Shown here: positions 1-64,000 of the stretch, one piece after another
Position numbering within the stretch: the first letter of the stretch is position 1
How the letters are laid out: every line of letters starts with the position of its first letter
Assembly (NCBI GenBank): GCA_964036045.1
Contig: OZ038379.1
Location: 19,220,001-19,284,000 of the forward strand
Source: Eutreptiella sp. 'Long Island Sound 2002'
Lineage: Eukaryota > Protista > Euglenida
DNA: 64,000 nucleotides
Reading direction: 5' to 3'
Position numbers and translations under genes: made by a program
The notes under the pieces: model-generated
What the model saw: the letters and a program-made list of their open reading frames with translations, nothing else
What the model was told of the DNA's origin: nothing
Databases searched by the model: none

Positions 1-192
1 CATAGGCGCCTTTCATGAGAGCAAACAAGATGGCAGATCCTATGTACTATGTGCTGGCTGGCACACGGCAGCAGGACATGCCGCCAGCCCTCCGCCCCCC
101 CCCCCCCACACACACCGGCCTCGTTCCACACAGCAGCACCTGCCACGCAATACGCATTCACGCATTCAGGGAATGCGTGCAGGAAGTGATGT

Positions 193-360
193 CTACAAAG
201 CGCCGCGCTTGAAGTCGCAAGGGGGAGTCGGACTTGTCTTGGGCCTCACCACCTCAACAGGCTGCTGGGACCTGCCAGCGTCATGTTGAGCAATGGACGG
301 ATGACGGTTGGTGCGGCTTGCGGTGGTTGGCTTCTTGGTCACAGTCTTGCCCTTCGGTGC
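193..360 (-). CDS. Candidate terminal exon, possibly of the coiled-coil gene (APKGKTVTKK...KRGAL*)
   Basis: Acceptor-like tgtctgtgtacag| at 361, then an open frame to TAG at 193. Linkage to the upstream exons is unresolved. Confidence 0.3.
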   Translation of the reverse strand, partial: APKGKTVTKKPTTASRTNRHPSIAQHDAGRSQQPVEVVRPKTSPTPPCDFKRGAL

Positions 361-836
361 CTGTACACAGACACGGGATGCAAGACTCATAGCTGATCCA
401 GCAGCTGCGCCCAATCGGGGGATGGGGCATGGTACAGATGACACGTGCACACTCACAACGCAACGTGGCAGCACAACAGCACCAAGACCCAACACAACGC
501 CAAAAAGCACGAAACAACAGCATGACAACATAAGACATTCCGTTTGCATGGCACACTCCCCCCGGGGGGGGGGGGGGACTCCTCGGTTCTGGACGCCAAC
601 TACCCCCCAAGCTAACTGTTGGCTGGAGGCCCCTTTGGGGGGTGGGGGGGGGGGTTCTGGGAGGAGCGATGGGGGGGCGGTCTGGGGGGCTTTTGCCCTG
701 GGGGGGGGGATCCGGGAGGGTTGGGGGGGGGGGGTCCAGGTGGGGCAATTTGGAGGGTACATGCCCCCAAGGCCAAGCGTTGGTCCGTCACAGGCTCCCC
801 TTACCTCCCCTTGCCCTCCCTCTAACCATACCATCA

Positions 837-856
837 CCCTAAGCCTGACCCTAACC
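837..856 (+). repeat. Telomere-like hexamer variants (CCCTAAG CCTGAC CCTAAC)
   Basis: Direct reading; same CCTGACCCTAAC core as at ~19341 and ~55932. Confidence 0.5.
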
Positions 857-1056
857 TTTGCAGCGAACTGGGTCAGCCATGCCAGCCATGTTGATTAGGC
901 TGAACAAGATCCCCCAAATTTCGTTCAAGGCTACTTTTGCCACATCATTGCTCTCCATTTTGGACCCCAACAATAACACCATGGCCGGCCCATACCGACA
1001 CCAGGACGAGACCTAGAAACATGAGCGGCTCAACACTTCACCACAGCGGGGGAATG

Positions 1057-1812
1057 CGCGCCCGGCGCGCTACTTTTAGACTATGTTCCCCCCGAAGAGC
1101 CCCCAAGCACACCCCTTGGAAACGCCCTTAGAATTAGGTGACCCAAACTGCCCTAGCTCAAGAAAGTTGCAAATTGGGGTACACAGTACCACTCTTGCTC
1201 CTTTAAGGGCGATCTTGGTCAACACCTTAGCAAGTTGGGAGAATGGGGGGTTAGGATAGCACAACCGCATCGATCTCCAGTAGAAGTGATAGGCGTTACT
1301 GAGGTATCGCGAACAGTAGAGCTGCATCATAACATTGATCCCACAAGTGTGGGTGTCAATACATTCAGTACAATAATGCTCCTTACACTCATCACAAACT
1401 GCGACGGTGGAGCGTTCTGGCAACACAACACACACACACACACTTCTGCCTCATCCTCTGCCTCATCTTGCGTGCCACAACCGAGCAAACAGCTGCTCAA
1501 TGCGTGCCCTATACCACCCGTGCACGTCATTGTAACATTGTTGGCGGGCTGTCAAAGTGCCATTCTTTCTTCCAATGAATGGCACAATGACATGAATCCG
1601 GCCCTTATAAGCACCATCATGGCCCCCAACTTCGAAATCAAAGAAATCACCTCGGGTACGAGAAGGTCCATACCCATCCCAAATCAAAACATCTGTTGAT
1701 GTCCCGGGGGCCAAGGGGCAAATTCATATAATGTTGCCCAACATATCAACAGCAACAGTCCACCGGTAGGGCACGGGTCACAAAAGATGCCCGGCGCGCG
1801 CCCGGCGCGCTA
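1057..1812 (-). mobile_element. DIRS/tyrosine-recombinase-type retroelement relic: N6-adenine methyltransferase-like fragment preceded in frame by a B-box-like Cys/His cluster
   Basis: ORF 1076-1441 reads VAVCDECKEHYCTECIDTHTC...LYCSRYLSNAYHFYW...CYPNPPFSQLAKVLTKIALKGARVVLCTP. This matches the YxNPPF...VLxKI...GAxVxLxxP pattern of DIRS-associated Dam-like domains and is truncated after CTP. The segment is bounded by GCGCGCCCGGCGCGCTA at ~1057 and ~1796; a related motif recurs at ~30030. Confidence 0.55.
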
Positions 1813-3623
1813 ACGTTCCCCCAGCACCCCCCCCCCCCCCGCTGTGGGAAACAGATGCATGCGCACGACCCTGAAAGAGTTGGGTGTCAAGGGATGAGGA
1901 ATACACAGCAAATGCATAGAATAAACCTCTTCAGTGATATATCATGGGCGCCTTTCACTGTAGCAAACAGAGGGTACAAGAAGAGGACACACCGTTCACT
2001 ACTCCTGTGGACCTACAATCAAGTGCTGGTTGGTCGACTGCACCCCGACAGGCACATGCACAGGGGGCCTTGATTAAACAGCGTCAACCATCTGTGCCCC
2101 CCCCCCCCGCCCCTGGTGGAGTCCCTAGTCCACCCTCGGCTGTGAAGACAATACAATAGAAAGGGCCTCCAGCAGACCAGTCGCCACAGAAATCAGAACA
2201 GGCGCCCTGGTGACGCAGGTGCCACGATGCACAAAAACAGGACCCCGCCATGAGGCGTACCATAGCAGCCGTGTTGACCACTCCAACATGATATCGCATG
2301 GGGACTGTGGCAGCCGCCTGGAGATAAACACGATCCCCTAGGGTGAAAGCGAGACGTCCCACTGTGTGGTTGTCAACAAATGGACGGCCACGGGACGGAG
2401 TGACCAGACAAGACTGCAAGTTGCATCCAAGCAACACAGAACAACAGAAAAGCGCCCAAGCACAGCAGGGTATCTGAAAGGACGGACAGAAAAATGTTCT
2501 TGGTCCAGCGGGACATAGTTGCCCCGGAGCTCTGTAAAAGAGCACCAAGCGTCAAACACCAGGCGCCATCCAATGCATTGGGCTGTGCACGTGAAATGCC
2601 AGACGCCTGAGACACAAAAATGGACACTCCCATGCAGAGAACAGTCGAACCCATACATTTCCCATGCCAGACCAGCGGGGGGTCCTTATCCTAGCACGGA
2701 CACAGGACGCTCAGGCTCCAGAGTGACCCCAGCGTGGTGCAGACCGCATGCATTGTTGTGTGTGGTGTGGGGCCTTTGGCAGCCACTCACGGGACTGCTG
2801 TAGGGCCACCACGTCGTCATCAAGCAGGGTCCAGCGTAGGGTGCCATCTTGTGTCGCAGACATTTGTCCCGTGCGCTGGAGCAGAGACACCAGGTTCATG
2901 CACATCTGGACGCAGGGCAAATCTGCAGATTGGGCACTGAAAGGCCCGCCCATAGGAATTGCACCAGCGTGGCGCCAGGGGTCACGTGCAGCCTGAACAA
3001 CGCTGTCTCGTGTGAGGGCAAACTCCACCAGAGCAATTAGCTCTCCCATAGTAATGAAGTAAAAACTGGATTTTTTGGCCTGCCCTGCACGATCAAGGCG
3101 TTTGTTTTCCTGATGTACGCTCCAGCCCAACGTGGTAGCACGCCAGCGGCGACGCGCGAGGCCGCCTCGCGCATATGCTCAATAGCAGTGTGGGGGTGTG
3201 CGTGATTGAGCTGTTCTTGGCAATCCGCCTTTCCTATGCGGTGTACGGACCAATCGGACACATGACGGGACCCAATGCCCCATATCCTTTAAGCTGAGTA
3301 CCCCCCCGTATGGAGACGTGTGGCGTGCTGGTCAGAGAGAACAAGCACACGTCAGCACAAGAACCCTCCCCCCCCGTTATCCAAGCCCATCTACCTCGAG
3401 GGACCACCTCATTCGGGTGCCCAGTTTGAGCATCACGTTGAAAACATACTGTCAGACGCGTGCAGATCGCGCACATCATGCTGCTCGGCAGCATAGAAAT
3501 TCCCGACCGATGCCATCATGCCCATCCTCTACTACTGTCGACACCTCCAATCAGCACCGAGACCACAAACCTGCCACAGGACATCCGCCCGGCGCCGCGA
3601 CGGGCGACCGCTCTTGGGCTTAC

Positions 3624-4964
3624 CTCTGGGACTCGTGCTCCAAACCTCCGCCGACGGGTTGACAGCCGCCGCTTCCGAACTCCATCCCGCCTCCATCATG
3701 GCTTCTGCCGGGCCCACGACCGGCTCAGGGGCCGAGGTCAGAGTCAGCAGTGCATCATCGAGGACGTTGATGGGAGGGTCCTGTGCTCGTACCTGAAGTA
3801 TTGCAGGGACGAGGGTCTGCACGCCCTCCGCCCCGTGTGACCCCGAAGAGACTCCAGTCGGTCGAGAAGTCAGAGCGCATGTCGCCAGTCCCCATGGCCC
3901 CGGGTGCGAACCCTACCGCTCGTACTGCACTTGACCGGCGACCGAGAGTAAAGCCACGGCCTCCAAACTCTGGGAGCGACCCCAAGCGCGAGGGGGTCGA
4001 ACCCGAGGTCCCGCGTGGCAGTGATGCACCGCCCCGAGGGGCTGTGCTGTGGTTTGGGGTGTGAGGGCGGACTGGACGGGAGGAGGTCACAAATGATGGG
4101 TGGACAGCGGGGGGAAGGGTCTCGGAGACTCAGGGGGAAACGGGGGGGCGGGGCGGGGGTTCACCTCCGATCGGGCACTCAGCGGAGCCAAGTCGACGGT
4201 GACGTTGTGGATGGCGCACAAATCGCGGAGCTGCCCGTTCTCGATCTGGAGGCGGAGCGTCTGGGACTCGGCGGCCCTTAAAGCCCGCAGCATCCGCGAA
4301 TCCCGGGCGTAAATCTGCAGGTGCGGAGGCGGTGGGATCGAAGCAGAGACGCTGTGGAGAGGGGGGGGGCGGGGGGCTGGGATCTCTCTGATTTTGGTGG
4401 ACGAAATCAAAGATTGTCCAACGCCACAATGCGTGCGAAATTCCGTATTGCAGGCAGTGGTTCGGGGCCTCGCATGTCTCAAGGGTATTGTCGCGCTTTT
4501 GGCCGATGAAAATCTGTCAAGCAGCAGCCACCCCCGCCCCCAAAAGGCGCGTTCCCGAAGGTCCGCGGGTTCGGACCCTCCTCCGAAAGACCGGGCGACC
4601 GTGCCCAATCCCCACAGTGCCAAGCCGCTGTGACGTGCCCCCCAAAAAGCGCAATGCCTGGAAATGCAGCGCACCACCGCTGGACAACAGTTGATGATCC
4701 GCAACCTCCTGGGCCCTGTGTTACATTTTCCACATTTCCCATTTGTGGTGGTGAGCACCCGCCACCCTCCAAACTCCGTTGTCTTGGCAAAGACTCCGTG
4801 TGAATCCATGCCAGTGCTGGGGCGATGGAGACAATTTCTTCCTAAAAATTCAAATCAGTTCGTACACCCGAAACGGCACACTTCCTGAGAGACAGAGACA
4901 GAGAGAGCAAGAGAGAGAGAGCGAGAGCGAGAGCGAGAGAGAGAGAGAGAGAGAGAAGCACCCA

Positions 4965-5020
<56 letters not shown>

Positions 5021-8000
5021 CAGAGAGAAAGTCCCCCTCAGCCGCATTGTTACAACTATACCCTCAATCAGTGTATGTCTAACGCCTGTAGCCCAGCAGC
5101 CCGTCCCCAAGCATCCCATTTCTTCCGATACTCACCCCCCTACTCCTTAGCCGCACGCACCCCAGCCCCACAATTGGTCAGGCACCAGCTCACCTCCTTC
5201 CTACACTACCTCAGGCACAGACATCTCCACACACCTTACCCCCAGACATCTTATTCGCTACTTTTGGGGTTATTTTTCCAGAGGAACTCCAACATTAGAG
5301 CCCTCTCCCAAGAATTCCACCAAAAGAAGCTCGGCTTTGCATCAATGTTCCTGACTGTCGCCGGACAACTTGCAAGAAAAAAAATGGCGTCCTGTCAAGA
5401 TGCGTCAGGTGCTCCCGCACAGAGTAACGGTATAGAGTAATGGTAGAGGGAAAAAGGGATAGAGTGACGGTAACGGTATGGAGTAGTAGTGTGGAGTAAC
5501 GGTAAAGAGCAATATGGAGTAACGATATGGTGCAGAGTACCGGTATTGAGCAACGGTATGGAGTAACAGTATAGAGTAACGGTGTAGAGTAACGGTGTAG
5601 AGTAACGGTGTGGACGAACGGTGTAGAGGAACGGTATACAGCAACGGTGTAGAGAAACAGTGTAGAGGAACGGTGTATGGTAATTGTATGGAGTAACGGG
5701 AACAGTGACAGTAACAGTGTGGAGTAGTGGTATAGAAAAACGGTATCGACCCCAACGGTATAGCCTTGCTCACCCACCCCTTCCGCCAACCAGACCAAAA
5801 CACTGGCCACTCATTCACACGAGGTCCCTGAACTACCTCAAGAAGACCGTTAGATACCCCCCTGGGGTTGCATGCGAGGGGTGGTGGCGTGCACAGGGTG
5901 AGTTGGGGATGGGTTGGGGGTGGGTAAAGGGGTAGTGCGGGTGGGATGTCTGGGGTTGCACCTGAAGTCTGGCGACGAGCTCGTGCAGCTTCGCATTCTC
6001 CTCAATCAAATGCTGATGCTGCAAAGGGAGAGAGGTGGGCCTGTCGCAGTGGTGGAGAAGGGGGGGAATCCTGTTCCCAGTGGGGCTGATTCAAGGCTGG
6101 GGTCAGCTCCTGGCCCCTGCCCCCAAGGTGGATACGGCTTCCCAGGAGGGCCCCGAGGGTACGTTTGCCCGGCACTTGCCCGGCGCGCCCGGCACCCAAA
6201 TCAATGTCCCGGCCATCCACCCCCATGCTTTACGCCCAAACATTACTCCCTCCTCGAGCCTAGGAATCCTAAGCACAAATGCCACAAGGTTGCGTAGACC
6301 GTGTGTAATGCACGGTACTGTGCGCTGGATACATGTTTTGGTGTCTAAAATGGGAACAAACAGACAGAAGCCCCATAGCGAGCCCCCCAAGGGCGTGTCA
6401 CCGTCATCCCAAGATTGGGGCGGGAGAACTGGGGGGGGGGGGACAGGGGGAAACTTTGCCCAGCGCGCTCGCGTTCCCTCCCCACCCCCACAGCCACCAC
6501 GGAGGACACCGACCGTGGCTGTGCTTCTCTGGACTCGGTGTGGGGTGTTGCGTCGCAGACTAAGTCAATCTAGTGAGGTGCCGTGGCATAGCAGGGGGGC
6601 AGGGGCATTTTTTCCGCCGCTCAGGGGACACAGGGCCGGAGGTTGGGGCGGGAGCGAGCATGCTGGGACCTGCATCGTGTGTCCCAAGTGCTGGGCCAGG
6701 GCTCCCGGATGTGTTCTAGAGACCATACTGTGAGCCTGAGGGCCACAGCGCAGGAAGGGCACGTGAGGGCAAACACTGGGGGTGGTGCGATCTTTCTGTT
6801 CGCGACCTGGGGCCACGGTGCGTGCGAGGACCAGAGGCCTGAAACTCGATCGCGGCCGGAGGCCCACAGGACAAGATTCGGCCTTCACGCAGTTTGCGAG
6901 GAAGACGCCGGAATTTGGTTCGGCCTAGAACAGAGGTCGAACACCCGGACGACCTCCGGGCACCTGCAAACAAGACACAACCGGATCCTGCGGAGCACCG
7001 CAGCTCACGGGAGGGGCTCGCCCCCGCCCCAACAAATCCGGCCGCAGCCCGAGCGGCAGCGCTTGAAAATACTCTTTTCGGGTCGGTGCTCCGGTACCAC
7101 TGATACTTGGTGCAGTCCCTGCCCTCACGAGGGTTACACAGGGTCCGTCCCCATTCCCCCCCGCCGCCTTTCTCCCCCGCGTTCCCTCCCTTTCGGTCCC
7201 GAGTTCCCGCATCTCCTTCCCTCCCTCCAGATCGCCCCTCTGTCTACTCCGCACTGTTTTTTGGGGGGGGGCTGATAAGCTGACCCCACTGCATCCTCTG
7301 CCGACAGTCGCCGCGAGGCCTGCGCTGTCATGGAGCACGACATGCACACCGAGCCTCCTCCAAAGCTCTGGACAGCAATCTTCTTGGACTCGGCGGCCAT
7401 CTGAGAAATGTGCTGCTGCTGCTTGGCTGACTGTTCCACCAGCGCGGCATTCTCACTCTGGAGCTGCGCCACCATGTCACGAAGCTGGTGGAGACAGGGG
7501 CAAATCGATGGTGATCAGGATCATGGGCATAACCCCATCACTCAGGAAAATACAACTCGCAACAACAAATGGCACAATGCTTTCCTTGAAATGGAACTTC
7601 CAAAATCCGACCGCCCAACAGATAAAGGAGGGGTGGGGGGTTGGGTGGGGGGGGCTGGCGTCCACAGACCGGGCCCGACCGCCGCCCCCGTTGCCGTTTG
7701 GAATGTTCTATTGTCCTCAGTATTCTGGGATCAGCATGGGGCCGCGAACTGCCGACCGTTCACCACCAACCGCCGCGGACCTGGCGTCGGTGAAACACCA
7801 GCTGCACCCAAGTAACTGCCAAACACCGTCCACGTGTCCAATGACAGGCGGCTTTTGGTTTTGCCCATAGAACGCCCTGCACCCTGCCACAGGCGGCTCC
7901 TCACACACCTCACGTATGCTGTCTGAACCCTCTGGAGGGGTCGCAGGCCGCACCTCCTGCGGCGCAGCCTCTCGCGGCGCAGCCTCCACCGGCCTAGCCT

Positions 8001-9016
8001 TCCGTTGCCTTTCTCTGCAGAGCTCATTCTGCACTCCTGCGAGCTCGTCCTGCAGGCTCACAATCTGCTGCCGCAGTTCCGCTGCAAAAGCACAAAAGAG
8101 CCCGTCAGGACCCCGTGCCGGGTTGCCGAAGTTGACACATCCGTGGCACTGCACTACACTGCACTGCACTGTACTGCGCTACACTGCACTGCACTGTACT
8201 GCACTACACCACACCACACCACACCACACCACACCACACCACACCACACCACACCACACCACACCACACCACACCACACCACACCACACTTACTTCATAC
8301 AGCACCAAATGACAGCAGAGAGTGGGTGGTGAGTGACAGAGAGTAAGTGAAAACAGAAAAAGTGGGCACACAGTTTGTCGTTACGGGAGCGTATCATGTT
8401 CAGATTAAGGCTGTCGAAGGAGCGAGGCGCGCAGGACAACGGTAAAAGACCCATGCCATGCAACGTGCGAAGGTGGGACGTGGTGCGGTAAGAGTTGGGT
8501 TCTACATATCTGGCGCAGGTGTCCTTAACCACTCACACGCGCCGGTGCCTTCACGCTGGCCCCTCACGTCTCGGCAAACCGCAGCACGGGAAGCGGGGGA
8601 ATGCACCTACTTCCAACCGCGTCTGCTCCAGCTGCTGCACAGCGTCTCCCTCCATGCACACCAATGAGATGGCAGTCTTCTTGTCGGCACCTGCACGGGG
8701 CGAGCGCGTGCAACAGAGCAAAGCAGCGACGGTGCAGGCCCCGCGGATACCGCGGGCCCCGCGGATACGTTCTGCAGCCCCTCGCGCAGGTACCGCGCAG
8801 CGCATGCGTCGTATGCCACACGCTGCAAAGGTTACGCAGTGCGACACACCGGAGGCGCCGCGGTGCAGTGATGGGGCGGTCCATGACGGCCGGACAAGGG
8901 GAGACGGGACTTGCCGCGCGTTCGGCATCGAAATCCCGCGCCGCAGGAACCCCGGCTCTCGACGGGGGGCCAGAGACGCAGCGCCTGGAAGGGTAGCATC
9001 AGTTGAAGCGGGTAGG
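3624..9016 (-). CDS. Multi-exon coiled-coil protein of unknown function (partial model)
   Basis: GT-AG exons that chain in frame: 8850-9016, 8607-8690, 7954-8081, 7290-7484, 5962-6018, 4165-4314, 3624-3792. They give ...QLEQTRLEVAELRQQIVSLQDELAGVQNEL...LRDMVAQLQSENAALVEQ...HLIEENAKLHELVARLQIYARDSRMLRALRAAESQTLRLQIENGQLRDLC... with heptad-like periodicity. 5' and 3' ends are unresolved, and alternative exons at ~6800-7118 cannot be excluded. Confidence 0.6.
4888..5030. repeat. (GA)n/(CA)n compound microsatellite
   Basis: Direct reading. Confidence 0.95.
5426..5762. repeat. Degenerate ~13-bp minisatellite (TAGAGTAACGGTG)
   Basis: Perfect adjacent units at ~5572-5610 with decayed copies on both sides; lies in an intron of the coiled-coil gene. 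Confidence 0.85.
8148..8288. repeat. Pentamer array switching from (CACTR)n to (CACAC/ACACC)n
   Basis: Direct reading; a decayed CACTG-rich tract also occurs at ~10160-10445. Confidence 0.9.
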
Positions 9017-9456
9017 CTGCACCGAGGGTTGTCAACAGAGATATATTTGAGGAGAGAAGGGGGGGTTTGGTTTGGTTTGGTTCGCCCTACGGTATGGGAG
9101 GCCACTACAGGGCCGCCTCCTCACGCTCCTCGTGTTCAGGGCCCGGGGTCGCTAGACCGGAGGCCGCGGCGCGCAGTCTCCCCAGTCCTCAGGAGGGGGG
9201 TGCAGGAGGGGTTTTCGCAGGGTGGGGGGGGGGGGTGAGGGGGTCTGGGAAGGGTCCCCCTCCTCCTGTAGTCTCTGGCCTAAAAGGCCAGGGGAGGTTT
9301 CCTCAATAAATGCCGAGGAAATTTTGCGGCTGAATGCCGAAGAAAATTTTTCTCCTGAAAATTGCACTGAAATCCTCTGGGCTGGATCATGCAGTGGAAG
9401 AGGAGGAGGGAAGGGGTGTGGGGGGGCACCGTCCTCCGCTGGTTGTCAGTCTAATA

Positions 9457-9945
9457 CCCTCCCCCCCCCTTGTCCTTCCCCACCCCAGGGAAGACGGTCC
9501 CCCGCCACCCCCTGGGGGACGGTCACCAAGTGACGCCCCCCCGCCCCCCCCGGGGGGGGGGGGGACTGTGGTACCGCCGTACACGCACACTGTGGGGCAC
9601 AGAAATTACGGCAGAAGACGAAATAATACAGCATAAAAAACGTTGGTGTGCAGAGCTCGTTACAGTGACAAATGAAAGCAAGTAATGCAACAATATGAAA
9701 ATCATGCGAGCGCTCAATGGGCTGCCAATGTAATGAAATTTAATCCTTGACTTGCTAGGTGTAGAATTTCTTCGTCCTGCTCCATTTGACCTTGAATTCT
9801 TGAACATGCTCACCACTTTCCACAGGAATGCTTTGGACAGCACCCTTGGGCGGTGGCTTGGCCCTTTTGGAGTTCACCAAGTGACGGTCCCCTACCCCCC
9901 CCTGGGGAAGGACAAGGGGCGGGGAAGGACAAGGGGGGGGGAGGG
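9457..9945. mobile_element. MITE / non-autonomous DNA transposon with G/C-tract TIRs and TA target duplication
   Basis: TA|CCCTCCCCCCCCCTTGTCCTTCCCC ... GGGGAAGGACAAGGGGGGGGGAGGG|TA, with subterminal CACCAAGTGACGGTCCCC motifs and an internal minus-strand remnant EHVQEFKVKWSRTKKFYT. Confidence 0.7.
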
Positions 9946-10729
9946 TACATCCCTCGTCGTTAGTATCAATGACACGCTGAGCCTTGCGGGAGCAACACCA
10001 AAGAGACCCTAAATTGCGAAGAAAAACCGACGGTACTGGGATTTGGTGGACTCCATGGCACGATGCCAGGGACCTTGAAATTGCACCATCGGGGCAGTGC
10101 CACAGTCCGCTACACTTCCAGACCCCACCGCACCTTCTCAAGACGGGGCATTAGGTACGAGGGTGTGGGAAGCGTGCTGGCGCAATGGACATTGCACTCC
10201 AGAACTGCCCACACTACACACCGCACAGTCTGCACGTTGCAGCGCGCGCTTCGACCATGTTTGCTGCGCACTCGACAAATGTCACACGGCACTCGGCACT
10301 CCGCACATTGTGCTATACCCTCTGAACACTGTGCACTCTGCACATTGCAGACCGTGCATGCTTGACTGCGCATCATTTCCATTGCACACCACTCACCCTG
10401 CACATCGGACTGTCCACTCTGCACAAGGCGAATTGTGCACGTGCACACGCGAGGTAATTGGGGGGTTTGGGGTGGATCAATGGCGTCACCACTGGAGTCC
10501 TGTGGTGTCACGCACCCTGGGGCCTTTGGACAACGATCATTTTTGACCGCCTGTGCAACACCGACCGGGGCTGTCTTTAAGGCGTTTTGGGGCTTTGCAG
10601 GGCCAAACAGCAGTGATCGCAGCATCACAACACATTTGCATCGCCCCCAGTGGTCGGCAGTCACGTTTCCCTAAGACCACCACTCCCAGGACCCCCCCCC
10701 CCCCACTAGGAAGTGCAAACGGGCTGCTT

Positions 10730-11169
10730 CAGGGTGTGCACAGGCTACTTCTCAGGCGCAGAGGCAACGCACGGCGTTCAGGACTCTGTAGCTTTTGGGC
10801 GTCCTTTGCCCCAGAAAGGCTGCTTTGAGCCCCAAAACCGGCCAGACGTGCCGCAGCCCGTTGTTGAGCCTGGAAGCACACTGTGACGGTGGGGGGGGGG
10901 GGGAGGTGGTGTGTGGTTTTAGGTAGTACAGTCCCGATGCCGAGTGTAGCGTCGGCAAGTCCGTAGCCTGGACAAAGGCAAGAGGTACAAAACCACCCGT
11001 GCGGGATGCACCGCGCGAATCGCAACCATGTTCCTCCTCGTGGAAGTGATGCGACGTGGATGCGACGTGGATGGGGATCGGGCACAAAGACAGGAAAGGG
11101 ATCAGGACTAGGCTCGAGGCGAGGCAGAGGAGATTGAGACACACCTGCATCGCCCCGGCTGCTACTCAT
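10730..11169 (-). CDS. Candidate upstream exon(s), possibly the 5' end of the coiled-coil gene
   Basis: ATG AGT AGC...GCA G|GTGTGT donor, and a ttccag| acceptor followed by AQQRAAARLAGFG.... Phase linkage to downstream exons was not established. Confidence 0.2.
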
Positions 11170-13483
11170 GTCCCGACCGATGTGTGCGCGCTATGTTTCC
11201 ATAGGTGAACAATGAATAATCGCCCCTGAGCGGGTGCCAGAATGTGTACTGCAAACTGCAAGACAATGCAGAGCGGGACGTGCCTTTGATGGCTTTATGT
11301 TCGTTAAGTGGGTATTCATTGGTGAGGTGCACAATCATCTGATTTCCTAGGTCTCTACTGGTATGTCTTACTGTTGGTGGGCCACTCCTGGGGTGTATGA
11401 CTGCCTTACCTTGTTGAGCTCAGAAATACCTTAGAGTTTGGACTATGTACAGTTGAGCCAATGGGGGAATCCTTGCACGGCGCGCACTGTGGACACACCA
11501 TATGCCTGTTTTAGACTGTAGACCTCTGGAAAAGCCCCCAGACCAACCCCTTCCAAACACCCTCAAAACCAGGCCACCCCAACAACCCTAGCTCCACACA
11601 GCTGTTCCCTGCATTCCATAACCATAAGACAACATGCAAAACAGAAGACAACAGCTATTGCTTCAAACAACCAGTACAACCCCCGGTTGTGTCGTCCCCC
11701 TCCCGTTGTGGAAGCATGCAGAAAGTCAGGAAAACGACGGTCAGACATGGTCCTTGTTCTTCGACAAGCCTGTGCTTGCGTGCAATGCGCGGTACCAAAA
11801 GAATGTATGTGGTGAACACTAGCCCATACCTTACCCTAACCACCATTGCCGCAATGGGGCACCAGAACACAATGTGCAGGCTAATTTCAGCATGTCCTGG
11901 ACGTCCTCACTGCCCATCAGGGGCATCAGAAATTGTGGAATAGAAGGACCAATAATTGTGGCTGGCACTCTTCACTGGTGGACCGAATGTGCGTCATTCG
12001 TGCCAGCGATAGCAACATTAACCATAGCTGAAAATCACATCAACAACAAACAGCATTGGGTTGCAGTTGCAAGCAGAATGTTGGTATGAGCAGGAGGAAC
12101 TACCACAAGCATGATCCAGCCCCCCTTTCCCTCGACAATCGGAGTACAACAGCGTCAATTTACATGTCTGACCACAAAAACTGCCGCCAGGAAAAACGGG
12201 GGAAACGGCGGTCAGATGGGGTCCCGTGCTTGGACAAGGCAGTGCTTGCGGGGCATTAAACCGCATCAGTTCAATTGTCTTTCCAACATGCTATGTACAC
12301 TCGGGATGAAATACAACGAATCCATCCGTCACTATCTAGCCACTGAAGTACAAAGACAACAACCTGCGAGTTGGTGGCTGCTTTATGTATACAAGTACTC
12401 ATAAGTACTCAAAAGCGGCACTCCTTCGGCCATCCCCTAAAAGGTGTGACAACACCTACTTGTCTCATATCCTACAAAATGTGAAGAGGCAGTGCCTCTG
12501 AGTAGACTTGTGAAAAGGGGAACACCGGACCAAAACGGTCGAAGTTCAATTTCCTGAATGAGCTACTCATCAGATTCAATAGGGGGATACAACTCTGTAG
12601 AGGACCCCCTTTGTCACTGGTTGAATAGCCTATCCTCTTCAGATATTTCTCACGAACAAGACATTTTGTCGAATTTTCTGTGTTGTCCGAAGCGCCCACT
12701 TGCGAAATGGCGAAATCACCCACAAAACAATCACCACCAGAACATAAGCAGCAGGGCACCAACAGCATCAAAGATGAAACATGAAAGCGGGAGACTGCTG
12801 TACAAAGAAGTACGAAGAACGGCCCATTGTCACAAAGTGATAGGCCTGGCAGAAGAAGATCGTCGGATTGTGGGGTCAATGTGACAGAATTTCGGGTGAA
12901 TAGCAATGCACTGACCACTTTAAGGAGAATGTGTTGGGATCTTCCGGAGCCCCCGCACCCCTCCCGAACGGGACCTGCGCTTTTCGAGAAGCCGTGCGCC
13001 CCGCCTTCTGGCGAAACCTCTGACAAATGCATACAATGTCTTTTATTGCACATGTGCGCCCTCAATGATGAGCAAATATTTTGGCGCCAGGGACCCCCTC
13101 CCCCCTCCCCCCCCTGCGCCGCAACTGCGAGCAGTGGGATGGGCATGCTAATCTCCACCGTCGCCCCAGACGGCATGTGTCGACGTACCCAGGCCGGCGA
13201 CGGCAGGGTCACGTGGGCGGGGGCGACGCAGCCCCAACTCACTTCGCCTACCCGGTACCAGACCAAAGACACCTCAAACCTCAAACCTTAAGCAAGCACG
13301 AGACACAAGAATAAAATGCATCAGAAACCTCTCTAAAATGCACAGCGCCCCCCCCCCCCCCAGAAAATCCCCTGGAAAAGACCGCAGGAAGCCACAAGAA
13401 GCCCGCAGACAAAGACCCTTCTGGGGTCAGGGAGGTTTGGGCCAAGCAAGGGAGGGTCTGGGAATGACACACACTGCCCCCCA

Positions 13484-16165
13484 TCACATGTACCAGTCAT
13501 CATCCTCATCCCACTGATCTGCATCATGACCCCCATAACCCCACTGTGCAGCATGCGCCGTGTGGGCTTGTCTTGCGAGAGGGGCAGCTGGGGCCCGACC
13601 ATCAGTGTACAGCCACTCCTCACGATTGCGACCCGAGGCCCACCCAGTCCCTCCACACTTGCTCTTCCCCGCTGCCGTGTGCCCCCTCAAGCCCTGCCAG
13701 CTCTGTTGGTACGGCGCCCCTGCCCCCCCATGGCCTGGCCTCGCACGTTCGGCAGCACCACGGCCAACATCCACATCCCACGTATGCCACTGGCGCGGCC
13801 TTGCGTTTTCCGATGGAGGGGACACAACGACCACATGGCGGCCAGGGGTCTGTGCAGAAGTCTTGGAGCCAGGGGTGCCTGCACCGGCACTGGTGCTGGG
13901 GGTTCGCCCTTCCTGCACGGGTGGCCCACCCGGAGTGCACAAGCCTCGGCTGCTTGAGCTCAAAGCGGGGCTTGCCTGGCATACCTTCCGCACACCAGGA
14001 CCCCCCTCCGCGTCCCCGCCCCGATTCTCGACATGTATGAGGGGGCCGTTCCGTTGCCCGCAACCGTCCGGAGTCTCTGGTACTTGGCCCGAAGGCGTGC
14101 CAACTGCGAAGCGCAAGCACTTCGCAGGGGTGGGGCTGCACGAATCGGCCACGGCCGAACACAAACGCTCTCCGCCACCCTCAAACGCTGCATCTGCGGT
14201 ATGGGGGACGTGGTGGCGAGCGACATCACTGGACGCGCACTGGTCCCGAGACGTTGCGTGAAGGGGCACGGTGGTTTCTGGATTGCTCACGACAATGCGC
14301 ATCTGGTGGCCGTGCAAGTGCACACTGTGGGCGCAGGGCGACCGCACAAACCCGGCCTCACCGGGCAACTGCACAGCCTCAGATTCACTGCAGAGTGACT
14401 TGGTGCCGGCCTTCATGGGAGTTAAACCCAGCCTTTCGAGGCCATTGGCGACGGTGATGAGCATGTGCTGCCCGTGGCACCGGACAACCCGGGGATCCTT
14501 GTCGCCATCTGCACAAGCGGTACTCATCCCTGTACTCAAAGCGCTGCTTGGTTGGTGTGCAGTGCTGTTTGCAGCTGGAGACGCAACCTCCGGCTGCAAA
14601 TGGCCGCACCATTGGCATGCTTGCAGCTGATGACTGGCGTTGAGGTCTTGATGCAGATGTCCTTGGAAGTCAGTGTACAAGGACTGCACTTGGGAGTATA
14701 GTTGTGGCAGAACTATTGGGGCAGGGTGTGGCTGTTGCTGCAGCGGCTGCGACTGTGGTAGCAGCTGTGGGTCGAACCCAATGTGTGGTCTGGAGTGCAG
14801 CGTCTGATGTTGTGGAGTAGATTGCGATTGACTATGCATCTGATGATGTGGCTGAAATGGCACTGCCTGTGGCTGCACGACAACAATGGATGGCTGTTCC
14901 AGCTGATGTGCCTGATTTTGTGAGTGCATTGGCTGTGCCTGCGCCTGTGGCTGAGTCTGGAAAAGATCTTGTGGCTTTTCTGGAAGCTGCTGTGAGAGAG
15001 GTCGCATGGGCTGTTGCAGTGGGGCTGGAAAACGCTGGTCCTGTTGTGCTTGCTGTGCCTGTAGCGGCTGTTGTTCCTGCTGTTCCGGTTGCTGTTGCTC
15101 TAGCTGCGGTCCCAACAGCTTTGCCGTCATTGTGTGTGTTCCGTTCAGTTGCTTGTGCTGCGGGAGTGGCTGCTGTGGGTCTTGGTGGGGTTGCGAATGT
15201 TGCTGACAACTGGTGAGTGGCTGCTGCTCTTGTTGTTGTTGCACTGGTGCTCGTGGAAGATCCAAGTGTTGTGCGGGCTGTTGGGGCTGAACTGGCTGTG
15301 GCGGCGTCAGAGTTTGTTGTTGTGAGTGATGATGCTCTGGCAGGTGCTCCGGAAGCTGCAAAGGCTGTTGAACGTGCTCAAACTGGCAAATTGGATGTGC
15401 AGAGTGCTGCTGCTGCTGTGGCTCACATGGTGGCTGGGAAGCTGGGTCACGTCCACAAACACCACTGGTAGAAACCATGAGGCGCGGTGTACAGTAACGG
15501 TGTTGTGCATCATTGCAGCTGGGCTCAGTTGTGGTACATAGAGGAGGTGGTGCGGAAACCTGGGCTCTCGGATGCCCTTCGATTTCGGCCCAAAAAGATG
15601 CTTCGGCAACACTGTCGTTGGTGTCAAACTCATCGAATACAGGCTGAGATGTGCTCAGCATATCAATCATCATCTGCACACCGGGCATTGCAGTAGGGGC
15701 AAGTTGTACCAAAAGCCGCAGGCCAGGCGCCTGCGTATCCCATCGTAGTGTACATTCATCATCCATCAGCTCAAGCAGTTTCAGCTTCTGATTTGAACGC
15801 GATTCCTGTTCCTCTAAGGCCACCAATAGGCTGGGAGACCGTTGGGCTGAGGGCGTGTGCATCGGTTCTGACAGGCAGTCGCGGAACATGGGGCTGGGGC
15901 TCGGGGCTGCGATGGGGGACTCGAAGCCTGTGACCACAGGGGACTCGAGCTCTGTGCCACGGAGCTGTTGAATGCACTCAAATAACGCCTTCCGCTCTTT
16001 GAGTGGTGCATGGATCCCCAACTCCTCCCTCAGTTCCCACTGCTTCAGTCCAGCAAGGGTCTCACCGTCCACACCATGTTCACGGAAGTTTTGTTCAAGA
16101 TGGGCAAAATTGACTGAGTGGAGCCATTGCACTGCTTCATCCACAGACCAGTGCAGGAATCTCAT
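13484..16165 (-). CDS. SAM (sterile alpha motif) domain protein with long Gln/Pro-rich low-complexity region, 893 aa, intronless
   Basis: Uninterrupted ORF with ATG at 16165. The N-terminus WSVDEAVQWLHSVNFAHLEQNFREHGVDGETLAGLKQWELREELGIHAPLKERKALFECIQQL fits the SAM pattern (W..e.V..WL......F.e..idG..L..L...eL...lGi). Confidence 0.8.
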   Translation of the reverse strand: MRFLHWSVDEAVQWLHSVNFAHLEQNFREHGVDGETLAGLKQWELREELGIHAPLKERKALFECIQQLRGTELESPVVTGFESPIAAPSPSPMFRDCLSEPMHTPSAQRSPSLLVALEEQESRSNQKLKLLELMDDECTLRWDTQAPGLRLLVQLAPTAMPGVQMMIDMLSTSQPVFDEFDTNDSVAEASFWAEIEGHPRAQVSAPPPLCTTTEPSCNDAQHRYCTPRLMVSTSGVCGRDPASQPPCEPQQQQHSAHPICQFEHVQQPLQLPEHLPEHHHSQQQTLTPPQPVQPQQPAQHLDLPRAPVQQQQEQQPLTSCQQHSQPHQDPQQPLPQHKQLNGTHTMTAKLLGPQLEQQQPEQQEQQPLQAQQAQQDQRFPAPLQQPMRPLSQQLPEKPQDLFQTQPQAQAQPMHSQNQAHQLEQPSIVVVQPQAVPFQPHHQMHSQSQSTPQHQTLHSRPHIGFDPQLLPQSQPLQQQPHPAPIVLPQLYSQVQSLYTDFQGHLHQDLNASHQLQACQWCGHLQPEVASPAANSTAHQPSSALSTGMSTACADGDKDPRVVRCHGQHMLITVANGLERLGLTPMKAGTKSLCSESEAVQLPGEAGFVRSPCAHSVHLHGHQMRIVVSNPETTVPLHATSRDQCASSDVARHHVPHTADAAFEGGGERLCSAVADSCSPTPAKCLRFAVGTPSGQVPETPDGCGQRNGPLIHVENRGGDAEGGPGVRKVCQASPALSSSSRGLCTPGGPPVQEGRTPSTSAGAGTPGSKTSAQTPGRHVVVVSPPSENARPRQWHTWDVDVGRGAAERARPGHGGAGAPYQQSWQGLRGHTAAGKSKCGGTGWASGRNREEWLYTDGRAPAAPLARQAHTAHAAQWGYGGHDADQWDEDDDWYM

Positions 16166-16889
16166 GGGCACACAGCCACAGTCCTCATGTCATGACATAC
16201 CATTTCAAAAAGGGCCCTCAGAAATGCAACACAGAAATGAGACATCTGTTGATGCCAATGAACAGGTTTGTTCCCACAGTCAATGCATCTGGCACAATGT
16301 TTTTTTTCCAAACCGTGTTTTTTCTAAATCTGATCCAACACTCGTTGACATTTCCAAAGCTTTTTGGGGGTTACTGCATGCAGTGCACATGCAGTGCACA
16401 AACGTTGCCTAACATAGGAGCCAACCACATGGCACTCACAGCAAGGATGACGGCGATGAGGGCAACCTACAAGAAGATTCATTCCAGCTAGTTTGGGTCT
16501 TTTAACACTCTGGGAAATGGGATTGCATCCCACCGGAATGGTCTAATAAAGAGCCCACTGTCCATATGCCGTAAATACCACAAGAACAGGAACCAACCCA
16601 AAAACCACCAACCACCTCTGCACAGTAGGGCAAGCAGCAAGAAGACCAGGTGAAATATTATGTGATATCCTCACCTACTCCACCATTGCATGATTGAAGC
16701 CATGCACATCATTATATTCTTGTTGGGCTTCGCTGGTGTACTTGGGTTCAAATAGCAAATCAAACAAAGATCCAGCAACCGATCATATGGGCATGCTATT
16801 GGTGTAGGTGTAAGGTTGTTCTTGTGGTTTAGCGAGAACCACATGCACAGCTTCATTCTATTGCAGGGAACGGCGTACTCTGAGGACCC

Positions 16890-17364
16890 TCACCCCCTTC
16901 CCGAACCAAGGGATGACGGTCTCCCCAGGGGACGGCTGCCAAGTGACCCCCTGCCCCCAGGGAACTGTACTACCGCCGTACATGTACACTGTGGGGGTAG
17001 GGCAGGGTGCTGAGCAAACGAGCGGCAGTGAGAGGCGATGGACAGATGCACAGTAATGCACCACTAGCTTGCCATCACGCTCTGGGGCGATAGAAATCAC
17101 CACGCTCTGAATAGCCAACGACCTGCCCCAAAGCAAGTGCCCCTTGTAGAGCATGTGTATATTACACTCGTCCCGGGGGTAAACCTGGTTGTGCTATCAC
17201 GTTCCATTTCAGAGAAGGTACTTCAAAGAGTCCTGCCAAAGTACAAGGGATACAAGTGGCAGTGCCTCACAGCACACTGACCTTCAAGGCAACACACCCG
17301 CAACAAAATTTTGGGGTGACCCCCCCCCCCCCCTTGGGGAAAGACAAGGGGCGGGGAAGGACAC
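16890..17364. mobile_element. Further copy of the G/C-tract MITE family
   Basis: Shares GACGGT..CCAAGTGAC, TACCGCCGTACA and the right end GGGGAAAGACAAGGGGCGGGGAAGGACA with 9457-9945. Boundaries are approximate. Confidence 0.5.
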
Positions 17365-18118
17365 GGGGCCATGAGGCAACGGAAACTGGGTTCGCATACG
17401 CCCCCGTGTCACAGGCGCATGGTCATAACCACATTGTTCAGTGTTTTGCTTGCTGCACTGCAGCGTAGACCAGTTCTGTACCACACCAGGTGGTTGCTGA
17501 CTGTGCATTGGCTCTGCTCCTCTGAACAGTGAGGTCAGCTCGCACCCACCACCCACCCACAGTGCCGGTTAGACTCTAACCCTTGCCCTGCAGGTCGTGC
17601 CCCTGTCTTGCACTCATTCCCTGGCACGTGAGGACGTGTCGTACTCGTGCCTCAGGGGCGCAAAGGCGCCTTTGGTGGCGCAAAGGCGTCTCAACATTTC
17701 AGCATGTGCTCCTGCTGTCAGGTATCTCAACAGATCATTGCTGTACTGTGTGTGGCACCTACCTTTTCTGCTCGACACCATGCATGCGCATGCTGCCCAC
17801 TTTTCCTTGCCCACTGGCTTCCAACTGCCTCACCTGGGCCGCACTCTCGCAGCCCCAGTCATGCTTCGGCCTTTCAACACGTGACGACGTGTCGAGCCTG
17901 TGGCTCAGGGGCGCTACGGCGCCCTGTTTTTTCACCACTTGACTGTTCCGTGCTGTCTTGGCGTCCCATACACCCTGGTCAGCTCGAACCCACCACCCTC
18001 CCTTTGCGCTGGTTAGCCCCCGTCTCTTGCTCTGTGGGTCTCTCTCCCACTCTCTCCCTCCCAATCTCTCTTGCTCTCTCTTGCTCTCTCTCCTGTGTCC
18101 CACTCTCTCTCTCTCTCC
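17365..18118. repeat. Dispersed repeat, copy 1 (~750 bp)
   Basis: 17365-17580 is nearly identical to 22397-22614; 17590-18118 is a more diverged match to 23410-23955. Confidence 0.85.
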
Positions 18119-19340
18119 GAAAGAGGCAACTCTCCTGCTAGAGTGCGATAGGGGAATTGTATGCTACTGTGCCCCGTTGCACGTACGGCGGGATCAAATA
18201 GCTGATTGCCTGTGTGTTGATCCAACTCCCCCACATTCCTCTATATTTCCTCTACCTCATGTTACCCATCTCTCACAGCTTTTTCCATCATGCACGTTGT
18301 CACATGTTGTGGCACGAGCCATGTATATCGCGATGCAAAGCTATAAGGACTGTGGGGGTGCAAGCAGCGCATGAGCAAGAACCATAACAATTGGGTGTAT
18401 ACAAGGGCTTCTTCATGCTTGTGCCTTGGGTTTGCGAACTATTTGGGGCACTTTGACTTTCTCTTGTAACATGGGCTTCTTCGGGAGATAGTTTTGTGGC
18501 ACTTGGAAGGGGGGGGCAATTTGGAGGCTTTTTGGGGGAAAGGATGTTCCAAAAGTAGCGTGCAATGCAAGGACTCCCCGTTTGGAGAAAAATCTTTTTT
18601 GACACCTTTTTGACACAGCCACCTCACCCCAACACTACCCAGCCCCCACGATAGGCCCACGACCACACCCCGCAAAGCTCCAGCGGAGGCGTCACCGAGC
18701 CCTAGCCACCGTGCTCGCACCCTGTTCCCGCCAAACTTGCCCACTGAACCCCAACCTAGCTCTGGGAGCTCTGCAAGTGGGTCCACTGGGCGGGGCATGG
18801 CAGGGACAGAGACCTATTGGGGCTGATTGAATGCCCTAGCCACAACACCCCCGAAAACGCAAAACAGTGACCACGAGGAGACTACATGGCCCCCAGAAAC
18901 TGGATGGCCTTCCTCGCTGAGGCACTGTGCCCCCAAAACATCGACCCTCACAACCTCCCAGACTGCTAGGACCGCCCCTACATCATCAGCCAGCTGAGGT
19001 GGCCCCTCAATAATACCAGAGTCGAGGGTAAAAGAGTGTCGGACACCCAACCTCCCCAGCAACACCCCAAGCCCCTCCCCGCGCCCACACGAAAGGCCCC
19101 ATACATGAGCCCACGACCTCGCATGGCACTATGCCACTCCCACATACGGCCGTCACATACAACCACACCTCTTTGCGGCACGACGCCTCACACCAATGAA
19201 GAAAAAATCACCACCACCCAACAGAGCCCGGACTGAACAGCTCTGTGACCTGCGCCCACACAAGACACCCTGCAACATCCGGCACACCATATCAACGGAC
19301 CCCACACCACACAAGCGCCACACCGACGACACAACATAGC

Positions 19341-19368
19341 CCCTGACCCTGACCCCTAACCTCTAACC
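19341..19368 (+). repeat. Telomere-like hexamer variants (CCCTGA CCCTGA CCCCTAA CCTCTAA)
   Basis: Direct reading, inside a CA-rich dispersed repeat. Confidence 0.45.
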
Positions 19369-20659
19369 CGCGGCGGACATTGCCCGTCGCACACGAACAC
19401 AACAACGGCCCTCAGGCAGGGGCACCACACAGCCCACACAAAAGACCCCGTACGTGAGCCCCATGGTGACCTGCAAATGTTTCCCTATCATCATTTTTCA
19501 CTAGAAGGGCGCCCAAGGCAATACATGGCGGTCAGACATGACGGAAGGTGGGGCTTGAAAAAGCAGGCATGAAAGGGCACTTCAAGGTTGAATTTTGGCC
19601 ATTTTTGGCCCCCAAAGGGGTCAGTGGGGTCGCTAGTTGGTTGCAAAAGCAAAAGCTACTACACATTCATCATCTAGGTTGGTTCCATTGCAATTGGCCC
19701 ACTACACAAACATCCTATACACCCAACCAGCATGTTTGGGCAGTTTTTGACAGATTTTGAAGCCTTGACCTGTTCTTGGCCACCACTCTTGAATTTCTTA
19801 CTCATACGTTGTAGGACAGTGCTCAGACCCATAAATATCATCCAATAAAATAGGGGCTGAATCCGAAACACTACACCAAAGTTCTGATTTTTTGCCATTT
19901 TGCGTGTAATGCCACTTGGCTCTGCCACCACGCTACTTGCTTCCCTAACCGCATCTGGTCTCCCTAAGAAATGGGAGGTATATGCTTCAGCCGATCTCTC
20001 TGGGACATCTGTTTCCTGCCAACACGGAGCAAATTCACATTTTTCAGACTTTTCTCAACTTTTGGTCTAATGCACCACAATGTCGTCACCTTGGGGGGGG
20101 GGGGGGTATGTGTATGCTTTTCAAAATCTGTGAGAAACGCCGTTTCAGAAATGTATGGGTAGGGCCGCGAATCATTAAACCAAATCTCAGTGCGTGGAGT
20201 ATGTTCGACAGTTTATGATGGAGGACACCACCCTGCACCATGTCTACAATACACCGTGGGCACTGCCATGCACCGTGCTCGCATGCTCATGGTCAATCCT
20301 ACGTGACTTAGCTGGGGCAGGTTCAGATCTGAGGTCAGTCTCCCACGACTCCACACTGACGGCCAACTCTTGCTCACTCACATGGTCTGATGAGGGGCCA
20401 CGGTATGTGCAGTCTGTGCTGCACCGCCCTTCGCTAGCCTCTACACTGTCGCTCACTTCTGAGTCTAACACCTGTAGGCCAAGTGCCTGCCACTCCGAGG
20501 ACTGCGAGCGCCGCACCTCCCTTACCCACTCACAGGAGTAGGCCCAATGCCTCACCCTCCCTTCCTCTGCCAACTGGTCTGCCTTCTCGTTCCCAACACG
20601 ACACAGCACAGCACAATTCAACTCAAACCCAAGCAACGCCCTACTATCGGCGTTTCAAG

Positions 20660-21787
20660 TTACAGCTTTGGGCCAGTCGTCTTGTTTTGCAAGCTCCGTG
20701 CCAACTGCGCAACCAGTCTGACATGCACCAGGTTGATCAGTATACGCATCTGCGCTACCAAAAGGCCCGAGTAATGTATACCGTCCAAGCTCAACTCTCC
20801 CCGACCCCTGGAGAGCCGGAAGTTATCGATCATGTCCACTCGGCCCTCCATCTCTTTTACCGCTGCCGTTTCCATCTTCCACAGGTTCTCACTGCCTTGG
20901 TAATCTCGCAATGCCTGGTCACAGAACCACGCAGGCCGGCATTTTCCGCGGTCCTTGCGCAGCGCAGTCACCCGCTCCCGCCACGGCGACGGCATCATCG
21001 TGGCGTTTGGCACCAGGGTCCCGAGCCACACAAGCAGCGCGCTCGGGGGCACGGCGTGCGCCGTAGCGTTGATGCTCGGCAGCGGGCTCTGCTGCCAGTA
21101 CTGGATCACATCCACATCGGCAGCGGTTGCAGGGAATACGTAAAGGGCGTGCATGCCATGGTTCCAGGCCAGGAGGTCCGGCTGGAAGCGTGCCAGAAAG
21201 GCCGCCACCCACCCGTCGTGCGGCTGCCGGCGCATGGGCAGAGGGTCTGGCCACCAGTCCTGAAGGAAGCGGAATTGCACTCCCGCAGAGTCCCACTCAT
21301 GCCACAAGAGGTACGTGCCTTTGTTGATCATTTTGGAGCGCGCACCGGGGACACGCGGGTTCTTGAACTGCCCATAGAACTCACGGACGAGGGTCATTGA
21401 CGCGTTGGTGGCGGGCTGCTGCAGCCAGAACCCGGTGCCAAACTTCGAAGCGTGCAGCACCGAGAACACAAGGAAGAGGTACTGCAGGCGGACGGTGGAG
21501 TCGCCCAAGAACAGCAGCGTCTTGCCACGGAGTGTGTCCATGGCATACTGCGGGGTGAAGGGGGGGAACGTGCAGCGACAGCCTGGGGCCTGGCACTCAA
21601 GCGGCAGGTTACTCAAGGTGCGGACGACCGTTTCGAACAAGGCTGGCATGACAGCCGCACAACATGGCCCCAGGTCAGGGCTGGGGCCGGCGTTGGGCAC
21701 ACAGGTGGTGTCCGGCTGGCACTGGCTCTGGAGCAGCTGCAGCAGAAGCAGCAGGAAGCTTACAAAGCCACCGCCAGACTGCCACAT
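20660..21787 (-). CDS. SGNH/GDSL-fold PC-esterase-like (TBL/NXPE/Cas1-type) acylesterase or O-acyltransferase with N-terminal signal/anchor, 375 aa, intronless
   Basis: Hydrophobic N-terminus FVSFLLLLLQLL, Cys-rich stem, block I LLFLGDSTVR, WNHGMH block, and C-terminal DGIHY (DxxH). The Ser-Asp-His catalytic residues are intact. Confidence 0.8.
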   Translation of the reverse strand: MWQSGGGFVSFLLLLLQLLQSQCQPDTTCVPNAGPSPDLGPCCAAVMPALFETVVRTLSNLPLECQAPGCRCTFPPFTPQYAMDTLRGKTLLFLGDSTVRLQYLFLVFSVLHASKFGTGFWLQQPATNASMTLVREFYGQFKNPRVPGARSKMINKGTYLLWHEWDSAGVQFRFLQDWWPDPLPMRRQPHDGWVAAFLARFQPDLLAWNHGMHALYVFPATAADVDVIQYWQQSPLPSINATAHAVPPSALLVWLGTLVPNATMMPSPWRERVTALRKDRGKCRPAWFCDQALRDYQGSENLWKMETAAVKEMEGRVDMIDNFRLSRGRGELSLDGIHYSGLLVAQMRILINLVHVRLVAQLARSLQNKTTGPKL

Positions 21788-21806
21788 GCCGCCAGGCTGC
21801 GGCTGA

Positions 21807-21830
21807 CTGTGCGACAAAAAGCAGAGGGAA
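21807..21830 (-). promoter_or_regulatory. Polypyrimidine tract + CAG acceptor 19 nt upstream of the SGNH ATG (trans- or cis-splice acceptor)
   Basis: ttccctctgctttttgtcgcacag| on the minus strand. Confidence 0.55.
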
Positions 21831-22615
21831 ATGCGCAGGAGGAAGTAGGGCTCCGGCAGACGTGGAAACTAGGCCTGCATCCGCAGATTACAGCATCAAA
21901 TCCCTGAGCACCCTTCCTGATTTTTCCTGCAAACATCAGAACCGTCCAAGTCACTCAGAAATATTCACACATGTTCAGCCTCCTGAATACACCCAAGCCA
22001 TCTAGTTTCTGCACAACATTCCCCCATCAGACCCATGAAGCTGACTACTGGTTGAAAGTGCCCACTACACGCCCACCTGGGAGCTGTGCAGCAACATGAT
22101 TCGGAGCGGTTGGGCAGAAGCTGGCCTGAGGTCACCTTCTTGCAGCGCAAAGCAAGAAAAGAAGCCAGGTTGTTCGCAACTTGTAGTACCCCCCCCTTGC
22201 AATTTCCACCCCTAGTGTGCGACGGTCTCCCGGGGGGGGAAGGGGGGCAGGGGGGGGGGGGTCACCAAGTGACAGTCCCCCCGCCGAATTCTAGTGTAAC
22301 CTAAAGAAAAGTTTTCCTTGGTGCCTTTGGCGCCTAGTAGTTCCTATGCTTGTTGGGCCAAATGACGGTCTCCCAGGTGGGGGGGGGGGGTTGCAAGGGG
22401 CCATGAGGCAACGGAAACTGGGCTCGCATACGCCCCCGTGTCACAGGCGCATGGTCATAACCACATTGTTCAGTGTTTTGCTTGCTGCACTGCAGCGTAG
22501 ACCAGTTCTGTACCACACCAGGTGGCTGCTGGCTGTGCATTGGCACTGTTCCTCTGGACATCGAGGTCAGCTCGCACCCACCACCCACCCACAGTGCCGG
22601 TTAGTCTCTAACCCT

Positions 22616-23409
22616 GGGGGTGGGGGAAAATTGGCTTGCGCCCACGGGGGGTCACGGATGTCCATTTCCCAACCCCCCCCCCCCCCCCTTCTGGCCCGCC
22701 GTGACGGGGCAATGACAACCGGTATACACAGCCCCCCAGTCCCCCCCCTACCCCCAACGGTGGTGGTATTCATGTCCGGTCTATTCCGGTTGCATCCCAT
22801 AGCACGGGGGGGGGTAGGGCAAGAAGGTGAAACCTGCCTGCCCAGGCACCCAGCCATCAGACAGCACCTGTTTAACTCAGAAAGGATGGTTCGCCAAAAA
22901 AGGAGAAAAATTTTTGCAAAGTGGTGCTGTGAGTGGCCCCCTGTGTTGAACTGACTTTTGTTTGTTTCCTTGTCAGGGGCTGGTTGCTTCGGGGAAGGGG
23001 TCGAGAGCAGGGGGGGGGGGGTTTAAGGGGTATGTGTGCCTGTGACTGACTGAAAGGGTCCCCCCTGATGGGGGGACCTGTAGAAAACTGTCTTGGGGGG
23101 GGCATGCACATGCAAACATGCAAACATGAAGACATAAAAAAGACCAAAAAAGCGAAGGGAAAAACATTGCATGAAGCTGGGTTTGAACCCAGGACCTCTG
23201 GGGATGGAGCCTAGGCCTACTACCAACTAAGCTAAGTCAGGATCTGCCTATATTCAAAAATCAGAGAGTGTATAGCATAGTAAAAAAAAAGGCTGACAAT
23301 GAGGACCATACATAGGTCCTGTCACAGGTGTCCATTTCCCAAACCACCCCCCCCTCCTTCAGGCGACAGCCGTGACCCCCCCCGGGCGCAAGCCAATTTT
23401 CCACCTCCC
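22616..23409. mobile_element. Non-autonomous TIR element
   Basis: Left end GGGGAAAATTGGCTTGCGCCCACGGGGGGTCACGG is the inverse of right end CCGTGACCCCCCCGGGCGCAAGCCAATTTTCCACC. It is absent from repeat copy 1, which shows the empty site taaccc-ttgccctgcag. Confidence 0.75.
23176..23241 (-). pseudogene. tRNA-derived pseudogene / SINE head
   Basis: A-box TAGCTTAGTTGGTAG and B-box GGTTCAAACCC at tRNA spacing; acceptor and anticodon stems are broken. Confidence 0.55.
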
Positions 23410-23916
23410 TGGCCCCGCAGGTCGTGAGGTCGTGTCATACTCCATCCTTAGGGGCGCAATGGCGCCTTGGTTGGCGCAAAGGCGTCTCAGTATTTCAGCA
23501 TGCGCTCCGTCTGTCAGGCAACTCAACAAATCATTGCTGTTATGCGTGTGGCGCATACCACGTCTGCTCCCCACGCTGCATGCGCACGCCGCCCACACAT
23601 TCATGCCTACTTGCTTTCGTCTTCCTCACATGGGCCGCACTCTCGCCGCCCCAGTCGTGCTTTGGCTGTGCAACACGTGACAACATGTTGTGCCTGTGGC
23701 TCAGGGGCGCTACGGCGCCCTGCTTTTTCATTTCTTGACTGTTCCGTGTCTCCGTGGCGTCCCTTTCACCTCGCTCTGCTCGAACCCACCCTGCTCAGCC
23801 CGAACCCTGGTCAGCTCGAACCCACCACCTCCCTTTGCGCCGGTTAGCCCCGGTCTCTCGCTCTGTGGGTCTCTCTCCTCTCTGCTGCTCCTCTCTGTTC
23901 CTTTCCCACTGTGTCC

Positions 23917-23957
<41 letters not shown>

Positions 23958-24000
23958 TCGCCCAAAAAAGGGGGTTCGGGTCGTTTGGTGTATCTCTATC

Positions 24001-24062
24001 CCCCCCGGGGTTCGAACCATCCTCTACAGGACAGAAGAGGTGTGGTGTATCCACTGGGCCAC
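24001..24062 (-). pseudogene. tRNA-derived pseudogene / SINE head
   Basis: GTGGCCCAGTGG A-box, CCTCT/AGAGG stem, GGTTCGAACCCC B-box; non-canonical loop size. Confidence 0.55.
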
Positions 24063-24490
24063 GACGATTGGGTATCTGCACCATGCGCTCCAATCTTTCT
24101 CTCCTGTGTGGACACGGAAGGACGTGGAAGGACACGGGGGGGGGGGGGGTACTTGAGCTGCTGGCCCTAACGATCTCCGAGGTCCCGTAGCAGCTGCAAA
24201 CAATAAGGGTGCTTCCTCTGTTGGTGGGTGTGGGTGGGTGTGTGTGCGTGCACGCCCATTGCCAATTGCCTAGGGCGGTCCTTAACGAAGGAAAGGAAAA
24301 AAAGTTCCTGTTGTCAGGTTTCCCAAAAATGCCCACGGGCACTCCATGTGTTTCACTATTGGTTCCTAGCCCTGCATGTTTTGACCCATGGGTTCCCATC
24401 CCCTCAGAGGTGCAATCACCGAACCATTTGTTCCTACCCCCACATGTGTTCAAAGATAGCATCCGAACCCTACCTGACACCCTGCACAAT

Positions 24491-25271
24491 TCAAAGCGAA
24501 GAAGAGCACCATCTTTTTTCATCAAATGAAGTGCCGCAGCGTTCGACCACCCGAATGTTCCATCGCTGGTGGCACAGCTCACAATCCCTACAACTGGTAC
24601 ACTTGTTGGAAGTGCACCCCAACCTGATAAGGTCACCCTTTGCCCCTTTCACGCTGAACCCATGCTTCGTGCAACTGGAGCGGAATATTGGTCCACTCAT
24701 GCATCCTACCTCTTTCCGTGGCCTTCAACACCGCCTCATCCACATGATACTTGAAGACCAACTGCGCGGCAGGGTTTGCAGAGGTAGAGGAGAGGGATGG
24801 AGGGTTATGAACGTCAGAGGAGCTACTAGCAATTTCGCCTGCCTGGTTCAAATCCTCATTGTCACTATCCTCGTCCTCATCCTCCAAACCAACCCCATAC
24901 ACATCCCGAATGTCGGCATCACGAGTTGCCCTCTTGGGGACAACCCACAAATCTTGAATGTTCAACGGAGCCTCTTCCTCTGCAACCTCTTCCCCGACAA
25001 CTTGCAAATCCTTGAAAGCTGCAAACCCAAGCAAACTACCATCCTCCACCTCAACCACATGCCCTTGCTTCCGCTTTTGTGGACAAAAAGGGGCCTCAAC
25101 CCAACTCTCCACTTGCACACCACCAACCCACTGAGATTCATCAAAATGTTTTTGCACATCTTCAATGAGAGTGCCACGAAACATGATTCGCCTGCCCTTG
25201 ATGGCGCTGCTCCCTACCTCAACACCGAACGATGCCTCCCAACCTCCTGGAAGCACACAAGAGGGCGGCAT
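24491..25271 (-). pseudogene. Decayed transposon-like ORF with acidic tract, SAP-like motif and Cys cluster
   Basis: Frameshifted frames give ...LEDEDEDSDNED... then SSCTKHGFSVKGAKGDLIRL (SAP-like) and CTSCRDCELCH. Confidence 0.3.
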
Positions 25272-25597
25272 GGCTACGTAACGCCTGCATTCTTGCGGGT
25301 CCCCAACAAAGGGGACAAAATCAGAAGTAGCTACCTCACCCCTGCCTTATCGGGTGCCCAAAAGAGGGTGGAATCGCTACGTAACCCCTGCATTCTTGCA
25401 GGTCCCCAACAAAGGGGACAAAATCAGAAGTGGTTACCTCACCCCTACCTTCTCGGGGGCCCAAAGAGGGCAAAATTGCTACGTAACCCCTGCATTCTGG
25501 GGGATCCCCAAAAAGGGGTTCAAAAAGGGCCCTCACCCGGCTAGTGGAAAAAAGCCCATAAGGGGGGTCCTTAAGGGCGGTTCTTAACAAAAAAAAA
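25272..25597 (+). mobile_element. SINE-like element with ~103-bp internal tandem units and an A-tail
   Basis: About 2.4 units of CTACGTAACCCCTGCATTCT...AACAAAGGGGACAAAATCAGAAGT...GGGCCCAAAAGAGGG, ending GGGCGGTTCTTAAC-A9. The same unit occurs at ~27245-27490 and ~29795-29900. Confidence 0.55.
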
Positions 25598-25950
25598 TCT
25601 CGGTCCCGAAGGACCGCCCTGCAATTGCCCCACCACGGAGGTGGTTTACGTGGCCTTCAGTTCTCGCTAGTAGTAGTTCCTTGATTGTTTGACTTTGGTC
25701 AGCTTTGTACACTAACCCGGCTCTGGGTCAGGTAGTTTGAGTGGCCCTTGCCACTTGCGCTTTCGTTGATCTCTGACCGATGATACATTGTGCCAATTGC
25801 CAATTGCCCCACAATGGGGGTTATTCAATCCTCGCTCAGTTCAGTGCCATAGGCAGTTCTTGGGAGCCCTCTGGACTCGTGTTCCATGCAGATTGAGACT
25901 AGTTGGAGAGGTCACTACTGCACAGTTCATCTCGGCGCCCTGTCTACTGT

Positions 25951-26755
25951 CTAATCTGGCTCCGGGTCAGGTAGCTCCAGCGGTGCATTCCGCATTCATA
26001 TCCGCCTGTGGCAGATTACTACAGACCTGTCACTGTCCGTATTGTCACCAGAGACGTGCACTGACGCCCGTCGCTTCACCCCTCTTCCTCTTACGTGCTT
26101 TTGCATGCCGCCCCTAGGGCCATCATCTGGCGCCCTCTTGGGCTCTACTGGTCAGTGTACCTTGGACTGTGCTGCCCCCTCCTTCGCCAGCTCATCAACG
26201 GCTTCATTGTATACTATCTTATTGTGACCACATACATGCGTCACCGTCACCGGCGCGCATCTGCTCCTGATAATAGATAGTACTTCCTCCCATATATCAT
26301 GGTGCCGCACTAGCTTTTTCCCCTGGGTCATCCACCCCCTTTTTTTGCACAAATCCAGGTTGTCAAAAATGTCTACACACCACTTAGAGTCACTATACAT
26401 GCACAACATTTGGTCTCCGCGCACCGCGCCCACAGCTGCTCTCACTGCAGACACCTCGGCTCTGTTGTTCGTTTGGGGCCCAACTACTGGTCGGCTGATA
26501 TTTGGTTACTCGCCATGCGGGAACTACACGCCATACCCTGCTTGCCCCTTTATTTCGGACCCAGGGGTCCCCATCCACCCACGCATGCAGTTTGTCATTG
26601 TCTAGCAAGAAGTCAGGGACTGTTTCTACGTCCAACGGGTCCAGCGACAGGTCCATTGTCACCGATCTATGTGCCTACTCGTCCCCCGATGTACAAGCTG
26701 GTGACCACGGTCCTTCAATTGAGTCGTCTGAGTTCCCCTCTAGCCAGTGCGTCAC
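25951..26755 (-). mobile_element. Non-LTR retroelement relic: RNase H domain pseudogene
   Basis: LHAWVDG/S..AGYGV*FPHGE*PNISRPVVGPQTNNRAEVSAVRAAV...YSDSKWCVD...KRGW...DIW...HVCGHN...NEAVDELAKEGA. All four RNase HI acidic motifs are present, along with stops and a 10-nt frameshifting insertion. Confidence 0.8.
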
Positions 26756-26758
26756 TTA

Positions 26759-28041
26759 CCCCCCCCCCCTTTGTCGTTCCCAGCCCCAGGGAAGACGGTC
26801 CCCACGGGTGGGCCGTCCCCTCGCTTTTAGACGCGACCCCCCCCCCCCAGTAGGAGTGGGCCGAAGGCCCCTGGGGGGGGGGGGGGGCTTTTTTCGGGGG
26901 GGGGCTAGCCGCCGAGGAGGGCTTCTCTAAGGGACTTGCTAGTCGCTGCTAGTTGCCGGGGGCGGAGGGGGGCTAGGGGAGGGGGTTAGCAGAGGTCTAG
27001 TTCAGTTTGGCAGAGACGCGGTGGCCTAAGGGGTTACTCTACGACAACGGAGGCCTCCACTCTACCTCCTCACCAATGCAAAGGTGGTTGTAGGCGCCCA
27101 CACCCCCTGCCTGGGGAGGGCAGTATATATATGCTGTCCCCTCCGACACGGCCCGTCACACCGGGGAGCAGCTGGGTGCCTGGCAGGTTGCCCAGGCCTA
27201 CGAGGCACCCGATCAGTTTTTTTTTTCCTTCGCTGTACACACAAGGTTGGGGCCCAAAAGAGGGCGGAAATGCTACATCACCCCTGCATTCTCGGGGGTG
27301 CCCAAGAAAGGGAACATAATCAGAAGACAAAGTCTACACTAGGGGTCACCATGATGCTCCACGCAACAAAGCGTGGATTCAAAGATTGTCCCGGTTTCCT
27401 CAATAGCACCGGAAGGTTGGGGCCCAAAAGAGGGCGGAAATGCTACATCACCCCTGCATTCTCGGGGGTCCCCAGCAAAGGGGACAAAATTTTCGGGCGC
27501 CTTCGGCGCCACCCTATGTATGGCTAGTAGCCATTGACCCTTGGTAACTAAGTGGGCCCGGAGGGCCCGGAGAGGGGGGGGGTCGCGTACCGGGACCGAG
27601 GAGACGGCCCCCCCGTGACGGTCCCCCACCACCCCCTGGGGGACGGTCACCAAGTGACGGTCCCCCACCCCCCCTGGGGGACCGCACTACCACTATACAC
27701 GCACATTTGCAGGCACAGAAATTGCAGCATAAAACGAGAGAATTCAGAATAAGATACATTCAAAGGGCTGCCAATGTACGGAGACCTACTCCTTGACCGG
27801 CTCGGTGTAAAATTTCTTGGTCCTGCTCCACTTCACCTTGAACTCTTGCACATGCTCTCCACTTTCCACTGGAATGCTTTGGGCAGCACTCTTGGGTGGT
27901 GGTTTTGCCTTCTTTGTAGGAGCCACTCACACTACAACACAATGAGCCGCAACGAAAACTTTTGGGTTGACCAAGTGACGGTCCACCCCCCCCCCCTGGG
28001 GAACGACAAGGGGTGGGGAACGACAAGAGGGGGGGGGGGGG
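26759..28041. mobile_element. Enlarged copy of the G/C-tract MITE family with nested repeats
   Basis: TA then CCCCCCCCCCCTTTGTCGTTCCCAGCCCC at left and GGGGTGGGGAACGACAAGAGGGGGGG at right. It contains CACCAAGTGACGGTCCCC motifs, the ORF remnant shared with 9457-9945, and two 103-bp units. The right TSD is unclear. Confidence 0.55.
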
Positions 28042-28109
28042 TCCCCCCCTAGGGGGGAGGGGGAGAAATCGCGTCTCATTGTCTGATTGCGACATACATT
28101 GTGTGTGTG

Positions 28110-28525
28110 TGTGTGTGTGTGATACACACCCCACTTTGCCCCACTTGCATGAGCTCGTCCTAGAAGACCTTTCTGTCCACCGGGTTCGGCGTGTGGACGT
28201 TCATCGGTGTCTCCTGCCCGCCAGATGGCAACTTGAGCTTCAGTCGCATCACCCTCTCATTAAGTGGCGGCGTCAATGGCACGGGGCCATGGTCGTCGAC
28301 TTCGATGTCGTCTTTCAGCAAAATCATAAGTCCCATATGTCTTGGCATGCAACCAGAATACTGTGTAAGTGTATTGCCTCACTCCCAATTCAACATCCGT
28401 CACTTGCCAGTCCATCAGCCCATTAACATGCATCTGTTGTACCATCAAGGCATCCAATCGCAGTTGGTTGGCCGCTTTCAGTATCTTGCAATACTTGTGT
28501 ACTCGGGACCAGAGGTAACTGTGAA
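28110..28525 (-). mobile_element. Non-LTR retrotransposon APE-type endonuclease relic
   Basis: Frameshifted frames give RLMIFNANGL...KYCKILKAANQLRLDALMVQQMH...LKLKLPSGG...MNVHTPNPVDRKVF*DEL, matching the NxNG / DxxxxQExH / NVYAPN..R..FW.EL motifs. Truncated by a (CA)n tract. A decayed Cys/His-rich ORF1-like frame lies upstream (~28525-29120). Confidence 0.65.
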
Positions 28526-29555
28526 CAAGCCATTCGCATTAAATATCATTAGACGCACATGTGTGTGTCTTCGCATAAGTACCCTATGTGGATGTGTTCC
28601 CCATGGCATTAACCTCATCCTCATGACACAGATCCCTCACACAGGTTTGCCGCGGTAGATGCTTGCCCATAGAAAAGGGGCCACGGCTCTCACGGCCCAA
28701 GGAACACTCATCACGTGAGATGGGGAACATGAGGTAGTCCAATGAGCAATTGGACAAATAGGAATGGGCAGATTGTTCAAATTGGATTGGCACACTGTGC
28801 AGGGTGGGTGACGGTGGTGGTGGTGGGCATATGCTCGTTCTTAGTGCCTTGCACATATAAAGCACCGCTGCCGAGCTCCAATAGTTCCGAATTCATTGAC
28901 ACGTGAGCTGTTGAGATGAGGGGAGATGACATGCTGCAACGTGAAATTTGTTTCATATGCCTGCATCCATCATGCAGCCCGGCACATCTTTGCCATTGGG
29001 TCTGGCCACAATCTGAGCGAGTCTTGTTCTCCTCGTTGGCAACGCAGCACGGCACCCTCATAGATGCGCCTTTCTCCCTTGAATGGCGCAGGCATTTCAA
29101 TTTGTATATGTACGGGACAAAGTATATCTAATGTGCCCCCCACCCCCACCATGGGCTTTCTGGACTGCTTGGTCAAATTCGAAGGGAGGGGCTTTTGTGC
29201 TATCATACTAGGGGGGAATGTTTGCCTAGCGCGCGCCTTTTCTATGGTAACTATCACCGTAGCTGTTTGTCATGAGTGTAAGGAGCACTATTGTACTGAA
29301 TGTATTGACACACACACTTGTGGGACCCATGTTGTTTGTTAAGTACAATACAAATGACAATTGGAGTTGCTGAATTCACGGATATTGCTTTATTATGCAA
29401 CGTGCTTTGTAGGGAAGGTGTGCAGTGCAATGTGGTCTACTTTGGGGGCTTCTCCATGAGAGGGTAAATCTGGGGCTGAAGTCGGAGCGCCTCTGGCAAC
29501 ACAACACACACACTTTTGCCTCATCCTCTGCCTCATCTTGCGTGGCGGCCGAGTT

Positions 29556-29764
29556 GCAACAAGGCGTGGATTGTGAGTCCCTAACCCCAACTCCAGGGGC
29601 CACGCAACAAAGCGTGGATTGTGAGTCCCTAACCCCAACTCGAGGGGCCACACAACAAAGCATGGATTGTGAGTCCCTAACCCCAACTCGAGGGGCCACG
29701 CAACAAAGCGTGGATTGTGAGTCCCTAACCCCAACTCGAGGGGCCACGCAACAAAGCGTGGATT
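29556..29764. repeat. 48-bp minisatellite, 4 full units plus a partial unit
   Basis: Units start at 29556, 29604, 29652, 29700 and 29748: GCAACAAAGCGTGGATTGTGAGTCCCTAACCCCAACTCGAGGGGCCAC. Confidence 0.95.
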
Positions 29765-30194
29765 CAAAGATTGTCACGGTTTCCTCAATAGCACCGGAAG
29801 GTTGGGGCCCAAGAGAGGGCGGAAATGCTACGTCACCCCTCGGGGTTCCCCAACAAAGGGGACAAAATCAGAAGTCAAAACCTACACTAGGGGTCCCCAT
29901 GATGCTCCTAGTATCTCAAAGTATGGGTCTCTAGTACAGGCAGACCCCCAAATAGCTGCACTGCGCTAAGTGTGCCCCCTTAGTGCACCCCCTAAAACGC
30001 CACTGGTGGGGCACGGGTCCCACCAGATGCCCGGCGCACGCCCGGCGCACTAACGTTCCCCCTAGCACCAACTAGGACCCCCGGCCTTGGTGGAAACCCC
30101 TTGGTGGAGACCCAGGGTTGCCTCACCCCCTGCCACCCTGTCTAACGCTCCATCCCATGCAGAGCAGACTTGTTCAGGGGACAAAAAAAAGCGA

Positions 30195-30720
30195 CCATGT
30201 ACCCCCCCCCCCCCGTAATCTCCCCCCAATGACTTGACGGTCCCCACCAAACCGTAACACTTCAAAACTGCAGCTGTGCATGCACAACAGCGCTAGTGTG
30301 AATCACATTGAACCATGATGTTACCCTCCTGGAGGGTACATCTGTGTGCGTGTCCTTTCCGCAGACTGTGTGAAACTTCTTTTTACGACTCCAAACAACC
30401 TTGAACTCCTGGACATGCTCAGTGGGCAATTCAGGTATAGGCTGAGGATTGGGAGACGAGGTAGGCTGCGCAGCTTGGTTTCCAGCCCTTTTGGCAGCTG
30501 GTTTGGCTGGCTTGGACTTGGCAGAAGAAAAGTCAGGGTGACGTTCCCACCCCCTGGGGGCTTCAATATGGTCAGGTTGCAGTGTCCGCATTAGGCTCTG
30601 GCCGTGCCTGCCCCACAGTTGTCATCGCCTTCTGTCCATTCGGCCGTAGCTTAGAGCCAACACAGTGCGAGTCCCCCGGGGGGAAGGGGGGGGGATTGCA
30701 AGGGGGGGGGGGGGTCAGGT
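30195..30720. mobile_element. Related TIR-family copy carrying the EHVQEFKVVWSRKKKFHT remnant
   Basis: C-tract and G-tract ends; ORF remnant at ~30340-30430 homologous to those at ~9760-9830 and ~27800-27870. Boundaries are approximate. Confidence 0.45.
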
Positions 30721-32538
30721 AGCACACACTTTCAAGATCAGCCTGAGCAGCCTGCATGGCCCCAAGGGACACTGTCACTGTCCTGAACCCATCCCACACT
30801 GGCACTTGCTAAACATGCTGAAACACCAATCACTGACTCCCCATGGGTGCTTGTTCTGTTGACCATATGTACAGAAAATGCCGCGGAAGCGTCTTGCTGC
30901 GCGTCCACCAAACACAGATGCCAAACACTGATTGTGTGACCGAACCTGTTGGGAACAATGGCCATGAAGAGGCCTAGGCCAAGCATCCTCCGCTTTTATT
31001 TGGGTGCAATTAGTGGCGGCCAAACGGTCGGGCCGCCAAACATGTGATTCCATGCAGCACTCCGGCGTCCACGAGACCTGCCCTATCAGCACCCCCTCAC
31101 ATTCGGCATGGCAATATTCATCAAAGCTGCACAGGTACAGCAGTGTTGGTAGATACAACATACCGCACACCATCCGTCTCTCTATCACCCCTCCTTTTTG
31201 TTGTTCATCCGCCAGTCCCAAGTGCGGCCGCTATCGGGGAGCGGAATCATGGCCACACCAGGGTCCGTAATGGTGTTTCTTGCTGGTCTGCCTGGGGTGT
31301 TTCACAAAGCCTTCCCCAGATTCCCAGTAGAGGTGTGCAGAGGTATCAACAACCAGTTACAAACCTTGTGCCACTCTACTGGATGAGTTGCAGTTGGGGG
31401 ACAACTGATGCTGGCTGCACTGCTGCGGAGGGGTGCCGGTATTCTCGTGCACTTCTTGTGCGTTTATTTCTGGTTGTTTTTACTGCCCCCCCCTCCCCCC
31501 GGGGGGATACATGCGCGGATGTGTAGAGACGTTGCCGAAGGAATGAGCAGGACAGAAGCACAGCCACCCAAGGGTGGCTTTGGTGGCCAAAGGCGGGCCT
31601 CCGACTGCCGGCTGCCGGTCCTAGTGCTTGGCGTCCAGGTGCAGAAGCAGCATTAAGTGACCAAGCATGGTAATCTGCTGGACCTCTGTGACCTCGTTCA
31701 CTTGATTGATACCCCCGCCCCCCAGCCTTTATGACAGCCCCCCCCCCCCCCATTGATGCAATGACCCGTGATGTTTCATCCTTTTCTTTTTCCAGGCCTG
31801 CACAGGCCCTGGGGTGCTGTAATTTCAGGCACTCGGGAAGAGCATGCCGGTATCTACATCAGCGGTGATGCCTGCAACCGTCCTTGGAAATGGCAGGTCC
31901 ATTGCCGCCGAATGAGGGGTCGCAGGTTTCCCTGGTATCTGATGCACGGTAGTGCAGCTGCAGCTGCCACGCCGTAGCGGTGCGTGCAGGAAACATGCGT
32001 TGCCACGGTAGCCTGCAGGTAATGTTTGTGCCAGTAATGATTCATTGTTTGACCATACGGTGGTTGGTACACTGTGTTTGAAGGCAACAGAAGCGCCGTC
32101 TGATCAGGGGGTGCTCATTGAACAGAACCGCGGGTTAACAACTGGCGGCGGAAGCAAAAACGCCGGGGCGTCGTCGCGCGGGGGGGGGGGGGGGGGGTAC
32201 GGACACGGTCACTTAGGGCGGTTGTCTGGATCGCCAGAACTCAATGCAACAAAATTTGTGGCAGGAACGGACCAACCGTAACTCTGGAACAAGCAGTACC
32301 CTGCCCTGCCAGGCCCCTGCACAACCGGCGCAGGCGGCCCAATGCAAGGTGGAAAGGCAAGTCTGTTGGGACAAATGGACACCCGCAGCACAAGGAATGG
32401 GCGATACCTCAATGCCCGAAACCTGGGCCTGGCAGAACAGGGTCCTGCGCGGGCGACAGGCACAGTGCGGCAGACGGATGTCGAGTGGAATGGATTGGCT
32501 CAGACTTACATGCGCCTTGGAAGTGCATGCAGCATGGC

Positions 32539-32539
<1 letters not shown>

Positions 32540-32588
<49 letters not shown>
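32540..32588. repeat. (GA)n microsatellite
   Basis: Direct reading. Confidence 0.95.
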
Positions 32589-32591
<3 letters not shown>

Positions 32592-35500
32592 GAGAGTGCA
32601 TATTTAGGAGCGTAGCCCTTGGGCTTGAAAGGCACTTATTCCCACCGCTGCTTCCCCGAGGGTCGTGTGGCAAGGTGCTTCGGCGCCGACAAAACAAGAG
32701 GCTCCACGGCTGACTCAGGTCATGTTTGCTCAGAGGTGCATGGAGCGTGGCCCAGAAATATATGACAGGTATGATATGGTACAAACATTGCCAGCTCCGC
32801 ATGCCATGGCCTGGGTTCAGGGGGGTTACCGGGTGGTCCTTGATGTTCTCCCAACACTGCAGGACGTCGGCACATTTGGGCCATGGGGGCTGCTGCGGTG
32901 TGACATGCTACGGCCCGGGCTGCTCCCATTTGTGGTGGTGGTGGGGTCTTGGCCGCAGGGGGTGGGGGTGAAGCCCCCTCCGTCCCCCTTAAAAATAAAA
33001 AGACGAGAGACCAAAAATGACATGGCTCTGAGGCCCAGGGAGGTTTGGTTTCTCTTCTCCCGAACAAACCGAAACGGGTGCACCCGGACCCGATGATGTG
33101 GCATCACGGTTTTTGGCTGGGGTCGCCTTGGCGGAGTTTCGGCCCTTTCCATGTGCAAAAAGAATGATTCATCTAATCGCAGTGGCTGCGTGTTGAGGGT
33201 GCCTCAACGCACCGCGCGCCTGCACTGAGCCCGCTGTCAAGAATTGGATTATTGCACCACTTTTTCGGGTAACAATGCCACACAAGCACCACAGAAAACG
33301 GTGACAAGGATCAACATAAAACACGGTAAAGACAGAATGGGTGTTGTCAACCAAATGTCTTCAGTCATATGCAGAAATTGTTCGTGTTCATACAGTGAAT
33401 GGCGATATATATGGACACCTATGCTTCATCCTCGCAAGGATCATCGGAGCATGAGGTGCCATTCTCATCACCTGAGTCATCACTGGACTGATGGCGACAC
33501 ACTCCGGGAAGGACGAGAGGCTCACAACAGTGGCAGGCACACGTTCCCCTGTGGTGCCTCTCAGATAAAAGACACTACTGCCGGGCCCCAAAGGTCAGCA
33601 TTCATTGCCATTTGTCCTGTTGAAAGAAAAGGAGGTGAAACCGGAAATTTCGAATCTACAAGGTGCCTTGCTGCCCAACTTGGGACCCCAACATGCTAGA
33701 TCCCACCCAAACACAACAATTGGGCACCAAAATGCGATGCTCAGGCCCCTATGACCGCTTTGGGGCAACATTCCATGGTACCACCATTCTACGCCAACCG
33801 GGCTAAAGTCGCACCGCGCGCCCGCACTGCGCGCGAGGCACCCTCGTTGTACAAGCAACAACGGCGGTGGTAGATGCTCCCGAAGTGGTACCACGAGACG
33901 CAGAAAGAAGTGGGCTTCGAGCTGTGCTGCCCTTCCTACCGATGCCCGTTGCAGGCAGTTTGCAGCTATGCACGATGGACAACCAGGGCACGCTTGTCCA
34001 AAAACTGCCATGCAAAGTGATGTGGGCTTGAGCCAGGCGATCGCACAGGGAGCATTGACACGTGGCGAGGATGGCGAAGGGCCCGCCGTAAAGAAAGCAT
34101 GTTGCACCCTGGGCCCTCCCCGGCGAAGAGCCAACGACCCTGGGTCCTGCTCATTGCATCCCGCCGTGTGCGGCTGAGTGTCTGCTTGCTCCAGGAGCGC
34201 ACCTCAACGGCACAGGCTGTGGTGACTGGACATGTGATGCTCAAGGAACATGCCAACCGCACTGCCTGGTCAGTCGCGTGTTCCGATGCTGGTCAATGTG
34301 AAACCGCTCTGTACACGTGTGCTCAACTTGAATACTCCAGACCAGTGGATCTGCTGCAGTGGGGCCCCGGACGCCTGTAGGGGAGGGGGGCGAGGGGCTA
34401 CATGCACCCCAGAGATGCCCCGGAAAGGAGATCCCATTCCCAAAAGACTGCCCTGGCGGCTGACTTCCGCTGATGCAGCGACACAAGAGGACGCCAAACT
34501 GTCCACAAGAGGCAAGGCGGTCAAAACATGACTTTAGTGGTTCCCACCGACTGACAACCAGCTCGCCCCCCCCCCGTACCTGGGGGTAGGGGGAACTCAG
34601 TAGCCTGCACCGGAGGCGGAATGCTGCTCATCTGAGCACGCCTTGGTGTGGGAACCCGCCTTCGACCCTCAGCGTGCGATGTGTGCCGGTAGCAGGCCAT
34701 CCCGCCCCAAAGGGGATTGGAGATGGCATCCCTTCAAACCCTTAAGGCCCAGGGGCGCATTTTGAAGAGGGTGCACGCAATGCTACCGACGTCGGTGAGG
34801 CCGCTCCGGCCACTGGCATTGGAAACTGACGACTCACCCTCAAAAGGGACCCCAGCACCACAACCGGCCTTGGGGGTTGCGGTCCTGTGGCGGTCCTCAA
34901 CAGCGTGCCGCGTCATCTAACGCATGGCGTGGCATACAAAGAAGACCGACATGCCCTGCTCATGCTCTGCGGTTGGCGGCATCACAAACGTTGGTCAAAC
35001 GGAGCAACAGTTGCGGAAACAGCAGCTCGTGCGGCCTGAACGAACCGCTGTCTGTGCGCATCGCCGTTGCACAACACAGCAGCGGAACTTCAGCCCCTGG
35101 AACGGCTGCGCCAGGACTTTTGACATTCACCTCTGCACAGCTACAGGGGCTACATGCGTAGCAGGCTCAAGGGACAGGACGTGGTACTGTCCAAAAAACA
35201 CATGATCACTGCTCATGATCCACCTCAACAGAAAATCAAGAGAGCAAAAGAGCCGTCAATTCCACACTTCCAAAAAAAGCGATGCCAGCAACACCTCTTG
35301 CCGGTCGGACAGGGGGGCTGCAACACCGGGGCTGGCAGCACAAAGCTGGCAGGTTACAGCTGTGCTTACATGTACAGTTCAGAGAAAGACCCCACTGCCA
35401 AAAATCGAGCGGGATCAGAGCCTCCGCCAGGCCTCCCGTGTTGAGCAGAGCCATGCACTTCAGGTGCTGACAGGGGCCGATTCACTCGGAGGCACGTGAC

Positions 35501-37511
35501 GAAGCATCGGCGCATTGTCTCTGCCTCCATGCAGACGTGAAAGGGGTTGTGCCCCGTTTGCTGCCTGTAATGGGCTGTACAGGAGTGGTGCACCACAGGG
35601 CAAAGCGCATGGGGAAGGGGACGAGAAACAGGGTTGTACTTGAGTTCAGCAGGTTGCTGAGGATTCAGGCGTGGGACGCAGTAACGTCATCCATAGCTGT
35701 AATCTGAGCTGCGGCGGAGGGCTTGCTGAGCGCGTGCCCGGCGCGGTCCATCTTGCCAAGCGTCCTACACTGCAGCCTCCAGATCTGTACGGAGATCCCT
35801 GGGGTGATCCCCTGACAGCGACAGTGACAACGACAACCGCACCAGCAACAGCACCACCACCACCACCACCACCACCACAACTGCCACCAGCACCACCATA
35901 TTGGACAATTTTCGTTCGGCATTACTGAATGTTCAGCCAGGGCACGCCGCCTGCACTGCGGTGCGTGCCCCTCCCTCAATGCGCCCAACACTCTCCCCTG
36001 CGCATTGCGATGGAGGGGGACCCTTCCATGTTTCAATTTTCCTTTGAATTGAAGACAAATGCATTGACATGCGGTGCCACATGCAAAGAACGCCACCGGA
36101 GCCAAAGGGGTGCCTCAACGAGCCTTGTTGTGGGGGCTGAAACATTGAGATCAAGTTTGGTTGAATGGCAGCTGTCAACGTCGAGCCCCATGGCACTCGT
36201 CCGATGGCGAACCACATTAAGCGGCAACCAGGGAAGAAACATCGCCAGGGAGACTGTGTGTGCCTCGACGGAATTGTTCAGACATATCATGGGCGTCTGG
36301 GGTCGGGGAAAGCATGGGAGGCCTTGACCAGGGCCGGAGTTATGGCCATTGTTGACGCAAATTGTGACATGCCCATATCCAAAGGGGGGAAACGGTGTCC
36401 CTCGACACTTCGGCTCCAAAAGCCCCGATTGTCGGGTTTGCCTTTTTTTGTGATCCGACGGGCGGGGGGCGGGGAGGGCCACGACCTGACCAATCACGGT
36501 GGAGTCGTCTGCGGCAGCGGCGGGCACAAAAATCCTCGGCATCAACAGGCGCCAAAGAGACGGGTCAGACTGGATGGGGACAGGGTGTCGTTTTTGCTGT
36601 GGGTCTGTTTGTTTGCGTGCAGTCTTCTATGTTGGCGTTGTTGTGTGCCAAGTAAATTCTCTGTGATTAATCGGAAATGCTGAGCGGACTCGTGGCTCAC
36701 CGGGTACACAAGCATCGCATGCAGCGGTGTGCGGACGTACACGAGTGACCGTGCACGGTTTCTTGTGTCAGCCGCCCACAGCCGGCAGGCCCATGCGTAC
36801 GCAGCTATGCACGTAGGTGTTCGGCTCTCACCACAGGTCTGAGACTGAGAGCGAACGCTCCTCGGCGTAACACGGGACCCGGCAATGCGGAGGATGGCAC
36901 TCGTTGTATCGATATGTCTGAGGCAGCGACAGGGTCTTGTGAGTTTTTTGGGTAAGTTTGCATCGCATTCTCTCAACATCGCTTCCAGTTGGTGCTGTTT
37001 CAGACCTCCGAGCAGGGGCTCAGAGGTGGCGTCAGAGGACGGCGGGAAAAGTTCCTTGTCTCTCCCTGTTGGGCACGGGCGAAGCTGGAGAGCCTCGGAT
37101 CAGGGTAGAGCATATGTGAGCAGTGGCCCTGTTTGGTGGTTGTGTAATGGTCGGAGGCCTGCGCCTGGAATGGGAGGGAGGCGGTGGGGAGTCTCAAACC
37201 GCAATAGAAAGTGGTAACTGGACGTTGGCAAAGTGGTTGGGGGCAAAGCCGAGCGGTTGCAAAAAAATGTGGAGGGCACTTGGGGGCGGTCGGGAGCGGG
37301 TGCAGCGGGATGGACAGGGACTCCCGGAGGGCGTGCGTGCGCGCGCCCCGACCCGCTCCATCGGTTACAATTGCACTGACAACAGGCGGGAACTAGGCCG
37401 AGGGCTGACCAGGCCCCTCGAGAGGATTGAGGCGGAAGGAAAAGCGGACCCTTGTTTGCCGGGCCTGCGGGTGTGAGCCACCCCCTCCCTGGGTCAGCAG
37501 GAGGAAGTCAC

Positions 37512-37577
37512 GTGGCTCAGCTGTCATAGCAAGGGACGCTTAAACCAGGCTCCCCCGGTTCGAAACCCACGCGGGCA
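37512..37577 (+). pseudogene. tRNA-like A/B-box element
   Basis: GTGGCTCAGCTG...GGTTCGAAACCC; the cloverleaf cannot be completed. Confidence 0.5.
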
Positions 37578-37849
37578 ATACGCAGGAGCGCGACGGTGTC
37601 GGTTCGCTGCGAAGGCCAAAGAGTAATATCACGCTGGAGTCCGGGGATCGCCCGGGCAGCCCCACCTCACCTGACCCACAGCAAGAGCCAGCCACCACCC
37701 CTCGGCAACCGGGTAGGAACCTCTCAGAAATTCTCAGGTCTCGTCACTCAGAGCCTTTCTGCCCCTCCCCCTTTGCCCCTTCTGAGCATAGGCGAGAACT
37801 CTGCAAGCTTGCACTGCATGTCTGGAGGCCAAACGAAGGCCATCAGTCA

Positions 37850-40800
37850 TCACTCCCAGCCGGACGAGGCCGGTGCCGCGGGCAGAAGGCAAGCCATCTG
37901 CGGCAATACATACGTGGGCACGGTGTGCGCCGCCTGCACGCCCCCGGCAACAACGCCCGCCGGCGCCTCGGCCTCGGCTTTCGCCGCCTCCTGGGCCTCC
38001 CACAGGTCGGCCTCCCCGGATACGCCCGTCAGCACCAACAGCGTGTCCATCCCGTACGAACCCCCGAACGCAATGTCCGTGTCCAAGCGGTCGCCGACCA
38101 TTAGACTGCGTGACGGATCAATGCCGTGGGCCTTCTGCAGCAAAGATGCCAAAATGGGGGAGGGCTTACCGCAGACGATTGGGGCCTTGGCTCCGGGGGC
38201 TCCAGCCACTAATGCGTCCACCTGCACGAAAGAAGGGCGTGAGGACTTGCACACCGCCCACTGCATGCGGTCGTAAGAATTGTGGGCAGGAACTGACCCA
38301 GGGGTTTCACGGGACTCTTCAAAAGGGGCAGAGGCCAAAGAAAAAGAGGACTGAGGAGGGATGCTGGCGAGGTGTCTCAACACCTGCTAGAAAGGGGTCA
38401 CTGGCCGCTGGAAAAGCGGGTGGGGGGGCGAATCCTAGCAAGGAACCACTTTTGTGACCCATCTCGGCGCGCTGATTGCAAAAATGCAATTTCCATTTTT
38501 CTTGGTTTTTGGTCCGCATGTCGGTCCCATGCAGACCGTCTGCCCCCGTACTGGCCTGACAGAAGAGCCCCACAGAAGAGCCGGGGGGAGGGGGGGGGGG
38601 GGGGGGCTTGAAAAGGGCGCTCATACGACCCCTCCCCCCCCTTGAAGCAATTTTCCGCCCGCCCGGGGTGCGGCCGGGAGCGGTTGCAGTGGGATGGAGC
38701 AGCACTCTCGAACCCTGGTGCGTGTGTGTGCTCTGTACAATTTATGCAGGGGACCCATGTGTAGCGATAGGGCTGGGGTGTCGCGAATAACCCTGCAGGT
38801 CGTGTCGAGACTCCCCCGCAGCTTCTTCGGCGGAGGCAGATCCCCAAACAAGACGAAGAGGTCAAGTGACTTCTGTGGTCGCTTCCGTTCCCCTGAAAGC
38901 AGAGAACTCGTGGTATGACCCGTGCATCATCCATCAGCGTGCCCTGGGGCAGGGGGCAGGGGCTTGCGGGCCTCAGTGGCGTGGGGAGCAGGAGGCATTA
39001 GGGGCATGCATGTGGTGTGCACGTCTGCATGCACCCGCCACGAAGGGAGCAGGCCGTTTGTGTGATAAATTGCGCGGCGATCTTACGGAGGCCCCTGCCA
39101 CAGTAGTGTCGCACCCCACGGTGCATGAGGGCGCACCAAGCGCACACTGTGAGTTGGTGTGCCAAGCACTGTGTGGACAGTGGCTCCCAGTCCTGGTAAC
39201 CCTACCTGGGGTGCCCCCCTGCCACAGCACAGCTGCAGAACGTTTCAGCCTCTTAAAGAGTGGGCGCCGTCCAAACCCTTCATGCAATCACTGGGCAACC
39301 AATCACAACCAGATCCAGATCTACCAGAGTCCGTACATATTGCCCTTTACTTGTCCCCCACGATCATCAGACATTCATCTCAAGCCTCCATTTTGGAGCC
39401 ACATCTTTCGTTTTCCTCAAGGCGCAATGATTAAACAGGATTGGGGAATGGGCCGTCCATTTCATTGGGGCACCCCCTCAATTGACCCCATTTGGGCCGA
39501 CAGCCCCGCACACCTGTCGTGGTGCACCAACCAGGAGTCCATTCCGCAATGAGAAAGAAAAAGACTGCATTGTGTGTGACCATGGGCTGTGTGTGGCCAT
39601 GGATCCGCTACGCTTTTCTGACATGTCCCCCAATTATACTGCCCAGGCCCCTGATGTCCCGAGTGGCCTGTGAGGGGGGTTGGGGGCAGTACGTCAGGAA
39701 TAGGCACGGGTTGGGAGGGGTAATAGGCCGGTAGGGAAGGCAAGAGAGGGTAGGTAATGGATTGAGGAGGTCAGGCTGCCTTCACAGTCTACCAGCGGCA
39801 CACACACGCATGCATCTTGGGCACCACGGGTTGTATGGTCCAAATGCCCTCTTGTGTGGCTGGGGTGACCTGCTTCACAGTGGCGGTCGTCCGTTGCGTG
39901 TGTCAACCCCCCGCGGCGGGCAGAGGTGGGGGTGGGGGGGGGGGGGGGGGAAGACCTGACCAATCTCCGTGGAGTCGTCTGTGGCAGCGGCAGGCACAAA
40001 AATCCTCGGCATCAACAGGCGCCAAAGAGACAAGTTAGACTTGATGTGGGCTGTGTACCACAAGGTCCGGGCATGGGGTATTACACGTCGCACAGGGCCT
40101 GGGGGGAAACCCGGGGCGGGTGACCTTGTTGTGGTGTGAGGGCCAGTATGGCTCTGGCGGAAAAGAGGGTTCCGGTGGCCAGGGGGAGCTCTGGCTGCTT
40201 AAAGTTGCCCAGCAGACGGCGCTCAGGGGGGGGGGGGGGGGGCTGATCGCCTTAAGTTGCCCGACGATGCCAGCCCGACTGCGTGTGGACCACTGGGACC
40301 TGTGACACTGCCCAGCCGGGATTCCGTGTCCAGGGGCTGCCTGTTTTCTGCTGTCGCTGCCAGCCCAACTGCCCGTGGGCTGGTGAGGCCTGTGGTGCTG
40401 CCCAGCCGGGCTTGCAAGCGCAGGGGTTACCTGTACGTGCCTCCTCCTCTCCTCCACCACCCCCTCCCCTCTTCTCTGCACCCGGTTGCCCTGTTGCCCT
40501 GCTGCATCCATACTGTGTTGCCCCTCGTTGAGTCGCCCCTAGGGGAGTCGCCTTGGGGAGTAGCTGGGGTGCTGCAGAGCAAGAGAGGCACCCAAACAGG
40601 GTGCATGTACATTAGTAGATCCCTCCTTCCCTCCCTCCCTCCCCCTCACCCCCACATCCCTCCTATATGCCCATCGGCACCCACGGGGCTGGGTGCTTCG
40701 AATACCCTGACGTTCTACGGCAGTCCACGGGGGCCTGGGTTGCCCAAAATTGCCCACCATAAGCTGACGGGTCACGAGCTCTATCCCACAAGAGCCTAAA

Positions 40801-43800
40801 TTCTGTGGGTCAGCTAAGCCCGAATTCAAGAGCGCTGCTGAAAGGGACTACGAGAGATCGGAGCTTTTGGCCCTTGCCCCAGGGAGTTGCCCCCCAAATT
40901 CTCGCACCATCCATCCATCCATCCATCCATCCATCCACACCCCGCCCCCCATCTGTCAGATCACAAAAAAATGTGAACCCGACAATCCTCTGGAGGCTTT
41001 GCTGGGTGCTCCCCACCACACATGATGATTTGGGACATTGTAACACGGGGCCAGGGGGACCACCAAGTAGTACACATCAGCGGGGCGCTGCGGATTCCCC
41101 GGTGTCGGTTTTGCAAGTGGAGTGCGCTCCCTGTACTACAGCTCAGGTGGTTTCCGATGGTCCTGTGCTCGGGCTGAGGACTGATTCACCCTGGAGCCCG
41201 AGTGCAGAGCCTTGGGTGCCCTCCGCAGACGGAGGTGACGGGGGGCTCAGGGGTACGCCATGCACCAAGGCCCACACGTCTCATTGGTGGGTGTCTTGTG
41301 ATTTTCGAACTAAGGCCACGTTCTTGCACTGCGTGCGCACTGCGTGCATATTGCGCACAAAGAGGCTGGGATACTCACCCAAGAATACCTATCACCTGTC
41401 TAGTAGCACGGCGAAGCAGCAAAGCCCACATGAGAACAACGAAACTGCCTTCAACTTGCCCACTCTGAACATGTCCTTCTTCCATAAAGTCCAATTGGGA
41501 CAAACCCAAAATCCATGCTTCTTGACCCCACTTCAATGCTTTGTTCACTGGCAAGGGAAAGCCCACATGCCCACTTTGAACATGCCCTTCTTCCACAAAG
41601 TCCAACTTGTACAACCCCGGATCCATGATTCTTGACCCCACTTCAATGCTTTGTTCAGCAGCAAGGGAAAGCCCACTTGGCTGGGCAACAAAGCGTGGAT
41701 TGGATAATTGGCCCGGTCTCCTCAATAGCACCGGAAGGTTGAAGGCCCAAAATAACGCTCCCATAAAGATGCCCAGCGCACACCCTGTGTGCTAATGCCC
41801 ATGCGGCGGAGGAAAGAGGGGAAAATGGTTGAAAATGGGCAAAAATGGTTGACAATTCAAATATGCCACATCCTAAATGCTTAGGAAGCTAAAAAAAACC
41901 CTGGTACGGAACCAAAAACTTGTGAAAAGGGGCCGAAACTACGGTTCGAGTATTTGCCGACATCCAAAACTTCGCATTGCGTGCGCACTGCGTGCATGGC
42001 ATTCCCTAAAGACAGCCATGCCTGACCCACACAAGTTTGCATTGGGTTGGCTGACCTGCCAATCACCGTCAACGAAGCACCGGCACACCCCCATCAACCA
42101 CTGCCTCAACGGCACTCTTTTGAACAGAATCAACCCGCTCACAAAATGCCCAATTCTCCCTTATCGGGTGACTCAACTCCCCCCCTCCATGGCCTCCGGC
42201 GAGACTTAGTTACCAAAGGTCACCAGGCTGGGCCTGGCTTGGGTCTGATTTGACCAATGGCGCCGAAGGCGCTGGAAGGAGGATTTTGCCATCTGCTGGC
42301 GCCCCATTAGATAAGCCCCCCTTCCCTCCCTTCCTAGGGGGCCTTTGGCTATTTTCAGTTTGGTGTGAGTTGCCTCATAGACTGAGGACCCCCCCCCACC
42401 CCCGCCCCCCCCTCCGGTGACACCCAAGAAGCCAGCCCTCCATAAGATGTACTCCAACACTTTGTGGCGTGAACTCGCTCTTCACATGGCAGGGGTCTTG
42501 GACCCCCGGCCTCTGTCAGCGCTGGTGGGGGAGTGGACGCCGAAGGGGCATCAGCTGCAATTGGGAGCAGTGGGACGGACATTCCAGTCCCACCAAACGA
42601 GTTACCCCACCGCCCAATACTCCCCCAGCGGTAATGTTGACCACCAAAGGAAGGTCACACAGCACTTACGATGCTGGAAACCGGTTTGAGGATACAGTAA
42701 TCCAGCGGCACTTGTTGAACGCGTTCCCGGTGGGGTTGGATGTTGCAGTTGCACGTGGCAGATGATGGTGGTTGCTGGCAGTTGACAGCACTTAGTGTCA
42801 TGGCAACCGCAAGAGACAGGCTGGGGCAAGAACCTGAGTGCCGTTGACGGGCATCATCCACGGCCCCACACGGTCCACATTGTCCCGATTGGTCACAACG
42901 AACAGAGCACCCTGCTGCAGATACAAAGAGCCCATCACCAGTTTGTAGAAGGACCAGCCGAAGTCGTGCCCCACCACCACGGCCTGCACTGTGGGATCCG
43001 CAGGAATGCGTGCCACCTCCTCGTCCGTGATTGTCTTGCCACAGTCATTGGGGCCGCCGCTGCAGGTAATGCCCTGCTCCTCCAGCTCAGTCACAAGGCC
43101 CTCACTCCCGATGACGTAGACCTTACGGATCTCAGGGTGTTCGTGAGCAAGGTATGCCGCAGCAGCCCAGCCGGAGGTCAGGATTTGCTCCGGTCGCACA
43201 TCTGTGAATCCTGAGTGCAGACACCGGGGAGTGGGGGTAGGAGGGGGGGGGGGGGGGGGCAGCCTTGGCATACATGCGAAGTAAGTATGCCCAAGCTTTG
43301 GAGAGAAATATGTATACATTATTTGTCTACGTTTGGTGAGAGTGGGGCTGCTGTCCCTCTGCTTGAACGTGCTTCTTTACACCCATGACGTCTACTCCAT
43401 GGGGAAAATGTCAAGCAAGCATTGAAAAAGGTCACACAAGCGCTTGTGTGACACCTAAAGATAAATGGAAAAAAAAATCTCTTTTGTTGGAGTGTCAGCG
43501 CAAGCGCACCCTGTTCGATTTGTTTTTATGCTAGTGCGAGCACTCAAGACAAAATCACAATCACAAACCAATCTGACCACCATTGCTTGGAGAGGTGAGT
43601 TTGCCTCAGTCCCATGGACGTTTTGGGCAGTCCAAGCACGTGCAAGGCAACGGAGTCGTGGTGTCAGTGGATGATAAGAAGGTTAGGGCCAAGAGGAAGG
43701 TGTATGAGGAGGAAGGAGGTTTGAAAAGCAGAAGAAATTTGGAACAAGAGGAAGGATGAGAAAGAAACAATCGATGGGAAGTGAATATATCGCATCCACA

Positions 43801-46520
43801 AACACAGGGTGCATAAGATTAATTGGTTCGTTCAATGAGTAGAGAGGGAGGGGGCACGGGAGCCAAACCAAATCAATGGAGGCTCACATACCTAGCTCAT
43901 ACAAATGAAGCAAGAAAGAGGATGAGGAGGGAACAATGGCTAGCTATTGGATATACTACACCCAAAACCATAGTGTACAACACATCGGTGGCTAGAGGAT
44001 CACGGAAAGAAAAATAAATCAACAGAGGCCCATAGACCTCAGGCAAATGCGGATTGCACCTAGGGGGTACCGTTCAAAACGACTTGAACGTGCCTCACAA
44101 AGCTCAATGGCAGGCAAGAACTTGCCCAAATCTGCATTTGCTTTGGTTTGGAGCATTTGTTGCAACAAGCCCAAGCATTGATGGCCGCAAATCCATCGAA
44201 AAAGTGGAATCCCTAGAGTTTTGCTACCGTTTTTCGCAAAGGCCCTCCACAAGAGCTCACACCTACAAATTAGTGCCCTTGGCATCCCACAAGTACACTT
44301 GAAGAGGGGCTTCTTCTACAACCGCCCCAAAAGAAACCAGTGCATCCCCATGAAGTATGACCTATTCGTCAAGAAGAATAAACAGTTCCATCAATGGATC
44401 TTTAGGGGTAGCATCACAATCTATACACGGCTAGAGCCATGCACACCATGCCAAGGCCTTGTTCCATGCCCTTCCCTCATCCATGCACCAAGCAACGTGC
44501 TGGTATGCCACGGATGTGGGGGTCATTTATGCAGGCCACTATCCCATCATCTTGAAAGGGGGGTCGGACTTGCTAGGGCACCTTGCGGGTGGTTGGCCAC
44601 TTGGTGGTGGTTCCTCGTGGGCGATTAGTCCTGTTTTGCACTCCCCTTATACGCCAGCAATGTCACCTTTGTGCCCTAACCTGCCGGGGTGCGTTGCGGG
44701 TAGTTGGCCGCCTTGCTGCGCTAGGTGGTGATCGGCCAAGTTTTGTGCTCCCCTTGTGTGTTGGTGCCATCACACCTATGCCACCCCCTCTCTGACCCCT
44801 TTGCTTGCTCCCTCACGATAGCCAACCTGACCGTAAGAATCAGAGCAGGGTGGATTGCGAACTTCAAATGATTTGGCGGGGGTTGTGGATGTCCCTGAAC
44901 AACATACCTGAGCAAACATGCAATATGCACTAGGGAACCAACCCCTAGGCCAAGGAATCAAAACAGGTTGCATGACGCCCGCTGTCTTGGGGTCCGCAAA
45001 GCGGGGAGGACTCAAAACGATATGACGACGGGGAGGACTCAAAACGATATGACGAGATGACCCCTGCCAGCTAGGGGTTCTACAACGGGGAGGAATGAAA
45101 AAACAATTCCTGGCCCCTGCCATCTTGGGGTACCAAGAGGGGGAGAAATCAAATGCAATACGTAACTCCTTCCAGGTCCATAGAGCTAGGATGAATGGTT
45201 TTACTGTTTTCAAGTACACTCACGCTGACTTTCAACAAAAAAGTACTCCCCTTATACACCAAAGAAAGATATACATTTTTTTCCTAGTTTCCTCCTTTTC
45301 CAACACTCAACTCCCACTCCACTGCCTTCACTTTCAGCCACTCACGGACAGTGAAGATTTGGAGGGTGCTCTCCACCATCGAAATTGAAAGGACCAGGGG
45401 GTTATGGGCAACGAAGCCGCACAAATCAGTGGTGCGCAACATTCTGAGGCAAGGGGGGTGGGTCACCGATGAGGACATAAAAGAAAACCGGTCCATACAC
45501 CCGGTTCAACTGCAAGCATATTGTAAAATCAAGTTACATTCTGTTCACCGGGCAGACTGCCAGTGTAGACCGAACCCTCCAAACACCAACCAACCCCTGT
45601 TTCACAAAATTTTTCTCCCAATAGCTTCAGCAACCGGTTCAGAGGCACACAGCTGTGGCACATTGTTGCAATGCCGTGCGGTGGGAAAACAATGGGGGTC
45701 TGAGGCCCAAGGATTCGTGTGCAACAGCCAAGAAAGTTTTCTGGTGCAATTTTGGTTTTCCCTGGGGATTTTTCTGTCGGACACCCTGGAGGAGGGGGAC
45801 TATGATTGTCAAGCATCACTGGGGGTGGGGCCATGAGCAATTCAGTGAATCACTAAAGCTTGGCCAAAGTGTTGGATTGGATGCATTCCCAAGCAAGTTG
45901 AGCCACTGGGGTGGTGGGTGCAGGGGGTACATATGCCTCTTTCTTAGCACGGGCATTGAACTGTGGTTCACGTGTGACGAGTTTCAGTGCATGTGGAACG
46001 AGGTGGGAGCATCCTGATGGCAATCCCCCGGCCATTCCGTAGGCAACGGCACCCGAAGGTGTTGAGGATGCTTCGTGCTTCATGGAAAATGGCAGCGTGA
46101 ACAAGAGAACCCTTTGGCCAGGGGGAACTGCGCACCGTGGGGGGGAGGGGTGCTGAGGGTTACTTAGACCACTTACCCATCCCTTTTGCCATCTCATCAC
46201 TACCCTGCCTCGCAAGCTGGACCTAACTTCGCGAACTTGGCCTGGTACTGCATGCGACTCTTGCTGGCGTTGTTGGTGATGAACAGCAGCTGCTTGCCAG
46301 CGTTGTGCAGGTACTTGAGGGTCTCAACACTGCCGGGAATGGGCTGCGAGCCTGTCCACAAGACCCCGTCGCAGTCAAAGATGAAGGACTCGTAGCGGTC
46401 CAGAGTGGGGGCAACGCGCAATGGACTTCCGGAGGATGTTGTGGAAAAGGGGGATAGTGTGGGTGGAGGAGAAAGTGGAGGGGGTGAGTGGCAGGAGCTC
46501 TGCATCTGCAGGCTTGGCAT
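37850..46520 (-). CDS. PGP: HAD-superfamily subfamily IIA phosphatase (phosphoglycolate/pyridoxal-phosphate phosphatase-like), 3 exons, 348 aa
   Basis: join(46223-46520, 42834-43210, 37850-38221) = 1047 nt, in frame across GT-AG junctions KLG|FTD and NGTQ|VDAL. Motifs are FIFDCDGVLW (I), FITNNASKSR (II), VCGKPS (III) and MVGDRLDTDIAFG (IV). A further upstream exon is possible. Confidence 0.9.
40907..40938. repeat. (CCAT)n microsatellite
   Basis: Direct reading. Confidence 0.9.
44210..45000 (+). mobile_element. Heavily decayed non-LTR reverse transcriptase fragment in PGP intron 1 (antisense to the gene)
   Basis: Successive decayed motifs in order: TVFRKGPPQELTPTN*CP (cf. K.G...NYRPI), HQWIFRGS (cf. 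QFGFR), WYATDVGV (cf. D..KAFD), LGQGIKTGCMTP (cf. GI.QGCPLSP). No YADD motif was found. Confidence 0.45.
45002..45057. repeat. 27-bp tandem duplication
   Basis: GGGGAGGACTCAAAACGATATGACGA(C/G) twice. Confidence 0.85.
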
Positions 46521-48499
46521 ATTGAGACCTGAGCACAGTGGGCACAACGTGCTGAGGGGTCCCGACCTGCTCTGTAATTGAGCACAGCTGTGTGGTGTGT
46601 GTATGGTCAGACTACACGGGGCTGAAGGTGAAGCTGACATCCCCGACCCTGCCAGCCCCCAGAGTCCTCAACTCTGGGGGGACCCCCCTCTAAAAGCCCC
46701 CCGCCCTCTTCAGAGATTCCAGATGCGAAAACGGTTTCCCGGCGCATGAGGCGTACACAATCTCCATGAGTTGTATTCAATTTGTCATGAATCCTACACA
46801 GCTTTCATGAGTCCGGCACAATTCCCAGGGGTGCTGCACCATGCTCCCATGAGTCCCATCCATCTTCATGGGGCAGTGCCTTGTACCTGGAGAATACACC
46901 AAGGCGAAGTGTGCATGGGAACCTTGCAGTGTGTGCGGATTGTGGAGGAGAGCACTACTGTATGCCCAAAAACTTTCATGAACCCCTTATGCCCTATTAT
47001 GGACCCCCACCCCAAAGTCTCTTGTTCAATGGTTTGGACAAAGGAAACATCATGCAGGAAACCGTCTTACCCAAATGCTTGCTTAGCTCAATGTGCTGTG
47101 TTCGCCGAATGTCACGGTGATGTCTATAGGCACAGAACTTCAGTGTTAGAACAAAGTGCCGGTGTGTAGGCTAGACATCCATTGCAAATCTAACTCTCCT
47201 CCTCTCAGTATCTGGCATGGCCCTCTCATGGCCGTATGGCAGCCAATATCATCAATCACACCAAATTGTACCAAAAGGGACGGCATGTGACAATGACCAC
47301 GACTATCACGTTCCACGATTGTGTACTAGCCCTAAAAGCAACATTGAGGATGCAGGTCCTTGTTTTTTTGGCTCTATCGAGGTAAAACTAAAAAATTTAT
47401 TTGCCTAATTTTGGTTTTGGCAAGCATCATTGGTTGGTCACCTTTTTTTTGTGTGTCCAGCACACCAACTTCAAAGTGAGCTCTCGAGCGACAGCCCGGA
47501 TCAAAGAGTAGAGCATATAGCACAAACGTGGGTCCCACATTTCACACCCAGTGGATCTCCTCTCTGCAATACCTGCTTGACCTACCCTCTGTATATGAAC
47601 TCATTGAGCGCCTTGCGGCAAGAAACCAAGAATCTCGCATGTAAATTGAGAAATTGAGGTGTTGCAGCATATCGGTGGCAGGTCTGTACACATACAGCAT
47701 GAATACAAAACCCAAAAGGTTGGCAATAATGGGGGGGGGGGGGGCTGTGTGCTATTTGTGTGCTGTGCACAAATTTGCGCCCTGACGACAAACAAATATT
47801 ATACGGGATGAGCATAGACCACCTCAATTGCACTATAATGCTTCTCCCACAGCCACCAGGAATGTGTTGCTGCTATGAGAGTGTGTTTCTTGGGTGTTTT
47901 TACAGTCATCTGGCCCAATACTCCCTCCAATCTTCGACAAATATGCACCTGGGTACACATCACGCATGTCAACTTATAAGAACTTGGGGGTGCAGCATTA
48001 CTAGGATCGGATGAAAATGGTGTGAGCATAGAAGCTCCTTCACTGTGTCACACTTGCACAAGAATGCACCTACTGTTTATAGCACAGAAAGTGTTGTTTG
48101 ACGATTTGGTGGAGGTACTGTGTGGGGGGGGGGGGGGGGATAAGACATTACCCCCCTCCCTCGATATCCACCCCCCAACAAGAGTGAGGGGATTCACCTT
48201 GGAGACCACTGAAAAAAAACCATGAAATCAGCTCCGGGCATCCTCAGTACATGTTCGGTCCACTGTGCTGCGCTCCTGGTCTTACCCCTCGTCACCGGGG
48301 GTGTAAAGGCCATGACCGTTGGTGTTGTGCACATTATTGCCTCCGCCCCTCGGTCTCTGCCCATCCCAAATTGTGGGACCGGCTTGGCATAGTAATCCGT
48401 CACTTAGTGCTTCGCTGCACTCTTGGCCCCTCCTTTGGCTGGGCATCGCTTCTTCATGGGGTCACTGTCCCCGGCAGGTCCTCTATTCGATGGCTTCTG

Positions 48500-49750
48500 T
48501 TGAGCTTGCTTCCTTTTCTGCTTGGCCAGTCTGGCCCACTGTTTTCACGCACACCGCACCTCCCTGTAGGCTCGCAACCTCATGAGGTGTCCCCATAATG
48601 CCCAGGGCCGCATGAGGAGGGGGCATCCTTCCATCCCCATGACTCTCCCAGCGCCCATGGATGTCAGCAACCGGCAGTGGTGCATCATCTTGGCCAAAAT
48701 GATGGACTCATGTTCCGGGGCCTTTCCCAGTAGGGTGACCACCTGCCGCAGGGTGCATCCTTTCTCCTGCAAAGACATTTCTCTTGTGAACTTGGCTTGC
48801 AGCGCTGGAGGCAAAGGCTGGCCCGCGTGGGCTTCAAAATCGAGGGCCAACTCCATGAAACATACCCCCCGGTGCGCCCCCGGCGCCGTTCTGCTATGGG
48901 GGGTGGGGGGGGGGGGGGGGGGGGCAAGCTACAACCAGCTGAGCTCTGTCAGCCACTGCAGCATGACTGGCAAGAGATCTGCCCCCATTTACATTTCCTT
49001 GGCTGTCGTTCTATTATTGGGGCCCCTGAAGGTCAGCCCGGCATCCAGGGCAATTGCAATTGGTGCGAAGGGTATGTGTCTTGGCGTTCGTTCCTGAACA
49101 TGATGCGGAACTTCAATCCTGTTGAATCGTCCAGCAAATCATACCACCGCTAGGAACATACCGTGCAGGCATTGCATGAAAAACTCCAAGGGGTACTGCT
49201 CCTCCATTGCACCCATGTCCCTTAGCTTGTCCTTGTAGTCTTTTGGCGGGTGTATGAAAAAGTCTCGCGGAACCGCGTTTAGTTCTCTGCACCTCTTCTG
49301 CCACCCATCCTAGCCCGTTCGGCTGTGTGTATGTGCCGAAGGTGCTCTTACCAGATTACTAGACATGCCCACAGGGAAAAGCAGACGGGTGGGCCCTCCA
49401 TCGAACCCTGAGCTAAGCCATAAACGCTGCGGCAGGGACTGGTGGCAGTGCAGGGCCGTCCCAGTGCAGTCCTCTTTGCCCCCCAGGCAGCGTTAGGTTG
49501 AGGATGGCCCTGGGCACCGCTTGTCTCTCCACCTAATGGTGGAGCTGTAGCTCTTAGAGGCCCCAAGCCACGGTGCCCCAGGGGCCTGCCTGGGCCTTGA
49601 GCAGCGGGGCATGTGCCCACATGTGGGCCACACCCACATCAACTCATCCTAGACCTGATGGAGCAGTTCGGCTCCAAGGTGTGGCACCCTGTGGCAGCAC
49701 ATGGTCGCACTGCAAGAGGCAGGGGGCAGTGGTGTCCTTTACAACACTGC
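48500..49750 (-). mobile_element. Decayed 3' region of a non-LTR retrotransposon ORF
   Basis: Frames give ..ELMWVWPT.. (cf. the H..W.CP knuckle end), ..LLPVMLQWLTELSW.. and FMELALDFEAHAGQPLP, a pattern I associate with non-LTR C-termini. Multiple stops. Confidence 0.35.
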
Positions 49751-52418
49751 CACACTACAAGGGGCAGTGGGCTGTGAAATCCCTTCTGTCCACTGCTGCA
49801 CTGCTGGGGGAGGGGGGGGGGCTTGCCTCAACACAGTTTGTTGCTGGTCACCTGCGATTATGGGTGTCATTACTGTACCTGAGTATTTCATGCACTCCAT
49901 TTGATCATTCAACAAAACACCACGACACCTCTGCATGACAGAAATGCGACACATGCACCAGAGCTCCAACCTGATAAATAGACAAAAAGAATGCACAAAC
50001 TCGACTCCACATATCTCATCTATATCTATGCAACAATATGTTTTCTGTGTCTGCAATGCTGCATTCCATAAAACACAAAATTCACTGCCAAACAAACACA
50101 ATATAGGTGGATGTTGTGCGATGACCCCACAACCACTTATCTGCCACAGCAGCTGCTGAAGCATGCAATGCCGTGTCCCCATCAGCCACAAGCTCTTGTG
50201 CAGGTGGGCATCTGAGGAAAGCATCACAAGGTTCAGCGTACTATCTCCAACCATGCAAACAACACTAGCAATTCGTTGTCTGCACTTCAAAATCCGGCTC
50301 GAAGAAGCAAACCAACAAAAAGCTAAACTGCGTTTCATGGGAGGAGTACACACAGCATACTGCACTGGCCGAAAATGTGCGGGAAACCGGCAGATCTTTG
50401 ATGGGGGAAACGGGGAGGAGGACATGCGGGAGGCAGAAAGGCGAAGCCTAGCTTGCCGGGGCGCTCACGGTGTAAGCTCCGTCAAAGCGAACAACCGCAG
50501 CGAGACTTCCGCAGGAAACACAGTCGCAGACAATGCACTTAGGACATCTGCCTTTTGGGCCAGGCATCACACGGTTGTGCCCTCTTGATCCTGGAAATAG
50601 CGGTGGTTCCTGCATGCAGGTCCCGCCCGCATTGTGCCACACCGTGGGCGGACAAAGCAGGGGGCAGGTAGAGCTGACGCATGTTTGTCGAGTCTCGACG
50701 GCGAGCAGACATCCACAAACATATATACTGGGCCATGGAGGTGTTATGTGTGATGTGAGCGATTGCTCAGGAGAACGGGGGCAGGAGCACTTGCAACAAT
50801 GGTCCTTTGTTGATCAGACGTTTGGTCCGTATGGCCTTTGGCGGACACATCTTCAACAAGGTACACCCGTCTACACTGTCCAAAATGAGATTGGTCATGA
50901 GGGAAGAGCAAAAAAAGATCAAGGGTCATGCCAATCATAAGTGATGAGGCATCACAAAACACGGGACCATTGCATGGGATGGTTGGAACCAGGCCCGAAA
51001 ACTGATGAAACATTAATGACAAGACCTATTTGTGGGCCTTAGGGCACTCACAGGGTGCTGCATGCGCCACGTCATGCAATCAAGCGCGAGGGCATGCACA
51101 ATAGATCATCATGAATCGGTCACATCTTTGTCTGCTTGGCTAAAGCTTGTGATTGCAATGTCGTCAGGGAAAGCGGAAAAGGTACAATGACTTGGTATGA
51201 CAACATCACAAACCAAACAGCAACTGATGCTGAACTGCCCTCAAATGCCATCAGATGTGTCTCCTCAGCAGCCTCACGTGCCATGGACATGTAATGATAC
51301 TTGCCGCAGCATCAAACAGCTTCCATGCACCGACCTGGTCTCCACACACTCATGCACCTGCACACACTCCACACAGACGCAACCATTGCACGCCATTATT
51401 TCGCGGGGCTATGCAATGGCTGCAGCCGTTCTTTGCAGTTTCTGTGAGAGTTTTGACCTGTCACCCCCGTTCTGCAGGGAAACCAAAAGGGTACCATCAT
51501 TCATGCAGTCGAGTATGCCTACTTCCTCTATCCTCAGGCTTGGGTTGCGACATCCTGTCTGTTGGTTGAGAAGGGCATAACGTTCATGACAGCTTGCTTC
51601 GGTTTGACCGGTGTGGCCAGGTGAGCACCAAGGTGTCAATGGCCGGAGGCTGCATCTTTCCTTCTTCAAAACAAGAAAGCCTCACCTTCCCTTTCCAGTG
51701 GGTTTCACGTTCCCTGTGCAGCTGGAAGAACATGTAAATCTGGGTGCACAAACCCTTCCCTCAAAAAGATGTTGATTCCACATAAACGCAACAGGTGCCT
51801 AAGGGTGCCAAACTGGAAGGAAAGCACTCTCAATCTGCACCTTTATGGCAAAAAAGAAATGTGAAACGGAAAGCACTTGAGACCCAATTAAAATTTACAC
51901 GTGCACTCAATCATTTGAATGCCAGAATCTGATCGGCATCCCTCCCACTTCCCAGCAGGAAATATGTATCCATATATAGGTTTCAAAAGGACAAGATGTG
52001 CCTAAAGCACCGGAAAAGCAATCTGTTGTCCGCGTCGTTGGCCATGGGGAGGCTCCTGCGTGCTGCTCTGCAACGTGTGGGCACACTGCCTTCCAGGATC
52101 TGTCATTGCGCCTTACGGCGAACACGCATGACAGACCTGAGATGAACAGCATGGAAGCACACAAAACTTACAGCGATAGGCCAACATGAAAAAATGCAGC
52201 TTGCAAATGTCGCATACGTGTCTTGTGGACCTAAACGGAATTGGCACGGAATCGAACTATATCTCTTGATGCCATGTTGGTCTCAGCAGAGGTCAAAAAG
52301 CAGGGGAAGCAGTTGAGAAAAAAAAGTGTCCCCACTGTGCGTTCAGCCCACGCCCCGTTTCCTCAATGCACGTGCATTGCTGGGGTTTCCATGGTAACAA
52401 CGGTTGAGCCTGTGGATA

Positions 52419-55400
52419 TTAGTGGTAGCGTTGGTTGTAGTTGGCAGGTGATGCTTCCGGACTATTGTAGTGTGGGACTTGGGGGGAGTATGGCATGGCT
52501 GGAGGAGGCATTGTCGAGACACTCACGACGGGGTACAACAGGTCTGAGGTGTACGCCTGCTCTCTTCCATGCCTTGTTTCTGCAGACGTCCGTTTGATGA
52601 AGTCAGCGAGCTCTTGCCTCTGAACTCGTCGGTCATCCGAAATGTCGATGATCTGGAAGATCTGGTCGAATGCAGCATCACTAATGACCAAATTGGGGTT
52701 GGCTTCTTGGACATAGGTCTGGAGGAACACGCGGCACTGCTCACGGCTCATGTTCTGTTGACCTGGTTCGCAGACATCATTCCAGATCTCGTCGACCAGC
52801 AGATCAATGCCACGATCCAAGCCCCCGCCCATATAGTTGGCTTTCAGCGCGAGTGCCCCCCGGATTTCGTCAAACGAAGCCTTGGCCTCGTCGTAGGTCT
52901 CATCGGAGCCAATCAAAAAGTCCGGAGGGTATCTGGAAGAAATGTGAGGCAATGGCAGCAAGGGCATGGATCCGCATTCATGTCATGGACAGTGATGTGC
53001 GTAAGCAGAGGGTGTGTGTGTCCCCAAGCATACTCCTCTATGGGATGCGGATGTATACTTCAAGCCCTGGTCCTCAGGAGGCATAAGACGAATGCATAAC
53101 CCATCAGAAGAAAGTGTCTTCACTGACATTGCCATAGGCGCCTTTCACTGCGACAAGAGAGTACCCCGAAGGAAACAAGATGTGAAGGCTACCCCTTGCT
53201 GCTCCCTGTGCACCTGGTGGTGCTGCAGTGCAGACCACTGGTACTACTGATGAGTACAGAACAGTTTTTGGGACAGATATCTCACAAAATGAGCATGTGC
53301 GGACCCCCGCCCCCCGTCGGTCAAGCATGTATTGTTCGAAAATCCACCATGGACCACCTCGGAGGCGAATGCTCATTTGTTAGCCTATGTTCCGCTCATG
53401 TGTAAGGCGCATGGTGAGTTGTGCACCTTGCGCACATTGCATTGTGAAGAGCTATGCTTGCTACTGCCTAGCTGCCGCCTCCCAACAGGCATACCTCCGC
53501 CGTCCAGTCTGAAAGGGGCCACAACTTGAATCAACGGGAACTAACAACTCAAAGAAAAAGGAGTTGGTTTTGAAAGACATACACTGCAGCCAGCCCTTTG
53601 CTGAGGAGGCCATCGGACAGCAGTTGACCGACCACTGTTGAGCCTGCCAAACTCTCCTCACGGCAAAAGGGTGTAACAGCTCACTGAAAGATGAGGCACT
53701 GCTGGGGGTGAGGAATACGCCGAACAGGCACCAAACGTGTTGCTACCAAATGGTCCCAAATAGCTAGAGGGAGGTCACCTCCACACAGAGCACCGTACCT
53801 GTTCACCACTTCCCAGAAGTGGTCATCGTCCCTGAACAGCGCATGCACTGGGTGCCAAGGCTGTAGACTTGCAATGAATCCTCCACTGAGACCTCCAGCA
53901 ACGGCAATTCCCAGGGTAGTCAGCAGAGCATAGGCTTGCGCTGCACACTGGTCACCGAGACTGCCTCCAGCTGCAACCTTCGGGAAATAGTCACTTGGGA
54001 ACCCCTGGCTATTGGACATTGCGATGGCAATAATACTGACGATAGCCCCCAGGATGCCCGGCATGCCATGAAGAGAGTTGACCCCACAAGTGTCTTGCAG
54101 ATTGATTGTTCTGGACAAAAAAGGCCCAATTCTTTGGAACGAGAAAGCGGAGAATGCTCCTGCGCATAACCCAACGGTCATGGTGGCCCATGGGTCAGTG
54201 ATGATGTCCGAGGCCGATCCAATGGCCACTCCTCCTGCAAGGGTGGCGTTGACCATGATCTCCATCTCCAGCTTGCCGAATAGCCATCGAGCAACACAGG
54301 CTGCTCCGACGCAACTGCCCCCAATAGAAAGCACAGTGTTGACGACGACACGGTGCTGAGGGGCACCAACAGCCAGCGCGCCGTTGAATGATGGCCAATA
54401 CATCCACAAGAAGATACTTCCCAGGAGGGCCGTCACCTCGGAGATGTATCCGTCTTGCAAGTTTTTGCTCTCAGCTGTGCGCTTGGGTTGGAAGAACCAA
54501 GTGGCAGCAACACCGTAATAGGCTCCAAAGGCATGAACGAACATGCTGCCTCCCATGTCGGTTGCCTTGTACTTTTGTACTCCGATGGATTCATTCAAAC
54601 CCCATAGGAACATCTCCCAGAAGACTAAGAAGAATAGCTGCTGCAAGTTGCACTTGCCAAGGATGGCCCCAAACGTGATCATGGCAGCACCAGCCCCAAA
54701 ATCCCCAATGATCAGATTCTCAATGGTGAGGGGTATCTTGTGCCACGTGGTCCCGCCGATCACCTGAGGGACAATCAAAGGGTTTGGCAGCCGTTGTGTA
54801 ACATGGGCGACCCTTCCGATACACAGAGCACGCACCAACGCCAAGCAAGCGCCCACACTGCCGCCCCCAGCCCCATGGTCAAGTGCCCCCCCTGTGCACA
54901 ACGGTTCCCCCACACCTCGGGGGAACATGACCAAAGTGACGGTTCCCTCATCCCCCAGGGACTGGACAAGGGAGGCGGAGGGGTGAGCTGACATCCCCCA
55001 CAACGACTGGTACCTGATGCCAAAATCCGTTGCTCAAAATGCCCCACTGCAAAGCCCAAACTGAGATGATCCAGTTGAAGGCCAGTGCCGACCACATGGA
55101 GGTCTTGATAAAAGTCATCAAAAAGCCGAAACCAATGAAGATCATCACGTGAACATCTTGGAAGAAGGGATACAGATTTTGGACAACATCCTTGGCGTCG
55201 GCTTCACTGACGGATGTGCTGGGCTGGATCTCATCAGAGAATCGTGTGAAGAACCCGAAAAACAAAATGGCGACGGCCTGGGCCACCACAAATGCAAGTT
55301 CCCCGTAGCCATAGTGCCGAGGAGGAGATGGTTTGATCAGTTCGACTGGCTTTTGAAGTTCGGTCTCCGAGAAGTTTGTATCAGCATCCTGAGTTCGCCG

Positions 55401-55523
55401 AGCCAAATTCTCACGGGGTGCTCTCCTTTCGTCAATGGGCACGAAGACGTCGTGGACAAGACCCCGCTGGTCAACGGACCGATGTTCCCCATGCTCACGC
55501 GGTGGTGGGTAGTTTGCTGCCAT
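52419..55523 (-). CDS. Rh: Rh-family ammonium/gas transporter fused to a C-terminal EF-hand pair, 3 exons, 662 aa
   Basis: join(55014-55523, 53799-54763, 52419-52932) = 1989 nt, with junctions CAG|GTACCA..ccctcag|GTG (HQ|VIG) and AG|GTACGG..ttcttccag|A (VNR|YPPD). Rh signatures: YPFFQDVHVMIFIGFGFLMTF, GDF, DMGGSMFVHAFGAYYG, FLWMYWPSFN, NATLAGGVAIG, DTCGVNSLHGMPG (twin His intact). EF-hand region: EIWNDV...REQCRVFLQTY...SDAAFDQIFQIIDISDDRRVQRQELADFIKR. The extreme C-terminus may be alternatively spliced (GTGAGT at ~52520). Confidence 0.88.
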
Positions 55524-55531
55524 GTATATGT

Positions 55532-55552
55532 CTGCTAGAAAGAACAAATTCA
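55532..55552 (-). promoter_or_regulatory. Pyrimidine tract + AG acceptor 8 nt upstream of the Rh ATG
   Basis: aatttgttctttctagcag|acatatacATG. Confidence 0.5.
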
Positions 55553-55931
55553 CGAGTGTTGATGCACAAACAAGCTCAACCGAGCATCAACTCTCTGTCG
55601 TCCGCAAAACACAAAAGCAGTAAGCTACATAACTGTCACACAACGATTTACATGACTCACGCATGCAGTTGGGGGGAGGGGGGGAATGCACCGCACACCT
55701 ATTTCACCTGGAGATGGGCCCATTTGCCCCATGCATGAAATAACCTCCACAAGAAGCTACAAACCGCAAAACAGCAATACATGGTGCTGCAGCCTTGGCA
55801 GCTTGGACTAAAAATGTGCTCATCCTACTCCACCACCCAAAAGGTCAGCTCCACAGTATTCGTGCAACCAGCCCGTCGTGACGATGTTGCCCCTTGTGTT
55901 GTGTGCATACAACGGGGGTGGTAGCTTTCAG

Positions 55932-55961
55932 CCTGACCCTAACCTTAACCCTAACCCTAAC
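55932..55961 (+). repeat. Interstitial telomere-like repeat (CCTGAC CCTAAC CTTAAC CCTAAC CCTAAC)
   Basis: Five consecutive TTAGGG-type hexamers or variants, followed by a poly-C tract. Confidence 0.7.
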
Positions 55962-56478
55962 CCCCCCCCCCCCCCCCTCACCCCTGGCTGGACACCCCCA
56001 TGACCCCCGGCCAGACCCCCCCCCCACGACCCCCGGCAGGAACCCCCCCCGAAGGAACTCTGGGCTATGGTGCGTGAGCACAAGACGCGATCAGCACAAA
56101 GCGCAGAAAGAAATGTGGCTCGTCAGTGGCCTATAAGACCATAGGTACCTTTCTGTCGACAAGGACGCAAAGATGCCAGTGGACGGACCACTGAAAAAGC
56201 GAACTGCAGTGAGGACGCGGCGGTACGTACAAGACCATCGCTATGCAGGCCTCACCGGATCAATCAGTCAACCTGTCACTGAGTTCACATACAACAGGAA
56301 ACGCCAGAGACCCCTCCCCCCGGGGCCGAGGCCCCAAACGGATTGATGTCGACGGATCCAGCAATGGGGTAAGGTAAGAGAGGATGGGAAAATCATGGCA
56401 CCAGTCGGCGCAAAACTGGCTGCACGGCCCAGCATGTGGCATGTGCCACGAGGCATATGCCTGGTCAGACCAAACTGT

Positions 56479-56512
<34 letters not shown>

Positions 56513-56524
56513 ACCCCCGGGTAG

Positions 56525-56563
<39 letters not shown>

Positions 56564-59500
56564 ACCCCCCGAGTTTTGAAAGATAGTGTTGGGGGGTGGG
56601 TCGCATCAGGACTGGTTGTAGTCACCCCCCCCCCCCCCCCCCGTGGTGAGGGCTTGTTTTGCTAGTTTGATGCTCCTCGTTGTGGGGACCCCACGAATGC
56701 AAGGCTTATGGAGCCACTTTGGTTGATCCATGGTGTTGGAGTGACAGGAGGGTAGGGGGCATTGGGCCATCATTTTTTCTTTTTGTGGGAACGCGAAGAA
56801 TGTGTGGATTACTGGCGAATTTATTCATCCCCGGTGTCGGGATCGTGAGAGGGCAAGGGGTATGTCGGCAATCAAGCAATCATCCATAGTTTGTGATAGT
56901 CCATCATGCATCTTGCATAATTCTTCCTTTGTAATGGCCAGGGTTTTACTAGTTCAAATGTGCTTGCACAACCCAAGATGTGGCAATGGTCACAGCTATG
57001 CAGCCCAATAGCCACATGGGCCAGTACTAAGACTTGATGCCAAAACCTAGGTCATTCTACATGCCCATGTCAGCCCGACACACGATAAAAGAAAAAGGAA
57101 AAGACTAATGCCTACCCTAGAATAGCACAACGGTCAATGGCACGCACCAGGCGTGAGGATGCGTCCTGCCAAACGTGCTTGGCCAGGAGCTGGGAGTGCC
57201 TCAGGATAGTGCAAAGGGCCGATGTTCCATGTCCTCCCTAAGGCACTTCAACCTCCACGCCTAGCACCAACGGCAAGGGCCATATTTTCCAACCAGGTGA
57301 TCATCATGTCCCTCACCTAGTCCTCTTCCACCCCCCCGAAAAGTCGTCCTACTCCCCCTCCGCCCCATTCTCCACTTGCCCCCCCCCCCCCTCCCCCCCA
57401 CCCCGTGCTACTCCGTCTTCGACTGCTCCGTGTTTGATCGTAGCATTCATCTGGCGTCCTCTTTTGAGGTCTTGGAGAGATGCGTGGTGACCTCCACGTA
57501 TAGTCCATTGGACAAGGAGGTCTCAAGCCCCCCGCACTGTTGCCGATTCCTACCTCGTAGGCGAATCACGGTCCGAGACGGCATGGTGTTGGCGTTGACA
57601 AGGTTAAGTCTTTACATTTGCACGCCACAAAAGCAAATTGTGACCAAATAGTTGTCATCCGAGTTTTGTCATGATGGGAGGCCGCGTCATCTACTTGAAC
57701 GTTGCATGAGTATTAGTACCACTGCTTCGCCACCTCACCTGGGGTGTGTGCCTAGTTGGCATAATTCGGTGAATGCTTTTCGACTCGAATGGTTGTATCA
57801 CAAGAAAGAGTTGTTGGTGACAATCATGTGTATGGACATTAAAAATCATTGGTTTGCGTGTTGTGCAAAGATGGCCTAAAGTTTTTGGGCCAAATGTCAT
57901 GGACATCACAATTTCACTAATAATACTCCACCACGTTTGATTTTATTTGGGTGAAATGAGTTGTGGTGTAAAGAGGTGCGATCCCTGCAATGTGTTGGTA
58001 CTTAGAATGCATTTTAATACACCACAGGCATGACATGAGCCCTGGAATTGCTGTAGTCCTCAAGACAATGCGAAGATATCTTTTTGTTCACGCATTCATT
58101 AGTCTAGTGTACTCGCAATGTCGTTGTTGTGGTTGGTTGCGGGGGTGGGGGCTTTGGTTTGGAATGCCTTTCTTGCATTGGCAGCTGCACACATTTCCTC
58201 AAGATATTCATCACACATCCTCAAGCGTACTTCGGATTTATGAAATTGAAGAATGTTAAAAGTGTGATTGGCATTACTGTAAACCATAATACCACTACCG
58301 TTAGCGAGGTTCCAATCATGGGACACCCATTAAGATCAAACCACGACTCTTCTTTCACAATCTTGTCTTGATGTTGGTATGATGAGTCTTGGTGAACCCT
58401 TTGTGAACCGTTTTTTTTTACTTTGGGTCGCATTTGACGAATTTTGGACGCATTTTTTTTTTGCATGGTGCCTTGCTATTGTGCCCGCTTGCTGTGCTTT
58501 CTTTTGCTATAAACTAGAGGAAAATTAAGTACTTTGGAATTGTGTTCACATTCACACCCCGGTGCACAAAAGCCATATAGTTTCACATGAATTTGGCGAA
58601 CGCGACTTTCTCACGAATTTTGCATTAATCTTACATTCATGCCACATGTCTTTTCCCCACAACTCACACATTGTTTCCCTTGTGTAACAGAGCTTTATTG
58701 GCGTCATGTCCCAACACTTGTCTCGGCTCGGTATGTGCCAGACTTCGCTGCCAACGCCCACTGCCGCGGAATCTAGGAGAGTCTCCCCCTTGATGTAATG
58801 TTCTTCTCTTTGGCCAAAAATATCAACATAATGTCTTGGGCCTCAATAAACGGGGGCATGGCATAGAAAGCCATTTGGTCAAAGTCCACCGGGGGAAAGA
58901 ATGAATTTCTTCTAAAACTTCTTCCTCGCGTATTATGGAAGAGTAGGGACATTTCTTATGTATGTTGCGCATCTCCGTCTTGTCCTTCTGGGCAAGCTGC
59001 CACCCACAAGCTAAAGCCGCCAATCGGGTGCTGCGATGCAGCGCAATAGTACTGTGACAATGGCAGTGCAACTAAATGACAATTGTACCCCCATCACCCC
59101 TTGATTGGTAACGGGATGGGGGTCGGCATAAGTGACTTGTGGCCCAGATGCTGCAAACCGGCATGAAGGAGTGCAAGGCCGAGCGAGAGAGCGCCATGGG
59201 GGTGGCGACCACGCATCGTGAGTGCTCCGACCAATGCCCGGGTGTGCCTTGGCTGAACACCCGGCGCGAGAATATGGATGGCGCGACAAGCGGGTCTTTC
59301 AAGGGTCCGAGCGGTGCACAATGTATCGTGGCCACCCAACATTTGGTATCAATACCTTATTCTCCTCCGAAAACGAGGACAACACCACCCCCTATTTGCA
59401 CCCTTTTGGCACGCAAACAAACATTTTGGCGCATGGGGCGCGAGACTTTAACCTAATTTATTGATAACCTTGTCCATTTGATCACCTTTTCCAAGCCCCC

Positions 59501-61709
59501 TTCCCCCTGCAATATTTGAGGAGCTGTATTGTTGCCTTTCATCCCAAGGTGGTTGTATGTTTTTCTCACTCGAAGAACTCCAAACGTTGAAACTTACAAA
59601 ATTCATCCAATACCTCTTTTCCCACATCGTGTTTCGGTTTTCAGTCCCTATATGCAGCGGCTGTCTTTTAACAAGTGCTTGCATTTTGCTGTGCTGCCCA
59701 TGATCATCAAAGCGGTGAGTATTCCTCCATATGTTGTTGGCCAGCCGCAAAACACCTCCAATAGTTCCACACTGCGTCTCACTATCACCACTGCCACCGC
59801 CACCACCAACAAAGTTTCCACAAGACCTATCCTGGTTGCTGCCGCTACAATTGCTTCTACTATCGGCACCACCAATGCCACCGTGAACACTAGCCAATGA
59901 GTTGCTAATACAGGGGCATGGCGGAAAGGAATGAGGCCACATGACCTGTTTTGGAGCCACCGAAGAGTAGTGTCCACGGTTCAGGGACCCGCTACCATCT
60001 TCATTTAGGCTGGAGCGGTGGCAAAGTGTGATGGCTGGACCATATGCATGGGAAGAGCCCTCAGGGGGTGAATATAGTAGCACCCCACTCACTGCATCAA
60101 AAAGAACACAGATGGGGCGGCCCAGCATGTGCGCCAAAAGCCTTAGCTCAACATCTCCTCTATACTTGCCAAGAGGGTCAATGTTATCTTGCACATATTG
60201 GACCAGATCCAGTGCATCGTGGCCGTATGTTGCAAAGACAACGCCACCAAACAAACACAAGTTTTCGATTGCAAACGATGTAAGGTCCTCTCGGAGCTCC
60301 TTGGTACCCCTCCCCCCCGTACTGGTTCTCCAACCCATAGTGTTTCCACCTTGTGCCCACACTTGCATCTTGACTATGTGTTCAAGTGTCAGCTTGTCAC
60401 AGTAGGCCGCCTCTGACCAATAACGATGCTGCTACACAATTCATATCTACTTCTGTGGACTAACTTGTAGTGGTTCTGTGGTGTGAGGGAACACAATTTG
60501 AGTGAGAGGAGCACCCCTCATCAGACTTCGAGCTTTACAACACAGGATATTGAAAGCCTCTAAGTATACATTATAGATCATCACCATTGCAACATGCAAT
60601 GAATTTTCGCCAAGACTGCAAGAAATGTCGCCTTTCTAATCCCAAGAACAAACACACAAATACCGGGACTTTCAAAATCCAGAGAATGCATCAATCTTGC
60701 CTAATCCCCCACTTCTTGCATCCTCCCCGGCTCTATCGCTTGATGGTCCCCACTACCCACAACTACCCTGGAGGACACAAGCCAAATGAGTCTCTAAAAC
60801 CAGTTCATCCATGTGATCTGTACATCGCATGATATGGATGCATTGATAATGAGATTTCCGGTTGGCCCATATTAGAGAATATTATCCAAGCCCCCTTTGG
60901 CGTGCAAGATTGAAGAGCTGTATTGTTGCCCCTCCTCCCAAGGTGATTGTATTTTTTTTCTTCCGAAGAAGTCCAAGCGTTGAAACTTACAAAATTCATC
61001 CAATACCTCTCTTCCCACGTTGTGTTTCGGTTTGGAATCCCTGTATGCAGTCGCTGTCTTCTAACAAGTCCTTGCATTTTGCTGTGCTTGAACATATGCA
61101 ACGGGAAGGTAGGTTGGTTGTTGTAATCCACGAATCAAATCTTTGCCCAAAGCTGATGCAGCAAGGCGCTGATGTTCTTGGGCATCTTTGATGAGGGTAG
61201 TCACAGTAGGTCCACTCACGATTTGAGGTGAGAGCTTTGATGCTTTGACAAACTCAGTGCCATTGTGGTTGACAAGATCCAGGTAGGTTGCTTGGGCGTT
61301 CATTAAGAACAGTCTGTGCAACAAGGAAGTGGTCACAACAGGTAAAGATGCTTGCAACATGGATGTACGCTTGCAATAGTAGCAATGCCGCTTTTAATCA
61401 CTAAGACCCGCACTCATTTCCATTAGGTGGAAAACAAAAGCAATCATTAACAAGAGTAATGGATGGGGATGTCAAAAGCAATCAAAGAGTTGAATGGGTG
61501 GCAACGGCATCACATCATCCCAACTGTTGTATTGAGCTGGGATAAGCATAGCAACTATTGTATTCGCTTGGGACCAGTGTACCAACTGTTGTATTGGGTT
61601 GGGATGATTGTACCAACTGTTGTATGGGGTTGCTGAAGTTGTGCTCCAAATTTTGAACAGATCGCGTGATGCAAGTTTGGACTGTTGTTTAAGACAACGT
61701 GGGACGCCT

Positions 61710-62082
61710 AGGTTTAGTGGTAGTGGCACCGTTCCCTCACCTCAAGCAGGCACTCAATTCTTCAGACATAGGAATTCGGGGTCGGCGAGGGTCCCTGCCC
61801 GGGACTGATCGCCCATGTAAGTCGACACTAGAAAGGACCAATGTGCTCGGGGTCGGGGCGGGTGAGTGGGGGTAAGGGCTTGCAGAGGGGAGTATGCAGG
61901 TTAGGTTGGTTGAGTGGGTGGGTCAAAAACTGAGTGAGCTCTGAAGACAACGGGGGTCACACGCCTGTACTAAACTATTGTTTATTGCACAAACAAAGGT
62001 TTAGTGGTAGTGGCGCCGTTCCCTGGCCTCAGGCAGGCACTCAATTCTTTGGACATAGGCATTCGGGGTCGGCGAGGGTCCC
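61710..62082. repeat. Pair of 86-bp direct repeats (61710-61795 and 61997-62082)
   Basis: AGGTTTAGTGGTAGTGGCRCCGTTCCC...GGGGTCGGCGAGGGTCCC twice. Confidence 0.85.
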
Positions 62083-62169
62083 AGCCCCTTCCATGCAATG
62101 TCCACCCCTCCTCAACCCCCCCGTACCCAGCCACCCCATGGCCACCCGATCAGCGTTTGGTCTTATGTA

Positions 62170-62490
62170 GGCCGCCGGAAAAGTGGCCCAAGCTTCCGCC
62201 CGCATGGATATACGGTTGGGCAATTCGTGTATTCTCGATGGCGCGTCCACCGGATCACTGTTTGAGGGCGCCCAGCTCAGGAAAACCTGTATCCTAGTTC
62301 TCCTCACGCGGTGGGCAAGTATTTGCAGGAGTCGTGCACGGCAGAGGATTCCAACAGCCCATGTCATACGAATTGCTGACCAAATGGCTGCTAAGTTGTC
62401 AGCAGCGAATTAGACGGCCTTCAGCCCCATGTGCGACGCTAGTTTGACCCCTTGATGAGGGCCCACATTTCTGCCGCTTGCTGACTGTCA
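62170..62490 (-). mobile_element. DIRS-type RNase H fragment
   Basis: QQAAEMWALIKG/..HMGLKAV*FAADNLAAIWSA..RLLQILAHRVRRTRIQVFLSWAPSNSDPVDAPSR, matching the DIRS RNase H motifs AEL.AL / DN.a / W.PS..N..DxxSR. Confidence 0.6.
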
Positions 62491-64000
62491 CTACCACCAC
62501 CAACAAAGTTTCCACAAGACCTATCCCGGTTGCTGCTACCACAATTGCTTCCACCATCAGCACCACCACTGCCACCGTGAACACTAGCCAAGGAGTTGCT
62601 AGTACACGGGCATGGCGGAAAGGAAGGAGGCCGCATGACCTGTCCTGGAGCCACCGAAGAGTAGTGTCCACGGTTCACGGACCATCTTCATTTAGGCTGG
62701 AGCAGTGGCAAAGTGTGATGGCCGGACCATGTGCATGGGAATATTCGCCTCATGGGGTGAATATAGTAGCACCCCACTGACTGCATCAAAAAGAACGTTG
62801 ATGGGGCGGCCCAGCATGTGCACCAAGAGCCTTAGCTCAACATCTCCTCCATACTTGCCAAGAGGGTCAATGTTGTGTTTCACATATTGGACCAGATCCG
62901 GTGCATCGTGACCTTCTGTTGCAAAGACAACGCCCCCAAACAAATGCAAGTTGTCGATCGCAAACGACGCCAAGTCCTCTCGGAGCTCCTTGGCACCCTC
63001 CTTGTACTGTTCCTCCAACCCATAGTAAGTCCACCTTGTGCCCACACTTGCATCTTGACTATGTGTTCAACTGTCAACTTGTCATAGTGGACCGGCAGTG
63101 AACGACAACAATGCTGCTACACAATTCATATCTACTTCTATAGACTCACCTGTAGTGTGGTGTGAGGGAACACAATTTGAGTGAGAGGAGCACCCCTCAT
63201 CAGACTTCGAGCTTTACAATGCTGGATATAGAAAGCCTCTAAGTATACATTATAGATCATCACCATTGCAACCTGCAATGAATTTTCGCCAAGACTGCAA
63301 GAAATGTCGCCTTTCTAATCCCAAGAACAAACACACAAATACCGGGACTTTCGAAATCCAGAGAATGCATCAATCTTGCCTAATCCCCCACTTCTTGCAT
63401 CCTCCTCGGGCGCTATCGCTTGATGGTCCCCACTACTCACAACTACCCTGGAGGACACAAGCCAAATGAGTCTCTAAAACCAATTCATCCATGTGATCTG
63501 TACAACACATGATATGGATGCATTGATAATGAGATTTCCGGTTGGCCCATATTAGAGAATATTTTCCAAGCCCCCTTTCGCGTGCAAGATTGAAGAGCTG
63601 TATTGTTGCCCCTCCTCCCAAGGTGATTGTATTTTTTTTTCTTCCGAAGAAGTCCAAGAGTTGAAACTTACAAAATTCATCCAATACCTCTCTTCCCACG
63701 TTGTGTTTCGGTTTGGAATCCCTGTATGCAGTCGCTGTCTTTTAACAAGTGCTTGCATTTTGCTGTGCGGCGCATGATCATCGAAGCGGTGAGTAATCCT
63801 CCACATGTCGTTAGCCAGCCGCATAACACCTCCAATACTACCACACCGGGTCTTGCCAACACCACTGTCACTACCACCAGCAACAGAGCTTCCACAACAA
63901 CTATCCCGGTTGCTGATGCCACAATTGCATCTACCATCAGCACCACCACTGCCACCGTGAACACTAGCCAAGGAGTTGCTAGTACACGGGCATGGCGGAA

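Follow-up and report, generated by a model that had tools for sequence, protein, structure and literature searches.

The locus described here raises the question of whether an Rh-type channel might carry, within its own polypeptide, a cytosolic domain of the kind that senses calcium, and of what such a domain might do for the channel. Little is understood of how Rh channels are regulated, and it is debated whether their cargo in algae and protists is NH3, NH4+ or CO2; both problems could be approached directly through a natural Rh channel that includes a domain of the calcium-sensor type. The window examined (the whole 64-kb stretch of Eutreptiella DNA that was analysed) contains on its minus strand a gene that appears to meet this description. 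The overall reading that we consider fairly probable is that of an Rh channel with an EF-hand domain joined to it by a linker; the mechanism proposed for it is a tuning of flux by cytosolic Ca2+.

The gene model and its Rh channel domain

The gene extends from 55523 to 52419 on the minus strand and consists of three exons and two GT..AG introns, giving a single open frame of 662 amino acids (aa) once spliced. Exon 1 (55523-55014, minus strand) has its ATG at 55523 and supplies 170 codons in phase 0 (aa 1-170), which specify a hydrophilic N-terminus of 75 aa and then the transmembrane helices with which the Rh domain begins. Intron 1 (55013-54764, minus strand; CAG/GTACCA ... CCCTCAG/G, phase 0) is followed by exon 2 (54763-53799, minus strand; aa 171-492), which encodes most of the Rh channel and terminates in FRDDDHFWEVVN. 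Intron 2 (53798-52933, minus strand; AG/GTACGG ... TTCTTCCAG/A) is in phase 2, and exon 3 (52932-52419, minus strand) encodes a cytoplasmic tail of 170 aa together with the TAA stop codon at 52421-52419. The initial annotation had described the second of these GT-AG introns as joining the Rh exon in frame to the tail exon, and its statements about the sequence were reproduced here. Read-through past the intron 2 donor would add 39 codons before a stop at 53683-53681, inside the intron. A Pfam search of the other large ORFs of the window found only one SAM domain, and the surroundings therefore offer no functional context for the Rh-EF-hand gene.

Both of the first two exons match the Pfam family Ammonium_transp (PF00909) above its curated cut-off of 23.2 bits, exon 2 with 168 bits (E 3.5e-49) and exon 1 with 27.9 bits. 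The best solved relative of the domain is human RhCG (PDB 3HD6, E 5.1e-62), other structural relatives being RhAG (PDB 7UZQ, E 3e-57) and bacterial Rh50 (3B9W, E 2e-33). The domain is nearer to Rh than to Amt/Mep proteins, the Amt structure 6EU6 giving only E 4e-11 versus 5e-62 for RhCG, and the source annotation of its relatives reads 'ammonium transporter Rh'. The pore residues, all of them in exon 2, comprise the Phe gate (F192 and F296), D239 and the twin His (H247 and H402), and the earlier claim that gate and twin His are intact is borne out by their alignment: F192, D239, H247, F296 and H402 line up with F130, D177, H185, F235 and H344 in the numbering of RhCG, with a chain offset of +5 that is consistent at every pore position. 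As judged from these sequence matches, the gene product is predicted to be an Rh-type channel for NH3/NH4+ and possibly for CO2.

One gene or two

The fusion of channel and tail depends on the second splice junction, and there are several indications from related sequences that this junction is real. In about 17 close Rh relatives an unbroken ...DDDHFWEVV-xx- is followed by YPxEYL.G.DE.YDE..., and the predicted splice in the window reads HFWEVV-NR-YPPDFL, with the same spacing; across the intron 1 junction (GFWHQV...) the spacing of residues is likewise identical in ciliate homologues. Five loci (L001, L002, L004, L006 and L007) have uninterrupted ORFs for Rh plus tail, in the order and with the spacing of the model for the window. 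Three of them (L001, L004 and L007) are ciliate nanochromosomes of 1.86-1.98 kb, with C4A4/G4T4 telomeres at both ends and an intronless Rh-tail gene as their sole gene, and in L006, L007 and L008 TAA/TAG is read as sense at conserved Gln positions. The exon 3 tail is itself homologous to the tails of further Rh proteins, with E values that reach 1e-23 for other contigs and 4e-21 when a library holding 1.84 billion proteins is searched.

It could be argued instead that exon 3 lies outside the Rh mRNA, with the Rh transcript finishing beyond the read-through stop at 53681 and the 182-aa ORF at 52967-52419 forming a small EF-hand gene of its own, or that it is included in a minor isoform only. 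The exon 3 frame does have its own upstream ATG, at 52967, and prokaryote-style gene callers report the two ORFs separately (P0001 and P0121). Moreover, the Rh proteins of a tail-less sister clade, which includes a complete transcript of Euglena longa (P0005), end no more than two residues from the exon 2/3 boundary. However, the homologues fuse exactly these two parts in one ORF, in three cases on a single-gene nanochromosome; the stretch of 12 residues that would precede the acceptor if translation began at 52967 has no counterpart in the homologues, while the end of exon 2 supplies the conserved HFWEVV-xx; and the splice sites are conserved in the genome of a sister organism (contig L003), where the read-through peptide and the position of its stop differ. 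We regard this separate-transcript explanation as quite improbable. In the light of the unbroken homologous ORFs, the nanochromosomes and the conserved splice sites, the proposal that the Rh and tail exons form one gene is, by comparison, upheld, and it appears highly probable that the fusion is real.

A tree of Rh domains places that of the window in a clade of 27 rows together with those of the five uninterrupted loci named above (SH-aLRT 100); the tree puts the Rh gene of the window nearer neither to the tail-less clade nor to the ciliate EF clade. On the evidence of these sequences, the Rh-EF-hand architecture is that of a subfamily, including several spirotrich ciliates and other microbial eukaryotes, and is not a one-off. 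A word-based search restricted to the tail region of the homologue P0013 found only P0016, the tail being too divergent for the word index, and one with the whole P0013 protein, which is limited by words and takes in at most 8,000 candidates, gave no fusion-bearing named organism among the matches listed. In the ESM Atlas, no large cluster combines Rh with EF-hand.

Comparison with the sister genome

The sister contig retains the ATG, both pairs of splice sites, the reading frame and the stop of the gene in the window. The exons are 95.4% (exon 1), 98.5% (exon 2) and 94.3% (exon 3, aligned without gaps) identical, whereas identity falls to 84% in intron 1 and to only about 54% upstream of the ATG. 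The ends and splice sites of intron 2 are kept, and between them lies a core of ~635 bp (53727-53092) for which no similarity to the sister genome could be detected. A repeat or inversion in this core was considered and set aside: no similarity was found on either strand, and there is no further copy in the window.

The substitutions between the two genomes are unevenly distributed along the protein. Exon 2 has 11 synonymous and 3 replacement codon changes, the structured part of the tail 6 and 7, and the C-terminal extension 4 and 11, respectively; the ratio of 6:7 in the structured tail, compared with 11:3 in exon 2, implies a weaker constraint on the tail. The near-neutral evolution of the C-terminal 50 codons might be taken to mean that we are dealing with a paralogue that is decaying or not expressed and that has no function. 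We find this hardly credible for a gene with three open exon frames and intact splice sites, in which exon 2 accumulates mostly synonymous changes and 1,986 coding bases contain not one frame-breaking gap between the two genomes.

The tail as an EF-hand domain

The tail opens with a conserved linker, YPPDFLIGSDETYDEAKASF... (52931-52821, minus strand; aa 493-529), which is better conserved than any other part of the tail family and has the consensus YPxxxxxGxDExYxxxK in the family alignment A1. The helical linker had been put at about 50 aa in the initial annotation; this was too long, since in the model of the tail the helical stretch ahead of the first EF helix measures about 37 aa. Next comes EF-hand 1 (52820-52701, minus strand; aa 530-569), a helix-loop-helix with the loop CEPGQQNMSREQ at 52772-52737, and then EF-hand 2 (52679-52566, minus strand; aa 577-614), with the loop DISDDRRVQRQE at 52646-52611. 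The remainder (52565-52422, minus strand; aa 615-662) is a Pro/Ser/Tyr-rich C-terminal extension that is modelled with pLDDT below 50 and is probably disordered; it is absent in the ciliate homologues, and a similar one occurs only in P0123/L005.

The two loops differ in the residues that would ligate calcium. Loop 1 is degenerate, as had been suspected, and is without ligand residues at positions 1, 3, 5 and 12; in free EF-hand proteins such as P0131 and P0143, the first loop with which EF-hand 1 aligns is canonical. Loop 2 retains D1, S3, D5, V8, Q9 and E12, in agreement with the earlier reading of D1, S3, D5 and E12 and of an Arg in place of Gly at position 6; this Arg is shared by the window and the sister genome, and many relatives have Gly or Asn there. 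Together with the residue that follows it, loop 2 matches a pattern of the PROSITE PS00018 type, which shuffled tails match in 219 of 200,000 cases.

Pfam profiles match the second EF-hand of the window below their cut-offs. Of the two profiles expected in the fused protein, Ammonium_transp is recovered, as described above, and EF-hand is not: the tail scores 17.8 bits with EF-hand_7 (E 0.0043; gathering score 30), and 13.2 and 12.7 bits with EF-hand_6 and EF-hand_1 (E about 0.08-0.1; gathering about 25). Across the family, EF-hand_7 matches 14 of 26 tails at E below 0.01, with a best E of 6e-11, and among the tails inspected only those of P0145 and P0136 exceed the Pfam EF-hand cut-offs. The precomputed domain lists of subfamily members contain PF00909 alone. 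Since the EF-hands score below the cut-offs in almost all members, a conserved architecture has probably been overlooked.

Other comparisons point to EF-hand proteins. A phmmer search with the tail against the 1.84 billion proteins returned free proteins with several EF-hands (E 3e-8 to 1e-5); a profile of the tail family matched only EF-hand chains in the PDB; and the top 50 PDB matches of the AlphaFold model of the tail in Foldseek were all S100, parvalbumin or other EF-hand proteins, with a probability of about 1.0 and a TM-score by target of about 0.67 against S100 and parvalbumin. The model of the isolated tail is of moderate confidence (mean pLDDT 62; core 70-81), with helices at tail residues 38-53 and 63-77 and a beta bridge at 60-61 in EF-hand 1, and helices at 85-95 and 105-122 and a bridge at 103-104 in EF-hand 2. 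In a full-length model of P0013 (pTM 0.82) the tail has pLDDT values of 71-91 and its linker stretch 71-88, and there are two short beta bridges, as is typical for paired EF loops. A paired helix-loop-helix with a short beta bridge between the loops is thus present in both models. The two EF-hand-like units first recognised by eye are in this way backed by the Pfam matches of the family, the profile, Foldseek and AlphaFold, and the tail is very probably a domain of the EF-hand fold, in which the second loop fits the consensus and the first is dead.

What the tail might do

Amt, Mep and Rh proteins have a cytoplasmic C-terminus, and we can envisage how an EF-hand domain in that position might act on the channel. 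The EF domain would be located at the cytoplasmic face of the Rh trimer, with loop 2 as its single Ca2+ site and the dead first hand merely as the pairing partner of the second, as in S100 proteins. Opening of the EF pair on Ca2+ binding would displace the conserved linker of ~37 aa, and the movement of the linker might alter the cytoplasmic vestibule or a contact with the neighbouring subunit, so that flux would be set by cytosolic Ca2+. Docking of the tail to the channel is suggested by the pLDDT and pTM values of the models.

The loops of the relatives can be read in two ways with respect to this scheme. The loop 2 consensus is kept in the window and in 10 of 16 relatives tested by pattern, and the loops of the ciliate loci L006 and L007 are canonical by eye. 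From this it can be argued that the ancestral tail ligated Ca2+ and that most tails still do so. The consensus is lost in the other six relatives (P0006, P0011, P0036, P0123, P0137 and P0138), so that canonical ligation of Ca2+ is not indispensable to the tail module. A genuine fusion might then have, in this alga, a Ca2+-independent tail of EF-hand fold, which would serve for docking, for contacts within the trimer or for the binding of a partner, or else would plug the channel in an autoinhibitory manner until released by phosphorylation of the Ser/Thr/Tyr-rich end. This alternative, to which we assign a modest probability, would fit with a first loop that is dead in every family member, with the losses in the second loop, with the Arg at position 6 and the Pfam score under gathering, with a linker (YPxEYL.G.DE.YDE) that is better conserved than either loop, and with selection that is relaxed on the tail relative to the channel. 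It is at odds with a loop 2 in the window that has every side-chain ligand position, unchanged in the sister genome, and with the relatives that keep the consensus, many of them in the fully canonical forms DxNxNG or DxDxDG.

Returning to the reading of a tail that responds to Ca2+, we see the chances that the tail of the window itself binds Ca2+ as about evenly balanced. Control of transport by Ca2+ in this particular channel is more doubtful and falls clearly short of an even chance. A broader proposal, that the Rh channels of the subfamily are directly gated by Ca2+ through one cis-linked EF-hand site, we consider rather unlikely. On this proposal, Ca2+ transients, such as those that accompany the excitation of cilia or flagella or the signalling of light or CO2, would be converted within milliseconds into changes of permeability to NH3/NH4+ or CO2, and these channels would be the first ligand-gated members of the Amt/Mep/Rh superfamily, common to ciliates and an alga. 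The intronless ciliate versions, borne on nanochromosomes, would be easy experimental material.

Relation to known systems

Full-text searching of the literature turned up no description of an EF-hand fusion to Rh or Amt, in keeping with the initial annotation, which knew of no characterised fusion of Rh and EF-hand. The same annotation had allowed that the architecture might prove to be widespread and already described; the first part holds to the extent that several ciliates and other microbial eukaryotes carry the fusion, and for the second part no description was found. By its sequence, the gene of the window belongs to an undescribed subfamily of Rh-EF-hand proteins and is not the sole example of it.

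With RhCG, RhAG and Rh50 the protein shares fold and family, the matches to RhCG and RhAG spanning 310 residues, and also the motif ...D(D/E)xxxWE past the last helix. The known Rh tails, however, are short and either acidic or ankyrin-binding, and none is known to have a folded EF-hand domain; the protein of the window has 170 extra C-terminal residues, 120 of them structured. The tail resembles S100 proteins in that its first hand is non-canonical and is paired with a second that is canonical. The S100s, by contrast, are free dimers in which the first loop is a backbone-ligating pseudo-loop of 14 residues, and the sequence identity of the tail to S100 and parvalbumin is just 11-20%.

Two further kinds of known system are comparable in function. 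The SCaMC/APC ATP-Mg/Pi carrier (4ZCU, 4N5X) and aralar/citrin are transporters with a fused EF-hand domain that gates them in response to Ca2+, and the regulatory domain of SCaMC is among the PDB matches of the tail profile (E 5e-4). These carriers have four N-terminal EF-hands on a mitochondrial-carrier fold, whereas the Rh protein of the window has one working-looking and one dead hand, placed C-terminally on an Rh channel. In plants, the CBL1-CIPK23 pair provides a Ca2+-dependent route onto the C-terminal domain of AMT1, and the mechanism envisaged above would be the cis equivalent of such action in trans by Ca2+-dependent kinases. The action of CPK32 on AMT1;1 is a further case in which the C-terminal domain of an Amt protein is controlled in trans and in dependence on Ca2+, and the cytoplasmic C-terminal region of the plant AMT1 trimer is, as might be true here, a regulatory handle fed by Ca2+ signalling (PMC9561101). 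For AMT1, Ca2+ is sensed by a kinase or CBL distinct from the channel and the signal is passed on by phosphorylation, whereas here the sensor-like domain is within the channel polypeptide; AMT1 also belongs to the Amt branch and the channel of the window to the Rh branch, and the likeness drawn here is one of function.

Finally, fusions of an Amt/Rh domain to a cytoplasmic signalling domain are known from the histidine kinase Ks-Amt5 (6EU6), Amt-MCP and Amt-PII, and Amt/Rh signalling fusions are present among the structural neighbours of the Rh domain of the window. A metagenomic fusion of Rh to ankyrin repeats (P0206) was also observed. In Ks-Amt5, Amt-MCP and Amt-PII the channel domain is thought to be the sensor that drives an output domain. 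In the protein of the window, by contrast, the fused part would be an input module of the sensor type, and the residues of the channel are intact.

Gene structure and channel domain

Reading of the minus strand from 56200 to 52000, together with scripted exon assembly, resolves a gene of three exons. Exon 1 (55523-55014) begins with an ATG at 55523 and is separated from exon 2 (54763-53799) by a GT..AG intron at 55013-54764; a second intron (53798-52933, phase 2, with AG/GTACGG at the donor and TTCTTCCAG/A at the acceptor) leads to exon 3 (52932-52419), which ends in TAA. Splicing yields an open frame of 662 aa, and unspliced exon 2 would continue for 39 further codons to a stop at 53683-53681. 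All of the coordinates and motifs quoted in the initial annotation were re-obtained from the minus-strand sequence and the assembly.

Exons 1 and 2 encode an Rh-type channel. Both exceed the Pfam Ammonium_transp cut-off of 23.2 bits (27.9 and 168 bits, respectively), and among solved structures the channel part comes closest to human RhCG (E 5e-62) and RhAG (E 3e-57), followed by bacterial Rh50 (2e-33), with an Amt protein at only 4e-11 in the same comparison; the gene thus belongs to the Rh branch. Alignment to RhCG agrees with the earlier reading that the twin His and Phe gate are intact, since these and the conserved Asp are retained (F192, D239, H247, F296 and H402 of the model). Nothing suggests that the channel has lost conduction.

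The DNA upstream of the gene (55930-56030 and 56260-56625) carries a TTAGGG-type interstitial telomere-like run (~55932-55960, read on the minus strand) and long poly-G/poly-C tracts, which create spurious poly-Gly and poly-Pro ORFs. Elsewhere in the window, an 895-aa minus-strand ORF (13487-16171) starts with a SAM domain (SAM_2, E 2e-11) and matches no Pfam family beyond it, and seven further ORFs of 270-440 aa have no Pfam match.

The junction between channel and tail

Three independent comparisons bear on the joining of exon 2 to exon 3, namely with uninterrupted homologues, with ciliate nanochromosomes and with a sister genome. The homologue search used the unspliced 440-aa ORF as query, which made proteins of up to 770 aa eligible, and the tail was then compared with the matches. 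In some 17 of the nearest Rh relatives (49-70% identity) DDDHFWEVV-xx- is followed directly by YPxEYL.G.DE.YDE.K and the rest of the tail; splicing as predicted yields HFWEVV-NR-YPPDFLIGSDETYDEAK, with spacing identical to that of these relatives. A phmmer search of 1.84 billion proteins with the tail found further fragments that cross the joint (P0123, P0124, P0127, P0135 and P0137), and the 12 residues that an in-frame start codon at 52967 would place ahead of the acceptor have no counterpart in any homologue.

The same locus in a closely related genome, on an 844-kb contig (L003), retains the start codon, the GT..AG boundaries of both introns and the TAA stop. Exons 1, 2 and 3 are 95.4, 98.5 and 94.3% identical between the two genomes, without gaps that would break the frame; intron 1 reaches 84%, and ahead of the start codon similarity drops to about 54%. 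The read-through peptide past the exon 2 donor differs in L003, and its stop is located elsewhere. Identity is 89-98% in the ends of intron 2 and in the exons that flank it, whereas no similarity could be detected, in either orientation, between the near-equal intron cores (636 bp at 53092-53727 of the window; 630 bp at 5249-5878 of L003); the window core has no other copy within the 64-kb window. Synonymous and replacement codon changes number 11 and 3 in exon 2, 6 and 7 in tail codons 1-120, and 4 and 11 in the last 48 residues, which evolve almost neutrally. The in-frame joining originally proposed is therefore backed by uninterrupted homologues, nanochromosome genes and sister-genome splice sites, and from these sequence comparisons we regard the fusion of Rh channel and tail in one gene as very probable.

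Identity of the tail

The identification of the tail as an EF-hand domain is well supported. The initial annotation had described two EF-hand-like units and had proposed an InterPro/HMMER check; in Pfam, Ammonium_transp emerged above its cut-off, but the window tail alone gave only sub-threshold EF-hand matches (EF-hand_7, E 0.0043, 17.8 bits versus 30). Among 26 aligned family tails, 14 match EF-hand_7 (best E 6e-11) and 10-11 match single-hand models. The family profile retrieves only EF-hand chains from the PDB (Entamoeba CaBP, secretagogin, calbindin, SCaMC and S100 proteins), and a phmmer search with the tail reaches free multi-EF-hand proteins (E 3e-8 to 1e-5). AlphaFold models the window tail (mean pLDDT 62, with 70-81 in the core) as helices at 20-33, 38-53, 63-77, 85-95 and 105-122, with short bridges connecting the two loops, and the top 50 Foldseek matches of this model in the PDB are all S100, parvalbumin or other EF-hand proteins (TM ~0.67 by target). 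The full-length model of a homologue, P0013 (pLDDT 87.5, pTM 0.82), shows the same paired-loop geometry in its tail (pLDDT 71-91). The last 48 residues of the window tail are rich in Pro, Ser and Tyr and are predicted to be disordered.

Distribution of the fusion

In an Rh-domain tree built with the tails removed, the window protein falls somewhere inside a 27-row clade (SH-aLRT 100) whose members are 21 rows from the tail-bearing group and five tail-less proteins that cluster tightly (P0005, P0007, P0009, P0010 and P0015). The latter, one of which is a complete open reading frame in the transcriptome of Euglena longa (P0005; accession prefix identified in bioRxiv 10.1101/573709), end no more than 2 residues from the window's exon 2/3 boundary, which suggests modular gain or loss of the EF tail exactly there. 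Rh proteins that are less closely related end in a short acidic stretch.

Four metagenomic contigs from ENA assemblies (L001, L004, L007 and L008) are nanochromosomes from the macronuclei of spirotrich ciliates; each has one intronless Rh-plus-tail gene. Those of 1,978 (L001), 1,860 (L004) and 1,940 bp (L007) are complete, with C4A4/G4T4 telomere repeats at both ends, and L008 has such repeats at its 5' end. TAA and TAG occupy conserved Gln positions in L006, L007 and L008, and prokaryote-style gene calling cuts the ciliate genes at these codons, although they specify Gln there. The nearest relatives of the window's Rh domain (53799-55523) are ciliate (P0004 on L007, 68%; P0012 on L008, 70%), an affinity that might reflect shared ancestry or gene transfer, the tree favouring neither. 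A JGI contig (L005, from 3300042057; P0123) with 61% GC and standard code, which encodes an Rh C-terminus with an EF tail and a Ser/Pro-rich extension resembling that of the window, probably comes from another non-ciliate lineage that has the fusion. A different cis-fusion occurs in P0206, a 739-aa metagenomic Rh protein whose channel is joined to ankyrin repeats (PF12796, PF00023 and others); mammalian RhBG binds ankyrin in trans.

The gene is thus no singular oddity and belongs to a conserved, apparently undescribed Rh subfamily. The fusion is conserved among close relatives, but it appears neither in a large cluster of the ESM Atlas nor in any named-organism protein among the matches listed for P0013. 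Consistent with the initial annotation's being aware of no characterised example, full-text literature searches, mostly of non-subscription journals, turned up no description of an EF-hand joined to an Rh or Amt protein. The architecture has probably escaped flagging because full-length fused proteins score under the Pfam EF-hand cut-offs and their precomputed annotations hold PF00909 only.

Possible regulation by calcium

In loop 2 (DISDDRRVQRQE, 52646-52611, minus strand), ligand-type residues occupy positions 1, 3, 5, 9 and 12, and position 8 is Val. Together with the next residue the loop matches the classical consensus pattern, a pattern matched by 219 of 200,000 shuffled tails. The consensus is kept in 10 of 16 pattern-tested relatives, many with canonical DxNxNG or DxDxDG, and the ciliate loci L006 and L007 have loops that are canonical by eye. 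The candidate calcium regulation of the channel is plausible. Its main rival is a docking or autoinhibitory module that acts independently of calcium, which is supported by the Arg that replaces the usual Gly at position 6 of loop 2, by the repeated loss of ligands (in 6 of the 16, P0123 among them), and by the linker, rather than the loops, being the best-conserved part of the tail. The dead first hand supports it too: loop 1, noted as degenerate from the start, is so across the whole tail family. Because the canonical first loops found in free EF-hand proteins (IWxDxDxDxSG...) can still be aligned with it, loop 1 belongs to a hand that has decayed, as happens in S100-type pairs.

Amt/Mep/Rh proteins have a cytoplasmic C-terminus, which in plant AMT1 serves to regulate the trimer. 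In the proposed mechanism, the conserved linker would lie against the cytoplasmic side of the channel. Loop 2 of the EF pair would take up one Ca2+, and the pair, on opening, would shift the linker, whereby the vestibule or the subunit contact, and with it the flux, would be altered. The high-confidence linker and tail of the P0013 model are compatible with docking to the channel. A plant precedent for calcium-dependent control of an Amt C-terminal domain, in trans, is the phosphorylation of AMT1;1 by way of CPK32 that PMC9561101 cites.

The architecture of the Rh-EF gene resembles that of the EF-hand-gated transporters SCaMC/APC and aralar, as well as that of Ks-Amt5, Amt-MCP and Amt-PII, in which Amt/Rh proteins carry fused signalling modules. 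Transporters fused to EF-hands are a familiar theme.
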